The notes: generated by a model from the sequence alone, not told the origin. Numbered from the stretch's first letter, positions 1-64,000 are shown. The stretch is 64,000 nt of DNA from Octopus sinensis (GCF_006345805.1 NC_043002.1:24924001-24988000); one strand, 5' to 3'. Translations and numbers: made by a program.

Positions 1-240
1 ACTTTGAATAAAAACTGAAGCAGTGTGAAGAACACTTTAGTCAAGGCCAACAATTACTATCGTGCTGGTGCAAGTCCATACTGTAAAGTGGTTGGTGATT
101 GGAAGATCATCCAGCTTGTAAAAGAAGTACTAAAATCATGAAATATTCCAATAAAGTTTAACTGCATATGCAATACTAATACTTAACCATGATGGTGCTG
201 CACACAATAGAGGAGTGGTTAGGCAGAAACACTTAATCAA

Positions 241-511
241 GGCAGCGAGCTGGCAGAAACGTTAGAATGCCGGGCAAAATACTTAGCGGTATTTCGTCTG
301 CCATTATGTTCTGAGTTCAAATTCCGCCAAGGTCGACTTTGCCTTTCATCCTTTCAGGTTCGATAAATTAAGTACCAGTTACGCACTGGGGTCAATATAA
401 TCGACTTAATCCGTTTGTCTGTCCTTGTTTGTCCTCTCTGTGTTTAGCCCCTTGTGGGTAGTAAAAAATAGGTATTTTGTCTGCCGTTACATTCTGAGTT
501 CAAATTCCGCC
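241..511 (+). mobile_element. tRNA-derived SINE family A (dimeric copy)
   Basis: A-box-like TGGCAGAA and B-box-like GAGTTCAAATTC; central gtcgactttgcctttcatcc...gataaattaagtaccag; >10 copies in window. Confidence 0.85.
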
Positions 512-778
512 AAATGTTTAAATCTCATATAATGAGTGAAAATGATGGTTAATTGTACAAGGTGTCTGTGGTATAAATAAATGATGAGACAACAAACATT
601 AAAATGAATATAAACATTGTCACACAAAAGCTGATGCAGGACAGATATTGCACATATGTTGATATATTAAACTAATGTTTACAAGACAAATCATACATGC
701 ATTGACAAACCAAAACAAAAATGTCTAAAATTTACTGAAACAACTTTTAAATGATTGCATAACAGCTTTAAACAAGTC

Positions 779-784
779 TTTATT
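779..784 (-). terminator. Candidate polyadenylation signal of ZF gene 1
   Basis: AATAAA on minus strand ~170 nt downstream of the stop codon. Confidence 0.4.
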
Positions 785-953
785 AAACAGAAACTGCTCC
801 AGGTTACTTTGCAAAGAACAGAGATTATTTTTCCCAATATATTTCACCACACATTTCACACTTTTTTTTATCTTTGTGAACTTGTGTTTTCCATAAATAA
901 CCTCAGAAGAAAGCATAGTTCCTTAAACATTCCTATTAATACTAACTCCATAT

Positions 954-1751
954 TTAGTTACATGACTTATTATGTCTAGTCACATGACATTTTCTTGAAA
1001 ATGACTTACCACAGTTTTCACAGTTAAAAGGTCTCTCTCCAGTATGAACCATTACATGGATGCTTAAATTATAATTGGAAGAAAATGCCTTATCACATAT
1101 TTCACACTGGAAAGGTTTCTCTCCTGTGTGAACAACATTGTGTCTTGTTACATGACATCTTCTTGAGAAGGCTTTACCACAAATTTCACAGTTAAATGGT
1201 TTTTCTCCCGTATGTACAGTCATATGTTTGTTTAAGTTATAATTAGATGAGAATGATTTACTACAAATTTCACACTGAAATGGACTGTCTCCAGAATGAA
1301 GCATTTTATGCATTTTGAAGTTACTACCAGACATAAATGATTTACCACAAATTTCACAATTAAATGGTCTTTCACCTGTGTGAACCATTACATGCTTTGT
1401 TAAGTTACTATTAGATGTACAGGTCTTGCCACAAATTTCACACTGATGGGGACTCATACCAGCATGAGTCATTATATGGTTCTTTAAGTTACTACTAAAT
1501 GAGAATGTCTTACCACAGATTTTACATTGGTATGGCCTTTCTCCTGTATGAACTGTTCTATGTCTCCTTAAGCTACTATTACAGGAGAAAGCTTTTCTAC
1601 AAATTCCACAGTGGTACGGCTTCTCTCCTGTATGAGTTCGTAAATGTTCACTTAATTGCCAACTTCTTTTGAACTGTTTATCACAGATTTCACAATGAAA
1701 TGATTTCTTTTCCCTCTGAACCATTTTGCTTTCCATCAGACTATGACACAT
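954..1751 (-). CDS. C2H2 zinc-finger protein, 9 tandem fingers (last is C2HC), no recognisable effector domain; likely start is the MESK ATG at 1736
   Basis: Intact ORF with repeated CxxC-x12-HxxxH and TGE(K/R)P linkers; leader homology to ZF gene 2 favours ATG 1736. Confidence 0.92.
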
Positions 1752-1907
1752 TCACACTAATTGACCACAGAATAGTATGGTATTCATTTTGTGTTTGAAA
1801 ATTGAGAAAATAAAATTTCATATCTTTTATAATGAATCAGCTGAAATCCTCTACATTGGTATTTTAACAAATACATTTCTATGATGTCATCTTTCATTAG
1901 CAATCCA

Positions 1908-1957
1908 CTAAGGTGAAAACATTTCCTGAAATACAACAAAAGTGAATATTAACATAG
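1908..1957 (-). promoter_or_regulatory. 3' splice acceptor (AG at 1927-1926) plus 4-codon uORF MFSP* of ZF gene 1
   Basis: minus strand tatgttaatattcacttttgttgtatttcag|gaaATGTTTTCACCTTAG; homologous to 38670-38716. Confidence 0.7.
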
Positions 1958-2050
1958 TATTAATAATGGGTGGGGTTTGTACAAAGTCACACACCAGTGG
2001 CAGTAACTATGTCATATTTAAGTGTGTTTGTTTGTGTGCATTTATGTGTA

Positions 2051-2062
<12 letters not shown>

Positions 2063-2103
<41 letters not shown>

Positions 2104-2213
2104 CATCATCATTTAACGTTCGCTTTCCATGCTGGCATGGGTTGGACGATTTGAATGAGGACTGACAAACCAGATGGCTGCACCAGACTCCAATCTGATC
2201 TGGCAGAGTTATA

Positions 2214-2259
<46 letters not shown>

Positions 2260-2262
2260 CAT

Positions 2263-2308
<46 letters not shown>

Positions 2309-2318
2309 ATACATACAT
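2063..2318. repeat. (AT)n microsatellites with an embedded RTE-X 3' tail (2101-2210, minus)
   Basis: Long (TA)n runs; catcatttaacgttcgctttccatgc tail motif. Confidence 0.85.
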
Positions 2319-2325
2319 GGATATA

Positions 2326-2825
2326 AAATAATAATGAAATTATTGTATGCAGTGCTCAGGTGCACCACAACTTGTCAGAAAGTGCATATAAAGTACATGC
2401 AGTAATGTAGAAATGTCTGGAAAGCGAACAATGTATGAGTCAGATACATGCTTGTGTGTGTATGGAGGGGAGAAAATCAAGTGTAGTGTTGGCGAATCTC
2501 AGGAAGCATGGAAGTTTTGAAGGATGCAGTGCTCCGACAACTAACAACCGATGCCAGCAGTTTGTTCCATGCTTCAGCAACTCTCAGCGTGAAAAAATGT
2601 TTCCTGAAGTCATGGGAGCTGTGCTGTTTTCTTACTTTGTAAATATGTCCACGGGTGTTAGATGGGTGGAGTTTGAAGAGGTGCTCAGAGTTATTGTTTG
2701 TGCGATGGTTGATAATCTTATGGGTGTCTGCCAAGTCAGCTGCCAGACGTCGGAGTTTCAATGTGTCCATGCCCAGGGAAGTAAGGCGTTCAGAATATGG
2801 CAAATGCCTGATGGAGGGTATTCTT
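2326..2825 (-). mobile_element. CR1-clade LINE 3' fragment
   Basis: HLPYSERLTSLGMDTLKLRRLAADL...TRGHIYKVRK...HFFTLRVAEAWNKL is a typical CR1 ORF2 C-terminus; same family as 29085-29836. Confidence 0.85.
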
Positions 2826-2843
2826 ATATATATATACATGTAT

Positions 2844-2874
<31 letters not shown>

Positions 2875-2875
2875 C

Positions 2876-3251
2876 ACTCTTTTACTTGTTTCAGTCATTT
2901 GACTGCGGCCATGCTGGAGCACCGCCTTTAGTCGAGTAAATCGACCCCAGGATTAGTCTTTGTAAGCCTAGTACTTATTCTATCGGCCTCTTTTGCCGAA
3001 CTGCTAAGTTATGGGGACATAAACACACCAGCATCGGTTGTCAAGCGATGTTGGGAGGCAAACACAGACACATATATATGCATATACATATATACGACAG
3101 GCTTCTTTCAGTTTCTGTCTACCAAATCCACTCACAAGGCTTTGGTCGGCCCGAGGCTATAGAAGATACTTGCCCAAGGTGCCATGCAGTGGGACTGAAC
3201 CCAGATTCATGTGGTTGGTAAGCAAGCTACTTACCACACAGCCACTCCTGC
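2876..3251 (-). mobile_element. tRNA-derived SINE family B (tail type 1)
   Basis: Head ggagtggctgtgtggtaagtagcttgcttacc; tail gcggtgctccagcatggccgcagtcaaatgactgaaacaagtaaaagag. Confidence 0.85.
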
Positions 3252-3260
3252 TATATATAT

Positions 3261-5081
3261 ATCATCATCATCATCGTTTAACATCTGCTTTCCATGCTGG
3301 CATGGGTTGGACGGTTTGACTGGGGACTGGTGAGCCAGATGGTTGCACCAGGATCCAATCTGATCTGGCAGAGTTTCTACAGGTGGATGCTCTTCCTAAT
3401 GGCAACTACTCTGAGAGTGTAGTGGGTGCTTTTACATGCCACCGGCACGAGGGCCAGTCAGGAGGTACTGGCAACGCTCAAAAGGGTGTTTTTACATGTC
3501 ATCTGCACAAGAGCCAGTCCAGCGGCACTGGCAACTCCCTCGCTCGAATGTTGTTTTTCACATATCACCGGCACAAGTGCCACTAAGGCGACACTGGTAA
3601 TGATCACGCTCAAATGGGGCTTATGTGTCACTGGCACGGGGACCAGTCAGCAGCCCTGGCAATGATCACACTCAAATGGTGCTCTTAGAGCTCCACTAGC
3701 ATGGATGCCAGACATGTGGTGCCGTCATCGAATTTGATTTCGAATTTACTTGCATCAACAGATCTTTGCAAGCAGAGTTTAGTGTCCAATGAAGGAAATG
3801 TATGCATAAGTGGGCTGGTTACACTGGTATCAGCCATGGGTTATGGTCCCACTTGCCTTGCCGGGCCTTCTCAAGCACAGCATATTTCCAAAGGTCTTGG
3901 TCACTAGTCATTGCCTCAGTGAGGCCTAATGTTCGAAGGTCATGCTTCACCACCTCATCCCGGGTCTTCCTGGGTCTAACTCTTCTACAGTTTCCCTCAA
4001 CTGCTAGGGTTTAACAGTTTTTCACACGTCTATCCTCATCCATTCGCACCACATGACCATACCAGCAGAGTCATCTCTCTTGCACATCACATCTGATGCT
4101 TCTTAGGTCAAACTTTTCTCTCAAGGCACTAACACTCTGTTAAGTATGCACACTGACATTATACATCCAGCGGAGTATACTGGCTTCATTCCTTGCAAGC
4201 TTACGCATATCCTCAGCAGTCACGGCCCATGTTTTACTGCCATATAGCATGGCTGCTCATACACATGCATCATACAGTCTACCTTTTACTCTGAGCAAGA
4301 GGCCCTTTGTCACCAGCAGAGGTAAGAGCTTTCCAAACTTCGCCCAGGTTATTCTTATTCTAGCAGCTACACCTTCAGAGCACCCGCCCCTGCTACTGAC
4401 TTGGTCACCTAGGTAACGGAGGCTATCAACTACTTCTAGTTTTTCTCTCTGGAATGTGGCAGAAGTTGTTCTTTGCACATTTTCAGTGTTTATTGCTACT
4501 GAGCATCTGCCACATACAAAAATTATCTTTCCAGTTAGCCTTCCTTTGATATTGCTGCACCTCTTATGTGTCCATAGCTTACACTGGATACATCTTATAG
4601 AGTTTCTACGTATGCCTTCTCTACAGATCAAGCAGGGCCATCTACTTGAAGAGATTTGTGCATTGTCTGTCTTCCTACTTATTAGGACTTTGGTTTTAGC
4701 TAGGTTGACTCTAAGGCCCTTCGATTCTAATCCTTGCTTCCACACCTGAAACTTCTCCTCTAGTTCTGATAGTGACTCTGCAATTAGAGCAAGTCATCAG
4801 CCTAGAGGAGCTCCCAGGGTCATCCTGTCTTGAATTCCTCTGTTATTGCCTGGAGGACTATGATAAATAGAAGGGGGCTGAGGACTGAATCTTGGTGGAC
4901 CCCTACCTCTACCCGGAATTCTTCACAGTACTCGTTGCCAACCCTCACCTTACTGACAGCATCCCTATACATGGCTTGCACAGCTCTCACTAACCATTCT
5001 TCTATCCCTAGTTTCCTCATTGACCACCAGATAAGGGATCGGGGAACCCTGTCAAAGGCTTTCTCCATGTCAACAAAAGCC

Positions 5082-5083
<2 letters not shown>
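3261..5083 (-). mobile_element. 5'-truncated, inactivated RTE-X LINE (RT, inserted Cys-rich PHD-like finger, 3' UTR, (ATG)n tail)
   Basis: EKAFDRVPR, GVHQDSVLSPLLF, PWELL*ADDL (YADD hit by a stop), WPCLIC...CIQCKLWTHKRCS...FVCGRC, RYLGD. Confidence 0.9.
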
Positions 5084-5138
<55 letters not shown>

Positions 5139-6232
5139 TATATATGTATGTGTGTGTATTTGGACTACTGGCCCAATATATATAACAATGATGATAGATG
5201 TGTATTTGGTCAATAGTCCACAAGTCAGAAAAAGCATACTCTAAAAGAAAATTTGAGCTATTATACTTTTATATTGTCAAGTAGTATATTTAGTATATTC
5301 CTGTATGTATAGTATAAAAAAGATATGTAAATATAAATGCATTTTATTGTTTTATGGCCACTAGGAATAACTGCTTTAACAGTCCTAACATTTGTCTTGA
5401 AAAATATACCAGAGCAGTCATTATAAAGCTGGCAGAAGTTTATGCTGAGGAATCCACTAAATATTTATAACATACACTCGCTCAGAGGTATTAGCTTCAA
5501 AATGTAACGAAAAAGTATCTAGGGGATCTTACAGTCAACTTAGCCTTTCATTCTTCTCTTTGAGGAATTATCTTAAGGACACCACTTGTTAGCTAGCCAA
5601 TCTTCAATAAAAGCTAAAGAAAAGCAATACTTTAGGTCAAATCAAACTGCATACAGATCAGAACTTTATTAATCTGACATTACAAGTCTGCATATAACAG
5701 CTTTTACGTTTTTTTTGGTGCACTAACATCATTTGCCAGACTAATCACCATGCATTATCTAGCTATATATTATATTATATGCTTCCTAGGACTATAAAAT
5801 ATAGTATCAGTTGAGGACTGAAGTCAATTTCATAGTCTTATAAATCATCATTGTCGTTTTACATCTGCTTTCCTTACTGAAGTGGTCATTTCTTCTTTCT
5901 CAGATAGACCCAAGGACCACATTTCACTCATAAGTTTCATTTTGAGCTTGGTTTCTACAGCTGAATGACCTTCCAAGCAATAACCACCTTACAGAGTGTG
6001 ATTGGTGCATCTTATTTGTGGCACTAGCACTGGAGATAATATGTCTGTGACAAGCCTAAAAAGTAATCACAACCCTATGCTTAACAAGATGTATAGAGTG
6101 CACTCTTATGTGAATGGAATTATAATAGAAGTTTTTGTATGGTTTATTTTAAATGATAACATTTTTCTTTTTTTACATCCATGCTTCTCTTCACAAAGAA
6201 ATAATAGATTTAAATCTCAGAGAATTATAGAT

Positions 6233-6456
6233 TTAACCTTTTAGCATTTAGATAATTCTATCAAATGTAATGTTTATTTATTCACATTGTTTTAAATTAA
6301 TTGTGAATTATTTGATAGCTTTGCAATTCCAATGATTGTTTAATTTTTAGGATGACACTGAGATTCGCGTGAGATGATGGCTGTGACCAGTTTGAACATA
6401 AAAACAGGTAGAATATTTAAGCCAAATATGGTCGATTAAAAATACTAAAGGGTTAA
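6233..6456. mobile_element. TTAA-flanked MITE (piggyBac-like)
   Basis: ttaaccttttagcattt ... aaatactaaagggttaa; related partial copy at ~17900-18117. Confidence 0.7.
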
Positions 6457-7070
6457 ACCCATGTTTTTTTTTTTATCAAGAAGCACTTATAGAAGTGGTA
6501 AACAAAAACATTTCAACTGAAATTCTGATTAATGCAAAATTCATTCAGCATTCTAGCCTTTTAGTAAATAGTTTTTTCATCACTGATAATTTCAGATCTG
6601 GCAATTGTCTATCTTCTTTGCTTATTTGCCAACATAAAATGCTTTAGTACCCTTAACCAATTATTTTATTTTAATTTTTTATAATTATCAGATTAAAAAA
6701 TGAGGGGAGGAATGACTGATTTTCAGGACCATCATGACTGGGAGAAAGAAGTTATCTGAGGGTTTGGCTCAAATGCTTGTAATAGGTTAGACTCTGCTAA
6801 AGATACCCATGGACCAGGTAACAGTTAAAACAGGAAGGGCCAAGTAGTTATGTTAAAACAGATGACTGAGAAAATATGCAACAGTTTACAGGAAAAATTT
6901 ATTAAATTACAGTGCGTGATTTCAAACTTTAAAATAAATTTTTGAAAATGTGTATTCGTGTGTGCGTGCACGTTTGCTCCAGGCAAACCCTGAATAAGTA
7001 GACATAAAAGGTATTCTAGCTATGACTATCCTCTCTCTCTCTCTCTTTTTTCAAGACAGTAGGGTAGATG

Positions 7071-7425
7071 TGGGTGTGGCTGTGTAGTAAGAAGCTTGCT
7101 TCCCAACCACATGGGTTTGGGTTCAGTCCCACTGCATGTCACCTCGGGCAAGTGTCTTCTATAACCTTGGGCCGATTAAAGCCTTGTGAGTGGATTTGCT
7201 AGACGGAAACTAAAAGAAGCCCATCGTATGTGTATGTCTCACCACCGCTTGACAACCGATGCTGGTATGTTTACGTCCCCATAACTTAGCGGTTCGGCAA
7301 AAGAAACCGATAGAATAAATACCAGGTTTTTCAAAAAGTACTGGGGTCGATTTGTCCAACTGAAACCCTTCATGAGGTGCTCCAGCATGACCGTAGTCAA
7401 ATGAGTGAAACAAGTAAAAGAATAG
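7071..7425 (+). mobile_element. SINE family B, full length
   Basis: Reverse-complement match to 2876-3251. Confidence 0.85.
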
Positions 7426-7907
7426 AATTTGTATGCTATTTGGTGGGCTTTTCTACCAGCTCGAGCGACCACGCAGAAGCTTCCTAGTTGTGTATAATTT
7501 GTGAAATAGTACTCAAGAGATCATAAGTAATGAGTCAGCATAGACTTTATTTACAGCCAATGAGATGAACACCTCATTATTTCAGGCCTGAAATAACCCT
7601 AATAAAGGAAAATGACAAGAGCAAAACATTTTCCTAAATGTAACTTTGAGGCATGATACATGTGAACAGTAAAACCCGAAAAAACTAGTCATGTTCTACG
7701 GTAGTAAACAGGTAATTCAAAACTTCACAATGAGGAATTTTGCCCTGAGGAGACGATAAAAACCAAACGTTTTGGACAGGACCTTTCGTCAGACAGAGAA
7801 CGATATATGACAAAAGGGGATCTCATTCATTCACAATGAAATTCCACAAACAGACTACAGTTTGGGCCAAGGTGCTGGACAGTTATTTTAGAACACTAAA
7901 TAATTTA

Positions 7908-8107
7908 TTTCTTTATTGTCCACAGTGGGCTAAACATAGAGGGGACAAACAAGGACAGACAAAGGGATTAAGTCGATTACATCGACCCAGTGTGTAACTG
8001 GTATTTATTTAATCGACCCCGAAAGGATGAAAGGCAAAGTCGACCTCGGCGGAATTTGAACTCAGAACGTAACGGCAGACGAAATACTGTTAAGCATTTC
8101 GCCCGGT
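7908..8107 (-). mobile_element. SINE family A (tail type 1)
   Basis: Reverse-complement match to 241-470. Confidence 0.85.
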
Positions 8108-8611
8108 GCCGGTTGCTTTAAGTCTATTTGGGATATCATTTATATCGTTAGATGATTATATTTATAGTATTTCGGGCGAGACTAAATTTACTGACGGATT
8201 TGCATAAAATTAGCGAACAAAGTTGTTCGAAGAGTTGACGTAAAAAAAGGGCAAATAATTAATAAAAATAAAGAACTAGGAGCAAGTTTACCGGAATGGT
8301 GTAAAGCCACCAGGAGCACATGTCACACAACACAATACGTTTTAGTTTATTTCTGCAACTAACACACTATTAAAACACAAATTAACGAAGACAGTATAAT
8401 ATAAACCAGCAACACATCAGTGAAACAAGATATCAACGGTAAAATGTTACGTGTAAACATCAACTGTCCAAAGCTATCTTACCTCAACACAACCGCTCTT
8501 TAAACATCCTACACACTCCCTTCAATATACTCCTTAAAAGTCCCTTGCCTATTGATAAACCACTATACATACATATACACACACACATACACCCACCTCT
8601 GACTTCAAAAC

Positions 8612-9010
8612 TTGTCGCATCTGGGACGAGTACAGCTGTCGACTGGATCTATAACGAAGATGATACCGCCAACTGAACTCTCAAAGGAAGGTGAGGCTTG
8701 TTTTTACTGTACGGTGGCAGTATTGAAAGAGTATGTGCGGAGAACTAGAATGGAAGGTTTCGTGACAGGGTCCTTCGTTTCTGGGCCCGGTTTATTAACT
8801 TACTCCAGATACCGTCTGAATAGCAAGATCTGGTTGGAGAGGAAGACCCTGCCACAGAGAGAGTATGAGAAACGTTGGAAGGATGTGATGAGAAAGGTGG
8901 CTGTCTGTAACCCAGCTTAATGAAAGGGGGAAAAAAAATAGTTGCTGGGCCTTTCAGGCTGCCGGGTAAGAGTTTTAACTTGTTTATATATTTCATTAAA
9001 AAAAAAAAAA
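8612..9010 (+). mobile_element. Tx1-clade LINE 3' fragment with poly(A)
   Basis: RVQLSTGSI...AVLKEYVRRTRMEG...KIWLERK...KRWK is homologous to the ORF2 C-termini at 30646-31038 and 62403-62825; A-run at ~8998-9010. Confidence 0.75.
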
Positions 9011-10337
9011 GGATACATTAAAAGTTCAAGTTAATCGATTATATCATCAAAATTTTTAACACTCATAACATTTTTGTAATTGTTTTTGACCCGTAGTGTC
9101 CCATCTACGTACCGATTTTATAATCGTAATAAAGAATTCGTCTTCTCTGGCTTCGAAACATCAACCTCGGGAGAGGAAGTGTTACGGCTGAGAGGAAGTC
9201 CAGACCAAACTAACCAAGACTCAAACATCTAGAGAGAGAGAGAATTTGTGTATCGGTATGTGTGTCCTCTCTCTATCCCTTTCCCTCTATTAGCGGAAGA
9301 GAGAAAGATATTCAGACTCCAAAAAGGGATTGAGAGGAAATACAAGAATTTCATTTACATACTTACTCTCCAAACATTGCTACTCCTTGTTCTCACCTAT
9401 AAATGTAATTAGACCACAATTCCTGTACAATTCTTTTTAGTGTCTAATCTTTTGTGATGTTCATTTGTTTTAAATGTTATTTAAATTTAACTGTGCATAA
9501 GAATAGAATATAAGAATAAACAACGTACATTAGAAGATTTTTGAGTTTTTTCTTCAAATGATTTGGTTTGGAGGAAGGTTATGCTCATAAGTTTTGGAGT
9601 CCCTCTAAGTCCGATGCATGAATGATATGTTGGGAAGGAATTCCATTGAAGTGATGTCCTGGAAAAGAATGGTTGAGCGTAGTGGTCAGAGTGGTTTCTA
9701 AGGCGTGGACGCAATATGAGGGATAAGACGAGAAAGGATGAGTTAGCAGGGCTTGAGTAGTGGCCTGAAACCCATCAACTCCGTGTAGCAAAGACATCTA
9801 GCAGTTATAAAAGGCAGAGTGAGGAGATATCGTATCTGTGAAACAAAAATTGGAATGTGATGCTGTGCATCAGGTGGTGATTTTTGGAAACAGTAATTTC
9901 GCCTTCAACAAATTGCTTCTTTTGATAGGATAATTTTATTTTGTTTTATCTATTTTGTTGTATATCTTAAGAAAGACTTCTTACAGCCCCAGCAAACAAA
10001 ATGGAGAAGATGTTGCTTGGGAGGGTGGTGAGGGAGATGCACTGGAACAATCACTCTGGTTCACGGGGAGCTCACACTTGTGGACAGATATCTCCACCCC
10101 GATAGCAATGAGCAGGGATATGGTGTAGGAGCCAAGAATGCCAGAGATCTCCACTGCTACAAGCTCAACCATAAACCTGTCAATACTTCAACAGTTTGCT
10201 TTTTGTGGTACCTTAATTTTGATACAGTGATTTCACATCAATCTGTTGGAAAGCTTTTTTTTTAATGCAAAATTAAATTATTGAGAGAAATGTGGTATTA
10301 CAAATCCAACCCATTCTAGAAGTAAATAAACATCATA

Positions 10338-10620
10338 ATTTAATGATTGCTTTCCATGCTGGCATGGGCTGGTCAGTAAAACAAGCTGGCAAGCCAGAGA
10401 ACTGCACCAATGTCTGCTTTGGCATGGTTTCTAAGGCTTGATAGCCTTCCTAACACAAACTAGTTTACAGAGTGTACAGGATGCTTTTTACATGGTACCA
10501 GCATCAGCGAAGTCACCAAGTAACTTGCAAAGCAAGACCCCTCAGCTGAGGGAGAGTAGTATTGAGAGAGGAAGTTTTGTGTGTCAGGCGATGAGGTGAG
10601 AGTATGATAGAGGGACAGGA
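10338..10620 (-). mobile_element. Diverged RTE-X 3' UTR/tail copy
   Basis: tttaatgattgctttccatgctggcatggg...ccttcctaacac motifs. Confidence 0.6.
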
Positions 10621-10739
10621 AGAGGTGTTTTACAGTAAACAAGATACACACAGCCCCAGCTGGAAAAAAAAGGTGAGAGAAGATACTAAAGAAAATATGT
10701 TGGAACATAGCCTCAAATTACAGGAATGTATATATATAG

Positions 10740-10915
10740 GAGCACTCTGTCGGTTACGATCAGAGCACTCCGTCTGATACAATCAATGGAACAGCCTGCT
10801 CATGAAATTAACATGCAAGTGACTGAACAATCCACAGACACACGTACCCCTAACGTAGTTCTCAGGGAGAGTGTGACAAGGCCGGCCCCTTTGAAATACA
10901 GGTACAACTCATTCG
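10740..10915 (+). mobile_element. SINE-like fragment (unclassified family)
   Basis: ggaacagcctgctcatgaaattaacatgcaagtg...cgtagttctcaggga; single copy here, pattern recognition only. Confidence 0.45.
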
Positions 10916-12933
10916 GAAAAGATTTTTACCCGCTAAATTCGGAAAAGATTCTTACCCACAAAATTTCCTTATAATCGTAATGTATGCCATTTGAAAGGTA
11001 TTATATAAAATTGCATATAAAAAAAAAAGTATTTTCCTAAAAGTTATGAGGGAAAAACTTGGATCTTGTGAATTTTCCAAAGTCCTCTCCCAGCCCCACT
11101 CCCGTTGGTTTCCACCATCGCTTGACACCAATGTTGGTCTGTTTATGTCCCCGAAACTTACTGGTTCAGCAAAAGAGACTGATTGAATAAGTACTAGGCT
11201 TACAAAGAATAAGTTCTGATGACTGAAACATGTAAAAGAGTACTACTTCAATTTTCACGGTGCTCCATGATTTCAGGACCCATTCACACACCTGAGCAAT
11301 TCTTTTCTACTCTAGGTACAAGGCCTGAAATTTTTGGGGAGGGTGCCAGTCGATTAGATCGACCCCAGTATGCAACTGGTACTTAATTTACCTGAAAGGA
11401 TGAAAGGCAAAGTCGACCTCAGCAGAATTTGAATTCAGAACACACCTGAGCAAGAAAAACATTTACAGAAATGAACTTGCGCAATGTTGTAATAATGAAT
11501 CAAGGGGTTTAGTCATTACCACCAAAATTAATTTCCCTTGTATTTTCTCTCTTTTTTAGTATTCAATTAAAAGTGAGAATATGTTATTACCAACTACATT
11601 AAAACTTTAGTAACTTGATCGATCTGTCATTGAGCCAGGATTTTAATTTCATTTGATACACACTTTGCTATCATTTATATGGAGAGTTGCAAGCGTGGTA
11701 TATAAAGACAACTTATTTTAATAGAAATTTTATGAGTACATTTCCGTAAATGTTTTTCCTGTCATACCCCTGCCCCACACACACATGCACATATACGTAG
11801 GTGGATACATATGGATTAAGTCCCATTTTGGAAGTATGTTAAAGTTTTTATTAGTTTGGAATGAAAAACAAACATAGGTACTGAGCCAGTGACTAAACTT
11901 GTAGTATTTTGTTGGGATTTATCCAGTGAATTGACAGCAAGGTAATTGCTGCTATCAGAATAATTTACCTTTAAAGCAAAAAAAAAAGAAGCAAAACCAA
12001 CATATACAACAGGTATGTAAAATATATTTTGTGTACTTCTTTTACTGTTCAAGCACAAAGATTCTCCGGACATTTAGCTGTTATTTTTAGCACATCAAGT
12101 TTTGTGGTGAGGGCTTCACATGCTGTGGTCCTTTTGCAGTTTCACTATAAATCTAAGAATGAGGAAACGGACTAAACAGCCATTCATTTTCACTTTTAGA
12201 CAGTGGGACAGGGTGTGGATCAATTTTGGAGTTTTTCATAAAAAAATTTGAATTAAAATCTGTTTATCCACCCATCCCCACATTCTTAATATCCATATTT
12301 TTCCATGTAGATTGAAAAAACAAATTTCGAAAAAAGTTAAAAATTAAAAATTTGGGAGGGAGGGGGAATTAAAAAGCTTTACAATGTGGTTTTTTGCATA
12401 TTCAGAATCACCATCATCAAAAACCACATTTTCTCCATTATGTGTATTAACTTGTGCTTACATAAAAAAACATTATCAGAAATTTTTCTGTCACAAAGTG
12501 TTATATTTTTCTAAATGTGAACCAATATATGTCCAATTAATCAACTTTCACTCAGAATGGCTTAATACAAATTTCAAAATAGAATATTTTCTCATCTTTA
12601 AGAATTACTGAGTGAACTTTGTGTTTTTATTCTGTAAGAATATTCTAAGTCAAAAATCATTGATAGCCAACCAAAAATGTAATAATTTGCATTATTACCA
12701 GTACTGTTGTAATAATGACCAAATTATTTAACTTGTAAATAGTCCAGTCCACCAAGCTGTAAAGAGATACTACTGACTCAATGTCCATCATAAGTAACAT
12801 TAGCATTGTAAAACTGATAAGTGTTAATGGCTTGCAGCATTGAATCTAATTCAGTCAATTAGATTGAATCGAATTTAGTTGTTTTTATAATCTATGGTGT
12901 ACGTTTGTATGTCTGCCAGTTAGGTTACACACA

Positions 12934-14574
12934 CAAGGTGTGTTAAAAAGTTATCTGACTTTTTTTCCTGTCCTGCCAAAACTAATACCACATGGACAAA
13001 ATCCTTTGGGTAGAAGGTGACACTGCCCTTCCTGCACATGCATGACAATTTTAGCAGGAGTAGGCTGGATCAGTTCCCAGTTGTTACACCTAGACATATA
13101 ATGTGCACTCATCAGATTTTCGTTTTCACACAAGATGACAATGCATTGGGCAGAGATATTGCATTAAGTTTTGTCAAAACTCCGGAATACTCAAGATCAA
13201 ACCATCCAGAAAACTCATCAGGCCTTTGATGATGCCATGAGCAAAACTCAGATCAAGGAGTGATACAACTGCTTCAAATATGGCTGCACCTTAGTGGGGA
13301 GCAAGACATGCTCAGACTGGCCATCTACAAACCAAGACGGGGAACCAATTAAGGTTTGGCAAATAGTCATGAAAAACCATCACATAACAACCCAGGAAAT
13401 TGCTCACAAAGTCAGAATAAGCACAGGATCAGTGCATTCCATTTCAATGGAGGATTTGTGCATACAGTGTCATCAAAATTCATCTTCAAGTGCTGGTAGA
13501 GCAGCAGAAGTAACTCCACATGGAAATCACTCAGAACATGCTGGACAGTGCAAACCAGCCCAGACTTCATGAAGGCCATCATCACTGGTGATGGGACATG
13601 GGTTTATGGTTACAATCCAGAAACCAATTCCAGTCCTTTCAATGGAAGCATTCATCATCACTAAGGCCCAAATAAGCACGATAGGTTTATAGCTATGTGA
13701 AGGTAATGTTAACCTGTGTCTTTGATTCCCGTGTATCATGAATATGCACTACAAGATCAAAGAGGTTAGACATCACCTTTGTGATGCTGTGTGCTGAAAG
13801 CAAGCAGACGTAGGTGGCTAAGAATTGGCAACTTCACCATGACAATGTGCTTGGTCATTCTGGCCACATAATCTAAGCTTTCTTGGTCAAGAATAACACA
13901 CCATTTGCTCAACAGATTCCCTACTTGGTACTACGTGACTTCTGGCTCTTCCCCAAAGTGAATATCATGCTAAAAGGGAAGTAATTTGAGTTCATCACCA
14001 TCATTTAACGTCCACTTTCCATGCTAGCATGGGTTGAACGACTTTGACTGAGGGCTGACGAACCAGATGGCTGCACCAGGCTCCAATCTTGATCTGGCAG
14101 AGTTTCTACAGCTGGATGCCCTTCCTAACGTCAACCACTCTGAGAGTGTAGCGGGTGCTTTTTACGTGCCACTGGCATGGGCGCCAGTCAGGCGGTACTG
14201 GCAACGACCTCACTTGAATCTTTTTTACACGTGTCAGTGAAGCGACGTTGGTAACGATCATGCTTGAATGGTGCCCTTTTACATGCCACAGGCACGGAAG
14301 CCAGTCGGCTTCTCTGGCAACGATCACGCTCGGACTAGTATTCTACTAGCACATGCACGGGTGCCAGTAAGGCGATGCTGAAAAGGAAATTATGAAAGCG
14401 ACAGTGGAGTTACATAGCATCCCAAAGGTGTTACCACCAGTAGCAGAACCACTGGGAGAAGTGTATGAACTCTCCAAGGGGAGTATTTTGAAGATGATTA
14501 AATAAAATTTGTGAAATGAACAACATTGTTTTTTTGTTATGCCCAAAGGTCAGAAACTTTTTGAATGCACCTCA
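12934..14574 (+). mobile_element. Decayed mariner transposon with an RTE-X tail nested at ~13992-14372
   Basis: TIRs caaggtgtgttaaaaagttatctgac / gtcagaaactttttgaatgcacctca+TA; relic motifs HITTQEIAHKVRISTGSVHSI, IITGDGTWVYGYNPET, HHDN, DFWLFPK, GEYFEDD*. Confidence 0.85.
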
Positions 14575-15229
14575 TATTTGAATGTGTATAATGGATACAT
14601 ACATATGGAAAAGTGAACATTAAATGACAATAATACACATATATGGATGTATATAATGAGGGTATATATACATATATATTACTGTTGACATGAGATGATA
14701 ATTAAGGAGAAATAGATAAAGAACTATATACTGATGTGAGATAATATTTATTTATGCATGTATTTAACAAGGATAGTTGTTATTCCACTTTAACCAATAA
14801 AATGAATTTTCTGCCATATCAAGTGTCAATCCAATCAAGTAATCATTTCTTCTGTAAATTACAATTTATTATTTTCATTTGTTTTGTGATTCTGAGTGGT
14901 CTGTTCACATAAAATTCTTTTTACATCAGCCAGATGGTATTCTCCAGATTGTTGTTGATGCTTCCACCATGTGTATCTGTGGTATGACTTGTGAAGACTA
15001 TATCCAGGACATAAAAGACTTAATATACAGTATATCTTGTATATCATAAATTTAGCTCTTGATGCTTTCATGTGCCAGGCCAGTCCTGATTCAGCCAACC
15101 AAATATAGAACTCTGAAATCTTTTAATATATCAGTGATGAATTTGAACAATTGTTGATTCAGTTAGGAATATTATTCTGAAGAATACAATATGATCCGTA
15201 TTAAATCTTAGATCATGGGTTCTTTTGAG

Positions 15230-15900
15230 ATGTCATCTTCATACATGATTTTACATGCTGGTATGGTTCGGATGAATCTGTTTTAGCACAGCATCTCATC
15301 ATTTCCTTTGTGAGGTTCAGCATCTTGAGATTAACTATCGCCACTTCAACTGGCTCCTTCCATGGGGATTGCTTGATACTTCTTCATCTGCCATCTTTCA
15401 TACACCTCACATGTACATACCAGTGCAGTCTTTTCTCTCTTGCACACAAAAACTGATTTTTCTAATGCTCATTTTCTCTCTCACTTGTGTTTCATTTCTT
15501 GTACACACTGACATTACATAGCCACAGGAGAATACTAGCTTCATTTCTTTCCAGCTGGCATACCACACACAAACATCATACAACATACCCAAAGAAACTT
15601 ATCAACAGAGGTAATACTTCCCTAAACTTTTTCCACCTGTTCCTAACTCTGGCTATGTTTTTACACCTACTCCCACTCTCCACTGTTCATTTGGTCACCT
15701 AAGTAAAAACAACTGTTAACTAATTTTAAGGAGCCTTCTGGATAATTAAAGAACTAAATTTCCTGGGTATTGTTATTGTTAACTACTGAGCATCTGTTGC
15801 TTTTCATCGGTCAGTTTGTCTGAAATCCCACTGCACTCATCGTTTATATAAGATGTATTCTGTATAGTTTGGTGGTTCAGTGACACAAGAGTGTCAGCCT
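15230..15900 (-). mobile_element. Old RTE-X LINE relic (ORF C-terminus)
   Basis: Diverged similarity to 3900-4560. Confidence 0.6.
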
Positions 15901-16885
15901 AAAGTTTAGTTATTGCTAAGTTGTTACAGTAATTATGACAACAATTGAATGTCTGTATCTACACAATGTCCATAGTTAAGATACTAAAGTCTTCTTGTTA
16001 GCTAAAATTACCTCCCTGATCATAATTACAAATTAGTCCTATAATAAATATATCATACTTTAGATATCATAACAAAATATTTACAATCCATGTGTCAAGT
16101 ATCAATTAATAAAAACTGTTTTTTCTAATACAAAGGTTATATATTTTACACTAATTATCAAAAATGGAAGCTTTAATTTTCCAACTATATTTCTAAAATG
16201 AACAACTCTTAAGAAGACAGTAAATTTCAGTTTATTCTGAGAGTCTTAGACATTTGATTGCCATTCCTTCATATTTATTTCTTCTGTTACTAAGGATTAA
16301 AAAAAAACCCCAGAAAAACTGCTCCTTCTCCTGAAGAAAGTTGATACTAACACCTGAAACTTTATAAATTGTATATTTCACAAGTAAATATTAAACATGC
16401 TATATTGAATTGAAATCATCAAAAAAGTTCAACCTGTATACAACATTAATTCTTCAGTCTGCTTAAAATGAGCTCAACATGCAAATTCCAGGGAAAGTTA
16501 TTTGGTAGTTTCCCAAATATCTAGAATCATCTACAACAATGGTTTACCCTGTATATATGTGAGGTTCTTTTCTCATTTCTGCATCTAATCAAGTCTGAAG
16601 AAACAGACTTCATGGTAAAGCAGATTTATGTTAGTCAATTTTCAAAACAATAAAAACACACTGAAAGCCAGTGAAGGAAACACAATTCTTGTCATATCAT
16701 TTATAATGTTACTGCTAGTTGTGTTAAACCAACACTTCTCTAGATTTTTGCTTATAAGTGAATTTTCTGTAGATGGTAAAAGTCAGCAGTGTTGAGAAAG
16801 AGAGTGAGATTTATTTGCAAATGTCTTCATAGAAAGAAAGAATAAAATGATAACATTTTAATTTCAAAGTTTCATTACAGAAAGA

Positions 16886-17600
16886 ATGTTTCTGAATGTG
16901 GGAAATTGTTACAAATGTAGTATTTGTGGGAAAATGTTTACTACAAAATGTAACTTATCTGTTCATAGGTGCACTCATACATGGAGAAAGCCATACCACT
17001 GTGAAAAAATATGTAGGAAAACATTTTCTCAGTTTGGTAATTTAACAAGGCATAAACGTATTCACACTAAGGAAAAATAATACAAGTGTGATTATTGTAG
17101 GGAAAGCTGTTTCTAATATGAGTCATTTTCGAAGTGAGAAACCATACCACTGTGAAATATGTGGAAAATCATTTACTAAAAATGATCCTTTAACGGAACA
17201 CAAACGTACTCACATTGTGGAGAAATCAGATTACCATAAAATGTGTGAAACAGTTTTCAATTAAGGGGTATTGGGGTAAAATGACACCTGTGAAATTTGT
17301 TGAGGAATTTTTGTCACAATTCGGTCACTTATGTCCCTTCTGCTGGATAAAAATAATAGTTGTGATATTGTGGGAAATCATTTACTGATTGTAGTTATAT
17401 AACTACTCGTAAATGTAAATTTTATAATGAAGTTTCATTTGAAATATTGCCATTTATGTAAACATAAGTTTTTGTTACACAGAAATAAAACTAAACACTG
17501 TGACAATTGAATGTTAAAAATTCAAGTGTAAAAAATGACCTGTGGAATCTGTGGTAAATCAATTTCTGAGACTAATTACTTCTTAGGTAATGCAGATGTG
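16886..17600 (+). pseudogene. Decayed C2H2 zinc-finger paralogue (about 7-8 remnant fingers)
   Basis: [40 protein letters not shown] etc., broken by TAA at 17078-17080 and several frameshifts. Confidence 0.85.
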
Positions 17601-18564
17601 TAACAAGTTATGAATACTGTCATACAAAGCTGTTTTACTACTACTATTTTTGTTGTTCATCCTTGAATATATTAATTCTTAGATGCTATCGTTGCTGTCA
17701 TTCTAACTACCAAATGAGATCTAAATTCCTAGTCAAAATTTAACAGAATACTTCTTTAATAAAATATGAACCAAACCCTTCTATATGCTACCCATGTCTA
17801 CTGATTACTCCTCAGCTTTTATGAGAAATTTTTCAACCATTTTACCATTTACTACTAAAAGTAATATTTCAATAAATATTATATTGACAAATATAAACAT
17901 TTAGCATTTAAACTAGACATATCTGGCATAATTATTATCCCCCATTTTATGTTCAAACCAGCCAGATCTGGCCTCTCACATCTACCTTACAATGTCATTC
18001 TAAAAATAAACAATCACATCGTCAAAGTCTTGAAGCTACAAGATAATGCATGATCAAATCAAAACAGTACGAATAAGCCTTACATTTAGAAGAGTAATCT
18101 GAATGCTAAAGGGTTAAAATATAAGAGCTGGTATATTTCTATGAAGGTCTACTTGTATTAGACTTATAGTTAGGTGTTACACTTTGTGGGAAAGTATGGT
18201 GGGTCACTACCATATCCTCCAATTACAAACGACACAGTTAGCAATGAGTGGACTTCATCAATATTTTAATCAATGCACATAATGTAATATGCATTCCATA
18301 TCCCCATCTTAATAAAATGCAGCGACCTGCGTTCCCTGTGAAAAAGGTTTAAAATTAGAATGGTTCTATTTGGCAATGGTGCAACATCAACTATGAATTT
18401 TACACTTTTCTTTAGTTGCTGTAATGAACATTTTAGCCTGCTCCACTTCTATGTAACTTTTCTTTCAGTAATATTTCCTAAAATTAATTTCTGTACCATA
18501 TGAGAAGTGTGTGCTCTAGTACAGCCATGATCATGACAGTTGAACTAAAGAACAATATCTAAAT

Positions 18565-18855
18565 CAGTGGTTCTCAACCATTTTCTACCTATGGACACTC
18601 ATCATCATCATCGTCGTTTAGCGTCCGTTTTCCATGCTAGCATGGGTTGGACGGTTCTACTGGGGTCTGTGAAGCCAGAAGGCTTCATCAGGCCCAGTCA
18701 AATCTGGCAGTGTTTAACCATTTGAAATTAAATATCATTAGGAATTGTATTAAAAAATTATAAAACTATTTTGTGTATTATAGAAGTATAACCAATTTTA
18801 TTGCAGATAAATTTTAATAACAAAATCTTATATGGACCCCAGTTGAGAACCACTG
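18565..18855. mobile_element. hAT (Charlie-like) MITE with nested RTE-X tail (18601-18714)
   Basis: TIR cagtggttctcaac/gttgagaaccactg; perfect 8-bp TSD atctaaat (18557-64, 18856-63). Confidence 0.9.
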
Positions 18856-18970
18856 ATCTAAATTCTGTGCACTTACAATAAAATACCAGAGTGAATTTGT
18901 CTGAGTCTCGTTTGTGTTCACTAGCTGCACAATTCTTTACTAATACTGAACTACATAATTCCAGTTTGGT

Positions 18971-19397
18971 TTAACCCTTTCGTTACTGTATTTATTTTGA
19001 GATGCTGTGCAGGTGGCACGTAAAAAACACCCACTACACTCGCGGAGTGGTTGGCGTTAGGAAGGGCATCCAGCCGTAGAAACACTGCCAAATCTGACTG
19101 GGCCTGATGAAGCCTTCCGGCTTCACAGACCCCAGTTAAACCGTCCAACCCATGCTAGCATGGAAAACGGACGCTAAAATGATGATGATGATGATGATGA
19201 TGCTCTGTGTTTCTTTCAATTACTTTTAAATATAACAAAGAATTTAGTAAAATAACTTAGTTATCGTTAAGCTAGTGTTAGGAACATAAATTGTGACTAA
19301 GGTTTGGTGGAAGATTTTAATTCAAAACTTATGAAAACAAGACATTTGTACTCAGAGCCAGAGCCGGTTTCAGCCGGGTTGGTAATGAATGGGTTAA
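18971..19397. mobile_element. TTAA-flanked MITE with nested RTE-X tail (~19007-19204)
   Basis: ttaaccctttcgttac ... gtaatgaatgggttaa; insert flanked by gatgct on both sides. Confidence 0.75.
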
Positions 19398-19559
19398 TCT
19401 CTTCACTGACACACATCATATAATTTACACTCATACACATGTATTACACAATGTCTGTATTTGTATCTTTACAATTTTGATGAACCTATTTCTATTTCTA
19501 ATGTCTGTGAAGCCTGCTTCTCAACTAATGTGCTTTCATGTCATGTTCAGTCCTATTGG

Positions 19560-19870
19560 ACAACAGTTTGGCAAATTCCTTCAACGATAGCATCAAGTTG
19601 ACCAAAGCCATGTGAGTGAATTTGGCAAATGGAAACTGAAAGAAACCCATTGTTTGTATGTATGTATATGTGTTGTTGGAGGGAGTGGCTTCTTTGTCTT
19701 AATATTGCATGACAGTTGTAAACAAGCATCACTGTCATAAAGCAATGCTGCTCATTTCCAATCTTCAATGAAAAACATGTCTGGCCTTGTGAAAAATATT
19801 ACCATGTTTGGCAATGGAAAGGGCATTCAGCTATAGAAAATCTGCAGCAACAAATTCAGTCTGACCTATA
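19560..19870 (+). mobile_element. SINE B variant: family-B head plus RTE-X-like tail
   Basis: gaccaaagccatgtgagtgaatttggcaaatggaaactgaaagaaacc, then aagggcattcagctatagaaaatctgc. Confidence 0.6.
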
Positions 19871-21319
19871 TATATATATAAAACTTAATCAAGGGGAAAG
19901 ACAGTGTCCATAACTATTTAAAGTGCTCCTGAGAGTGATAGAAGAGAGGATAATATTCTCAAATCAGAAACCTGGCCTGAATGCTTGCAACAGAGTGGAC
20001 TCTGCTAAAGGCATCCATGAGCTAAGTGGTGGTGTTAATCAGGATGACAGATTAAACCAAACTATCAAGTAGGCTACAGCAGCATTTGAACTTTAAATAT
20101 GAAAAGCTAGAACAAATATTGCAAGGTCCAATGTTCGAATAATTCTGTCAATCCACTACCTAAACTAGTACTCTATTTATTGATCCTGGAAAGAACAGTA
20201 AAGTTGACCATGGCAAGCTTTGAAATCAGAATGCAAGAAACTTAAATAAATACTACAATGTATCCAGCTCAATGCTTTAATGACTCTGCTAGGATTCTGT
20301 TCGTTTTTTTTTTTTTTACATGTTTTCCCTTGTTAGCAGTGTTAAAGAGCATTGTTTTACAGTCAGATACTCTTCCTGACACTAGCCCTTACTTGTTTCT
20401 CAACTAAAGGATTTCTCATTTGACACACCTTAGAAGATATGATGCAATCAGTTGATCTACTGACAGGGGAAGTACCAAGAGAATACCATGCAAACAACAA
20501 CTTTCAACCAAGCAAAAGGCAAATGTAAACAAACACACAAACAAGAAAGTACAGACACATGTACGTGTATATACAAGTTTCTTTTTCAGTTCCCACCTAC
20601 AAAATCTCCTTGCAGGGCTTTGGGCAGCTTGAGGCTATAGTAAAAGACACTTGTCCAAGTGTTACATAGTGATACTGAATCCACAACCATGTGGTTGGGA
20701 TACAAATTTCTTTAACACAGCCATGAATATACACACACACATATATATATATATATAAGAATGAATGTTTTTATATATAATGAACGTGAAATACAGGAAG
20801 GGATGAACACGGAACACAGACAAATCATTCGAAGCCTTCAATCTTCAGTCAGACACCGTGTCATCACCATCAACATTTAATGTCTGCCTTCCATGCTAAC
20901 ATGGGCTGGATGGTTTGACATGAGCAGGTAAGCCAGAGGACTGCACCAAGTTCCACTGTCTAATTTGGCTTGGAAATACTGTATAGAAAATAGTAACTTC
21001 TGCTATCTCTTTAATCTGAACTTGGGTTTCTTAATTACTGATTACTCTAAATAAACAGTGTTGTTCAAGAACAATTCTTTTTAATAAGTAGCCATTGCCA
21101 TACATTCCTCAGCCACGAGAACTCTCCACTGACAACAATGACCCATTCTCATCCAGGATTCATTGTCCACTCATATCACGTAACTATATAGTCATCTCTC
21201 ATATACATCAGCTGCTGATGCCTTTAATACTTACATTGCATTACATTCCTTCAAACATATCATACAAACTGTTTTGCACTTTAAAAAAAAATATATACCC
21301 ATAGGAAAAAGATGAGTAC

Positions 21320-21560
21320 CCATGACATTTGCAGGTCTTCTTGAACCAGTGACACTGATGCAGTCCATGCTCAATGCCAGCATGTTTTAGTTGATACCTT
21401 CAGGAAATCATAGGCAAGGAGAGAATTCTAGAGACTTGCAGTTCTAAGGTGGAAGGACTGAGGTTTAGAGTAGAATCTGGTGAGGTAGATTGACCTGTGT
21501 AGAGAGTGTATACAGCTTGTCAATTCAGAGTTGTGGAAACTGTTGTAGCTATAATAAAGA
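21320..21560 (-). mobile_element. Degenerate CR1/L2-like LINE 3' fragment
   Basis: YSYNSFHNSELTS...TRFYSKP...RT... resembles LINE ORF2 C-termini. Confidence 0.4.
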
Positions 21561-22379
21561 CAGAGAGAGTGTGTTGGAGTAAATAATTTAACAATGTAGG
21601 AATATATTTATATAAGAAATACGAACAAGCTTTCTTCAATTATAAAGTCCACAAATCTTAGTACATAAAAAATAAGAACCATCTAAGAAAGTATCATTAG
21701 TTATAGTGTGTAAACAGACTCACCATGCTGTAATGTCCATATTGTCTTTATGACTATGCTCCAGTGTCTCTTGCCTCTTCTAGTAAACCATTATAGATAT
21801 GGACATACAAATTTATCACCAATAGTTTCACAAACATTCTGTTAACAGAGCAGTGTAAGCCATGCTGTATAAATGATAAAACAATACAATATATTGAATT
21901 ATATAACAATACAGATTTAAGTATAAGAATCATAATCTTTACCCCTCCTTGAAACAAAAAGGCTTAACCACATGTGAAATGAAGAATACTTCTAATTAAA
22001 TTTTCACCAATGAATTATTTCATGTTAATATCAACATTGGCTTTATAGTGTATTACTATCATTATTAACAATATTCATATTTGATTTCAATGGAAATAAA
22101 ATCAGTTATTTCCTGCTAACCACCATACTTCATTGTTATATTTACCTAACTGGAAACTAAAGATACTAGCTAGGATACACTATTTTGTTAACAATATTGT
22201 TTGCTGGCATATCTATTAAGCTTGACATCAAAAACAAGGTATAGGTCATTCAATTAATTTTCTACCAATAGAAACTAGATAGTAACTGAGATCAGGATGG
22301 TCAAATGCTAAAAATTTATACTGATTTACATAAAGCAGTCTGATTGAACAACCAAAACGGGCCATGATGAAATTGTGCA

Positions 22380-22740
22380 ACCTTTTTCAAAATATCTACC
22401 TAGCTGGAGATTGGAGGCTATGTTACTCCATGAGTAACTGTATGTGCCAAATGATACTGGACACATGGTTGTCAGAACATGTGATGGAATAATGAACCAT
22501 AGGCAACAGTGATCATCTTTTCATATGTACCACAATCAGACTTGATAGATGAGCAAAAGAATTGTTTCTGTACAGTTTCATTGCAGAATACCTCAATAAC
22601 AGAAATGATGACTTCTTTGTTATTGACGGGTAGCCTCAGGTCAGCCTTGAACAAACAGTCCACAGATACCAGACTAGTTGGCTGAACAAGGCATGAACCA
22701 CAAATATATCTTATCAATTTATTCCATGTCTTCATCTATC
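22380..22740 (-). mobile_element. Possible decayed RTE-clade AP-endonuclease fragment
   Basis: LRLP..KEVIISV....ETVQKQFF resembles RLPL...TIISAYAPT...EQFY; heavily degraded. Confidence 0.35.
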
Positions 22741-23182
22741 CAAAGAAATGACCATACTGCACATGCTCCAAAGACCATACTGCACGTATTGGTATGCAGT
22801 GAGTAATCACAAGAAGTGCACTATGAGAGTGTGGACATTTTGCATCCACTCTAGTCAAGGTGTACTCACTCAGAAAGCGACATTTACTGTTCCTCTGCAC
22901 TTACTATTGGTTATATACATTGCAGTACTGTATTGAGTCAGTGAGGCTAATGATGTTGCAGCTCTTTCTGTGTGTGTGTTTTTTTATATTTGTCTGGACT
23001 CAGTGGGAGAAACAGTGTTTTAGAATGTTATTGTAATGGTACTCTAAGTCTTATATATGCATTTGAGTCTCTGAACATAATTTTTTTTCATTTAATAGAC
23101 TAATAGTTCAAGATTCCTGTTGCAACAGTGCTATTTGTAGATTCAGGTGGTTTTTCACTTTTAATACTTATATTAGTGTATA

Positions 23183-23397
23183 AAGAGGTGCTGAAAAGAT
23201 CCTGGCTTTAAGTGTATCAAGAAAGGCCTAGTTGCAGGCCCAACCTTCTGAATTCTTTTAAAGAGCTTAGGAAAACTGAAGGACTGTTGCAGTAAGTGTG
23301 TGAATTTGAGAGGGGAATATTTTAAATAAAATCAGAACTAACTGATCCTCCTGTATTTTCTTTTACCCAAAGCCAGGAACTTTTCAGCACCCCCTTG
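23183..23397. mobile_element. Mariner-type MITE
   Basis: TA-flanked TIRs gaggtgctgaaaagatcctggc / gccaggaacttttcagcaccccc. Confidence 0.75.
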
Positions 23398-24282
23398 TAG
23401 GTGGTCTCTGTAAATCTGTTAATCATGCAAAGTGAGCTGTTTTGGGTTACCTGTAATCTTTTGTGATTTGTTGTGGAGTGAATAGGACCTCAGGCAGGAC
23501 TAGCATAGTCTTCGTTGGAAATAATGTAATGTTTGTACATCAGTTATTTTTTTTTTTATTTCTCAAATGTAATATCTGTGATTGCTCAATATCCATGTAT
23601 TATTTTGCTTTCTTTACAATATCTTTATTGTCTGCTGTGAATATAGTAGAAGAGTTGTATGTAACTCCTAGTATTTTTGTCTTGTGCATGTGTGTGTATA
23701 GTATATTCATGGCTTCCTGACAATAATTTGCAACCAGTCCACTACAAAAGTATGTCTGGACAGTTTGTTGTTTGATAGATTAGGTGATTATTACCCTACT
23801 TAGAAACGAGAGGGATAAGACAGGCTTATAGACATAGAAACTCTGCCCCAATGTACTCTTGTCTGACCCATATAAGCATGGAAACAATATGATGATGATA
23901 ACAACATACAGTTAAATTATAACAATAAATGATATTACAGAATACTTTGAGACTGAAGAAAAACATCAGTTAACTGCTACATATGTAAAATTACACTGTC
24001 TAGTGAAGAAGACAATAATATTACAAACAATCAGAAATATTTTCTATGATAGATGAATACAAGAATAACATAAGAACTGAAAGATAATACAACTTCTGTG
24101 ATAAAACCCTCCAAGACTTCTTTCCCACTGTGCTCCACCCTTGCTTCTCTTTCTTTTGCTGTGCTTTCTGCCATGTCTACACCCGTTTATCCTTTTTTTT
24201 TCAATGACTCTCTCCCTACAGCCTCTCAGTCTTCATCACATTTGTTTTTTTCTCATTCATGATCCCATCCATCCAACTTCTT

Positions 24283-24510
24283 ATTTCTTTATTACCCACA
24301 AGGGGCTAAACATAGACAAACAAGGACAGACAAAGGGATTAAGTCGATTACATCGACCTCAGTGCATGACTGGTACTTAATTTATCGACCCCGAAAGAAT
24401 GAAAGGCAAAGTCGAACTCGGCGGAATTTGAACTCAGAACGTGACAGCAGACAAAATACCACTAAGCATTTAGCTCGGCGTGCTAATGATTCTGCCAGTT
24501 CGCCACCCAA
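24283..24510 (-). mobile_element. SINE family A (tail type 1)
   Basis: Matches 7908-8107. Confidence 0.85.
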
Positions 24511-24929
24511 CTTCTTGCCCATATTCACTCTTATGTAAGTTTCCCTTACTTACCCTACCTCATCACTCTTTTTCACTAACCCCTTTCCTGTTACTCTCCA
24601 CTACCATGCTATCACAATAAAATTTTGTTTCTTCTATTAAACTAAACCCTTTCTCAACACCTTGCCTGAAAATTTCATTCTCTCTCTCTCAAGTATTCAT
24701 GGAGGCTCTTTAGTCTTGCAAGTTACAGGGCAACTTAACTGGTGCAAATACCAGAAAAAGAGCACCCTACATTCTATGAAGGGGTTGGTGTTAGGAAGGG
24801 GGTCAAGCCATAGACAGTATGCCAAGACTAAGACACTGGAGCAAATTGTGGGCCCTCAATTCATCAGATCTTGTCAAACCATCAAACGCATGACAGCATG
24901 GAAAAAAGAAGTCTGATGATGATGATGGT

Positions 24930-25290
24930 ATGTGTGTGGCTAATATGCCCACTTTCCAATCACATGGTTTGGGGTTCAGGCCCACTGTATAGCAACTTCA
25001 ACAAGCGTCTTCTGCTATAGACCTAGGCTAACCAAAGACTTGTAAGTGGATTTGATTGAAGGAAACAGAGAAGCATATCATATACATACATATAAGATGT
25101 GAGTTTCCTTGACATTGAGCAATAGTTGCATATAAGCGTCAGCCATATAAGTGGTGTCATTTGTTTGCAAACTTCCTCGCAAAGAAACAAGCGTTAGCAA
25201 CGGGAAGGGTATCTGGCCATAGAAAATTAGCCTCAACAAATTTCCGTTTGACTCATGCAAACATGGAAAAGCAGGCATTAAAACAATGAT
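24930..25290 (+). mobile_element. SINE B variant: family-B head plus RTE-X-like tail
   Basis: cacatggtttggggttcaggcccactg head; ends gggaagggtatctggccatagaaaa...catgcaaacatggaaaagcaggcattaaaacaatgat. Confidence 0.65.
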
Positions 25291-28200
25291 ATCTCTATCA
25301 CAAAAAATAATCAGAAAACCATCCAGAGAGTAGTGCTTCTACTAACATATAGAATTATATGCCATAATCAGGATGTGTTTCTCTATAATATGGAAAATTG
25401 ATTAGTATTTATTAAATTGATATAAATACATAAATTTTAACAACTTATTTGTGAACCCTTTAATCTGTATTCCATATATATATATATATATATTGTTGCT
25501 TATTTTGATTATAATCACCCCATTTGATTTATATGGATAATACCATACCAAATTCTGGTGGCTTTAACTTAAGTACCATATTCATCTGAATATATATATA
25601 TATATACATTTCCAAAAGTCTCCTTCAGTCTGAACTCCAAATAGATTATTCATTAGTGGTATAATTTTCGGTTTTCCCTTATTTCACTGTTTCTATATGT
25701 ACATTTTTTTTTATCATACCCATTCTCTATTCTGCCAGGTATGAGAGGGGTAGAAACCTAACTACCGCCTGTTAACAAAACCACCAATTTCAGGGAAATG
25801 GCTAAGTTGATTATACTGACCCCAGTGCTCAATTGGTAACTTATTTTATCAACCCTGCTAAGCATTTTGTTCAGTGCAGTAACGATTCTGCCAGCTGGTA
25901 ACTTTCACAAATAAGTATATATTGAAAATCAACTTAACACAAAACAGAACTCCTGTATATGGACCAAAATATATCCTAACTGTAACAATCATTAGAAATC
26001 TTCATTTCAATTAAAAAAGAAATAAATATTTATTTCCCACTTTACCGACTATAATGTATAACATAACAAAAATAAATACAATGTTTTGACACCTTTACTT
26101 GTTCGAAAGTTATTTGCAAGGTATTCTCTTGGCATTTCTCCATTCAATATGTCACCCATATGCTTCGTATCTCCGCTGTCGAATAAGAAATCCTTTACTT
26201 GAAAAACAAGTAAGGCAAAGAAAGGTGATCAATTCCTGATCGCTGCCTATTATACCGAGTGGTATCTTTAATGCTTCGGTATATAAAGCATCATAATTAT
26301 GCCTATACTATAATATAATGGAGTTTAATCAATGCATTAGGTAGGTACTATTATTGCACAACGCATATCCCACTGATTTACGTTTCTTTATATACCGAAG
26401 TACTTCTTGACACTTCTTGTCCGTATAACTTAACAGGTGACACATTTCCAACGTTAAAACCAATCTTTACTAAAGGCAAAATCTAACACAAGCCAAACAC
26501 CTCCACTTGTTCCTTATTAATGATCCCTGGCAAAAGCAAGTCGTCCATTTATATTAACCCAAGTTTTCTCAGAAAGCTGTTATTGCTAAAATAGCATTTA
26601 TGTGATGTAAAGAAAATCCAAGTGTTGGATTTTGTTGGTGGTTAACTCTGATGCATTTGACCAAAGGCTTTGTAGTGATATTCATCCTGTCTTTTGAGTT
26701 TTTCTTTAGACATAATACATCTAGAACATTATAGCGTACTCTTTTCTTTTAAACCAAGTTAGCAGTGGAGGGAGATTTGGCTGTTATTTCTAGTAAATCG
26801 AGCTGCAACGTAGAGGTTACGTCTTCACCTTACGTTGGATTTTTTGTTAACATAGGTACTGTCTCTTGAGCTGTTAAAAAGTACACAAGCAAGAAGTCTT
26901 CATATTTTAGTCTTGAAATGTAACTAGATCAATAGGGCTTGTACAGTTGTGTGATGCATTATAACATTTAATTGATATAGCTTACAGTGATAACATGCAT
27001 ACCTATGAATTCATAAAATCAAAGATTCAATATTCATCTTTTTTTTTCTCAGCAGATGTCTGCATTTGCAGTTCATCCATGCTACAAAAAGAATTACCAT
27101 TTTTGCAGTTGACAGACTTACTATGTCAAAACGTCCTCGTCTTGTTCGTTAAGCATTTCATTTCAAAGAAGTACTTTCTTTTTTTCTTCTTCTTCATTTT
27201 GAGTTCTCACCTTTGCCTTTGTTAAACGTTATTCCAACGCCGTTATCTCAACGTAATGTGGAGAACATTACGGTTAAATATAATTACCTCTGATGCTATC
27301 ATTAAGTTTCGAGCACCATGGACATACATACAGAGCTATCATCGCTGATAGTTTCGTACTTATTCAGTTAACAGACCGGTGTAACTAATGTTGGGAAAAA
27401 CGATATAATATAATATATTAATCTACGTTTAATTATAAACAGGTATACAAGAAATCTCAAAGCTTTACCATTAGGGAAAGAATCGTCGCCGACGTCAACT
27501 TAGACTTTAATTCTTTCAAAATCTATGAAATAAAATACCAACGTAATACTAGGATCACTGCCCCTCCCCTCAAATTTTTTGGCCTTGTGTTTAAATTAAG
27601 AAACAATCAATTTTAAATTGCATACTGAATAAAATGAAGAGAAATTGATATTTCTTTTCGTAATGTATGTATGCATTTGAGTGTGTATAATTTTTCCGCA
27701 CGCATACATGTTAAGGGAGATAACTCATGTCAGACAACGGCGTAGAAGAAGCTAAAAAATGTCTTGATATACTGAAGGAATGACGTACGCAACTCCAACC
27801 ACCACATAAAAAAAAAATTGAAATTTATTTTTTATTTGTATTTTTACTTTACTATTTTTTTTTTACAGAATCGTAATCACCGTTATTTAAAAGATAGAGC
27901 TCAAGAAATTTTCCAGAGATAAAATGTTATCGCTGGTGCTTATTTTGCAATTTTACTGACTTTCCATCGATACATATTATTTTTGTTGTTCCTTTCCTCT
28001 GATCTTTTGCTTTTAGTTTGTTACGGACCATTTAGAGTTTTGCATTCATGATCGCGGTTTCGATTCCCAAATAGAGTGCTGCTTTATGTTCTTGAACAAA
28101 ATATTTTATTTCACGACGCTCGGCGATCACTGCGACAGCTGACATGTACACACCGTGCACCTGTTCAGGTAACGTCGATGGAGGGAGTTAGTTTATCTAC

Positions 28201-29084
28201 AGCACAAACATCTGATCACTATAAACAAATATTCTGTATAGTATCCAGTCGCTGGTCTTCTTTTTCGTAGTAGGCGCGTCTCCCTAGTGCATAAAAGTGC
28301 AAACAGTGTGGTGCTACTAAGGAAATTGGCATGCAGGGCTTTAAGCACATCTTTAATCTAGGCTAGCACCTACCACCTCTGCATGAGATTTCAGCATTAG
28401 ATCTCGACTTACGTCTGTCTAAGCAGATGTACTTCTTCATGTCTTCAACTTCATCGTTTCCTACCTCTGTTCGGTCTTGTGCTACGTTTTCACATTGCAC
28501 ATATATTATTTTCATGCGGTTTATTTTGAATCCTACTGTGAACTTTTTGTGTTCTTCTATCAGCATGGTCTGCGGCAGCTGATTCAAAGTTTCTGCTATG
28601 ACCATAATGACATCTGTTACATAAGTAATGTCGTCATTATGACTTTCTATCCATGGTTTAAAATTTATTGTTAAGTAATTTCAAAATTTTTTAAACTTTT
28701 CTCCTTGAGATTGTGTAAGTGATTGCCTATCAGGTTCACTTTGATTTAGGTCTTTAAAATGTCGTGTCTATCTTGTTTTGCCTTCTGTTTTAAGACATTC
28801 GCCTTTTGCAAGCACCTTCCACAGTTACTTCCCTATCTCGAGAGTTACTTGACTATACAGTCCTTCGATCATTTCTTGCAGCAGTACCTTCTGTGATTTT
28901 TTGCCTGGCTTCAACCCTGTAACGCGAATCCTAACCGAGATTCAATCTATTAATCTTTCTATTCGTCAATAGGAAACTTCGGCTAGTTCCTTAATTTTAA
29001 ATAACATGGGGGTACCACATCTTGCTTTTGTACGTTTCAACCAATAGAAAAAGTTCAGCCCAACCTTTTGTAACCTCTATCTTA

Positions 29085-29801
29085 TAATTCATCGGCTTGG
29101 TAACTCAAGTTAGCTGTGGACCAGTGCCTCACCATGCACTTTGGGAGGAAACACCCAGCTTTTACATAATCCCCTCGCAACACCAATCTTAAGAAGTCTG
29201 TTAGTGAACGTGACCTGGGTATCATTGTAAACAACGATCTGCGTTGGACAAAGCACATCTCTAATATTGTCAAGAAGGCTGAGGGTGTCTTAGCATCACT
29301 CGGTAAGACCTTTGTCAGCTGCTCTCAGTTATCTATTTAAAGTTGTGTTTAACTATGGTACGTTCACACATTTTGCATCACGAGCGTGGAACCTTTATCT
29401 TGCTCATCATATCAATCGCCTGGAAACTGTTCAGAAACGTACAACTAAACGAATACCCGCCGCTTGGCATCTACCGTACTCTGAACGCTTTGCTTCCCTG
29501 AGCATGGACACATTAAAGCATCGTTATCTGGTCACTCTCTCAGCAGATACCCACAAGATTATCCACCATCTTTCCAACAACCTTATGTGCCTTTTTGAAT
29601 TCCATATGTCAGACACTCGTGGATTTGCTTACAAACTCAAAAAACAACACAACTTCTACGACTTTCGGAAACATTTTTTCACGCTCAGAATTAACCTTCA
29701 AAGCTTATGCTTCCTGAAATTCGCCAACAGTACACCTGATGCCTCCCCACTCTTTTTGTTTTTTAGTTGTAGTGCACCTGAGCACTGTATACGACAATTT
29801 T

Positions 29802-29836
<35 letters not shown>
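29085..29836 (+). mobile_element. CR1-clade LINE 3' fragment with (AAT)n tail
   Basis: ERDLGIIVNNDLRWTKHISNIVKKA, HINRLETVQKRTTKRIP, HLPYSERF; 3' end gtgcacctgagcactgtatac shared with the 2326 copy. Confidence 0.85.
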
Positions 29837-30061
29837 GATATAGCAGGCAGAAAAAGTCATTTTAGACAGTTGCGCCCAACCTTCCAACTGACAACACCTG
29901 CGATCAAATGTTTGTTCATGGCCTTACGCCGAAGGCCAATTTCCTAACAACAATAGTCATAACATCAACATGACCACAACAGTAGCAGCTATGAGATAGT
30001 AAATAACTACTAATTGGCTACCTGTCAGACGCGTAAATATTCTTTTCTACTCTATGCACAA

Positions 30062-30412
30062 GTCCCTATATTATGGGGGAGGGGACCAGTCGATTAAATC
30101 GACCTCAGTATTCAACTGGTACTTAATTTATCGACCCCGAAAAGATGAAAGGCAAAGTCGACCATGGCGGAATTTGAACTCAGAACGTAATGACAGACGA
30201 AATACCTACTTCTTTACTGCCCACGAGGGGCTAAACATAGAGAGGACACACAAGGACAGACAAACGGATTAAGTCGATTACATCGACCCCAGTGCGTAAC
30301 TGGTACTTAATTTATCGACCCCGAAAGGATGAAAGGCAAAGTCGACCTCGGCGGAATTTGAACTCAGAACGTAATGGCAGACGAAATACCGCTAAGCCCG
30401 GCGCGCTAACGT
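30062..30412 (-). mobile_element. Tandem SINE A multimer
   Basis: Two consecutive SINE A bodies joined at gtaaagaagtaggtatttcgtct. Confidence 0.85.
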
Positions 30413-30420
30413 TTCTTGTT

Positions 30421-31720
30421 TTTTCATTGCCCACTAGGGGCCAACGTAGAGGGGACAACACAATCCGATTTTGAGGTCAGATACAAACAAATGGTATAAC
30501 ATTAAGGTGATATTAAAAATTCGATACAAAATGTAAATACGAATGATAAACACAACAAAAGACAAAACAGATGGAGTGATGGTTAAGCTCCTGATCCCAC
30601 GAGCCCCAATTCACCACTGATACCGGTGGTAGACCTTCATCATATTCACGTGGTTAGAGTCATGCACAACATTTGTACCACATACTTCCATCTATTATTA
30701 AACATTTTCTCTGACAGGCATCTTCTCTCCAGCCTCACTTTTCTTTTCAAATGAAAAGCGAAATATCTTTGTAGATCGAGACCAGAGATGAAGCCGTCTG
30801 TCATTACTCCTTTCATTCTCGTCTTCCATACCGTCTCTTTCGCGATTGCAACTACTAATGGAAGACAATTCTTACCTTCTTTCGTCAGGAAATCAGGTAG
30901 GTCCATTTTTAAAATTGACTCAGTGGATAGCTGTACTCTTCCTGTACCAGACAACAGATATTTCGCATAAGCTCGCACCTCCGACACCCCCGATTTTGAA
31001 CAATAGCATGCAGGACGGTTTCCCGTTCTTGTCCGCATCCTGGACAGATCGGTGTGTCGCCCCGACCGTGTCTTGCGAGCTTATCCCGAACGGGAAAGGC
31101 TCCTCGGTAACATTGTCAGGTTAAAGACTTTTGAAAATTATCCAGTGTCTTCGGCCCGAATGTACGTTGGAACAGACTGTCTAGTTGATTATCCTCGAGA
31201 CCCAGGGTTGCTCCCAAGGTATCGTCAGATTTAGATTCTACCAAACCACAATAGAAAAATGCGGTTGAACCACCGCTGCTGGCATTGTCCGAGCGATGGA
31301 ATAGCAGGAATGCCTTACGACTTTCCGAACGCTGTGTATCCAATATAGATCTTCGATAGCACCAGGTTTCCCGTGGTGCTAGTGAACGTGGGAAACATCC
31401 GTTTCATCAGCAGAAACCACACCCGTTTACCATCCAGGAGGAGCCAAAGATGCCTCAACGCCAATGCATGTCTTCGCATCGACAACCATGGCATCCCTAG
31501 TCCTCCTTTTAACGGCTTTTGACAGCAGATAGAACGTCTCACAAGTGGTTTCGAGCCCTTCCACAAAAAGCGAAAGAGCTGTCTTTCCAACTTGGTCAAC
31601 CACGAATCTGGGCAAGGCACGACAGTTAGGTGGTAAGTAATGACCGATGCGATGAACACATTGGCCACCTCCGCCCTCCCTTTCAGGGATAGCCACCGCC
31701 TAGACCAGGTCTTGGCTATG
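30421..31720 (-). mobile_element. Tx1-clade LINE, 3' part of ORF2 plus 3' UTR (frameshifted)
   Basis: KLERQLFRFLWKG..PLVRRSICCQKPLKGGLGMP; zf-RVT-like Cys region; AIAKETVWKTRMKG. Confidence 0.85.
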
Positions 31721-31857
31721 TGGTGAGCTGTGTTTCAGATGTGAGGCACAAGGCCAGCAATCTTAGAGGTGGGTAGATCAAGTCGATTACATCGACCGTA
31801 GTCCTCAACTGGTATTTACTTTACAGGCCGAAAGCCGACCTCGACAGAATCTGAACT

Positions 31858-32361
31858 CAAATATTGGGCAACGTTTCGGTTGTCGTAGCACAAGTTTCCG
31901 TCGATTTCCGTAAAAAATGTAAACACTGAATCGACCATACATACATACATACATACATACATACATACATACATACATACATACATACATACATACACAC
32001 ACACATACATAGATACACATACACACACATACATGCAGACATACATATACACATACACCGAGTAAAAAATTTCAGTTATCTCTCTCTTTCACACATTACT
32101 CTCTCTGTCTCTTCGCACACACTAACAGAAGCACTTCACTTACACAACATACTGTCTGTCTCCCACACCCCATCAAACACACACACACACACATGTACAT
32201 CAATGCTTCCCCTGGACGGTAACTTCAAAAGAACTTCCCTCGTCATACAATCGCTTTCTCTTAGTCTCTTTCGCTCTCATTACTTATGTAAAAAAATAAA
32301 AGTCTTTTACGGAAATCGACGGAAACTTGTGCTACGACAAGCGAAACATCGCCAAATATTG
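31858..32361. mobile_element. MITE with ~57-bp TIRs around an (ATAC)n microsatellite, truncating a SINE A copy
   Basis: gtttcggttgtcgtagcacaagtttccgtcgatttccgtaaaa and its reverse complement at ~32303-32360. Confidence 0.8.
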
Positions 32362-32859
32362 ATAATGACAATATTAAACCTTTTAATAGTGAACGGCTTT
32401 CCTTCGCTAGCCTACGAAGTATCAGTGTGAGGAGACGACAACTCGCCGTCTTTTTCAGCCTAACCTTTTTATCTATGTCATGAAGGAAGGTTTTAGGATG
32501 AATGATGTCTTGTACCGCTACTGAAGTATTGCCCAGTTAATTTCTCACCATTCTTTTTAAATACGATATCCAAACAAAGCGGAGAGCTGGCAAACTCGTC
32601 TGCATGCCGGGCAAAATGCTAAGCGGCATTTCGTCCGTCTTTATGCTCTGAGTTCAAATTCTACCGAGGTCGACTTCACCTTTCAGACTTTGGAGATCGA
32701 TAAAAATAAGTATAATATTAAAACAAAAATAGGATCTCTTTCCTACCTCTTAAAATCACTGGATATAATATATATCCAGATTGAAGAATATATTTGAAAA
32801 ACTGAAGCATTTTCCCTTTGCAATTTTTGGCGCCGAAATGAGTTTCATTTTTGTGTGGG

Positions 32860-32897
<38 letters not shown>

Positions 32898-33242
32898 TTA
32901 GTTTTTCATATTCTGCATTCTGGGATTATTATATATATAATATCCAGTGATTTTAAGAGGTAAGAAAGATATTTTTGTTTTAATATTATACTTCTACATC
33001 GTTTCACACATACATGCAAAAACTCTTAACATTTTTTTAGATGAATTTATCGTTTGTTATCTCTCCACACACTTCGTTACCACTGACTTCTATAACCTCT
33101 GCATTTCCACTTATTCATTTCAAGTTCTTTGAATTTTCAATCTAATGTAATCCACACTCTCTCGAAAACGTATTTCTGCAAAATGTTATCTAAAATTATG
33201 GGTAAAGAAAGAAATAGCAAAAAGTATTTGAAAATGGGTCTG

Positions 33243-34075
33243 GGATGAAAATTCCGAGGGTTTCACCCTGCCTCACCTGTTTTCTGGACCCCAAAAAGGG
33301 TTTTGTAGCACATTAGGAGGTCACCGGAATTCGTCCAACGCAAAAAAAAAAAAAAAAATAGAATTCCAATGATTCCGGGATAAGGGTGAAGTCCAGTTTC
33401 CCACCCCCTTCTTTTTAAAAACAAAAACAAGGGGTTTGCAGCATATTAGGAGGTCAGGGTACTTAATTCCATGCAAAAAATCCGAATTATTGTTTTTGTT
33501 CGTGAAAATCGTGCGGGTAAAAAGTTCAATGGGGGTGGGGGTGAAATTTCCAAGGCATTCACCTCACTCCACCCCGTTTTCCGGACCCCAAAAAGGCGTT
33601 TTGTAGCATATTGCCAATTGGTACTATTTAAGAAGAGTGGTCCCGGTGCGCGCACTCGCGTATCAGCGCTAACTAGTCGTGACTAGTCGAGCCTTACTTT
33701 GTGTTTTTGTTTTATTTACTTTGTGTAAAAAAAGTTATTTTGTGCTTTATTTACTTTGCTAGGTGGTCGTTGTAGGATCGACTAGTCACGACTAGCTAGC
33801 GCAGCACCGGGACCACTCTTAAGTAGTACCCCGGAATTCATTCGACGAAAAAAAAATTCCGGCGATCTTTCGTTACCAAAATTTATAATGATTCCGCTTT
33901 TTTGGGGGGGCGGGGGGGAGGGTCCGCTCCCCCTTCCCCCCCACTTTTTCCGAACAATAATAAAGGGTTGCAGCATATTAAGAGGCCAGGGTACTTGATT
34001 CCACGCAAAAATTCCGAGGATGTCTTTTTTCTTTAAGTGAAAATCGTGTGGGTGAAAGGATCAAAATTTACCAAA
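33243..34075. repeat. Unclassified composite repeat (about 290-bp unit, two tandem copies); related copy at 60107-60725
   Basis: Recurring ggaccccaaaaagg, gcagcatattaggaggtcagggtacttgattccacgcaaaaaatccga, gtgaaaatcgtgcgggt. Confidence 0.75.
33620..33830. mobile_element. MITE with long GC-rich TIRs, nested in the composite repeat
   Basis: ggtactatttaagaagagtggtcccggtgc... / ...gcaccgggaccactcttaagtagtacc; sister copy at 35334-35569. Confidence 0.8.
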
Positions 34076-34215
34076 AAAATCTAAATGTGGGGTCCATTCA
34101 TTCGACTTTAAAGCGGTGCCCCAGCATGGGCTGCAATCTAATGACTGAAACAAGTTAAAGATAAAAGATATAACTCTCTATTTTATAACGCTATATTTCT
34201 GTAAATTTCTAAATA

Positions 34216-34750
34216 TCTATATATATAAAACTGTAGTTGTGTGAGTGTCTGTCCCCTTCGATTTAGATTCCTAACTCCTCCCACATTTTGCGGTGCAGTT
34301 TAACCAAATTCGGGTATCTTATAGTCGTGATTAATATCGAGCCCGTCTGGCTATTAGCGCGCGTCTGGCTATTAGCGCGCGACTACGATGAGTCTACGAT
34401 TTTAAAAATAATATAACATCATTTTTTATTCCATTTTAATGCATAATTTTTCGTGTGTCGATGGCGGCGGTGTTGGCGTCCACGCTCAAACACCTGCACC
34501 TGTGTTTGCTTCTCCCCCTTCTTCCCTCCCTCGTGAAGCTGTGGGGAAGGGAGTGTAAGCAAATCAACGTCGTAAAGCGTTGTCAAGGAGACCAGCGTTC
34601 TTTTAGAACAACGACCTCATGGCTTGAAGACACCAAAACAGAAATGGCTAAGAAAGCCCGAATTGGCATCTATAAGGGAAGTAACTCTCTAAAAATGCTT
34701 ATATAGTTATTTCCCTTACAAACCCGAGCAACGCCGGGCGATACTGCTAG
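34216..34750 (+). mobile_element. Non-autonomous Helitron
   Basis: Starts TC (tctatatatataaaac), ends CTAG after hairpin cccgagcaacgccggg, inserted between A and T. Confidence 0.85.
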
Positions 34751-35333
34751 TACCTAATAAATTAACTGCCTATCTTTCTGTCTGCCACTGCTGATTGTTT
34801 ACAAAATTATTATTACTTAGTTTAGCCATGAGCCTATAAACATCGCTTATTTCAGCCTCTACTTCCGGCTACCCATGCCATGCCGTGTTGACTGTTGATC
34901 CTATTCGTAGAAGTGTACGTATTTTTTCTAGTTATTTTAGTAGAACGTGGCTAAACAACAGAAATATGGTTGTTTGGCCTGTGGTTAAAGACGTTCCAGT
35001 CATGGCAATCTTGTCTTTGTCCACAGCATAGTTGAGAAATATAAACTAATAGCTAACGTTTCCTTATATTTTGTCTACTAGAGGTGTGATTTAAGTATGA
35101 TTTCGCTGTTATTTCTAGCAGTCTCGATAAGTGTGACTCTTCGTAAGGGATGCGTTAGTTTAGAGAAAGAAAGCATGGAAGAAACTGTTGATATAAGATG
35201 TCTTCGGATTGATTTAACATAACTACTGTATTGGTAGTTTACGTGTGTATTTTTACTGTTGTTTATGTTTCAGTGATGTGTTGTATGGAGACGTTTGTGA
35301 AGATAGTAGCCATACATATATACAAGTATATTC

Positions 35334-35569
35334 GGTACTATTTAAGAAGAGTGTTCCCGGTGCGCGCACTCGCGCATCCGCGCTATCTAGTCGGTCCTTA
35401 CTTTGTGTTTTATTTACTTTGTTTAAAATTTTTTTTTTACTTTGTGGAAAAAAATTATTTTGTGTTTTATATACTTCGCTAGGTGGTCATTGTAGGATGG
35501 ACTAGTCACGACTAGCTAGTGCGGATACGCGAGTGCGCGCACCGGGACCACTCTTCTTAAAAAATACTA
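35334..35569. mobile_element. MITE, sister of 33620-33830
   Basis: ~60-bp TIRs; 8-bp flanking duplication gtatattc (35326-33, 35570-77) suggests hAT/P-type. Confidence 0.8.
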
Positions 35570-36160
35570 GTATATTCCAGGGATCCAAGTGTAGGAAGTC
35601 AGTAAACTTCAAGCAATTAGGCGGCTAGTGTAGGGGACAAAAAGTTAACAGTATATGATAAAATATGTGGCATTCTTTCGATATAACTCGATGGACCAAA
35701 ACATTTCAGTTCGGCTCTTTCCATGACTGTTGTCAACTGTCAGTTCACGAAAGGGGAGGAGGAGAAAGCTAATGGGTTGTACGTGCGTGCGTGCTTGTTC
35801 TTGTGTGTGTGTATGTGCTTGTTCCTCTATCTGTGTGTACGTGCTTGTTTGTCTGTGTGTGTGCGCCTGCCCTGTTTTTATGTATTTATGTATTGTGGAC
35901 TATAGATGTAACGAAATTATACCAACAATACTCTCTTTACTCTTTTACTTGTTTCAGTCATTTGACTGCGGCCATGCTGGAGCACCACCTTTAGTCGAGC
36001 AAATCGACCCCAGGACTTATTCTTTGTAAGCCTAGTACTTATTCTATCGTTCTCTTTTACCGAACCGCTAAGTTACGGGGACGTAAACACACCAGCATCG
36101 GTTGTCAAGCGATGTTGGGGCAACAAACTCAGACACTCAAACATATACACGCACATACGT

Positions 36161-36225
<65 letters not shown>

Positions 36226-36240
36226 CACGCACACACACAT

Positions 36241-36650
36241 TCCTTCCTGTTTCTGGCCTGCCGTCCTGACTCGCTACTGCTGCTTGCCACTAGCCTTCGC
36301 CCACCATATACACACATACACACACACGCACACACACACCCTTGTCATCTCACACACCGTTGTTTACCATTCCTTCTTTGATTCCGCTCGCCTGTTTTTG
36401 AAAACCTGCTCCCTCTTGTTGACCACTTCTGCCTTTTCAGTATGTGACCTCGTGAAGACCACTTGCATTTTTTTCCCTCTGTCCTCCCACCTCGGGATCT
36501 TTCTTTCTCCTATGTTTCCGACGAAGAGCTCCGCTCGAAACGTCATACCCTCCTTCTTCCCTTCTTTCCTAAGCACCCAATAATACTTTATTTGTTCCAC
36601 ATCCTCGCGTTGTTGTCTTTTTGTTTTCTTGTTTGGATTAACTTTATATA
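36241..36650 (+). mobile_element. Pyrimidine-rich non-coding fragment, probably a Penelope-like terminal repeat
   Basis: Carries a minimal hammerhead motif, a hallmark of Penelope-like element repeats; no RT or GIY-YIG ORF present. Confidence 0.5.
36511..36550 (+). ncRNA. Minimal type I hammerhead-ribozyme-like motif
   Basis: CCGACGA-A-GAGC-UCC-GCUC-GAAAC-GUC: near-canonical core (U4C), 4-bp stem II, palindromic ACGU stem III. Confidence 0.55.
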
Positions 36651-38278
36651 TATATACATATATATATACGATGGGCTTCTTTCGGTTTCCGTCTACCAAA
36701 TCCACTTACAAGACTTTGGTCAGCCTGAGGCTATAGTAGAAGACACTTGCCAAGGACTGAACCTGGAACCATGTAGTTCGTAAGCAAACTACTTACCACA
36801 CAGTCACTCCTCTGCCTATATGTCGTATTTTAAATTTGAAGAAAAAAACCCTTTTTCTTCAAGTATAAAATGCGACATTACTGGCATAATTTCATTATAT
36901 TTATAGTCCACAACACAAATGCATAAAAACAGGACAGGCACCACACACACAGACAAGAACAAGCACGTACACACAGAGGAACAAGCACGCACACACGTAC
37001 AACCCATTAGCTTTCTTCTCCTCCCCTTTCGTGAACTGACAGTTGACAACAGTCATGGAAAGAGCCGAACTGAAATGTTTTGGTCCATCGAGTTATATCG
37101 AAAGAATGCCAAATATGTTTATTAACATCGTAAGTTACACGCTTTTTACCATGTAGAAGTTAAATGAAATTTCAATAAGCTGACTGTCTCCATACAACTC
37201 ACGGTTTAGCAACTAATGCCGCTGAGAATGCGAATAAAAATGCAAAACATAGGGAGTGGAACGGAGAATACAGACTACAATTGTTTCATAACTAACTGAA
37301 ACAATTGTTGTTTGTATTCTACCTATTCCATTCCATGTTTTTTTAGATGGATGCATGCAGACAAACATATCAGTAGCATTTTAGGTCTCCGGGCAAGTCA
37401 ACGCAATGAGCCCTATTATATTTATTTATTGACAGCAAGCCACAACATACATAAATGAAAATTAGGTACCTAGATTTTTGAGGTCACCGAGTAACTGCCC
37501 GGTATGCCCAAACCTTTCGACAGCACTGTATATATATATATGTATACATTGATGTAAATATATATGTTTGTGCACGTGTACATAGAAACCTCTAACACAT
37601 ACACACAAAAAAAATAGGATAAGAACTCAATACAGGTTAACTGTAGAGTAAGAATTTGATTGAGTTAATTGAACAGTTCTTTGCTGAATGGTTTCATCCC
37701 AATAGGGAATCTTCAGAAGGAGATTTAACACTGGAAAGTGGGATATGTTAGTGTTCAGGGATGGCGAGTACATTTTCCTAATGGAGTAAGATACATAACA
37801 GAAATATTGAATTAGTGCAAAATACTTGATGGTACTTTATTCTGTCAACCTCCATCCGTAAAAAACAAGGGAGGTTATTAATCTCAGTGGAATTTGATCT
37901 CAGGACACAAAAGGACTTACTTAACTCATTTGCCACAAAGCATTTTGTCTGAAGCTCTAACGATTCTGTCAATCTCTGCAAGGAATGGCAGAATACCGAC
38001 CACTGCAGGTTTTCCAAAATTGGTGAGATTAATGTCCAGTTTTAACATCTGCAGGTAAAAAATGAGGGTAGCAGAACCTGCAATAGAATGAACGCCTATG
38101 AAAGTGTTAGATTTACCATGGATTTGGATATGTAGTCATGTTTTGGACACTTCAGTATATTTGTCTTATTTGTAAGGTTTGGTTTGCTGGTGTGACACAA
38201 TACACATAACAGGGGTGAGTAATCTCTAGGTTGCTCTCATACCATTTATTGGTACACTTATCTACAGATTTCATGCAC

Positions 38279-38485
38279 ATCATCATCGTTTAACGTCCGC
38301 TTTCCATGCTAGCATGGGTTGGACGATTTTGACTGAGGGCTGGCGAACCAGATGGCTGCACCAGGCTCCAATCTTGATTTGGCAGAGTTTCTACAGCTGG
38401 ATGCCCTTCCTAACGCCAACCACTCCGAGAGTGTAGTGGGTGCTTTTTACGTGCCACCGGCACGGGGGCCAGTCAGGCGGTACTG
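38279..38485 (-). mobile_element. Young RTE-X 3' tail copy in the intron of ZF gene 2
   Basis: catcatcgtttaacgtccgctttccatgctagcatgggttggacg. Confidence 0.85.
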
Positions 38486-38669
38486 ATACATTTAGAAATA
38501 TCCTATATTATGTACAACATGGTGCCATCTATATTATAGTGCTCATCTGTGGAAGTTCATAAGTTTCTTGAGTGATGTATCAATAGATTTTTAAATTGCT
38601 ATCCTTGAAAGATACTGTCATGCTATTAATATTTAGTTGTACATTTCTTTGATTCTTATTGTCAGCTTC

Positions 38670-38716
38670 ATGTTAATGTTGGTTTTCTTGTATTTCAGGA
38701 AATGTTTCCATCTTGA
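38670..38716 (+). promoter_or_regulatory. 3' splice acceptor (AG 38697-38698) plus 4-codon uORF MFPS* of ZF gene 2
   Basis: atgttaatgttggttttcttgtatttcag|gaaATGTTTCCATCTTGA; homologous to 1908-1957. Confidence 0.7.
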
Positions 38717-38889
38717 AAACTGTATTTCTAAATGAAGATGTTATTATTGAACTTTGTTAATTAAAATGAATACTTTGAGATTTTAAGAGCATAGAGAACT
38801 TATATCGTCAGATTAATATTTTGGGAACTACAAACTACTATCATATTGTCATTTAAAAAAATAGTATGATGTGAAAATATACCAGCAAG

Positions 38890-40404
38890 ATGGAAGACAA
38901 CACAGTTGATGCAGTAGAGACAAAATACCACTGTAAAATTTGTGATAAAAAGTTCTTATACATTTCACATTTCAGTATGCACAAACAGTCTCATACCAGA
39001 GAGAAACCATATCACTGCAATATATGTAGTAAAACATTTATATCTAATACTTATTTAAAGTCACATAAACTTGTTCATACTGTAGAGAAACCATACAAAT
39101 GTGATGTTTGTGGTAAAACTTTCAAAAGAAATCCTAACTTAAAGAAACATAAAATTATTCACACAGGAAAGAAACCATTCCGCTGTGAAATTTGTGGTAA
39201 ATTTTTCTCAACTAATGCTGTATTAAAGCAACATATAGTGCTTCATACAGGAGAAAAATTATACAAATGTGATTTTTGTGATAAAGAATTTGCAAGAAGA
39301 AATGACCTAACAAAGCACAAGATGATTCATACTGGACAGAAACCATTTCACTGTGAAATTTGTGGTAAAACTTTTTTCAATGATTGTTACTTAAAGAAGC
39401 ATAGAATTATTCACACAGGAGAAAGCCCATATCATTGTGACATCTGTGGTAAAATATTTGCTTACAAAAGTATCTTAAAGGACCATCAGCTTGTTCATAC
39501 TGTTGAGAAAGCGTACACTTGTAACGTTTGCGGTAAAGCTTTTAACAGAACTTCTCACTTAAAGAGACATAAAATGATTCATACAGGGGAGAAACCATTC
39601 CACTGTGAAATTTGTGGAAAAACTTTCTCAACAAACAGTGAATTAAAACAACACATGTTTGTTCATACTGGAGATAAAATTTACAAATGTGAAATTTGTG
39701 ACAAAGCATTTTCAAGAAAAACTGGCTTAACTAAGCATGAAATGGTTCACACAGGCGTGAAACCCTTCTACTGTAATTTTTGTGGTAAAAGCTTCTGGAA
39801 TAATGCTGACTTAATAAAGCATAAGATACTCCATACAGGAGTGACTTACGCTTCCAAAGCACACAGCTGTAATATTTGTGGTAAAGTATTTGCTTGTGGT
39901 CGAAATTTAAAGAGGCATAAAGTCCTTCATACAGGAGAAAAACTTTACTCCTGCAAAACCTGTGGCAAATCATTTTCATGTAGTGATTACTTAAAGTGCC
40001 ATGAACTGGTCCATACTGGTGAAAAACCACACATTTGTGATATATGTGGAAAAACATTTTCATTAAAATCTAATAAAGAAAGGCATAAAAAAGTTCACAC
40101 TGGAGACAAACCATACCACTGTGACATTTGTGATAAAACTTTCTCAGAACGTTCTAATTTGAAAAGCCATAAATTAGTTCATTCAGGAGAGAGACCCTGC
40201 TACTGTGAGGTTTGTGGTAAAACTTATTTGTGTGTTAGAGAGTTAAAGAAACATTATGTAATTCATACAAATGACAAAACACACAAATGTGAAATCTGTG
40301 GTAAAACATTTTGGTATAAAAGTAACTTAAATCAACATTACATTGTTCACACAGGAAAGAAATCACTATCGACATCATCATCATCACTATCATCTCTGAC
40401 TTAA
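38890..40404 (+). CDS. C2H2 zinc-finger protein, 17 tandem fingers, no recognisable effector domain
   Basis: Intact 504-aa ORF; 17 CxxC-x12-HxxxH units; one extended linker TGVTYASKA between fingers 11 and 12. Confidence 0.93.
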   Translation: MEDNTVDAVETKYHCKICDKKFLYISHFSMHKQSHTREKPYHCNICSKTFISNTYLKSHKLVHTVEKPYKCDVCGKTFKRNPNLKKHKIIHTGKKPFRCEICGKFFSTNAVLKQHIVLHTGEKLYKCDFCDKEFARRNDLTKHKMIHTGQKPFHCEICGKTFFNDCYLKKHRIIHTGESPYHCDICGKIFAYKSILKDHQLVHTVEKAYTCNVCGKAFNRTSHLKRHKMIHTGEKPFHCEICGKTFSTNSELKQHMFVHTGDKIYKCEICDKAFSRKTGLTKHEMVHTGVKPFYCNFCGKSFWNNADLIKHKILHTGVTYASKAHSCNICGKVFACGRNLKRHKVLHTGEKLYSCKTCGKSFSCSDYLKCHELVHTGEKPHICDICGKTFSLKSNKERHKKVHTGDKPYHCDICDKTFSERSNLKSHKLVHSGERPCYCEVCGKTYLCVRELKKHYVIHTNDKTHKCEICGKTFWYKSNLNQHYIVHTGKKSLSTSSSSLSSLT

Positions 40405-40900
40405 CATTTGCTTTCTCTCTGTATTAGCACTCATCTTTTGTCATGTCGTCTGTGGGACCCAACATTTGACATTATCAGTGTTAACATAGAATTTTCTCAA
40501 CCAGCACTCTTGGTTGATTCGTATCACATGCCCAGACCAGAGCAGTGGATCTCCTGCATACATTGGCAAAGTCCCAGTTTCTGTTCAATTTTTTTACTCA
40601 GTCTTTCACTTAAATTAACATTGTGTATCAAAAATACCTCATTTTTATTCTGCAGATTTTCTGTATTCAGCACTTGTGCCCCACTACCATACATCCTAAT
40701 ACTCTCCGCACGTTCTTCATACAGTCTACCTCTTACATTCATTGGAAAAAGCCTATGTCATTAACAGAACTAACAGGTACCTGTCTCTTCATGTTCTAGC
40801 CACTGTTTTCTTTACAAACTTCCCCAATGCTAATTAGATCATCCAGGTTATAGAAACTCTGAACTACATTACACTATTTGTATAATTCATAGATTTCATT
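40363..40900 (-). mobile_element. Old RTE-X relic antisense to ZF gene 2, overlapping its stop codon
   Basis: VRGRLYE...MYGS matches VKGRLYDACV of the 3261-5083 element; (CAT)n + ttaacatttgctttc tail. Confidence 0.6.
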
Positions 40901-40929
40901 TACCCCTGCTGCTATCTTTTCCTCAGCAT

Positions 40930-41428
40930 ATGCAGGTGGCACGTAAAAAGCACCCACTACACTCACAGTGGTTGGCGTTAGGAAGGGCATCTAGCTGTAG
41001 AAACATTGCCAGATAAGACTGGAGCCTGGTGCAGCCTTCTGGCTTCCCAGATCCCCGGTCGAACCGTCCAACCCATGCTAGCATGGAGAACGGACGTTAA
41101 ACGATGATGATGATGATGCTACAGTTGATGTCCTAGTTCTCTGTTAAGCTATTTGTGACCAGCATTGCCTTACTGGCACCTGTGCCGTTGGCATGTGTAA
41201 AAAAATTCGAGTGAGGTTGTTGCCAGTACTGCCTGACTGGCCCCCATGCCGGTGGCACGTAAAAGCACCCACTACACTCTCGGAGTGGTTGGCGTTAGGA
41301 AGGGCATCCAGCTGTTGAAACTCTGCCAGATCAAGACTGGAGCCTGATGCAGCCATCTGGTTCGCCAGCCCACAGTCAAAACCGTCCAACCCATGCTAGC
41401 ATGGAAAGCAGACGTTAAACGACGACGA
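40930..41428 (+). mobile_element. Two tandem RTE-X 3' tail copies (40930-41118; 41157-41428)
   Basis: gtggcacgtaaaa...ggaagggcatc...catgctagcatgga...gttaaacgatgatg. Confidence 0.85.
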
Positions 41429-42384
41429 CAAATAGCTTAATAGAGAACTAGGACATCAACTAGGAGAACTTAGATGTTTGTAGCAGAGATGAAGCTACAT
41501 TTAACATGTAAAAGCTTACCTATCTAGGAACATGTACTTCAACATACAACTGTCATAGAATAGAAGAGATTTTTTTCTCACTTGATAATGTTTCTAGTGC
41601 CTGTTACAATAAATACATACCATCCACTAGAGGGTTGTGGTCTCTTACCTCTCCTCCCTCACAAAGTGGTAAAAAGAAAAGTACTAGAATCTAGTAAAGT
41701 ATCAATTTGTTGCTTAGTCATCAACTGATGTTAGCTTTTTCAAGTCCATTTCAATGCTGTACCCTTATTATGGAGATTGTTGCTATCTTTGACTAACATG
41801 CTGGTCAAAAAAAGTCCAAATTTTTTGCTGCTATAACTAGTATTCTCTGCTGTCACAGTAGGTTGGAGTCAGCACAAAAAGTAACATCATCTATAGGTTA
41901 ATTTGTTTATCTAGCTAAGGGAACTGGGCACTAGTTTTGCAAGAGCTTATAGAGAATAAACTTTGGTGGTTGCCTTTTCTAAATTCTGTGCGGAGTTCTC
42001 AAGGAATCTTTATTAAACATGGTTAAAGGAGATCCCAAAAATAAGAAAAAATCTGTAATGATTTTACAGCTTGAAAATTATGGTGCCTGGAGAGACTTTT
42101 GAGTTATATTCAATATTGTCACTTTGTATTTAACCTCAAGTTTTCAAGTACAAACCATCGTTTCACTGGTAACATGTAATTACTTTGTTCTGGTATCATC
42201 AAGTAGTTTACAAGACTTTGAGCATTTAGAAAACTTTTTACATCCATAGACCAGGCATAAAACCAAATGTAATGTAGCTGATAGCCTTCAAGATTCAATA
42301 CATGTTGACTGAAAATAGTTGCTGTTCATAAATACTACATATAGTAATATACAACCAAACATCTGTGATGTCAGCCTGAGGAAG

Positions 42385-42636
42385 GTGTGCTACTCTAAAA
42401 GAGAAGTTTAATTTTCATGCCTATAGTTACTTTAGAACATTCTTGAATAGGTTTAGGAAGACCCTAAAATTCAGCTCTCTCAAGAGGTACTTTTCTCTTG
42501 GCAACTTGAAGCTATGTCATTATGGTCATAGCAGAAACTTTGAATCAGCTGCCGCAGACCATGCTGACAGAAGAGGACACAAAAAGTTCAAAGTAGGATT
42601 CAAAATAAACTGCATGAAAATTAGTTGAGGTGTGTA
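42385..42636. mobile_element. Tc1/mariner-type MITE; partial inverted copy at ~28490-28615
   Basis: aattttcatgc ... gcatgaaaatt ends; shared body gaaactttgaatcagctgccgcagaccatgctga. Confidence 0.6.
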
Positions 42637-42699
42637 TGTGCACACACACACATGTTGACCAGTGGTATATAAAATAAGTGAACTAGCTTGTCCTCCATA

Positions 42700-43720
42700 G
42701 TTCAGTGAACAGAGTAAGCAAGAGTTCTGCTAACAATATAGTTGTAGACACGGTGTTGGTCTGGAAGCAGTTGTGGCTCCACCTCATTGAGGAATTGGGC
42801 AAGAGACGCTTTGTCATAAGATGTTTCTTGCAAGACTGCAGGAGAAAGTGTGTTGTATACTGACCAGGGTATAGCTGGCAAACCGTATGTCGGCAAATCA
42901 GTACCACCAAGGGAAATAACCCTGTCCTCAAGGTCAAGCAGTGCTCTATTGTAAATTTCATCACTGGTGCCATCCAGTTCAAGATAATGCAATATTGCCT
43001 GATGTCTGTAGTCTTCTGAGAGAACATCTTGGAACTTCAGCCACAATGAGTTTGGATCATCCGCCTCACACATCTGTAGTAACACTGCAAACAGTGCACG
43101 TAGACGGCTAGGGAATTGCAAACGAGAAGCTTCTGATTATGTGCAAATCCACTGTGAGCCATTTTCAAGCAGACTATGTTTGAAACATGTCTCCCTGTAT
43201 GTGATGCAAAGATGACCATTGAATGTCCGAAGATCTTCGAATGACTGCAATCCCATTACTTTGTGAAGCAGCAAATGGAGGTAATAGCATTCGTGGTAAT
43301 TCGGGTGTACTGTATAAACTTGTCCAAGACAACTGTTGAACTTAATCCTGGGATGCCCATCAACAGGCTGGCCTGCCTTTCTGTGAACCCATCTTTTTCC
43401 TGGACAATGTGTAGTAGGAGAACACTTGAGGGTAGAGCAGCGTTTGAGTGAAAGGATCGTCCTGACATTATTTTGAAAAATGCAGTTAGGGTGGTTTCAC
43501 GTGACTCTTCCACCAATTGAGTGACAGTTTCATTGGTAAAGCAAATCCTTTGGCCATTTTCAAGGTGGACTGCAAGCTGCTCAATAAGAAGGTGCCTTTG
43601 ATGTATAGGGAAGCCGAAAAGTCACCAACAGGCCTTGTTGCTGCTAATGTAACAACTGACTTGGTATTGTGTTATCTCATCCCGACTTTTCTCCTGTTGG
43701 AGACCGAACATTGCAGCATC
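42700..43720 (-). mobile_element. Helitron Rep/Helicase fragment (frameshifted)
   Basis: TTLTAFFK; PSRLRALFAVLLQMCEADDPNSLWLKFQDVLSEDY; YNRALLDLED...YGLP; LLPDQHRVYNYI. Confidence 0.85.
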
Positions 43721-44289
43721 TGAACCTTTATTAACATACTTGCATGTATATTTGACATTTAACAGAATTGCAGAATTCCACATTGATATGTGCATTGAAA
43801 ATCTTAGACAACTATTGTTTTCTTTTCAATTGTGGCCCACGAATACATTTGAAGTTTTCTATCTTCAGTCAAGAACCAGATTATCCTTGCAATTTCAGCT
43901 GATTATTCTTGAGATTGCTCCAATCTGGCCAGCCCCATATATATATGTATATACATATACAGATGAAACGAAAATGTGCTAAGAGAAGTAACTCAGGATA
44001 GCATGTATCTGAAGATGAATAAGTTTATATCAAATAACATACAAGAACACATGCACATAAGCATACAGTACGTATTACGTGTGCGTGTGTGTCTGTGTGT
44101 GTGAAGGCACATGGCCAAGTGGTTAAGGAGTTGGACTTATGATTGCGAGATCGTGGTTTCAATTTCTAGACCGGGTGGTGCATTGTGTTAAGCAAAACAC
44201 ATTTCTTTTGCTCATCTTTTGGATCAAACCACTTCATCTCACATTGCAATGCGATATGTATGCATGCATGTATGTACACATCTCAAGGC

Positions 44290-44500
44290 TGTGAGGTGGC
44301 CGAATCATTAGCATGCCTGGCAAAATGCTTAGTGGCAATTCATCCTTCTTGATGTTCTGAGTTCAAAATCCACCAAAGTCGACTTTGCCCTTCATCCTTC
44401 GGGGTCGATAAAATAAGTCCCAGTTGAACACTAGGGTCGATATAATCGGCTTTACTTTCTTCACACAACTTGCTGGCCTTGTGCCAAAATTTGAAATCAA
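44290..44500 (+). mobile_element. SINE family A (tail type 2)
   Basis: SINE A body followed by ...ggccttgtgccaaaatttgaaa. Confidence 0.75.
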
Positions 44501-44829
44501 TATTTACACATCTCTGACGACTGGGCATTAAGTGTTGAGTATGCAGTGTAATTTTACATTATGTAGCTAATAATCACTGTATACTAATGAAACGTACGTA
44601 AAATGGTGTAATTAGAAATCGTACTGACAATCTCTTGTGTTCTGTTTTCTGTTTTAAATATACCATGTGGAACACTCAAACCCAGAGATTTAAATTTACA
44701 ACACACAAACGGAAATCCTATTGGAACTTTTGGTACTGGTCATTTGTCAAGCTATTTGAGTTTTAAATTGCACTTTGCAGACATATTAATACAAGCATGT
44801 ATTTATATGTTCCTCCTCCTCCTCCTCAT

Positions 44830-45290
44830 TATTATTTTGGTTTGGCTCAGGTTCGGTCTTATTCCTGGTAGGACTTATGTGAATAGCGGGTTACTACCTG
44901 TAACTTTAGGTATCGACAATTTTTCAGCAGTCTTTCAAGTGGTTTGAACCCTCCTGATAATCCTTGCTGTCTCTAAGAGTCAAACTTTCTGTAGGAGCCC
45001 TACCGGGCATTCTATTTCAATCTCCATTTGTTTATATCTTTCCTTATTGTTCCCAACGCAATAATTATTATAGGCACGACCTTTACTGCTCGCATGTTCC
45101 AAATTCTTATTTCAAATTTTAAGGGATTGTATTTTCTTTGTTTTGTTTTTTGTCCTCTTTCTTTGCAATCCTGGAATCCAACAGACATGAGGAGTCAACA
45201 AGGAAGCAACTTTTCTTTTCCTTATCTATAATTGTTATGTCCGGTGTATTACTTCTCTAAACTTCTTGTCCGTTTGAATAGGAAAGTCCC
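44830..45290 (-). mobile_element. R4/Dong-clade 3' fragment (second family), decayed
   Basis: Remnants DFPIQTD, PDITIIDKEK, KVVPIII of a restriction-like endonuclease; bounded by (ATT)n. Confidence 0.6.
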
Positions 45291-45324
45291 AATTATTATT
45301 ATTATTATTATTATTATCATCATC

Positions 45325-48028
45325 ATTCTATGTTTGACTTTTGCTTTATATTTGTACAAGTTGGCTTCAAGTCTCACCCAGAGACCTCAAGAGACAACAG
45401 ATTGGAAGTTCGTGATGTTGTTATGCTTAGTGTGCCATATATTTGGTTTTGTATTTAGTGTTGTACTAGTGAATGTCAAAAAAAAAAAAAGCGATAAGTA
45501 TGTTTGTTTTAAAACTTGAGATTACATAGAAAGTATTTTGCGTAGGATATGAGCAGTTCCCATGAGCACTATCTTTTGAATTTCTGCCATTTTGGGGTTT
45601 CCTGGTATCTGAGTTAGGTAGCGATCAGCCCCTTTTGCTATCATTCCCAGGGCACATATGACAACAGGTATTGTTTTAGTCTTCAGGTTCCACATTTTGC
45701 TGATTTCTATTTCAAGATCTTTATATTTGCTCAGTTTTTGGTAGGTCTTGACAGATACGTTTATATCGATTGGGACAGTCATATCAATGAGGAGGCATGT
45801 TCTTTGTTTGAAGTCTTTCAATATGATGTCTGGCCTATTTGCATCTATCTGTCTGTCAGTTTGAATGGGGAAGTTCCAGAGGAGTGAGATGTGGTCATTT
45901 GTGTTCCCACCAGTTTTTTTTCATGGGGCAAATCCAGGTTTTTGCAGATTACCCAGTGAATATATTGTGCAGCTCTATCATGCCTGTTGAGATACTCTGT
46001 AGGCATTAGAAGACTGCACTTGGAGACAACATGATCAATGGTTTCATTTTGTTGTTGACATACACGACATGTTGGGCTACTGCTATTCTTTAATATGTTG
46101 GCCTGGTAGTTTCTTGTTGGTAGGCATTGATCTTGAGCTGCTATGAGAAACCCTTCTGTTTCAGATTTTAAGCCAGAGGCCATTAGCCATTGATGGGTCA
46201 GGGCTTTGTCAACATCTGCATTATTCACTCTCTTTGGTATTTGTCATAGAGAGGTTTTTCTTGTCATTTATCATTCAGAATATCTAAGGCAGCAGTTTTA
46301 GCACGGGTTTTCATGCGTTTAGCTTTTTCTGTGCTTGTTTCTTGTATGTCTAATTCCGAAATTTGTTGTATTCGGAATTTACTTTGAATGCCTATTTCCA
46401 CTCCTAGACTGATCATACATGTTTCTCTATCTATCTAACTATTTTATCTGATTTCTATCTATTTTGTCTGATTTGTTCATTTCTCCTCTCGTCTATGATC
46501 GACCTTCGTGTATGCCATCTTGAAACCTGTTTCCTTTTAATACACTTCCGCCTTCTCCAAAAATCCCTCTTCCGGACAACTTTTTACTTAAAAGGCAACC
46601 CACAACATGTGCTCTCTCTCTCTCATTCATCTACCAGCTATATAATCCCATGCACAGATAAGTTTGAATGCCTATTTCCACTCCTAGACTGATCATACAT
46701 GTTTCTCTATCTATCTAACTATTTTATCTGATTTCTATCTATTTTGTCTGATTTGTTCATTTCTCCTCTCGTCTATGATCGACCTTCGTGTATCGCGGTG
46801 CACCCGCCCTGCCCACCACCACCACCACCAATACCGGATATCTCTATTTTGCTCCATCTATACCGGATGTCGCTTCTCCCACCACCATTATAGGTGTCTA
46901 CTCTTCGAACCCCCCTCTTCAATACGCTATCTCACCATGCATTACCCCTCTCTTGATATCCTATGTTCTACTTGCCTACAACCTGTCATCATTTCTCTGA
47001 ACCACCCCTCCCCACTGGTGCTCCCCTATATTCCTGCACCACCCCCCACATAAAAAGCACCATCCGAACGTGGCCGATGCCAGACCCCTCTGGCACCTGT
47101 GCAGGTGGCACGTAAAAAGCACCCACTACACTCGCGGAGTGGTTGGCGTTAGGAAGGGCATCCAGCTGTAGAAACACTGCCAGACCAGACTGGAGCCTGG
47201 GGCAGTCCCTAGCTCCCCAGACCCCGGTCGAAACCGTCCAACCCGTGCTAGCGCGGAAAACGGACGTTAAACGATGATGATGATGATGATTCCTTTGCCT
47301 GTTTGTTACTGAGTATGATGCTTTCTTGTTTTCATGTTTTGAGACAAGTTTTAACATCCAGTCCTCAGAGTTTTTCAGGTAGGTGTCTAGGCCAATTGTA
47401 GCAATCTTCATTGTTATTGCCAGTTGTAAAAGTCCATGGCCTCCCTCTTTTCTTGGCAGATAAAGTCGTTCTATATCTGCATTAGGGTGGTGCATTCTAT
47501 GCATTGTCAACAGTTTTCTTATTTTTCTGTCGAGCTGACATATTTCAGTAATTGACCAGTTAACGATATTGAAACTGTAAGTCACGACTGGTATGGCTAA
47601 TGCATTGATCGCTTCGATCCTGTTTCTTGCATTCAGCTCTGTCTTGAGTATTGCTCTCACTCTTCGATAGCATTCTCTCCTGATCCTTTCCTTCATCTCT
47701 GAATGCCTTATTCCGTCCCCTTCAATTACCCCTAGGTACTTGTATCTCTCCGCTGGGTCTAATTCTTTTATGACATTTTGCTGGTCAAGGTTCACGTTAG
47801 ATGTTTCTGTCATTTTTCCTTTGATAAAGGTAGCTTTTGCACATTTATCGAAGCCAAATTGCATTCTGATGTCATCACTGAATTGTTTAACAATCACTAG
47901 TAAGCCCTTAAGTTGATGGTCATTTTTTGCAAAGAGCTTTAAATCATCCATGTAAATGAGATGATTTATATTTTTATCAAACATTTTATATCCGTACTGT
48001 GCGGTCATTGAGCAATTTTGAGAGAGGT
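45325..48028 (-). mobile_element. 5'-truncated R4/Dong-clade non-LTR retrotransposon (RT C-terminus, CCHC finger, RLE endonuclease) with ~900-bp internal insertion at ~46390-47290
   Basis: HLIYMDDLKLFA, YKYLG, RLYLPRKEGGHGL, ETEGFLIAAQDQ, CRVC...ETIDHVVSKC, RHD, RPDII..., LIDMTVP, KLSKYKDL; (TAA)n on both sides. Confidence 0.9.
46386..46790. repeat. ~127-bp direct repeat pair (46386-46512; 46665-46791)
   Basis: tttgaatgcctatttccactcctagactgatc...gaccttcgtgtat occurs twice, apparently identical. Confidence 0.85.
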
Positions 48029-48050
48029 AATTATTATTATTATTATTATT

Positions 48051-48082
<32 letters not shown>

Positions 48083-48084
48083 TA

Positions 48085-49467
<1,383 letters not shown>

Positions 49468-50190
49468 TAGGCGGTGAGCTGGCAGAATCGTTAGCATGCC
49501 GGGAAAAATGTTTAGAGATATTTCGCCCGCCGCTGAGTTCAAATTCCACCGAGGTTGATAAATTAAGCACCAATGAAACACTGGGGTCAATGTAACCGAT
49601 TAGTCCCCTCCCCCAGAATTTCAGGCTTTGTACTTATAGTAGAAATTATTATTATTAGGCGGTGAGCTGGCAGAAATGTTAGCACGCTGGGTGGAATGCT
49701 TTGCGGTATTTCGTCTGTTATGTTCTGAGTTCAAATTCTGCTGAGGTCGACTTTGCCTTTCATCCTTTCATGGTTGATTAAATAAGTACCAGTTATGCAT
49801 TGGGGTCGATATAATCGACTTAATCCATTTGTCTGTCCTTGTTTGTCCTCTCTGTGTTTAGCCCCTTGTGGTAGGTATTTCGTCTGTCTTTACATTCTGA
49901 GTTCAAATTCCACCGAGATCGACTTTACCTTCCAACCATTTGGGATCCATAAATTAAGTACCAGTGAAACACTTGGGTCGATATAATCGACTAGTCCCTT
50001 CCCCACCAAATTTCAAACCTTGTGCCCTTCATAGAAAGGATTATTATTATCATTATGGCGCTGAACTGGCAGACTCTTTAGCGAACTGGCAGAATCTTTA
50101 CGTTCTGAGTTTAATTCCGCCGAGGTCGATTTGGCCTTTTGTTCTTTCGATGTCGATAAAATAAGTAGTCAAGAACTGGGGTCGACACAA
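49468..50190 (+). mobile_element. Head-to-tail array of four SINE A units
   Basis: Heads ggcggtgagctggcagaa at ~49468 and 49657 and ggcgctgaactggcaga at ~50056, each preceded by (ATT)n; one internal dimer junction. Confidence 0.85.
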
Positions 50191-50640
50191 CCTGAGTGGT
50201 CCCTTCTCTAATATTCCTATGATAAAAAGATTATCATCATTTTTATCTCCCCTTTACAGTTTAGTGCGTCTTCCTTTGCATTTCTCTGTCCTCTCCTTTC
50301 TAACCTTTTTTCTGTACTCACCTGGTTAATACACTGGTGACTTGTACTAAATTATGAAGCATCTTTTCCTTGAAGTTTCTTTCTTCTAGAAAATTAGTTT
50401 TCCTTGCTAGCTAGCTTCCTTCAAGACAATTGTTAAACCTCTAATTATAAATACTTATCATTGAATTAATAACTTTTTCTCTTTTCTTATTTATTATAAT
50501 CCAATATAATTTGGGTCCACTCACTGTTTTTCTGTTTTTGTTAAGAAGTAGTTATCATCTTTAAACTATTCATTTAAAGTTTCTTCCCATCCTTCTTTGT
50601 ACAACTTATTTCTTTATCCCTGTACGTATCCATAGATTTC

Positions 50641-50805
50641 GGGAGTGGCTGTGTGGTAAGTAGCTTGCTTACCAACCACATGGTTCCAGGTTCATTCCCA
50701 CTGCATGGCATCTTGGACAAGTGTCTTCTTCTATAGCCTCGGGCCGACCAAAGCCTTGTGAGTGGATTTGTTAGACAGAAACTAAAAGAAGCCCATCATA
50801 TATAT
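50641..50805 (+). mobile_element. SINE family B 5' half
   Basis: gggagtggctgtgtggtaagtagcttgcttacc. Confidence 0.85.
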
Positions 50806-51983
50806 GTGTATCAAATAAAAAAGAGTGAAAAAACTACAGAAGGCTTGTGTTATAAGGTTAAAGAATATATTTAAGTCGTTATGTTAGAAAAAATGTTATA
50901 AAATTTTGTGTATAGTAACATAGTTTTTGGAGAAATAACCGGCTTCGTATTTTCTTTTCAAATTTCTCAAATTTCTTTACCTGCATCATGTTATGTCTTC
51001 AGTGAATCACCCAGTTTTAAATGAATTTTATTTAACTATATCAAGCAATCAGACGCCAATAAATGCAAGTAGCGTAAACATTCAACTTTTGGTGATGTCA
51101 GTGGATAATGAAAGAATAAAAAATAAACATATGAATTCTACGTTATGATAATTAGAAACACAGAGATTCTACATCACAACAATTAGCAAACTATGTATTA
51201 AATATGCTAAATATTTTTAGAAAAATCATGCATATTATATCATATATGAAAAGCAATTATAATTAAGAAAAGAAATATTTAAATATTTTCCTAAATTTGT
51301 GACAACATTTCATTGTAAAATTACCATTATAATTTAATAATATTAGTTTAGAAGTAATTATGTAAGGCAAAGATCACATTTAGAATTTCCAATAGTGTAC
51401 AATAGTGTATAAGTAATAATGGATCACTTTAAATCATGCTTGATATTCCTTTACCAAAATTTGTAGAATTACCTCTTCTTCTATATTTAAATGAATGAGA
51501 ATGATGAGAATCTAGATTTCTAAAATGTAGCAGAGGAAACTATGTAATAATACATATGATCTCCTGTTATTTCCTTATATTGATACACTATATTTTTCCT
51601 GAAACATTGAAAGCAAATATAGAAAACAAATTATGTGTAGTACTTGAAATCAGTTACTTGGCAGGTGTCAACATAATGTTAAAAGTTAGTGTAAACAAGA
51701 ATATCTATATTGAACTTATGGAAAATTTGCAGGTACTCCACCCAAGCTATAATTTTTGTCAATAATTACTAGAGCACTTGACTACATGATGAAATGTCTC
51801 ACTACCGATCTTAAAAAGTTGGGGTTAAAAAAAGCACAGAAAGAAAATGCATAATCAGAAGATTACTCAGAAAATTACTGCTACAAAGTTACTATCAAAA
51901 TATGTAAAACATTCATGAAGTTCAGCATGAAATAAGATTCACATATACAATGCCATCATTGCCTGCTCCCATGTGTATATGTG

Positions 51984-52062
<79 letters not shown>

Positions 52063-52136
52063 ATGATATTAATAAATGCATAATGGTTTAACATCTGAAT
52101 ACCTGGACAAGTCTTTATGTTACCTTTATTTTTCTG

Positions 52137-53161
52137 TTATTGAAGCCTATTATGAACATTACTGTTGTTTCTCAGTTTGGAAACTGATTTATATATACCC
52201 TGCAGACATGGTACTGCTGCTTCTGGTCTATTATCATGATCACATACCGCCACAAGGAATGGGTTTTTCCAATATGACTTCAAAATGGAACCAAAATATT
52301 TGGATGCTTGAACTCGATGGTTTTGGCAATTTTGTTTGATGCCTAACTTTTCTGACAATACACCATTCCAAACATCATCTGGCATGAGCATTTTGTTCTT
52401 CAACGATGCCAGATAGAGTTTGTTGATTACATTAATATGTGCTATGTAACCAACACCATGACAATATATAGGATAGTTCTCCCCTTGATACAACATTTTC
52501 TCACCGAGTTTACGGAATTTTTTTAGTTTGTTATGCATTAATTCTCTTCCACCAAAACAATAACAAAATGCAAATTTATTATCATAATCAGCTTGAGACA
52601 GATCATAGTGAAGAAATGGCAGAAGTTTGATCTGGTCAACAAAAAGTTCATCGTTTAATACCATAACATATTCCACATTGGCACAAAACTCCACACTCCA
52701 CTTCCATGCCATAAGTGTCTTTAAGTAGACATTACCATAAGATTCTGGGAAATCATCCTGGATAATATCTCTGTATATTCTACTCTCCTCACGGATGAGC
52801 GATTCAGTTGTATAATTATTTGTATTGGCGAAAAGAAAAACATGTTTGACAACAATGTCTTTTGAGAAAGAATCATATGGAATATCCTGGAAAATTTTTC
52901 TTAGTACTTTTCGTCGATCCAAATGGCTGTAAATTGTACGAACAGTATAAAGAAGGAATACTTTTTCATATTGACTGCAAAGAACTGGTTCATTGATGAG
53001 ATTTTTAAAGTCATATTCATATGGCTGCGGGTTGTCATAGTAACGTTTATCAACTTTTGATCCTTTTGGTTGTGATTGAAGAATGATCTCTGTATTTTTT
53101 AAGGTTTCTCTTCTTTCATTAAAATAAGTCAAAGAATGATCCTTTGGTGAATGAAAAGCAT
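52137..53161 (-). CDS. GT31-family beta-1,3-galactosyltransferase-like protein, main (luminal) exon; catalytic motifs substituted
   Basis: RRKVLR, VFLF, DIIQDDFPESYGNVYLKTLMAWKW..FC, YPIYCHGVGY, DDVWNG..LGI; acceptor tttacttttgctttccag at 53163-53162; the track's first M (53228) is GTG. Confidence 0.85.
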
Positions 53162-53510
53162 CTGGAAAGCAAAAGTAAAGTATATACATTAAGAATTGTT
53201 GAAAATTTCGTCTAGCCACATGATTCACAAAGCAATTTCAAATTCAAAGCTTGTAGTGTTTTACTGGTATTCAGTTGTAGCAAAACCTAAAATCGAAACC
53301 ATACATGTCTAGTAAGATATGCCCTGAATACCAACCAATCAGCTTGTTGTTACCGAGTGTAGAGGGGTTATAAAAGAGAAAGCATGCCAGAATCAGTGCA
53401 GAAGTTTGAGAAGATTTCAGAGATTTATGAATATAGGATTTTTGGTCACTGTTCGACCTTTGTTTTCAACGCACTTTTCTAAGCATATACCATGAACACA
53501 ATATCCTCAC

Positions 53511-53679
53511 TTCTCACCATACAAATAAGTAGCCAGCCAATTCTTAGTAATATATACATCAGAGATGCACATCGAATGCTCAAGCAAGCCCTTAAATGGA
53601 TGTTTCCTTGGTTATAGCCCAATCCTGGGTTAAATGAATTGTTAGCTATGATTAACAGAGTATTTTTCCTGACATCCAT
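53511..53679 (-). CDS. Candidate upstream exon of the GT31 gene encoding the type II membrane anchor
   Basis: ATG 53679; hydrophobic ASLMYILLRIGWLLICMV; phase-1 donor gaa|gtgagg is frame-compatible with the 53161 acceptor. Confidence 0.45.
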
Positions 53680-56413
53680 GTGAAGCCAATCTTTTCTCTC
53701 TTATTAATGTGCATAAGAACTACATTTGCACACCACAATACACTACTGGCAAGCCACTACATAATTATTTAAACATTGTGATATACTTCTGTAAAAATAA
53801 GTATTATTTGAACAACAGTGGAATTGGTTTTATTATGGGACACCATGCTGTCTTAACATCATTCCAATATATCAAGACCTATTCAACCAATCCACACAAT
53901 GTTTTGATAATTGCTCACCCAGAGTTGTAAATAAACAAATAACTAGCTAAATAAATAAATGTTGGATTTAACATTCAAGAAATTTCAATTATCCATTGTT
54001 GTAGCTAAGAAAGTAACTTACCATGAAATATCCAGTATACATACAGCAAAATACAAATTGTGATTAAGGTCTTTTTTTTAAGGTACATTTCTGTCAAAGA
54101 ATATAAAAGAAAATCTTTAAAACAATATAGAAATTAGGAAGATTAAAATGTAAAATTTAAAGTTGCTTTGTCTATGACACATGTTATATTACATATCAAT
54201 TTATGAATTTATACATAAATAAAAAGCAGTTTGATGGGCCCGTGTAGTATGGTCATAACATGGAAACAGAGCTAACATGCTACAATACAGTATTTGATAT
54301 ACCCTAAAGAGGTGCATACTATCTGATTCTAGGGGGATATGTACATTTTCAAACAGTCAAGATGTTTAGTGGAAGAGTGTAGACCGGAGACAGTAGATTG
54401 TAAAATGTACTTTAAATATTTGTTGCAACTTTTAGTAGAAAAGGTTAAGTGGTGTACGATAACAACATATGAACAGTGGTTGCATGAGAAGAATTTTACT
54501 GAGATTGGTTGGATTATCTTACAGGTTTCATTTCAGTAAGTCAGATGTACAGCAAAGCTGACAGCAGATTAGAACCATGTCTAATTATGTAAGCCAGGGT
54601 GTCATGGTGCTTCTGGACAAGGATGCACATAAAGGGGGTTTGTTGGTAATACTAAGACTTTAAATCTGCTGAATGTGTAGTTCTCACTTTTATACTCAGA
54701 ATAGCACAAGCTTGTGCAGTTTGTGGCATATCTTTTGAGAACACACACTAGACTGCTGAAAACAATCTAAAGAGTTTTGATGATAAGTCTGGTTCCAGTT
54801 GTTTGTCAATCAACTTTGATTAATCTAAAGTTTTCAGTAGACTCAAAAATCATTATATGATTGTTGTTTTAAACGCAGCAGTTATCAGATACAAGATCAC
54901 TTTCTAATACAGCAGCACCTGTCCATAGGTTAAATAAATGACCACCTATTGGAAATATTTGAAATCAATCACTCCATTACATCCTCAGTTCCTTTAAGAT
55001 ACCCCTTACTGCATTCAATATGTTCTGGCTCTTGATCCTCTGCTCTAGAAATGAGATGAGTTTAGTGACATTCCAATGGAACTAGCTACATCTACATATG
55101 TCAATGACATTCCCATCATGTTATCAAAGGCAATGGAAATTGAAGTAATATGCACCAAACTTGAAAAAGGTGTACATAATAACAAAAAGAAATTAGTGGA
55201 TTTCAAACTGTACCTGTAGTGAAGGTTCAATGAAACTCATTCAAAGAAACTGTTTCAGCTCAGACCTTTGGACTATGAACTTTCTGATTTTGGTTTCAAA
55301 TCTGAATCAGAAAAGCAAGACATAGGTGACAAATATTTACATTGCTTCGGTGGTGGACTCGGCATTGGCAGCTGTAGTTTGTACCAAGGAATATTTGATT
55401 AGAATGGAAAATCTGCTCTTTCTTGCAGGAGGAGCAAAATTCCTGGTTTAGAGTTTCAACTCCTGCCAACACTATGCAAAGCATTGGGATGTTGTGGCTG
55501 TTACAAGAGAAATCTATAAAGGCTGCAATAACTGCAGAAATTTGAATAGTTGTAGATATCTTGTTGGACATATCTTTCAGCAACTCAACAGTTGATTACC
55601 CTGCAATCCTATGTCTAGCTTAGACAAAGAAAAGGCATTAGGCATTTAGGATCTGGAATATTTCCAAGTACTCACACCTTCTACAAGTTGAAAAATGGGG
55701 TCAAATAATGTTAGCTCTTACAAAATATAGGAAATTTAGTGGCGACCATGAGCAACATTGTCTTTGAGAATAATCTGGATGACTATGAGGATACCATGTC
55801 ATACAACACTCTTTTTCAGGGGACTTTCATTTCTGGGGTTAAGGACAGATTCCACATTTTCTTACTTAGCAATGCCATATTACTAGTTAAGAAAATACTT
55901 TTCAGGCATGACAGTGACATTAACTGAGTCTGCCTCAGATTAGTAAAGAACAACAAAACCTAAATATCAACCACTTAGTGTCCAAGGATTACTGACATGC
56001 AGGGATTTGTTTAACTGCTCAAGTTAAGGGAGAAGGAAGGAAAGCGACAAAGGGAAAGAAGTGTTTTTGCTAAAGCTAGTACAATATAAATGGAATGCAA
56101 ACGTGACTGAAATGTGTTAAGAGAAAATGAAAAATGTTAAGAAAATGTTTCTGAACTCTCTCAACACTCTCACTCTCTTAAAGTTTTACAGCTTCATACT
56201 TAAAACAAAAAGAAAAATCTTCCGCGCTCTAAATAATTTGTGTGTGGGGGTGGTGGGGAGAAAGATGAACGATTTAAAATAAATATATCTTTGTTGTTTG
56301 AGAAAGTATATATATTCTGATGATAAAATATATTATCTTTCAAAAACATCCTAAATTTATAGACTATAACGTGTATGTTTAAGAAATGGTTCATTATTAA
56401 ATATATATATATA

Positions 56414-56565
56414 TTGGCGTTAGGAAGGGCATCAAGCTGTAGAAACACTGCCAGATAAGACTGCAGCCTGGTGCAGCCTCCTGGCTTCCCAGACCCCGTT
56501 CGAACCATCCAACCCATGCTAACATGGAAAACGGATGTTAAACGACATTGATGATGATGATGATG
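56414..56565 (+). mobile_element. RTE-X 3' tail copy between (AT)n runs
   Basis: ttggcgttaggaagggcatc...gttaaacgacattgatgatg. Confidence 0.85.
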
Positions 56566-57149
56566 ATATATATATATATAACAAAGTGAAGGTATAAGGT
56601 ACTGTACGAGTGGAAATATATATGAAAGAAGGTTTGAAAATGCAATTTTAAAGATGTTTATTCACTTGACCGGTTTCACTTTTTTAGAAAAAGATTGTCA
56701 AAAGAAAAAATGTAAAGCTTTGTATAAGCTTTGTTGTGTTAAGTACTGGTTGTCACAAAAGTATTAAAATACATATATACATTTTTTGATAATAATAATA
56801 AAATGTTAAAAACAGTTTACAAGAAAGTATTTAAGAAAATACTCAACAAAAAGTATTAGGTGTTCAATAAAAATCATGTTTGTTTGGTAGTATCTATATA
56901 CATACACAGAAAAAGTATTAGGAGTTCAATAAAACTCAAGTTTGTTTGGTAGTATATATATATACACACACACAGAGAAGGAGATATATTTAAGAGTATA
57001 CAAAGAATTTGAGAGAAACCAACCTGTTTTCCTAGCATTTTTTATTTTGTGTGTAACTAAGGATTGTTTGCTATTTTAAGGGAGGTTGGTTGGGGTGGGG
57101 GAAGGAGGAGCAATGTGGAATTAAAAGGATTTTTTGGTTTCTAGGCTAG

Positions 57150-57950
57150 TCTGTCATGGTTCAGTGGTTTTGGGGACTGTGAGTGTGTGTGTCTCTGTGC
57201 ACTTCTCTATGTATGTGTGTGTATAGACATGTGTTTGTGTGTGTGGGCCGCTTTTGATTGGTTCCAGAGTTTATTGTGGTGTGTGTAAATGGGTCTGTAT
57301 ATGTTTTATAATTGGTAGGATGGTGTGTGTATATGTGTGCACGTTTATGTGTATGTCTGTCTGAGTATGTTTGTGTTCTAGTTGTCCTTGTGGTGTGTGT
57401 GTGAGCAGCTATACGTGTGTGTGAGGGTGCATATGTATGTGTGCGTCTGTGTGTGTGCATGTGTATGCTTGTATTTTTGTGTTGGTGGGGATGTTATGTG
57501 TGTGTATGTGAGTGTGTGTGTTGTGTCTGTCTGAGTATGTTTGTGTTTTAATTGTTCTTGTGGTGTGTGTGTGAGCAACCATATATGTGTGTGAGGGTGC
57601 ATATGTATGTGTGTGTGTCGGTATGTGTGTGTAAGTGTGTTGTATTAGGGGTTTATCTGGGTGGTGTGTATGTGTGTGCATGTGCGTTTTGTGTATGTTG
57701 GTACTGAGTATGTGTTTGTGTGTGTGTGTGTATATATGTGGGTATGGTTTATGTAGTTTCCGGGTGTGTGTATGTGCTGCATTTGTGAGTGATTTGTTTT
57801 GTTTGTATTGTTAGTGCAGTGTGTGTTTATACGTGTGTGAGTCTGTCTTGTATTTGTCAGGGAGGTGTGTGTCAGTGTGTGTGTGCATGCTTGTGTGTAT
57901 GTGTGTTTGTTGTAATTGTATTGTGTGTATATGTGTATGATTTTTTTTAC
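57150..57950. repeat. Degenerate GT-rich minisatellite with ~170-bp higher-order period
   Basis: gtctgtctgagtatgtttgtgtt...gagggtgcatatgtatgtgtg at ~57355 and ~57525. Confidence 0.8.
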
Positions 57951-57962
57951 TGGGGTACTCTG

Positions 57963-58004
<42 letters not shown>

Positions 58005-58784
58005 GATCTTGATAGTGGATCTTGCATGCATGAAGTGGATTTTAAATTAACACTGCAACAAAACTTTTCCCACAGTGGAACAATGGTTTTTCTCTGACAG
58101 CAGTTTTACATTTTCCAGATGCCTTCAGCTAGGCCGAAATAATGTCTTCACCACTTGACCCTTTCTAACCTCTTCTACTTCACCAAAAGATAGAATAGAG
58201 AGAGATAACAAGATCACCAACTAATCTATTGTTCTCAATAATATATCTATCCTTCTGGATACTTATAAAAGTAAGCACATTCCAAGCAAAAATCAGTTAG
58301 TCACAGTCGGTGATGACTCAACAGTCTGGCTGACCAGTTAGAACACTGGTCAGAGGGAGAAATGAAGTTTACTGTCAGCAACTGTGAGACAACGTCCCAC
58401 ACCCTACAACTCTCACTAGCTCTAATTCTGTTCTCTTACATCATCATTCCATCTCTCTCTCTATTTACTACTAAACAATGAAGAGGACACAAACACAAAC
58501 TTTACTTCGCATGCTTTTGGATTTATCATAACCTGCCCATCGAAGCAAGTTATTTGTAACGTAACGGTAAATAAATACTTTCTTAAAACTTCAGGCATTG
58601 TTCATCTTTCATATCTTACAACATGCAATTATAACAACAAATTTTTATCATCACAACTGCTGACTCCGACATTTCATAATAATGTTTACTAATCAATCTT
58701 ACCCGTTACAGTTGGTAACTACACCAAAATAAAATCTCTCCCGCTACACACACACACACACACACACATACACACACACACACA

Positions 58785-58816
<32 letters not shown>

Positions 58817-59096
58817 TACACACACACACATATATATATATCAGAGAATGAGACATCGCTTATTTGCCTTCCCCTGCCTCCACCCACACAAAAATTAGGT
58901 TGGACGCGAAAGAGTTTTGTTTTTGTTTTTTCGTAAAACACTGGACAAGCTTAAAGTGTGTTTTGTTTTTCGTGAAACACTGAACTAGCTTAAAGTGTGT
59001 TTTGTTGAGAATTGATCCATTTTTTTGACAGCAAAGAGGTAAGTCAATTTTTACCTGTCTACATACATACATACATACATACACATACACGCTATT

Positions 59097-59375
59097 GGAA
59101 AGACTTCCTCCCAAATTTTTTATTGCCAAAAAACCCCCGTTATCGGATACGAAAATTCCTGAAAATTGCCAAAAATTGGCATCTTGAAATTTGCCTCTCC
59201 ATTTTTTCATTTTTGACATTTTTCCCTATCCCTAAAACCCTAACCCTAACTTTAAAACCCTAAACCTAACCCTCAAACCCTAGCAGATTCGTATTCTCCG
59301 TAGCCGAAAACGGGAGTTTGTGTTGAAAAAAAAATAAAAGTTGGTGTTTTGGGGGGTACAAAAGGAAGTCTTGCC
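59097..59375. mobile_element. Merlin/Mutator-like MITE carrying CCCTAA telomere-like repeats
   Basis: TIRs gg(a/c)aagacttcct; 9-bp TSD cacgctatt / catgctatt (one transition). Confidence 0.75.
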
Positions 59376-59385
59376 CATGCTATTG

Positions 59386-59451
<66 letters not shown>

Positions 59452-59476
59452 AAATATACACAATATTATATATTGC

Positions 59477-60106
59477 TGTGAATAGTTCAGCTGGTACAGT
59501 ACTTCTTGACCTACTTTGCTTGGGGTGGAGACTGAAAGTCTACAATACAAAGTTATGGTCCTTTGTTTTAGAAAGAGTAATGAGCCTTTAGGGGACCTTT
59601 GGCCTTGTGCCGGTCAGGGAAAGTTCGTTGTAGACACCCCTTAAATAAGCCATTCAGTTTGTGAGTGGGAGAGACAGTCGGCATTTGGAAATCAGGGCGG
59701 ACAGTCAGGATTTGGGATTCAGGGCAAGCAGTTGGCAGTTTGGATTAGGCAGTCGGCATTTGGGATTGTACAGCGAGTTAGTAATGGTTTGTTCTGCTGT
59801 GACAGAGAGAGATATACAGAGGATTAGGCAGCTAATGGAGATGGAATACAATGTGAGGCATTGGCTGATGTACGGTATGTGTTAATTGTGTTGATATGTG
59901 AATTATGTAAAGAGACTATAACGAACTGTTACAGAAGTGAGTAAAGGACTTGTTAATGTGTTGATCGATCGGGCCTGGTCAATCGTCGTCGCTCGACTTG
60001 TTGGGATCCCGGGTTCGAGTTTGAGCGACGGCAGGTGGGATTCCGTAGCAAGCTTTCCAGGGGGGTCTCGTAACAATATATTTAATAACGAACCATGTAA
60101 TTCACA
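59477..60106 (+). mobile_element. Probable solo LTR
   Basis: TG...CA ends with 7-bp inverted termini tgtgaat/attcaca; TATA-like ttaaataag; no clear TSD. Confidence 0.45.
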
Positions 60107-60725
60107 GCCTGGAAATTTTATTTCTGTAAAATGTTGGGAGTGGGTAAAATTTCCGAGGCTTCTACCTCACCCCACTCCGTTTTTCGGACCGCAAAAAGGG
60201 TTTTGTCACATATTAGGATGTCACAGGAATTCATTCAACGAAAAAAAAAAAAATTCCAATGATTCCGAGACGGGGGGTCTCTCCCTTTCGTCCCCTCTTT
60301 TCTGAACCAAAATAAGGGATTTGCGTGGAGTCAAGTACCCTGACCTCCTAATATGCTGCAAATCCCATATTTTGGTTCGGAAGTGGGAGTGAGCGAAGAC
60401 GGTCAGACTATTTAATTCCACGCCAAAAAATCCGATTTTTTTCTTTTCCATAGTGAAAATTCCGGGACGAGGGAATTTCCGAACCAAAATAAATGATTTG
60501 CAGCATATTAGATCAGAGTAATTGATTCCACGCAAAAAATCCGAATGTTTTTCCTTAGTGAAAATTCCGGTGGGGACCCCCACTTCGCTCAGCCCCACTT
60601 CCGAACCAAAATATGGGATTTGCAGCATATTAGGAGGTCAGGGTACTTGACTCCACGCAAAAAATCCGAGTTTTTTTTTCTTAGTGAAAATCGTGCGGGT
60701 GTTACTCTGAAAATTTACCCCACGG
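60107..60725. repeat. Composite repeat family of 33243-34075 with internally amplified subunits
   Basis: Shared motifs; ccgaaccaaaat..gatttgcagcatatta repeated three times. Confidence 0.75.
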
Positions 60726-60735
60726 GGTAGACACA

Positions 60736-61770
60736 CTACTGGTTGTTGTTGATTTCTCGCGCTGTCGGCTGTACTTCGGTAATTTGTGCGCGCGACGTGG
60801 CTGCTATTTCTAGCGGTGTGGTCGTTTTTTTCGGTGGCGTCCTTGCCTTTTCTGCTGCGTTTCCCTTGAAAGTTTCTTTTTTCTTACAATTCGACTTTAT
60901 GTAGCCTTTCTCGCTACATTTATAGCACCTCGGCTTTCGCCCCTCGACTACCACCATCAGGCTGGTATCTTCTACAATTATAATTGAGGTGGGCTTTTCT
61001 TCTAAATCGGTGGGGTTTGCATGGATGACCAGCTCTAAGGCCTGTCCAATCCAGTTCATGTGGTGGTATCTCTTCGTGTGTAGAATGGTAATTTTTCCTC
61101 TCTGCCCATGAGGATAGCGGCTATCAGCCAGGCCACATCTATTTCGGGTGCTATATCACTAACTCTGACTTTTGAAATTCTCCTTCCTAAGTAAGTAGGC
61201 AGGAGAACTACCTCTTCCGACTTTAATGTCGTTGTTGAATGTTCCCTGGCTTTTTCTTCGCTAGGGAAACGCACCTCTACAGTGCCGAAGCGACTACCCT
61301 TCGCTATATAACTTGTTTGTTGCCATATCGACCTCAAGCATTTCTCTGTGGTTTCCCTCGTCACGAAGTCAATTTTTCTATTTTTGACGCGGTAAGTCTT
61401 ATGTAGCAGTGTTTTTCTCTTCGCCGTGTTGATTAATTCACTGGGAGGGAGCAACTTCACATTTTCACCTTCCTTTTGTAAACTTTGATACTTTTTAAAA
61501 ATCGTCCTTGTTTATTTGAATATTTTCACAGGAGCGAGTTGCTGCACTCGCAAAATTAACTTCAGACTTTTCCGCTTGTGTATCCTCGCTAGACATTTTC
61601 TCGTCTGCCTTTGTAGCGACGCCTCTATATCTTTACCGCTCTCCTCCCTCATGCTCCACCCTATGCCTTGAAACAAATTCTCGATGTTTTCCTCTGACGC
61701 CGAAAAAATTGTTGATAGAATCATGCTTTTCGCTATTTCCCCATTGAAATAAGGGGGAAAGGGCAGCAAA
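60736..61770 (-). mobile_element. Tx1-like LINE ORF1 relic (RRM-like region plus degenerate zinc knuckle)
   Basis: GTVEVRF..EEKA...LLPTYLGRR..VRV; GRKPRCYKCSEKGYIKSNC (CCHC with H to Y); frameshifted. Confidence 0.6.
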
Positions 61771-61959
61771 ATTCTGCTGTAACAGCAGAAAAGAAGTGGT
61801 CTCGGTAAATTTTCATAATCTTAAGCACAAAAACAATCTTTCACAGTGGAGCAAAGAGCAATACGACCGAAAAACAATTCCAGTATGTGGCAAAGCAACG
61901 GGTAGGGAGAGAGAGAGAGGTGAAAACTTCGTTGTAGACTATCTGACACTTACTGTCTG

Positions 61960-63045
61960 TCTGTCTGCCTCTCTCTTTAGGCTAAAAATGCGCAGACATG
62001 CACTCAGGCTTAGGCACCTCTGGCTTTACCTGAACGGTGAGCAGGTGTGGTCTCCGTTCGTCAAGCTGTTATTGCCACAGTTCACATCGTTTACCAAACT
62101 GAACCCATGGATCAAGTGTAGACCGAGGTTGGGCGTGTGGCATGTAGAGTGCCATCAGGCACTTGTGCTTCTCTCCCAGTCGGGCAACGCCGGTGGCGGG
62201 GGTACTACCTCGTTCTTCTATAGAGGGTTAGTAGAGTTTAAGTGTGACGACGTCCTGGGAGAAACCCTAGGCTTCGACGAAGATCAACTGGCCAGCCTGT
62301 TCCAGAGAACATTCGGTCCGGGGCCTATGGATAATTACCAAAAGTCCCTGGCCTGGCAATGTTACAGAGGAGCTTTACCGGTTCGAGATAAGCTCTTTAG
62401 ACATGGGTGTGCACCTTCGTCGGTTTGTGCAAGATGTGAGAGGGACAGTGAAACTCCTGCACGCGATTGTGCAATGCCCCAAGGTGACTGAACTCTGGGC
62501 TTATGTTGAACACCTGCTGTCGCATTCGAGAAGAGTACAACTGTCGAGCGAATCTGTAATTAAGATTGTTCCGCCCACCTCCCCGAATAGGGAGGATTGA
62601 GCCAGTTTTCTCTCGGTAGTTGCTATGGCGAAAGAAGTAGTATGGAAGACGAGAGTGAAAGGAATTGCAACAGTCATGTTTATCTCCAGTCTCGAGCTAA
62701 TCGACTTTTTCGTTTTCCACATGAAACGGAAAATAAGGCCTGAGAAGATATACCTGTCGCAAAGTGTGTTTCGTAAAAGATGGAAGTATATAGCGAGTAT
62801 GTTGCGAGTGAAAGAACCTGTTTAATCGAGAACGTAAAAAAAGGAGAAAGCAAAGTCTTCCGTGTGAGTATGTGGTTTGTGGGGTCAACCGCGTCCTCTG
62901 CTTCATTTTTTGTTAACCACTCATTCTCATTTAATTGTATATATTTTAATTGTTTATTCATACATTTCGTCTCATTCGATACCCTGACCCCAACGTTTGT
63001 TTTGTCTGTCCCGGTATTGTCCCTTCTTTTTAGGCATGTGTTTGT
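61960..63045 (+). mobile_element. Tx1-clade LINE 3' fragment
   Basis: MRRHALRLRHLW, SLAWQCYRGALPVRDKL, CARC, ET..HAIVQCP, AMAKEVVWKTRVKG; homologous to 30421-31720. Confidence 0.85.
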
Positions 63046-63160
63046 GTATGTGTGCGCATGTATATGTATGTTTGTATGTATATGATTGTGCCCTGTATCT
63101 CTCTTGGCATACCAGCAAACCATAAAATCGCACCAGTCAGATCACTACTTCTATGCCCAT

Positions 63161-63164
<4 letters not shown>

Positions 63165-63194
<30 letters not shown>

Positions 63195-63236
63195 TGTATG
63201 TATGTATGTATGTATGTATGTATGTATGTATGTATG
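63165..63236. repeat. (ATGT)n microsatellite
   Basis: Direct reading. Confidence 0.95.
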
Positions 63237-63619
63237 TTGGTGCGTTTGTGTCTCTGTATTATAGCTGTTCAGCAGAAGAGACTGATAGAATAAGCACCAG
63301 GCTTACAGGGAATAAGTCCAGGGGTCAAGGTCTTCGACTAAAGGGTGGGTCCAGCTAGTATATATTATTTTGTTTGAGTAGAGCCATTCTGTTTTGATGC
63401 CTTGTTCATTAACATACTCGCCGGTTCAATTTCCACTCATTTACTTATTTTTTCTTAAATTTTCGTTGCTTCTTACAAACTTTTTCAGTAGTCGTTGACT
63501 CTGTCCGTTATTGGAGCTGTCCCGGGCACAAAAACAAAAAAAAAAAAAAAAGAAATACGTACAAAAATACGGAGTTTATGATTTCCTCTTTGTGTGTGTG
63601 TGTTCTTTATAATCGTTTA

Positions 63620-63990
63620 GAACAAGTAATTTTACACCAATTACACTATTTTTTAATTTTTTTCCGGCCCGGGTCAAACACCATAGTTTAAAGGCCATGG
63701 ACTGAAGATGTGAATTTTCCGAGTCCTCTCCCCCACCCCCCTTTCGCGAGCGCGCATTTTTTTTTTGTCATATTCGTTTAGAGCAAGTTGTTTTACACCT
63801 ATTACACTATTTTTTTTTGTTTTTGTGCCTGGGTCAGCTCCTCAGACGCTTTCGGAAATTCACGATGTGAATTTTCCGAAGCCTCTCCCCACCCCCCTTT
63901 CGGGCGCGCATTATTTTTTTCATATTCGTTTAGAGGAAGTTGTTTTACACCTATTACACTATTTGTTTTTGTTTTTTATGACCGGGTGTA
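63620..63990. repeat. ~160-bp tandem repeat, probably part of a DNA-transposon-like element continuing past the window
   Basis: gatgtgaattttccga...cccccctt...catattcgtttagag..gttgttttacacctattacactattt occurs twice. Confidence 0.75.
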
Positions 63991-64000
63991 ACGCTTTAGT

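What the first reader, a model, noticed from the sequence alone, without database searches (positions are those of the whole stretch)
38670..38892. ZF genes 37 kb apart share a splice acceptor, a 4-codon uORF and a ~190-nt leader
Seen: ZF1 (minus, exon starts 1925) reads tatgttaatatt...tgtatttcag|gaaATGTTTTCACCTTAG; ZF2 (exon starts 38699) reads catgttaatgtt...tgtatttcag|gaaATGTTTCCATCTTGA. Both have a uORF at +4 (MFSP*/MFPS*) with the stop in the same position, and ATGGAA 189 vs 191 nt after the acceptor, although the finger arrays have diverged strongly. In the phase-1 frame both read KCFHL with two synonymous differences, followed by LMKDDIIEMYLLK vs (shifted) LNEDVIIELC*LK. Inference: a conserved cassette, either translational control by a uORF or the end/relic of an upstream-exon ORF (an unrecognised effector module analogous in layout to KRAB exons).
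Basis: partly seen in the sequence, partly recalled or inferred. Interest (0 to 1): 0.72.

Follow-up and report, generated by a model that had tools for sequence, protein, structure and literature searches.

The report
Shared splice acceptor of two octopus zinc-finger genes
Two diverged zinc-finger gene copies in the Octopus sinensis genome keep the same roughly 50-base splice-acceptor signal and start of a non-coding leader in front of their finger exon, which is what old gene duplicates usually show and gives no evidence of a hidden protein module.

Summary
The window is Octopus sinensis CM016864.1:24924001-24988000. Two head-to-head C2H2 zinc-finger genes share an exact 20-mer, TTGTATTTCAG|GAAATGTTT: ZF1 (954-1751, minus strand, 8-9 fingers) and ZF2 (38890-40404, plus strand, 17 fingers). 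The proteins are 46% identical.

Both genes have a 4-codon uORF at +4 and a homologous ATGGAA start at +190 (ZF1) or +192 (ZF2). The conserved part is only about -30 to +20 around the AG: a TTAAT branch-point motif, a pyrimidine tract, CAG|G, and the first 17 exon bases. Bases +21 to +80 are 55-65% identical. The middle of the leader cannot be aligned.

All three reading frames are closed between the acceptor and the main ATG in both genes. The indels are not multiples of three. The frame-1 peptide (KCFHL...) has no homologue among 1.84 billion representative proteins and no Pfam match, so the "relic effector exon" reading is unsupported. The uORF is one of 6-8 upstream ATGs, and its peptide is not conserved.

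Best reading: a conserved 3' splice site of a 5'-UTR intron, followed by a uORF-rich non-coding leader inherited by duplication. No other octopus loci or transcripts could be reached, so neither splicing nor family-wide conservation is tested.

The parts
38670..38680 (+). ZF2 branch-point-like motif ATGTTAATGTT. The candidate branch A is at 38676, 22 nt before the G of the AG.
   Evidence: Sequence read. It matches yUnAy and aligns with ZF1 1955-1945.
38681..38698 (+). ZF2 polypyrimidine tract and acceptor ...TTTTCTTGTATTTCAG, with no other AG between the branch point and the AG.
   Evidence: It is one of only 9 sites on both strands of the window that pass a strict 3' splice-site definition.
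38699..38889 (+). ZF2 leader, 191 nt. It is non-coding: stops occur in all three frames, and it holds 6 upstream ATGs.
   Evidence: No Rfam family. Folding z-score -1.5.
38702..38716 (+). ZF2 first uORF, ATG TTT CCA TCT TGA (MFPS*).
38890..40404 (+). ZF2 coding sequence: 504 aa, 17 C2H2 fingers. The start ATGGAA sits in the context aagATGg.
   Evidence: It is the product on record for this locus in GCA_006345805.1.
1945..1955 (-). ZF1 branch-point-like motif ATGTTAATATT. The candidate branch A is at 1949, 23 nt before the G of the AG.
1926..1944 (-). ZF1 polypyrimidine tract and acceptor ...CACTTTTGTTGTATTTCAG.
1737..1925 (-). ZF1 leader, 189 nt up to the homologous ATGGAA. Stops occur in all three frames. 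It holds 8 upstream ATGs, counting the in-frame ATG at 1751.
   Evidence: Folding z-score +1.2.
1908..1922 (-). ZF1 first uORF, ATG TTT TCA CCT TAG (MFSP*).
954..1751 (-). ZF1 coding sequence: 265 aa from ATG 1751. The start homologous to ZF2's is ATGGAA at 1736. It has 8 C2H2 fingers plus one C2HC-like finger.

Best explanation
ZF1 and ZF2 are old DNA-level duplicates, now head to head and 36.8 kb apart, of an Octopus sinensis C2H2 poly-zinc-finger gene. The whole coding sequence of each lies in one exon.

The conserved core of about 50 nt is the 3' splice site of an intron in the 5' untranslated region. It consists of a TTAAT branch point 22-23 nt upstream of the AG, a pyrimidine tract, CAG|G, and the first 17 or so bases of the exon.

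After splicing, the finger exon contributes a non-coding, AT-rich leader of about 190 nt that carries 6-8 short upstream ORFs. The finger protein starts at the homologous ATGGAA, 12 residues before the first finger. Ribosomes would reach that start by leaky scanning or reinitiation, so the leader should dampen translation.

**Shown here:**
- The acceptor block is homologous in the two genes and has a local excess of conservation.
- The site has textbook acceptor anatomy.
- All reading frames in the leader are closed.
- The main start codon is homologous in the two genes.

**Inferred:**
- The AG is actually used for splicing.
- An upstream non-coding exon exists.
- The upstream ORFs lower translation.
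For: **Identity of the locus.**
- The window maps to GCA_006345805.1, record CM016864.1. A paper names that assembly as O. sinensis.
- The products on record are exactly the single-exon ORFs of 504 and 265 aa.
- Pfam finds only C2H2 families in both proteins. The proteins are 46% identical and collinear from Met1.

**The shared block.**
- The exact 19-mer occurs only at the two sites; 0.06 matches are expected by chance.
- The local alignment is 85% identical over 46 nt.
- The conservation peak sits at -20..+20. Permutation gives p=0.006 to 0.03.

**Acceptor anatomy.**
- Both sites pass a strict 3' splice-site definition that only 9 positions in 128 kb of sequence (both strands) satisfy.

**The leader is non-coding.**
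- All frames are closed, and there are 6-8 upstream ATGs.
- The leader matches no RNA family and has no unusual folding.

**The duplication was at the DNA level.**
- The nearest SINE copies upstream of the two genes lie in opposite orientation relative to the gene, so they are independent insertions. Homology between the two genes fades about 70 nt upstream of the AG.
Against: - No transcript evidence could be reached, so use of the AG and the existence of an upstream exon are not shown.
- No homologous upstream exon turned up between the two 5' flanks. The only hit was a LINE fragment.
- The strict splice-site definition was written after the sites had been seen.
- Splice signals are usually conserved in composition rather than letter for letter. 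A perfect 20-mer between copies whose proteins are 46% identical hints at some extra constraint, or at an old gene-conversion patch.
- A leader with 6-8 upstream ATGs is a poor template for scanning ribosomes. The real 5' end of the mRNA may therefore lie elsewhere.
Confidence: 0.6

Rival explanations
1. The exon-side conservation exists because the minimal uORF (AUG at +4, four codons) is a selected translational control element. It captures scanning ribosomes just after the exon junction and sets how many reinitiate at the finger ORF. This does not exclude a real splice site.
For: - The ATG, its gaaATGt context and the stop position are the same in both genes.
- The stop codon differs (TAG versus TGA) but stays in place.
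- The first 17 exon bases are 82% identical, against 55-65% further into the leader.
- In ZF2 the uORF bases UUCCAUCUUG are perfectly complementary to CAAGAUGGAA at the main start, and the minimum-energy fold pairs them.
Against: - There are only two sequences.
- The peptide is not kept (SP versus PS).
- The next in-frame stops lie 7 and 5 codons further on, so the uORF would stay short without any selection.
- Five to seven further upstream ATGs follow, several in good context.
- The complementarity to the main start falls to about 6 bp in ZF1 and is not in its predicted fold.
- Neither leader folds better than shuffled sequence (z = -1.5 and +1.2).
Confidence: 0.15
2. The leader is the decayed end of a once-coding N-terminal region. 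An upstream exon encoded an effector module that read through this acceptor, in frame 1 (KCFHL...), into the finger array, as in KRAB or FiNZ zinc-finger genes.
For: - Both differences within KCFHL are synonymous in frame 1.
- After a 4-nt shift, LMKDDIIEMYLLK aligns with LNEDVIIELC*LK at 7 of 13 residues.
- Frame 1 stays open for 46 codons in ZF1.
- Mismatches over +1..+62 lean towards the third position of frame 1.
Against: - All three frames are closed before the fingers in both genes, and frame 1 is not the finger frame.
- The indels are not multiples of three.
- An open run of 46 codons arises in about 4% of shuffled leaders, and in 11% of frames window-wide.
- The periodicity is not significant (p=0.13, 0.34 and 0.57 for three segment lengths).
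- The peptide has no hit at E<=0.001 in 1.84 billion representatives and no Pfam family.
- The most relevant paper found on cephalopod C2H2 genes contains none of the words exon, intron, UTR or N-terminal.
Confidence: 0.08
3. The conserved block is a DNA-level element, such as a core promoter or a transcription-factor site, and not a splice site. The genes would then be single-exon, with transcription starting at about the TCAG.
For: - By eye, TCAG resembles an initiator and TTAAT(A/G)TT is a weak TATA-like box upstream of it.
- ATTTCAGGAAAT is a near-palindrome that contains TTCnnGAA and GGAA cores.
- Weak similarity continues to about -70, for example TTGTACA.
- No upstream exon could be identified.
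Against: - The TATA-like motif starts only about 24-27 nt upstream of the candidate start, closer than the canonical 30-31.
- In ZF2 the motif reads TTAATGTT.
- A pyrimidine tract, an AG-free zone and CAG|G together fit an acceptor better.
- The motif readings were made by eye and were not tested against any matrix.
Confidence: 0.1
4. There is no special constraint. The identical run is either a chance slow patch in two homologous sequences or the trace of an old short gene-conversion tract between the inverted copies.
For: - The permutation p-values are only 0.006 to 0.03, and the region was picked out by eye.
- With n=2, selection cannot be separated from history.
Against: - The patch coincides exactly with a functional-looking acceptor and lies at the same distance from the homologous start codon in both genes.
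- Identity decays gradually on both sides; it is not a sharp-edged, near-100% conversion block.
Confidence: 0.07

Closest known systems
Vertebrate KRAB zinc-finger genes and cyprinid FiNZ zinc-finger genes (the FiNZ layout is described in Genome Res 2023, PMC10547256)
   Same: - Lineage-specific, duplicated poly-C2H2 genes.
- All fingers lie in one large 3' exon that is preceded by an intron.
- Paralogues share their exon-intron layout.
   Different: - In those families the upstream exons encode an effector (KRAB, or the 28-aa FiNZ domain) that is spliced in frame to the finger exon.
- Here every frame is closed between the acceptor and the fingers.
- The proteins on record start 12 residues before finger 1, and no extra domain is detectable.
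uORF-rich 5' leaders that dampen translation through leaky scanning or reinitiation, such as yeast GCN4 and mammalian ATF4 (general knowledge, not tested here)
   Same: - Several short upstream ORFs precede a main ORF that sits in good context.
- The first uORF is very short, a type that generally allows reinitiation.
   Different: - No evidence of regulated reinitiation, and no conserved spacing or overlap logic between the two copies.
- Only the first uORF is positionally conserved.
- The peptide is not conserved.
Ordinary conservation of splice sites and UTR ends between paralogues after tandem or inverted segmental duplication
   Same: - Homology is confined to the transcribed unit plus about 70 nt of intron.
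- Identity is highest at the functional signal and decays in the flanks.
- Transposon insertions are independent in the two copies.
   Different: Nothing essential. The only mild oddity is a letter-perfect 20-mer between copies whose proteins are 46% identical.

Membership tests
C2H2 poly-zinc-finger gene | Tandem CX2CX12HX3H fingers joined by TGEKP-type linkers | tested here: met
   Pfam zf-C2H2 and zf-H2C2_2 match with E values from 1e-49 to 1e-113. A regular expression counts 8 fingers in ZF1 and 17 in ZF2, spaced 28 aa apart.
Canonical U2-type 3' splice site | yUnAy branch point 18-40 nt upstream of the AG | tested here: met
   TTAAT has its branch A 22 nt (ZF2) or 23 nt (ZF1) before the G of the AG.
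Canonical U2-type 3' splice site | Polypyrimidine tract, an AG-free zone, and YAG|G | tested here: met
   At least 12 of the 16 bases before CAG|G are pyrimidines, and there is no AG in the last 14 nt. Only 9 such sites occur in 128 kb, and these are two of them. The definition was written after the sites had been seen.
Canonical U2-type 3' splice site | Spliced transcripts that join an upstream donor to this AG | not testable with these tools
   No octopus transcript data could be reached. Exact-product look-ups returned only the genome record.
Regulatory uORF | The AUG and the stop are kept at the same position in homologues | tested here: met
   ATG at +4 and a stop at codon 5 in both copies. 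This rests on n=2 only.
Regulatory uORF | Evidence of selection on the uORF itself: a conserved peptide, or uORF length that depends on the conserved stop | tested here: not met
   The peptides are MFSP and MFPS. The next in-frame stops lie only 7 and 5 codons further on. Five to seven further upstream ATGs lie in the same leader.
Regulatory uORF | Ribosome initiation at the uORF and an effect on main-ORF output | not testable with these tools
   This needs Ribo-seq or a reporter assay.
KRAB- or FiNZ-type zinc-finger gene layout (effector exon spliced in frame to the finger exon) | A reading frame open from the acceptor into the finger array | tested here: not met
   Stops occur in all three frames of both leaders.
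KRAB- or FiNZ-type zinc-finger gene layout (effector exon spliced in frame to the finger exon) | A recognisable or recurrent N-terminal module | tested here: not met
   The frame-1 peptide has no hit at E<=0.001 in 1.84 billion representatives and no Pfam family. The proteins contain only finger domains. Caveat: very few octopus proteins turned up in the word-index protein searches, so the protein collections may under-represent octopus.
KRAB- or FiNZ-type zinc-finger gene layout (effector exon spliced in frame to the finger exon) | An upstream coding exon | not testable with these tools
   The two 5' flanks share no unique homologous segment, but a short diverged exon would be missed.

The most novel reading that the evidence does not exclude
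The core of about 50 nt (TTAAT branch point, TTGTATTTCAG|GAAATGTTT, and a minimal uORF) may be a signature shared by a whole octopus-specific zinc-finger subfamily rather than by this pair alone. It would then act as a common post-transcriptional switch. One form of that switch is a junction-proximal uORF that can pair with the main AUG context, as it does in ZF2. Another reading is that it marks the fossil of a lost N-terminal effector frame.
Probability: 0.1. Interest if true: 0.55.

Novelty: new member of a known kind. Interest (0 to 1): 0.2.

Why it matters
As it stands, this matters little. It documents that two octopus zinc-finger paralogues have a single coding exon preceded by a conserved acceptor and a non-coding leader rich in upstream ORFs.

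That is useful for gene-model curation. The homologous start of ZF1 is probably ATGGAA at 1736, not the upstream in-frame ATG at 1751.

It is also mild evidence that these cephalopod finger genes lack a KRAB-like N-terminal module. The most relevant paper found on cephalopod C2H2 genes does not discuss gene structure at all.

If the block were conserved across hundreds of octopus zinc-finger genes, it would give a handle on their coordinated regulation.

Tried and rejected
1. **Whole-ZF1 protein search.** It was swamped by zinc-finger proteins from all animals. No octopus hit appeared and hit lengths were capped near 1.75 times the query, so the search was wasted.
2. **ZF2 N-terminal 119-aa search.** It produced only 18 candidates. 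The single O. bimaculoides protein was 45% identical and has no contig on record, so no paralogue or orthologue DNA could be fetched.
3. **Exact look-ups.** These covered cluster membership of ZF1 and ZF2, alternative ZF1 starts, the ZF3 ORF and the galactosyltransferase ORF. Nothing beyond the genome record was found.
4. **Metagenome scans.** The 27-mer gave 0 hits. The acceptor-plus-gap-plus-GATGGAA pattern gave 5 bacterial chance hits without fingers.
5. **Search for a shared upstream exon by inverted homology between the two 5' flanks.** It found only a LINE fragment (2337-2823 versus 29451-29800).
6. **GC and CpG scan for a promoter island.** The GC-rich patches are repeats or overlap transposon-like ORFs, for example 31.0-31.9 kb and 61.8-62.4 kb.
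7. **Rfam search and folding of both leaders.** No family matched, and the z-scores are -1.5 and +1.2.
8. **Codon-position periodicity as a proxy for dN/dS per frame.** It is not significant and has no power at this divergence: the real coding start gives p=0.26.
9. **ZF3 (16886-17264) as a third copy of the cassette.** A multiple alignment shows scattered matches. In a scan of the whole window, however, its site does not score above background.
10. **Reading the palindrome ATTTCAGGAAAT as a heat-shock, STAT or ETS site.** The half-site spacing does not fit the canonical forms. This was done by eye only and dropped.

Full report
**Where we are.**
Exact look-ups of the two finger proteins place the window at NCBI GCA_006345805.1, record CM016864.1, bases 24924001-24988000. 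A paper names that assembly as Octopus sinensis. The window is 37% G+C and is littered with SINE and LINE fragments and microsatellites.

**The two genes.**
- ZF1 is the ORF at 954-1751 on the minus strand: 265 aa, with 8 C2H2 fingers plus a C2HC-like ninth.
- ZF2 is the ORF at 38890-40404 on the plus strand: 504 aa, with 17 fingers.
- These are exactly the products on record for the loci. Pfam sees only C2H2 families in them.
- The genes lie head to head. The proteins are 46% identical and collinear from the first methionine, and the distance from that methionine to the first finger cysteine is the same in both.

**Checking the observation.**
- The quoted strings are in the sequence at the quoted places.
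- The 19-mer TGTATTTCAGGAAATGTTT occurs exactly twice in 64 kb, once in front of each gene on the gene's own strand. Dinucleotide shuffles give 0.06 matches even with three mismatches allowed.
- BLASTN aligns 1955-1910 with 38670-38714 at 85% over 46 nt.
- Both genes have ATG at +4 of the putative exon, followed by three codons and a stop (MFSP*, MFPS*). Both have ATGGAA at +190 (ZF1) or +192 (ZF2).

**How much is really shared.**
Ungapped diagonals give the following picture.

| Region (relative to exon start) | Identity | Offset |
|---|---|---|
| -40..-21 | 60% | 1 nt |
| -20..-1 | 80% | none |
| +1..+20 | 70% | none |
| +21..+80 | 55-65% | 4 nt |
| about +81..+160 | no detectable diagonal | n/a |
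| +161 into the coding sequence | 50-60% | 2 nt |

- The first 45 codons are 63% identical: 69%, 67% and 53% by codon position.
- The conserved object is therefore a core of about 50 nt around the AG, not a 190-nt leader. That core is better kept than the start of the coding sequence.
- Permuting the columns of a 393-column alignment (61% matches) gives p=0.006 for the 20-nt run, p=0.015 for 39/46 and p=0.03 for 27/30. This is a real but modest local excess, and it comes from a single pair of sequences.

**Anatomy of the core.**
- The intron side reads ATGTTAAT(A/G)TT, then a tract of at least 12 pyrimidines in 16, then CAG|G.
- TTAAT fits the yUnAy branch-point consensus. Its A lies 22-23 nt before the G of the AG, and no other AG intervenes.
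- I wrote a strict definition of such a site after seeing these two. Only 9 positions on both strands of the window satisfy it, and two of them are these sites.
- This is what a functional U2-type 3' splice site looks like. Both sites lie at the same distance from a homologous start codon.

**Is the leader coding?**
- It is not coding. All three frames carry stops between the acceptor and the main ATG in both genes, so no upstream exon can be read through into the fingers.
- The alignable blocks are offset by 4 nt and then 2 nt, so no frame has been preserved since the duplication.
- The one long open stretch is frame 1 of ZF1 (KCFHL...SNTK, 46 codons). About 4% of shuffled leaders have such a stretch in some frame, and 11% of all frames in the window do.
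- That peptide has no match at E<=0.001 among 1.84 billion representative proteins scored exhaustively with HMMER, and no Pfam family.
They are statistically empty, though. The codon-position distribution of mismatches gives p=0.13, 0.34 and 0.57 for three segment lengths, and the same test cannot even recognise the true coding start at this divergence (p=0.26).
- I therefore reject the "relic effector module" reading as unsupported. It is not disproved. Very few octopus proteins turned up in the word-index protein searches, so octopus may be thinly represented in the protein collections, and a short, diverged module would escape detection.

**The uORF.**
- The ATG at +4, its context and the position of the stop are shared, and the stop codon itself differs (TAG versus TGA).
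- Against a special role:
  - The peptide is not kept.
  - The next in-frame stops are 7 and 5 codons away, so the uORF would stay short whatever happened.
  - ZF1 has seven and ZF2 five further upstream ATGs, several with a purine at -3.
- The fair description is a uORF-rich leader whose first uORF happens to lie inside the conserved acceptor-proximal block.
- One curiosity: in ZF2 the uORF bases UUCCAUCUUG (38706-38715) are perfectly complementary to CAAGAUGGAA around the main start (38886-38895), and the minimum-energy fold pairs them. In ZF1 only about 6 bp of this survive, and the predicted fold does not use them. Neither leader folds better than shuffles (z = -1.5 and +1.2), and no Rfam family matches.

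**Most likely mechanism.**
- The two genes descend from a DNA-level duplication of a unit that ran from about 70 nt upstream of the acceptor to the end of the finger ORF. The nearest SINE copies upstream of the two genes lie in opposite orientations relative to the gene, so they are later insertions.
- The conserved core is the acceptor of a 5'-UTR intron.
- The exon then supplies a non-coding leader that should reduce translation of the finger ORF. That ORF starts at ATGGAA, in the context aagATGg in ZF2 and ctgATGg in ZF1.
- I put this at 0.6. The rivals are:
  - selection on the uORF itself (0.15, not exclusive of the splice-site reading);
  - a core promoter or factor site misread as an acceptor (0.10);
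  - a decayed coding N-terminus (0.08);
  - chance or an old conversion tract (0.07).

**What could not be done.**
- The decisive tests are junction reads at the two AGs and a census of the motif in front of other octopus finger genes. Both need octopus transcriptomes or genomes, and the available collections do not expose these.
- Protein searches returned almost no octopus entries.
- The one O. bimaculoides hit has no contig on record.
- Exact look-ups found only the genome record.
- Metagenome scans gave nothing or bacterial chance hits.
- No shared upstream exon emerged from comparing the two 5' flanks, and GC/CpG peaks coincide with transposon-like sequence.
- The literature I could search describes the cephalopod C2H2 expansions but not their gene structure. 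An iScience 2025 paper on these genes contains none of the words exon, intron, UTR or N-terminal. The FiNZ and KRAB layouts used for comparison are from Genome Res 2023.

**Verdict.**
The feature is real and ordinary. Two paralogous zinc-finger genes retain a homologous 3' splice site and the beginning of a non-coding, uORF-rich leader. The effector-module idea is unsupported, and the uORF idea is open but weak. Interest is 0.2. The novelty call is "new member of a known kind".

Noticed in passing
window 16886-17264 (+): A third, degenerate zinc-finger locus (ZF3) lies between the two genes. An acceptor-like site, ttcattacag|aaagaATGTTTC, is followed directly by an ORF MFLNVGNCYKCSICGK... that runs into fingers but stops after 64 aa; further finger remnants are broken by stops. 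Here ATGTTT right after the AG is the start of the finger ORF, not of a uORF. Its similarity to the ZF1/ZF2 cassette is not above background, and no product is on record.
   Followed up: partly
window 38706-38715 and 38886-38895 (+): In ZF2 only, 10 nt of the first uORF (TTCCATCTTG) are the perfect reverse complement of the main start context (CAAGATGGAA), and the predicted fold pairs them. In ZF1 the matching pairing is about 6 bp and is not in the predicted fold.
   Followed up: partly
window 2096-2210, 3261-3475, 38273-38485, 40931-41117, 41219-41422: Multiple copies of a SINE-like repeat of about 200 nt, 83-89% identical, lie on both sides of both finger genes. The nearest copies upstream of the two acceptors are in opposite orientation relative to the gene, so they are independent insertions.
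   Followed up: partly
window 52137-53228 (-): A 363-codon ORF has a Pfam Galactosyl_T domain (PF01762, E=2.5e-28). It is probably a beta-1,3-galactosyltransferase-type gene or exon. No product with exactly this sequence is on record, so the annotated start or structure probably differs.
   Followed up: partly
window 2337-2823 (-) and 29451-29800 (+); 46989-48218 (-); 30646-31038 (-); 61796-62491 (+): Retrotransposon remnants. Two diverged copies of a LINE 3' end (73-89% identical) are the only non-SINE homology between the two 5' flanks. There is a weak RVT_1 match at 46989-48218. GC-rich, CpG-richer patches at 31.0-31.9 kb and 61.8-62.4 kb overlap ORFs that look transposon-derived by eye.
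   Followed up: partly
window 1751 versus 1736 (-): The ZF1 product on record starts at ATG 1751 (MCHSLMESK...). The start homologous to ZF2's is ATGGAA at 1736. ATG 1751 directly abuts the stop of an upstream ORF (gtgTGAATGtgt).
   Followed up: yes
window 2030-2110, 2215-2250 (-) and 49221-49595 (+): Long (AT)n and (AC)n microsatellites lie just upstream of the ZF1 acceptor region. A long simple repeat near 49.2-49.6 kb reads as poly-Leu, then Ile and Tyr runs, in one frame.
   Followed up: no
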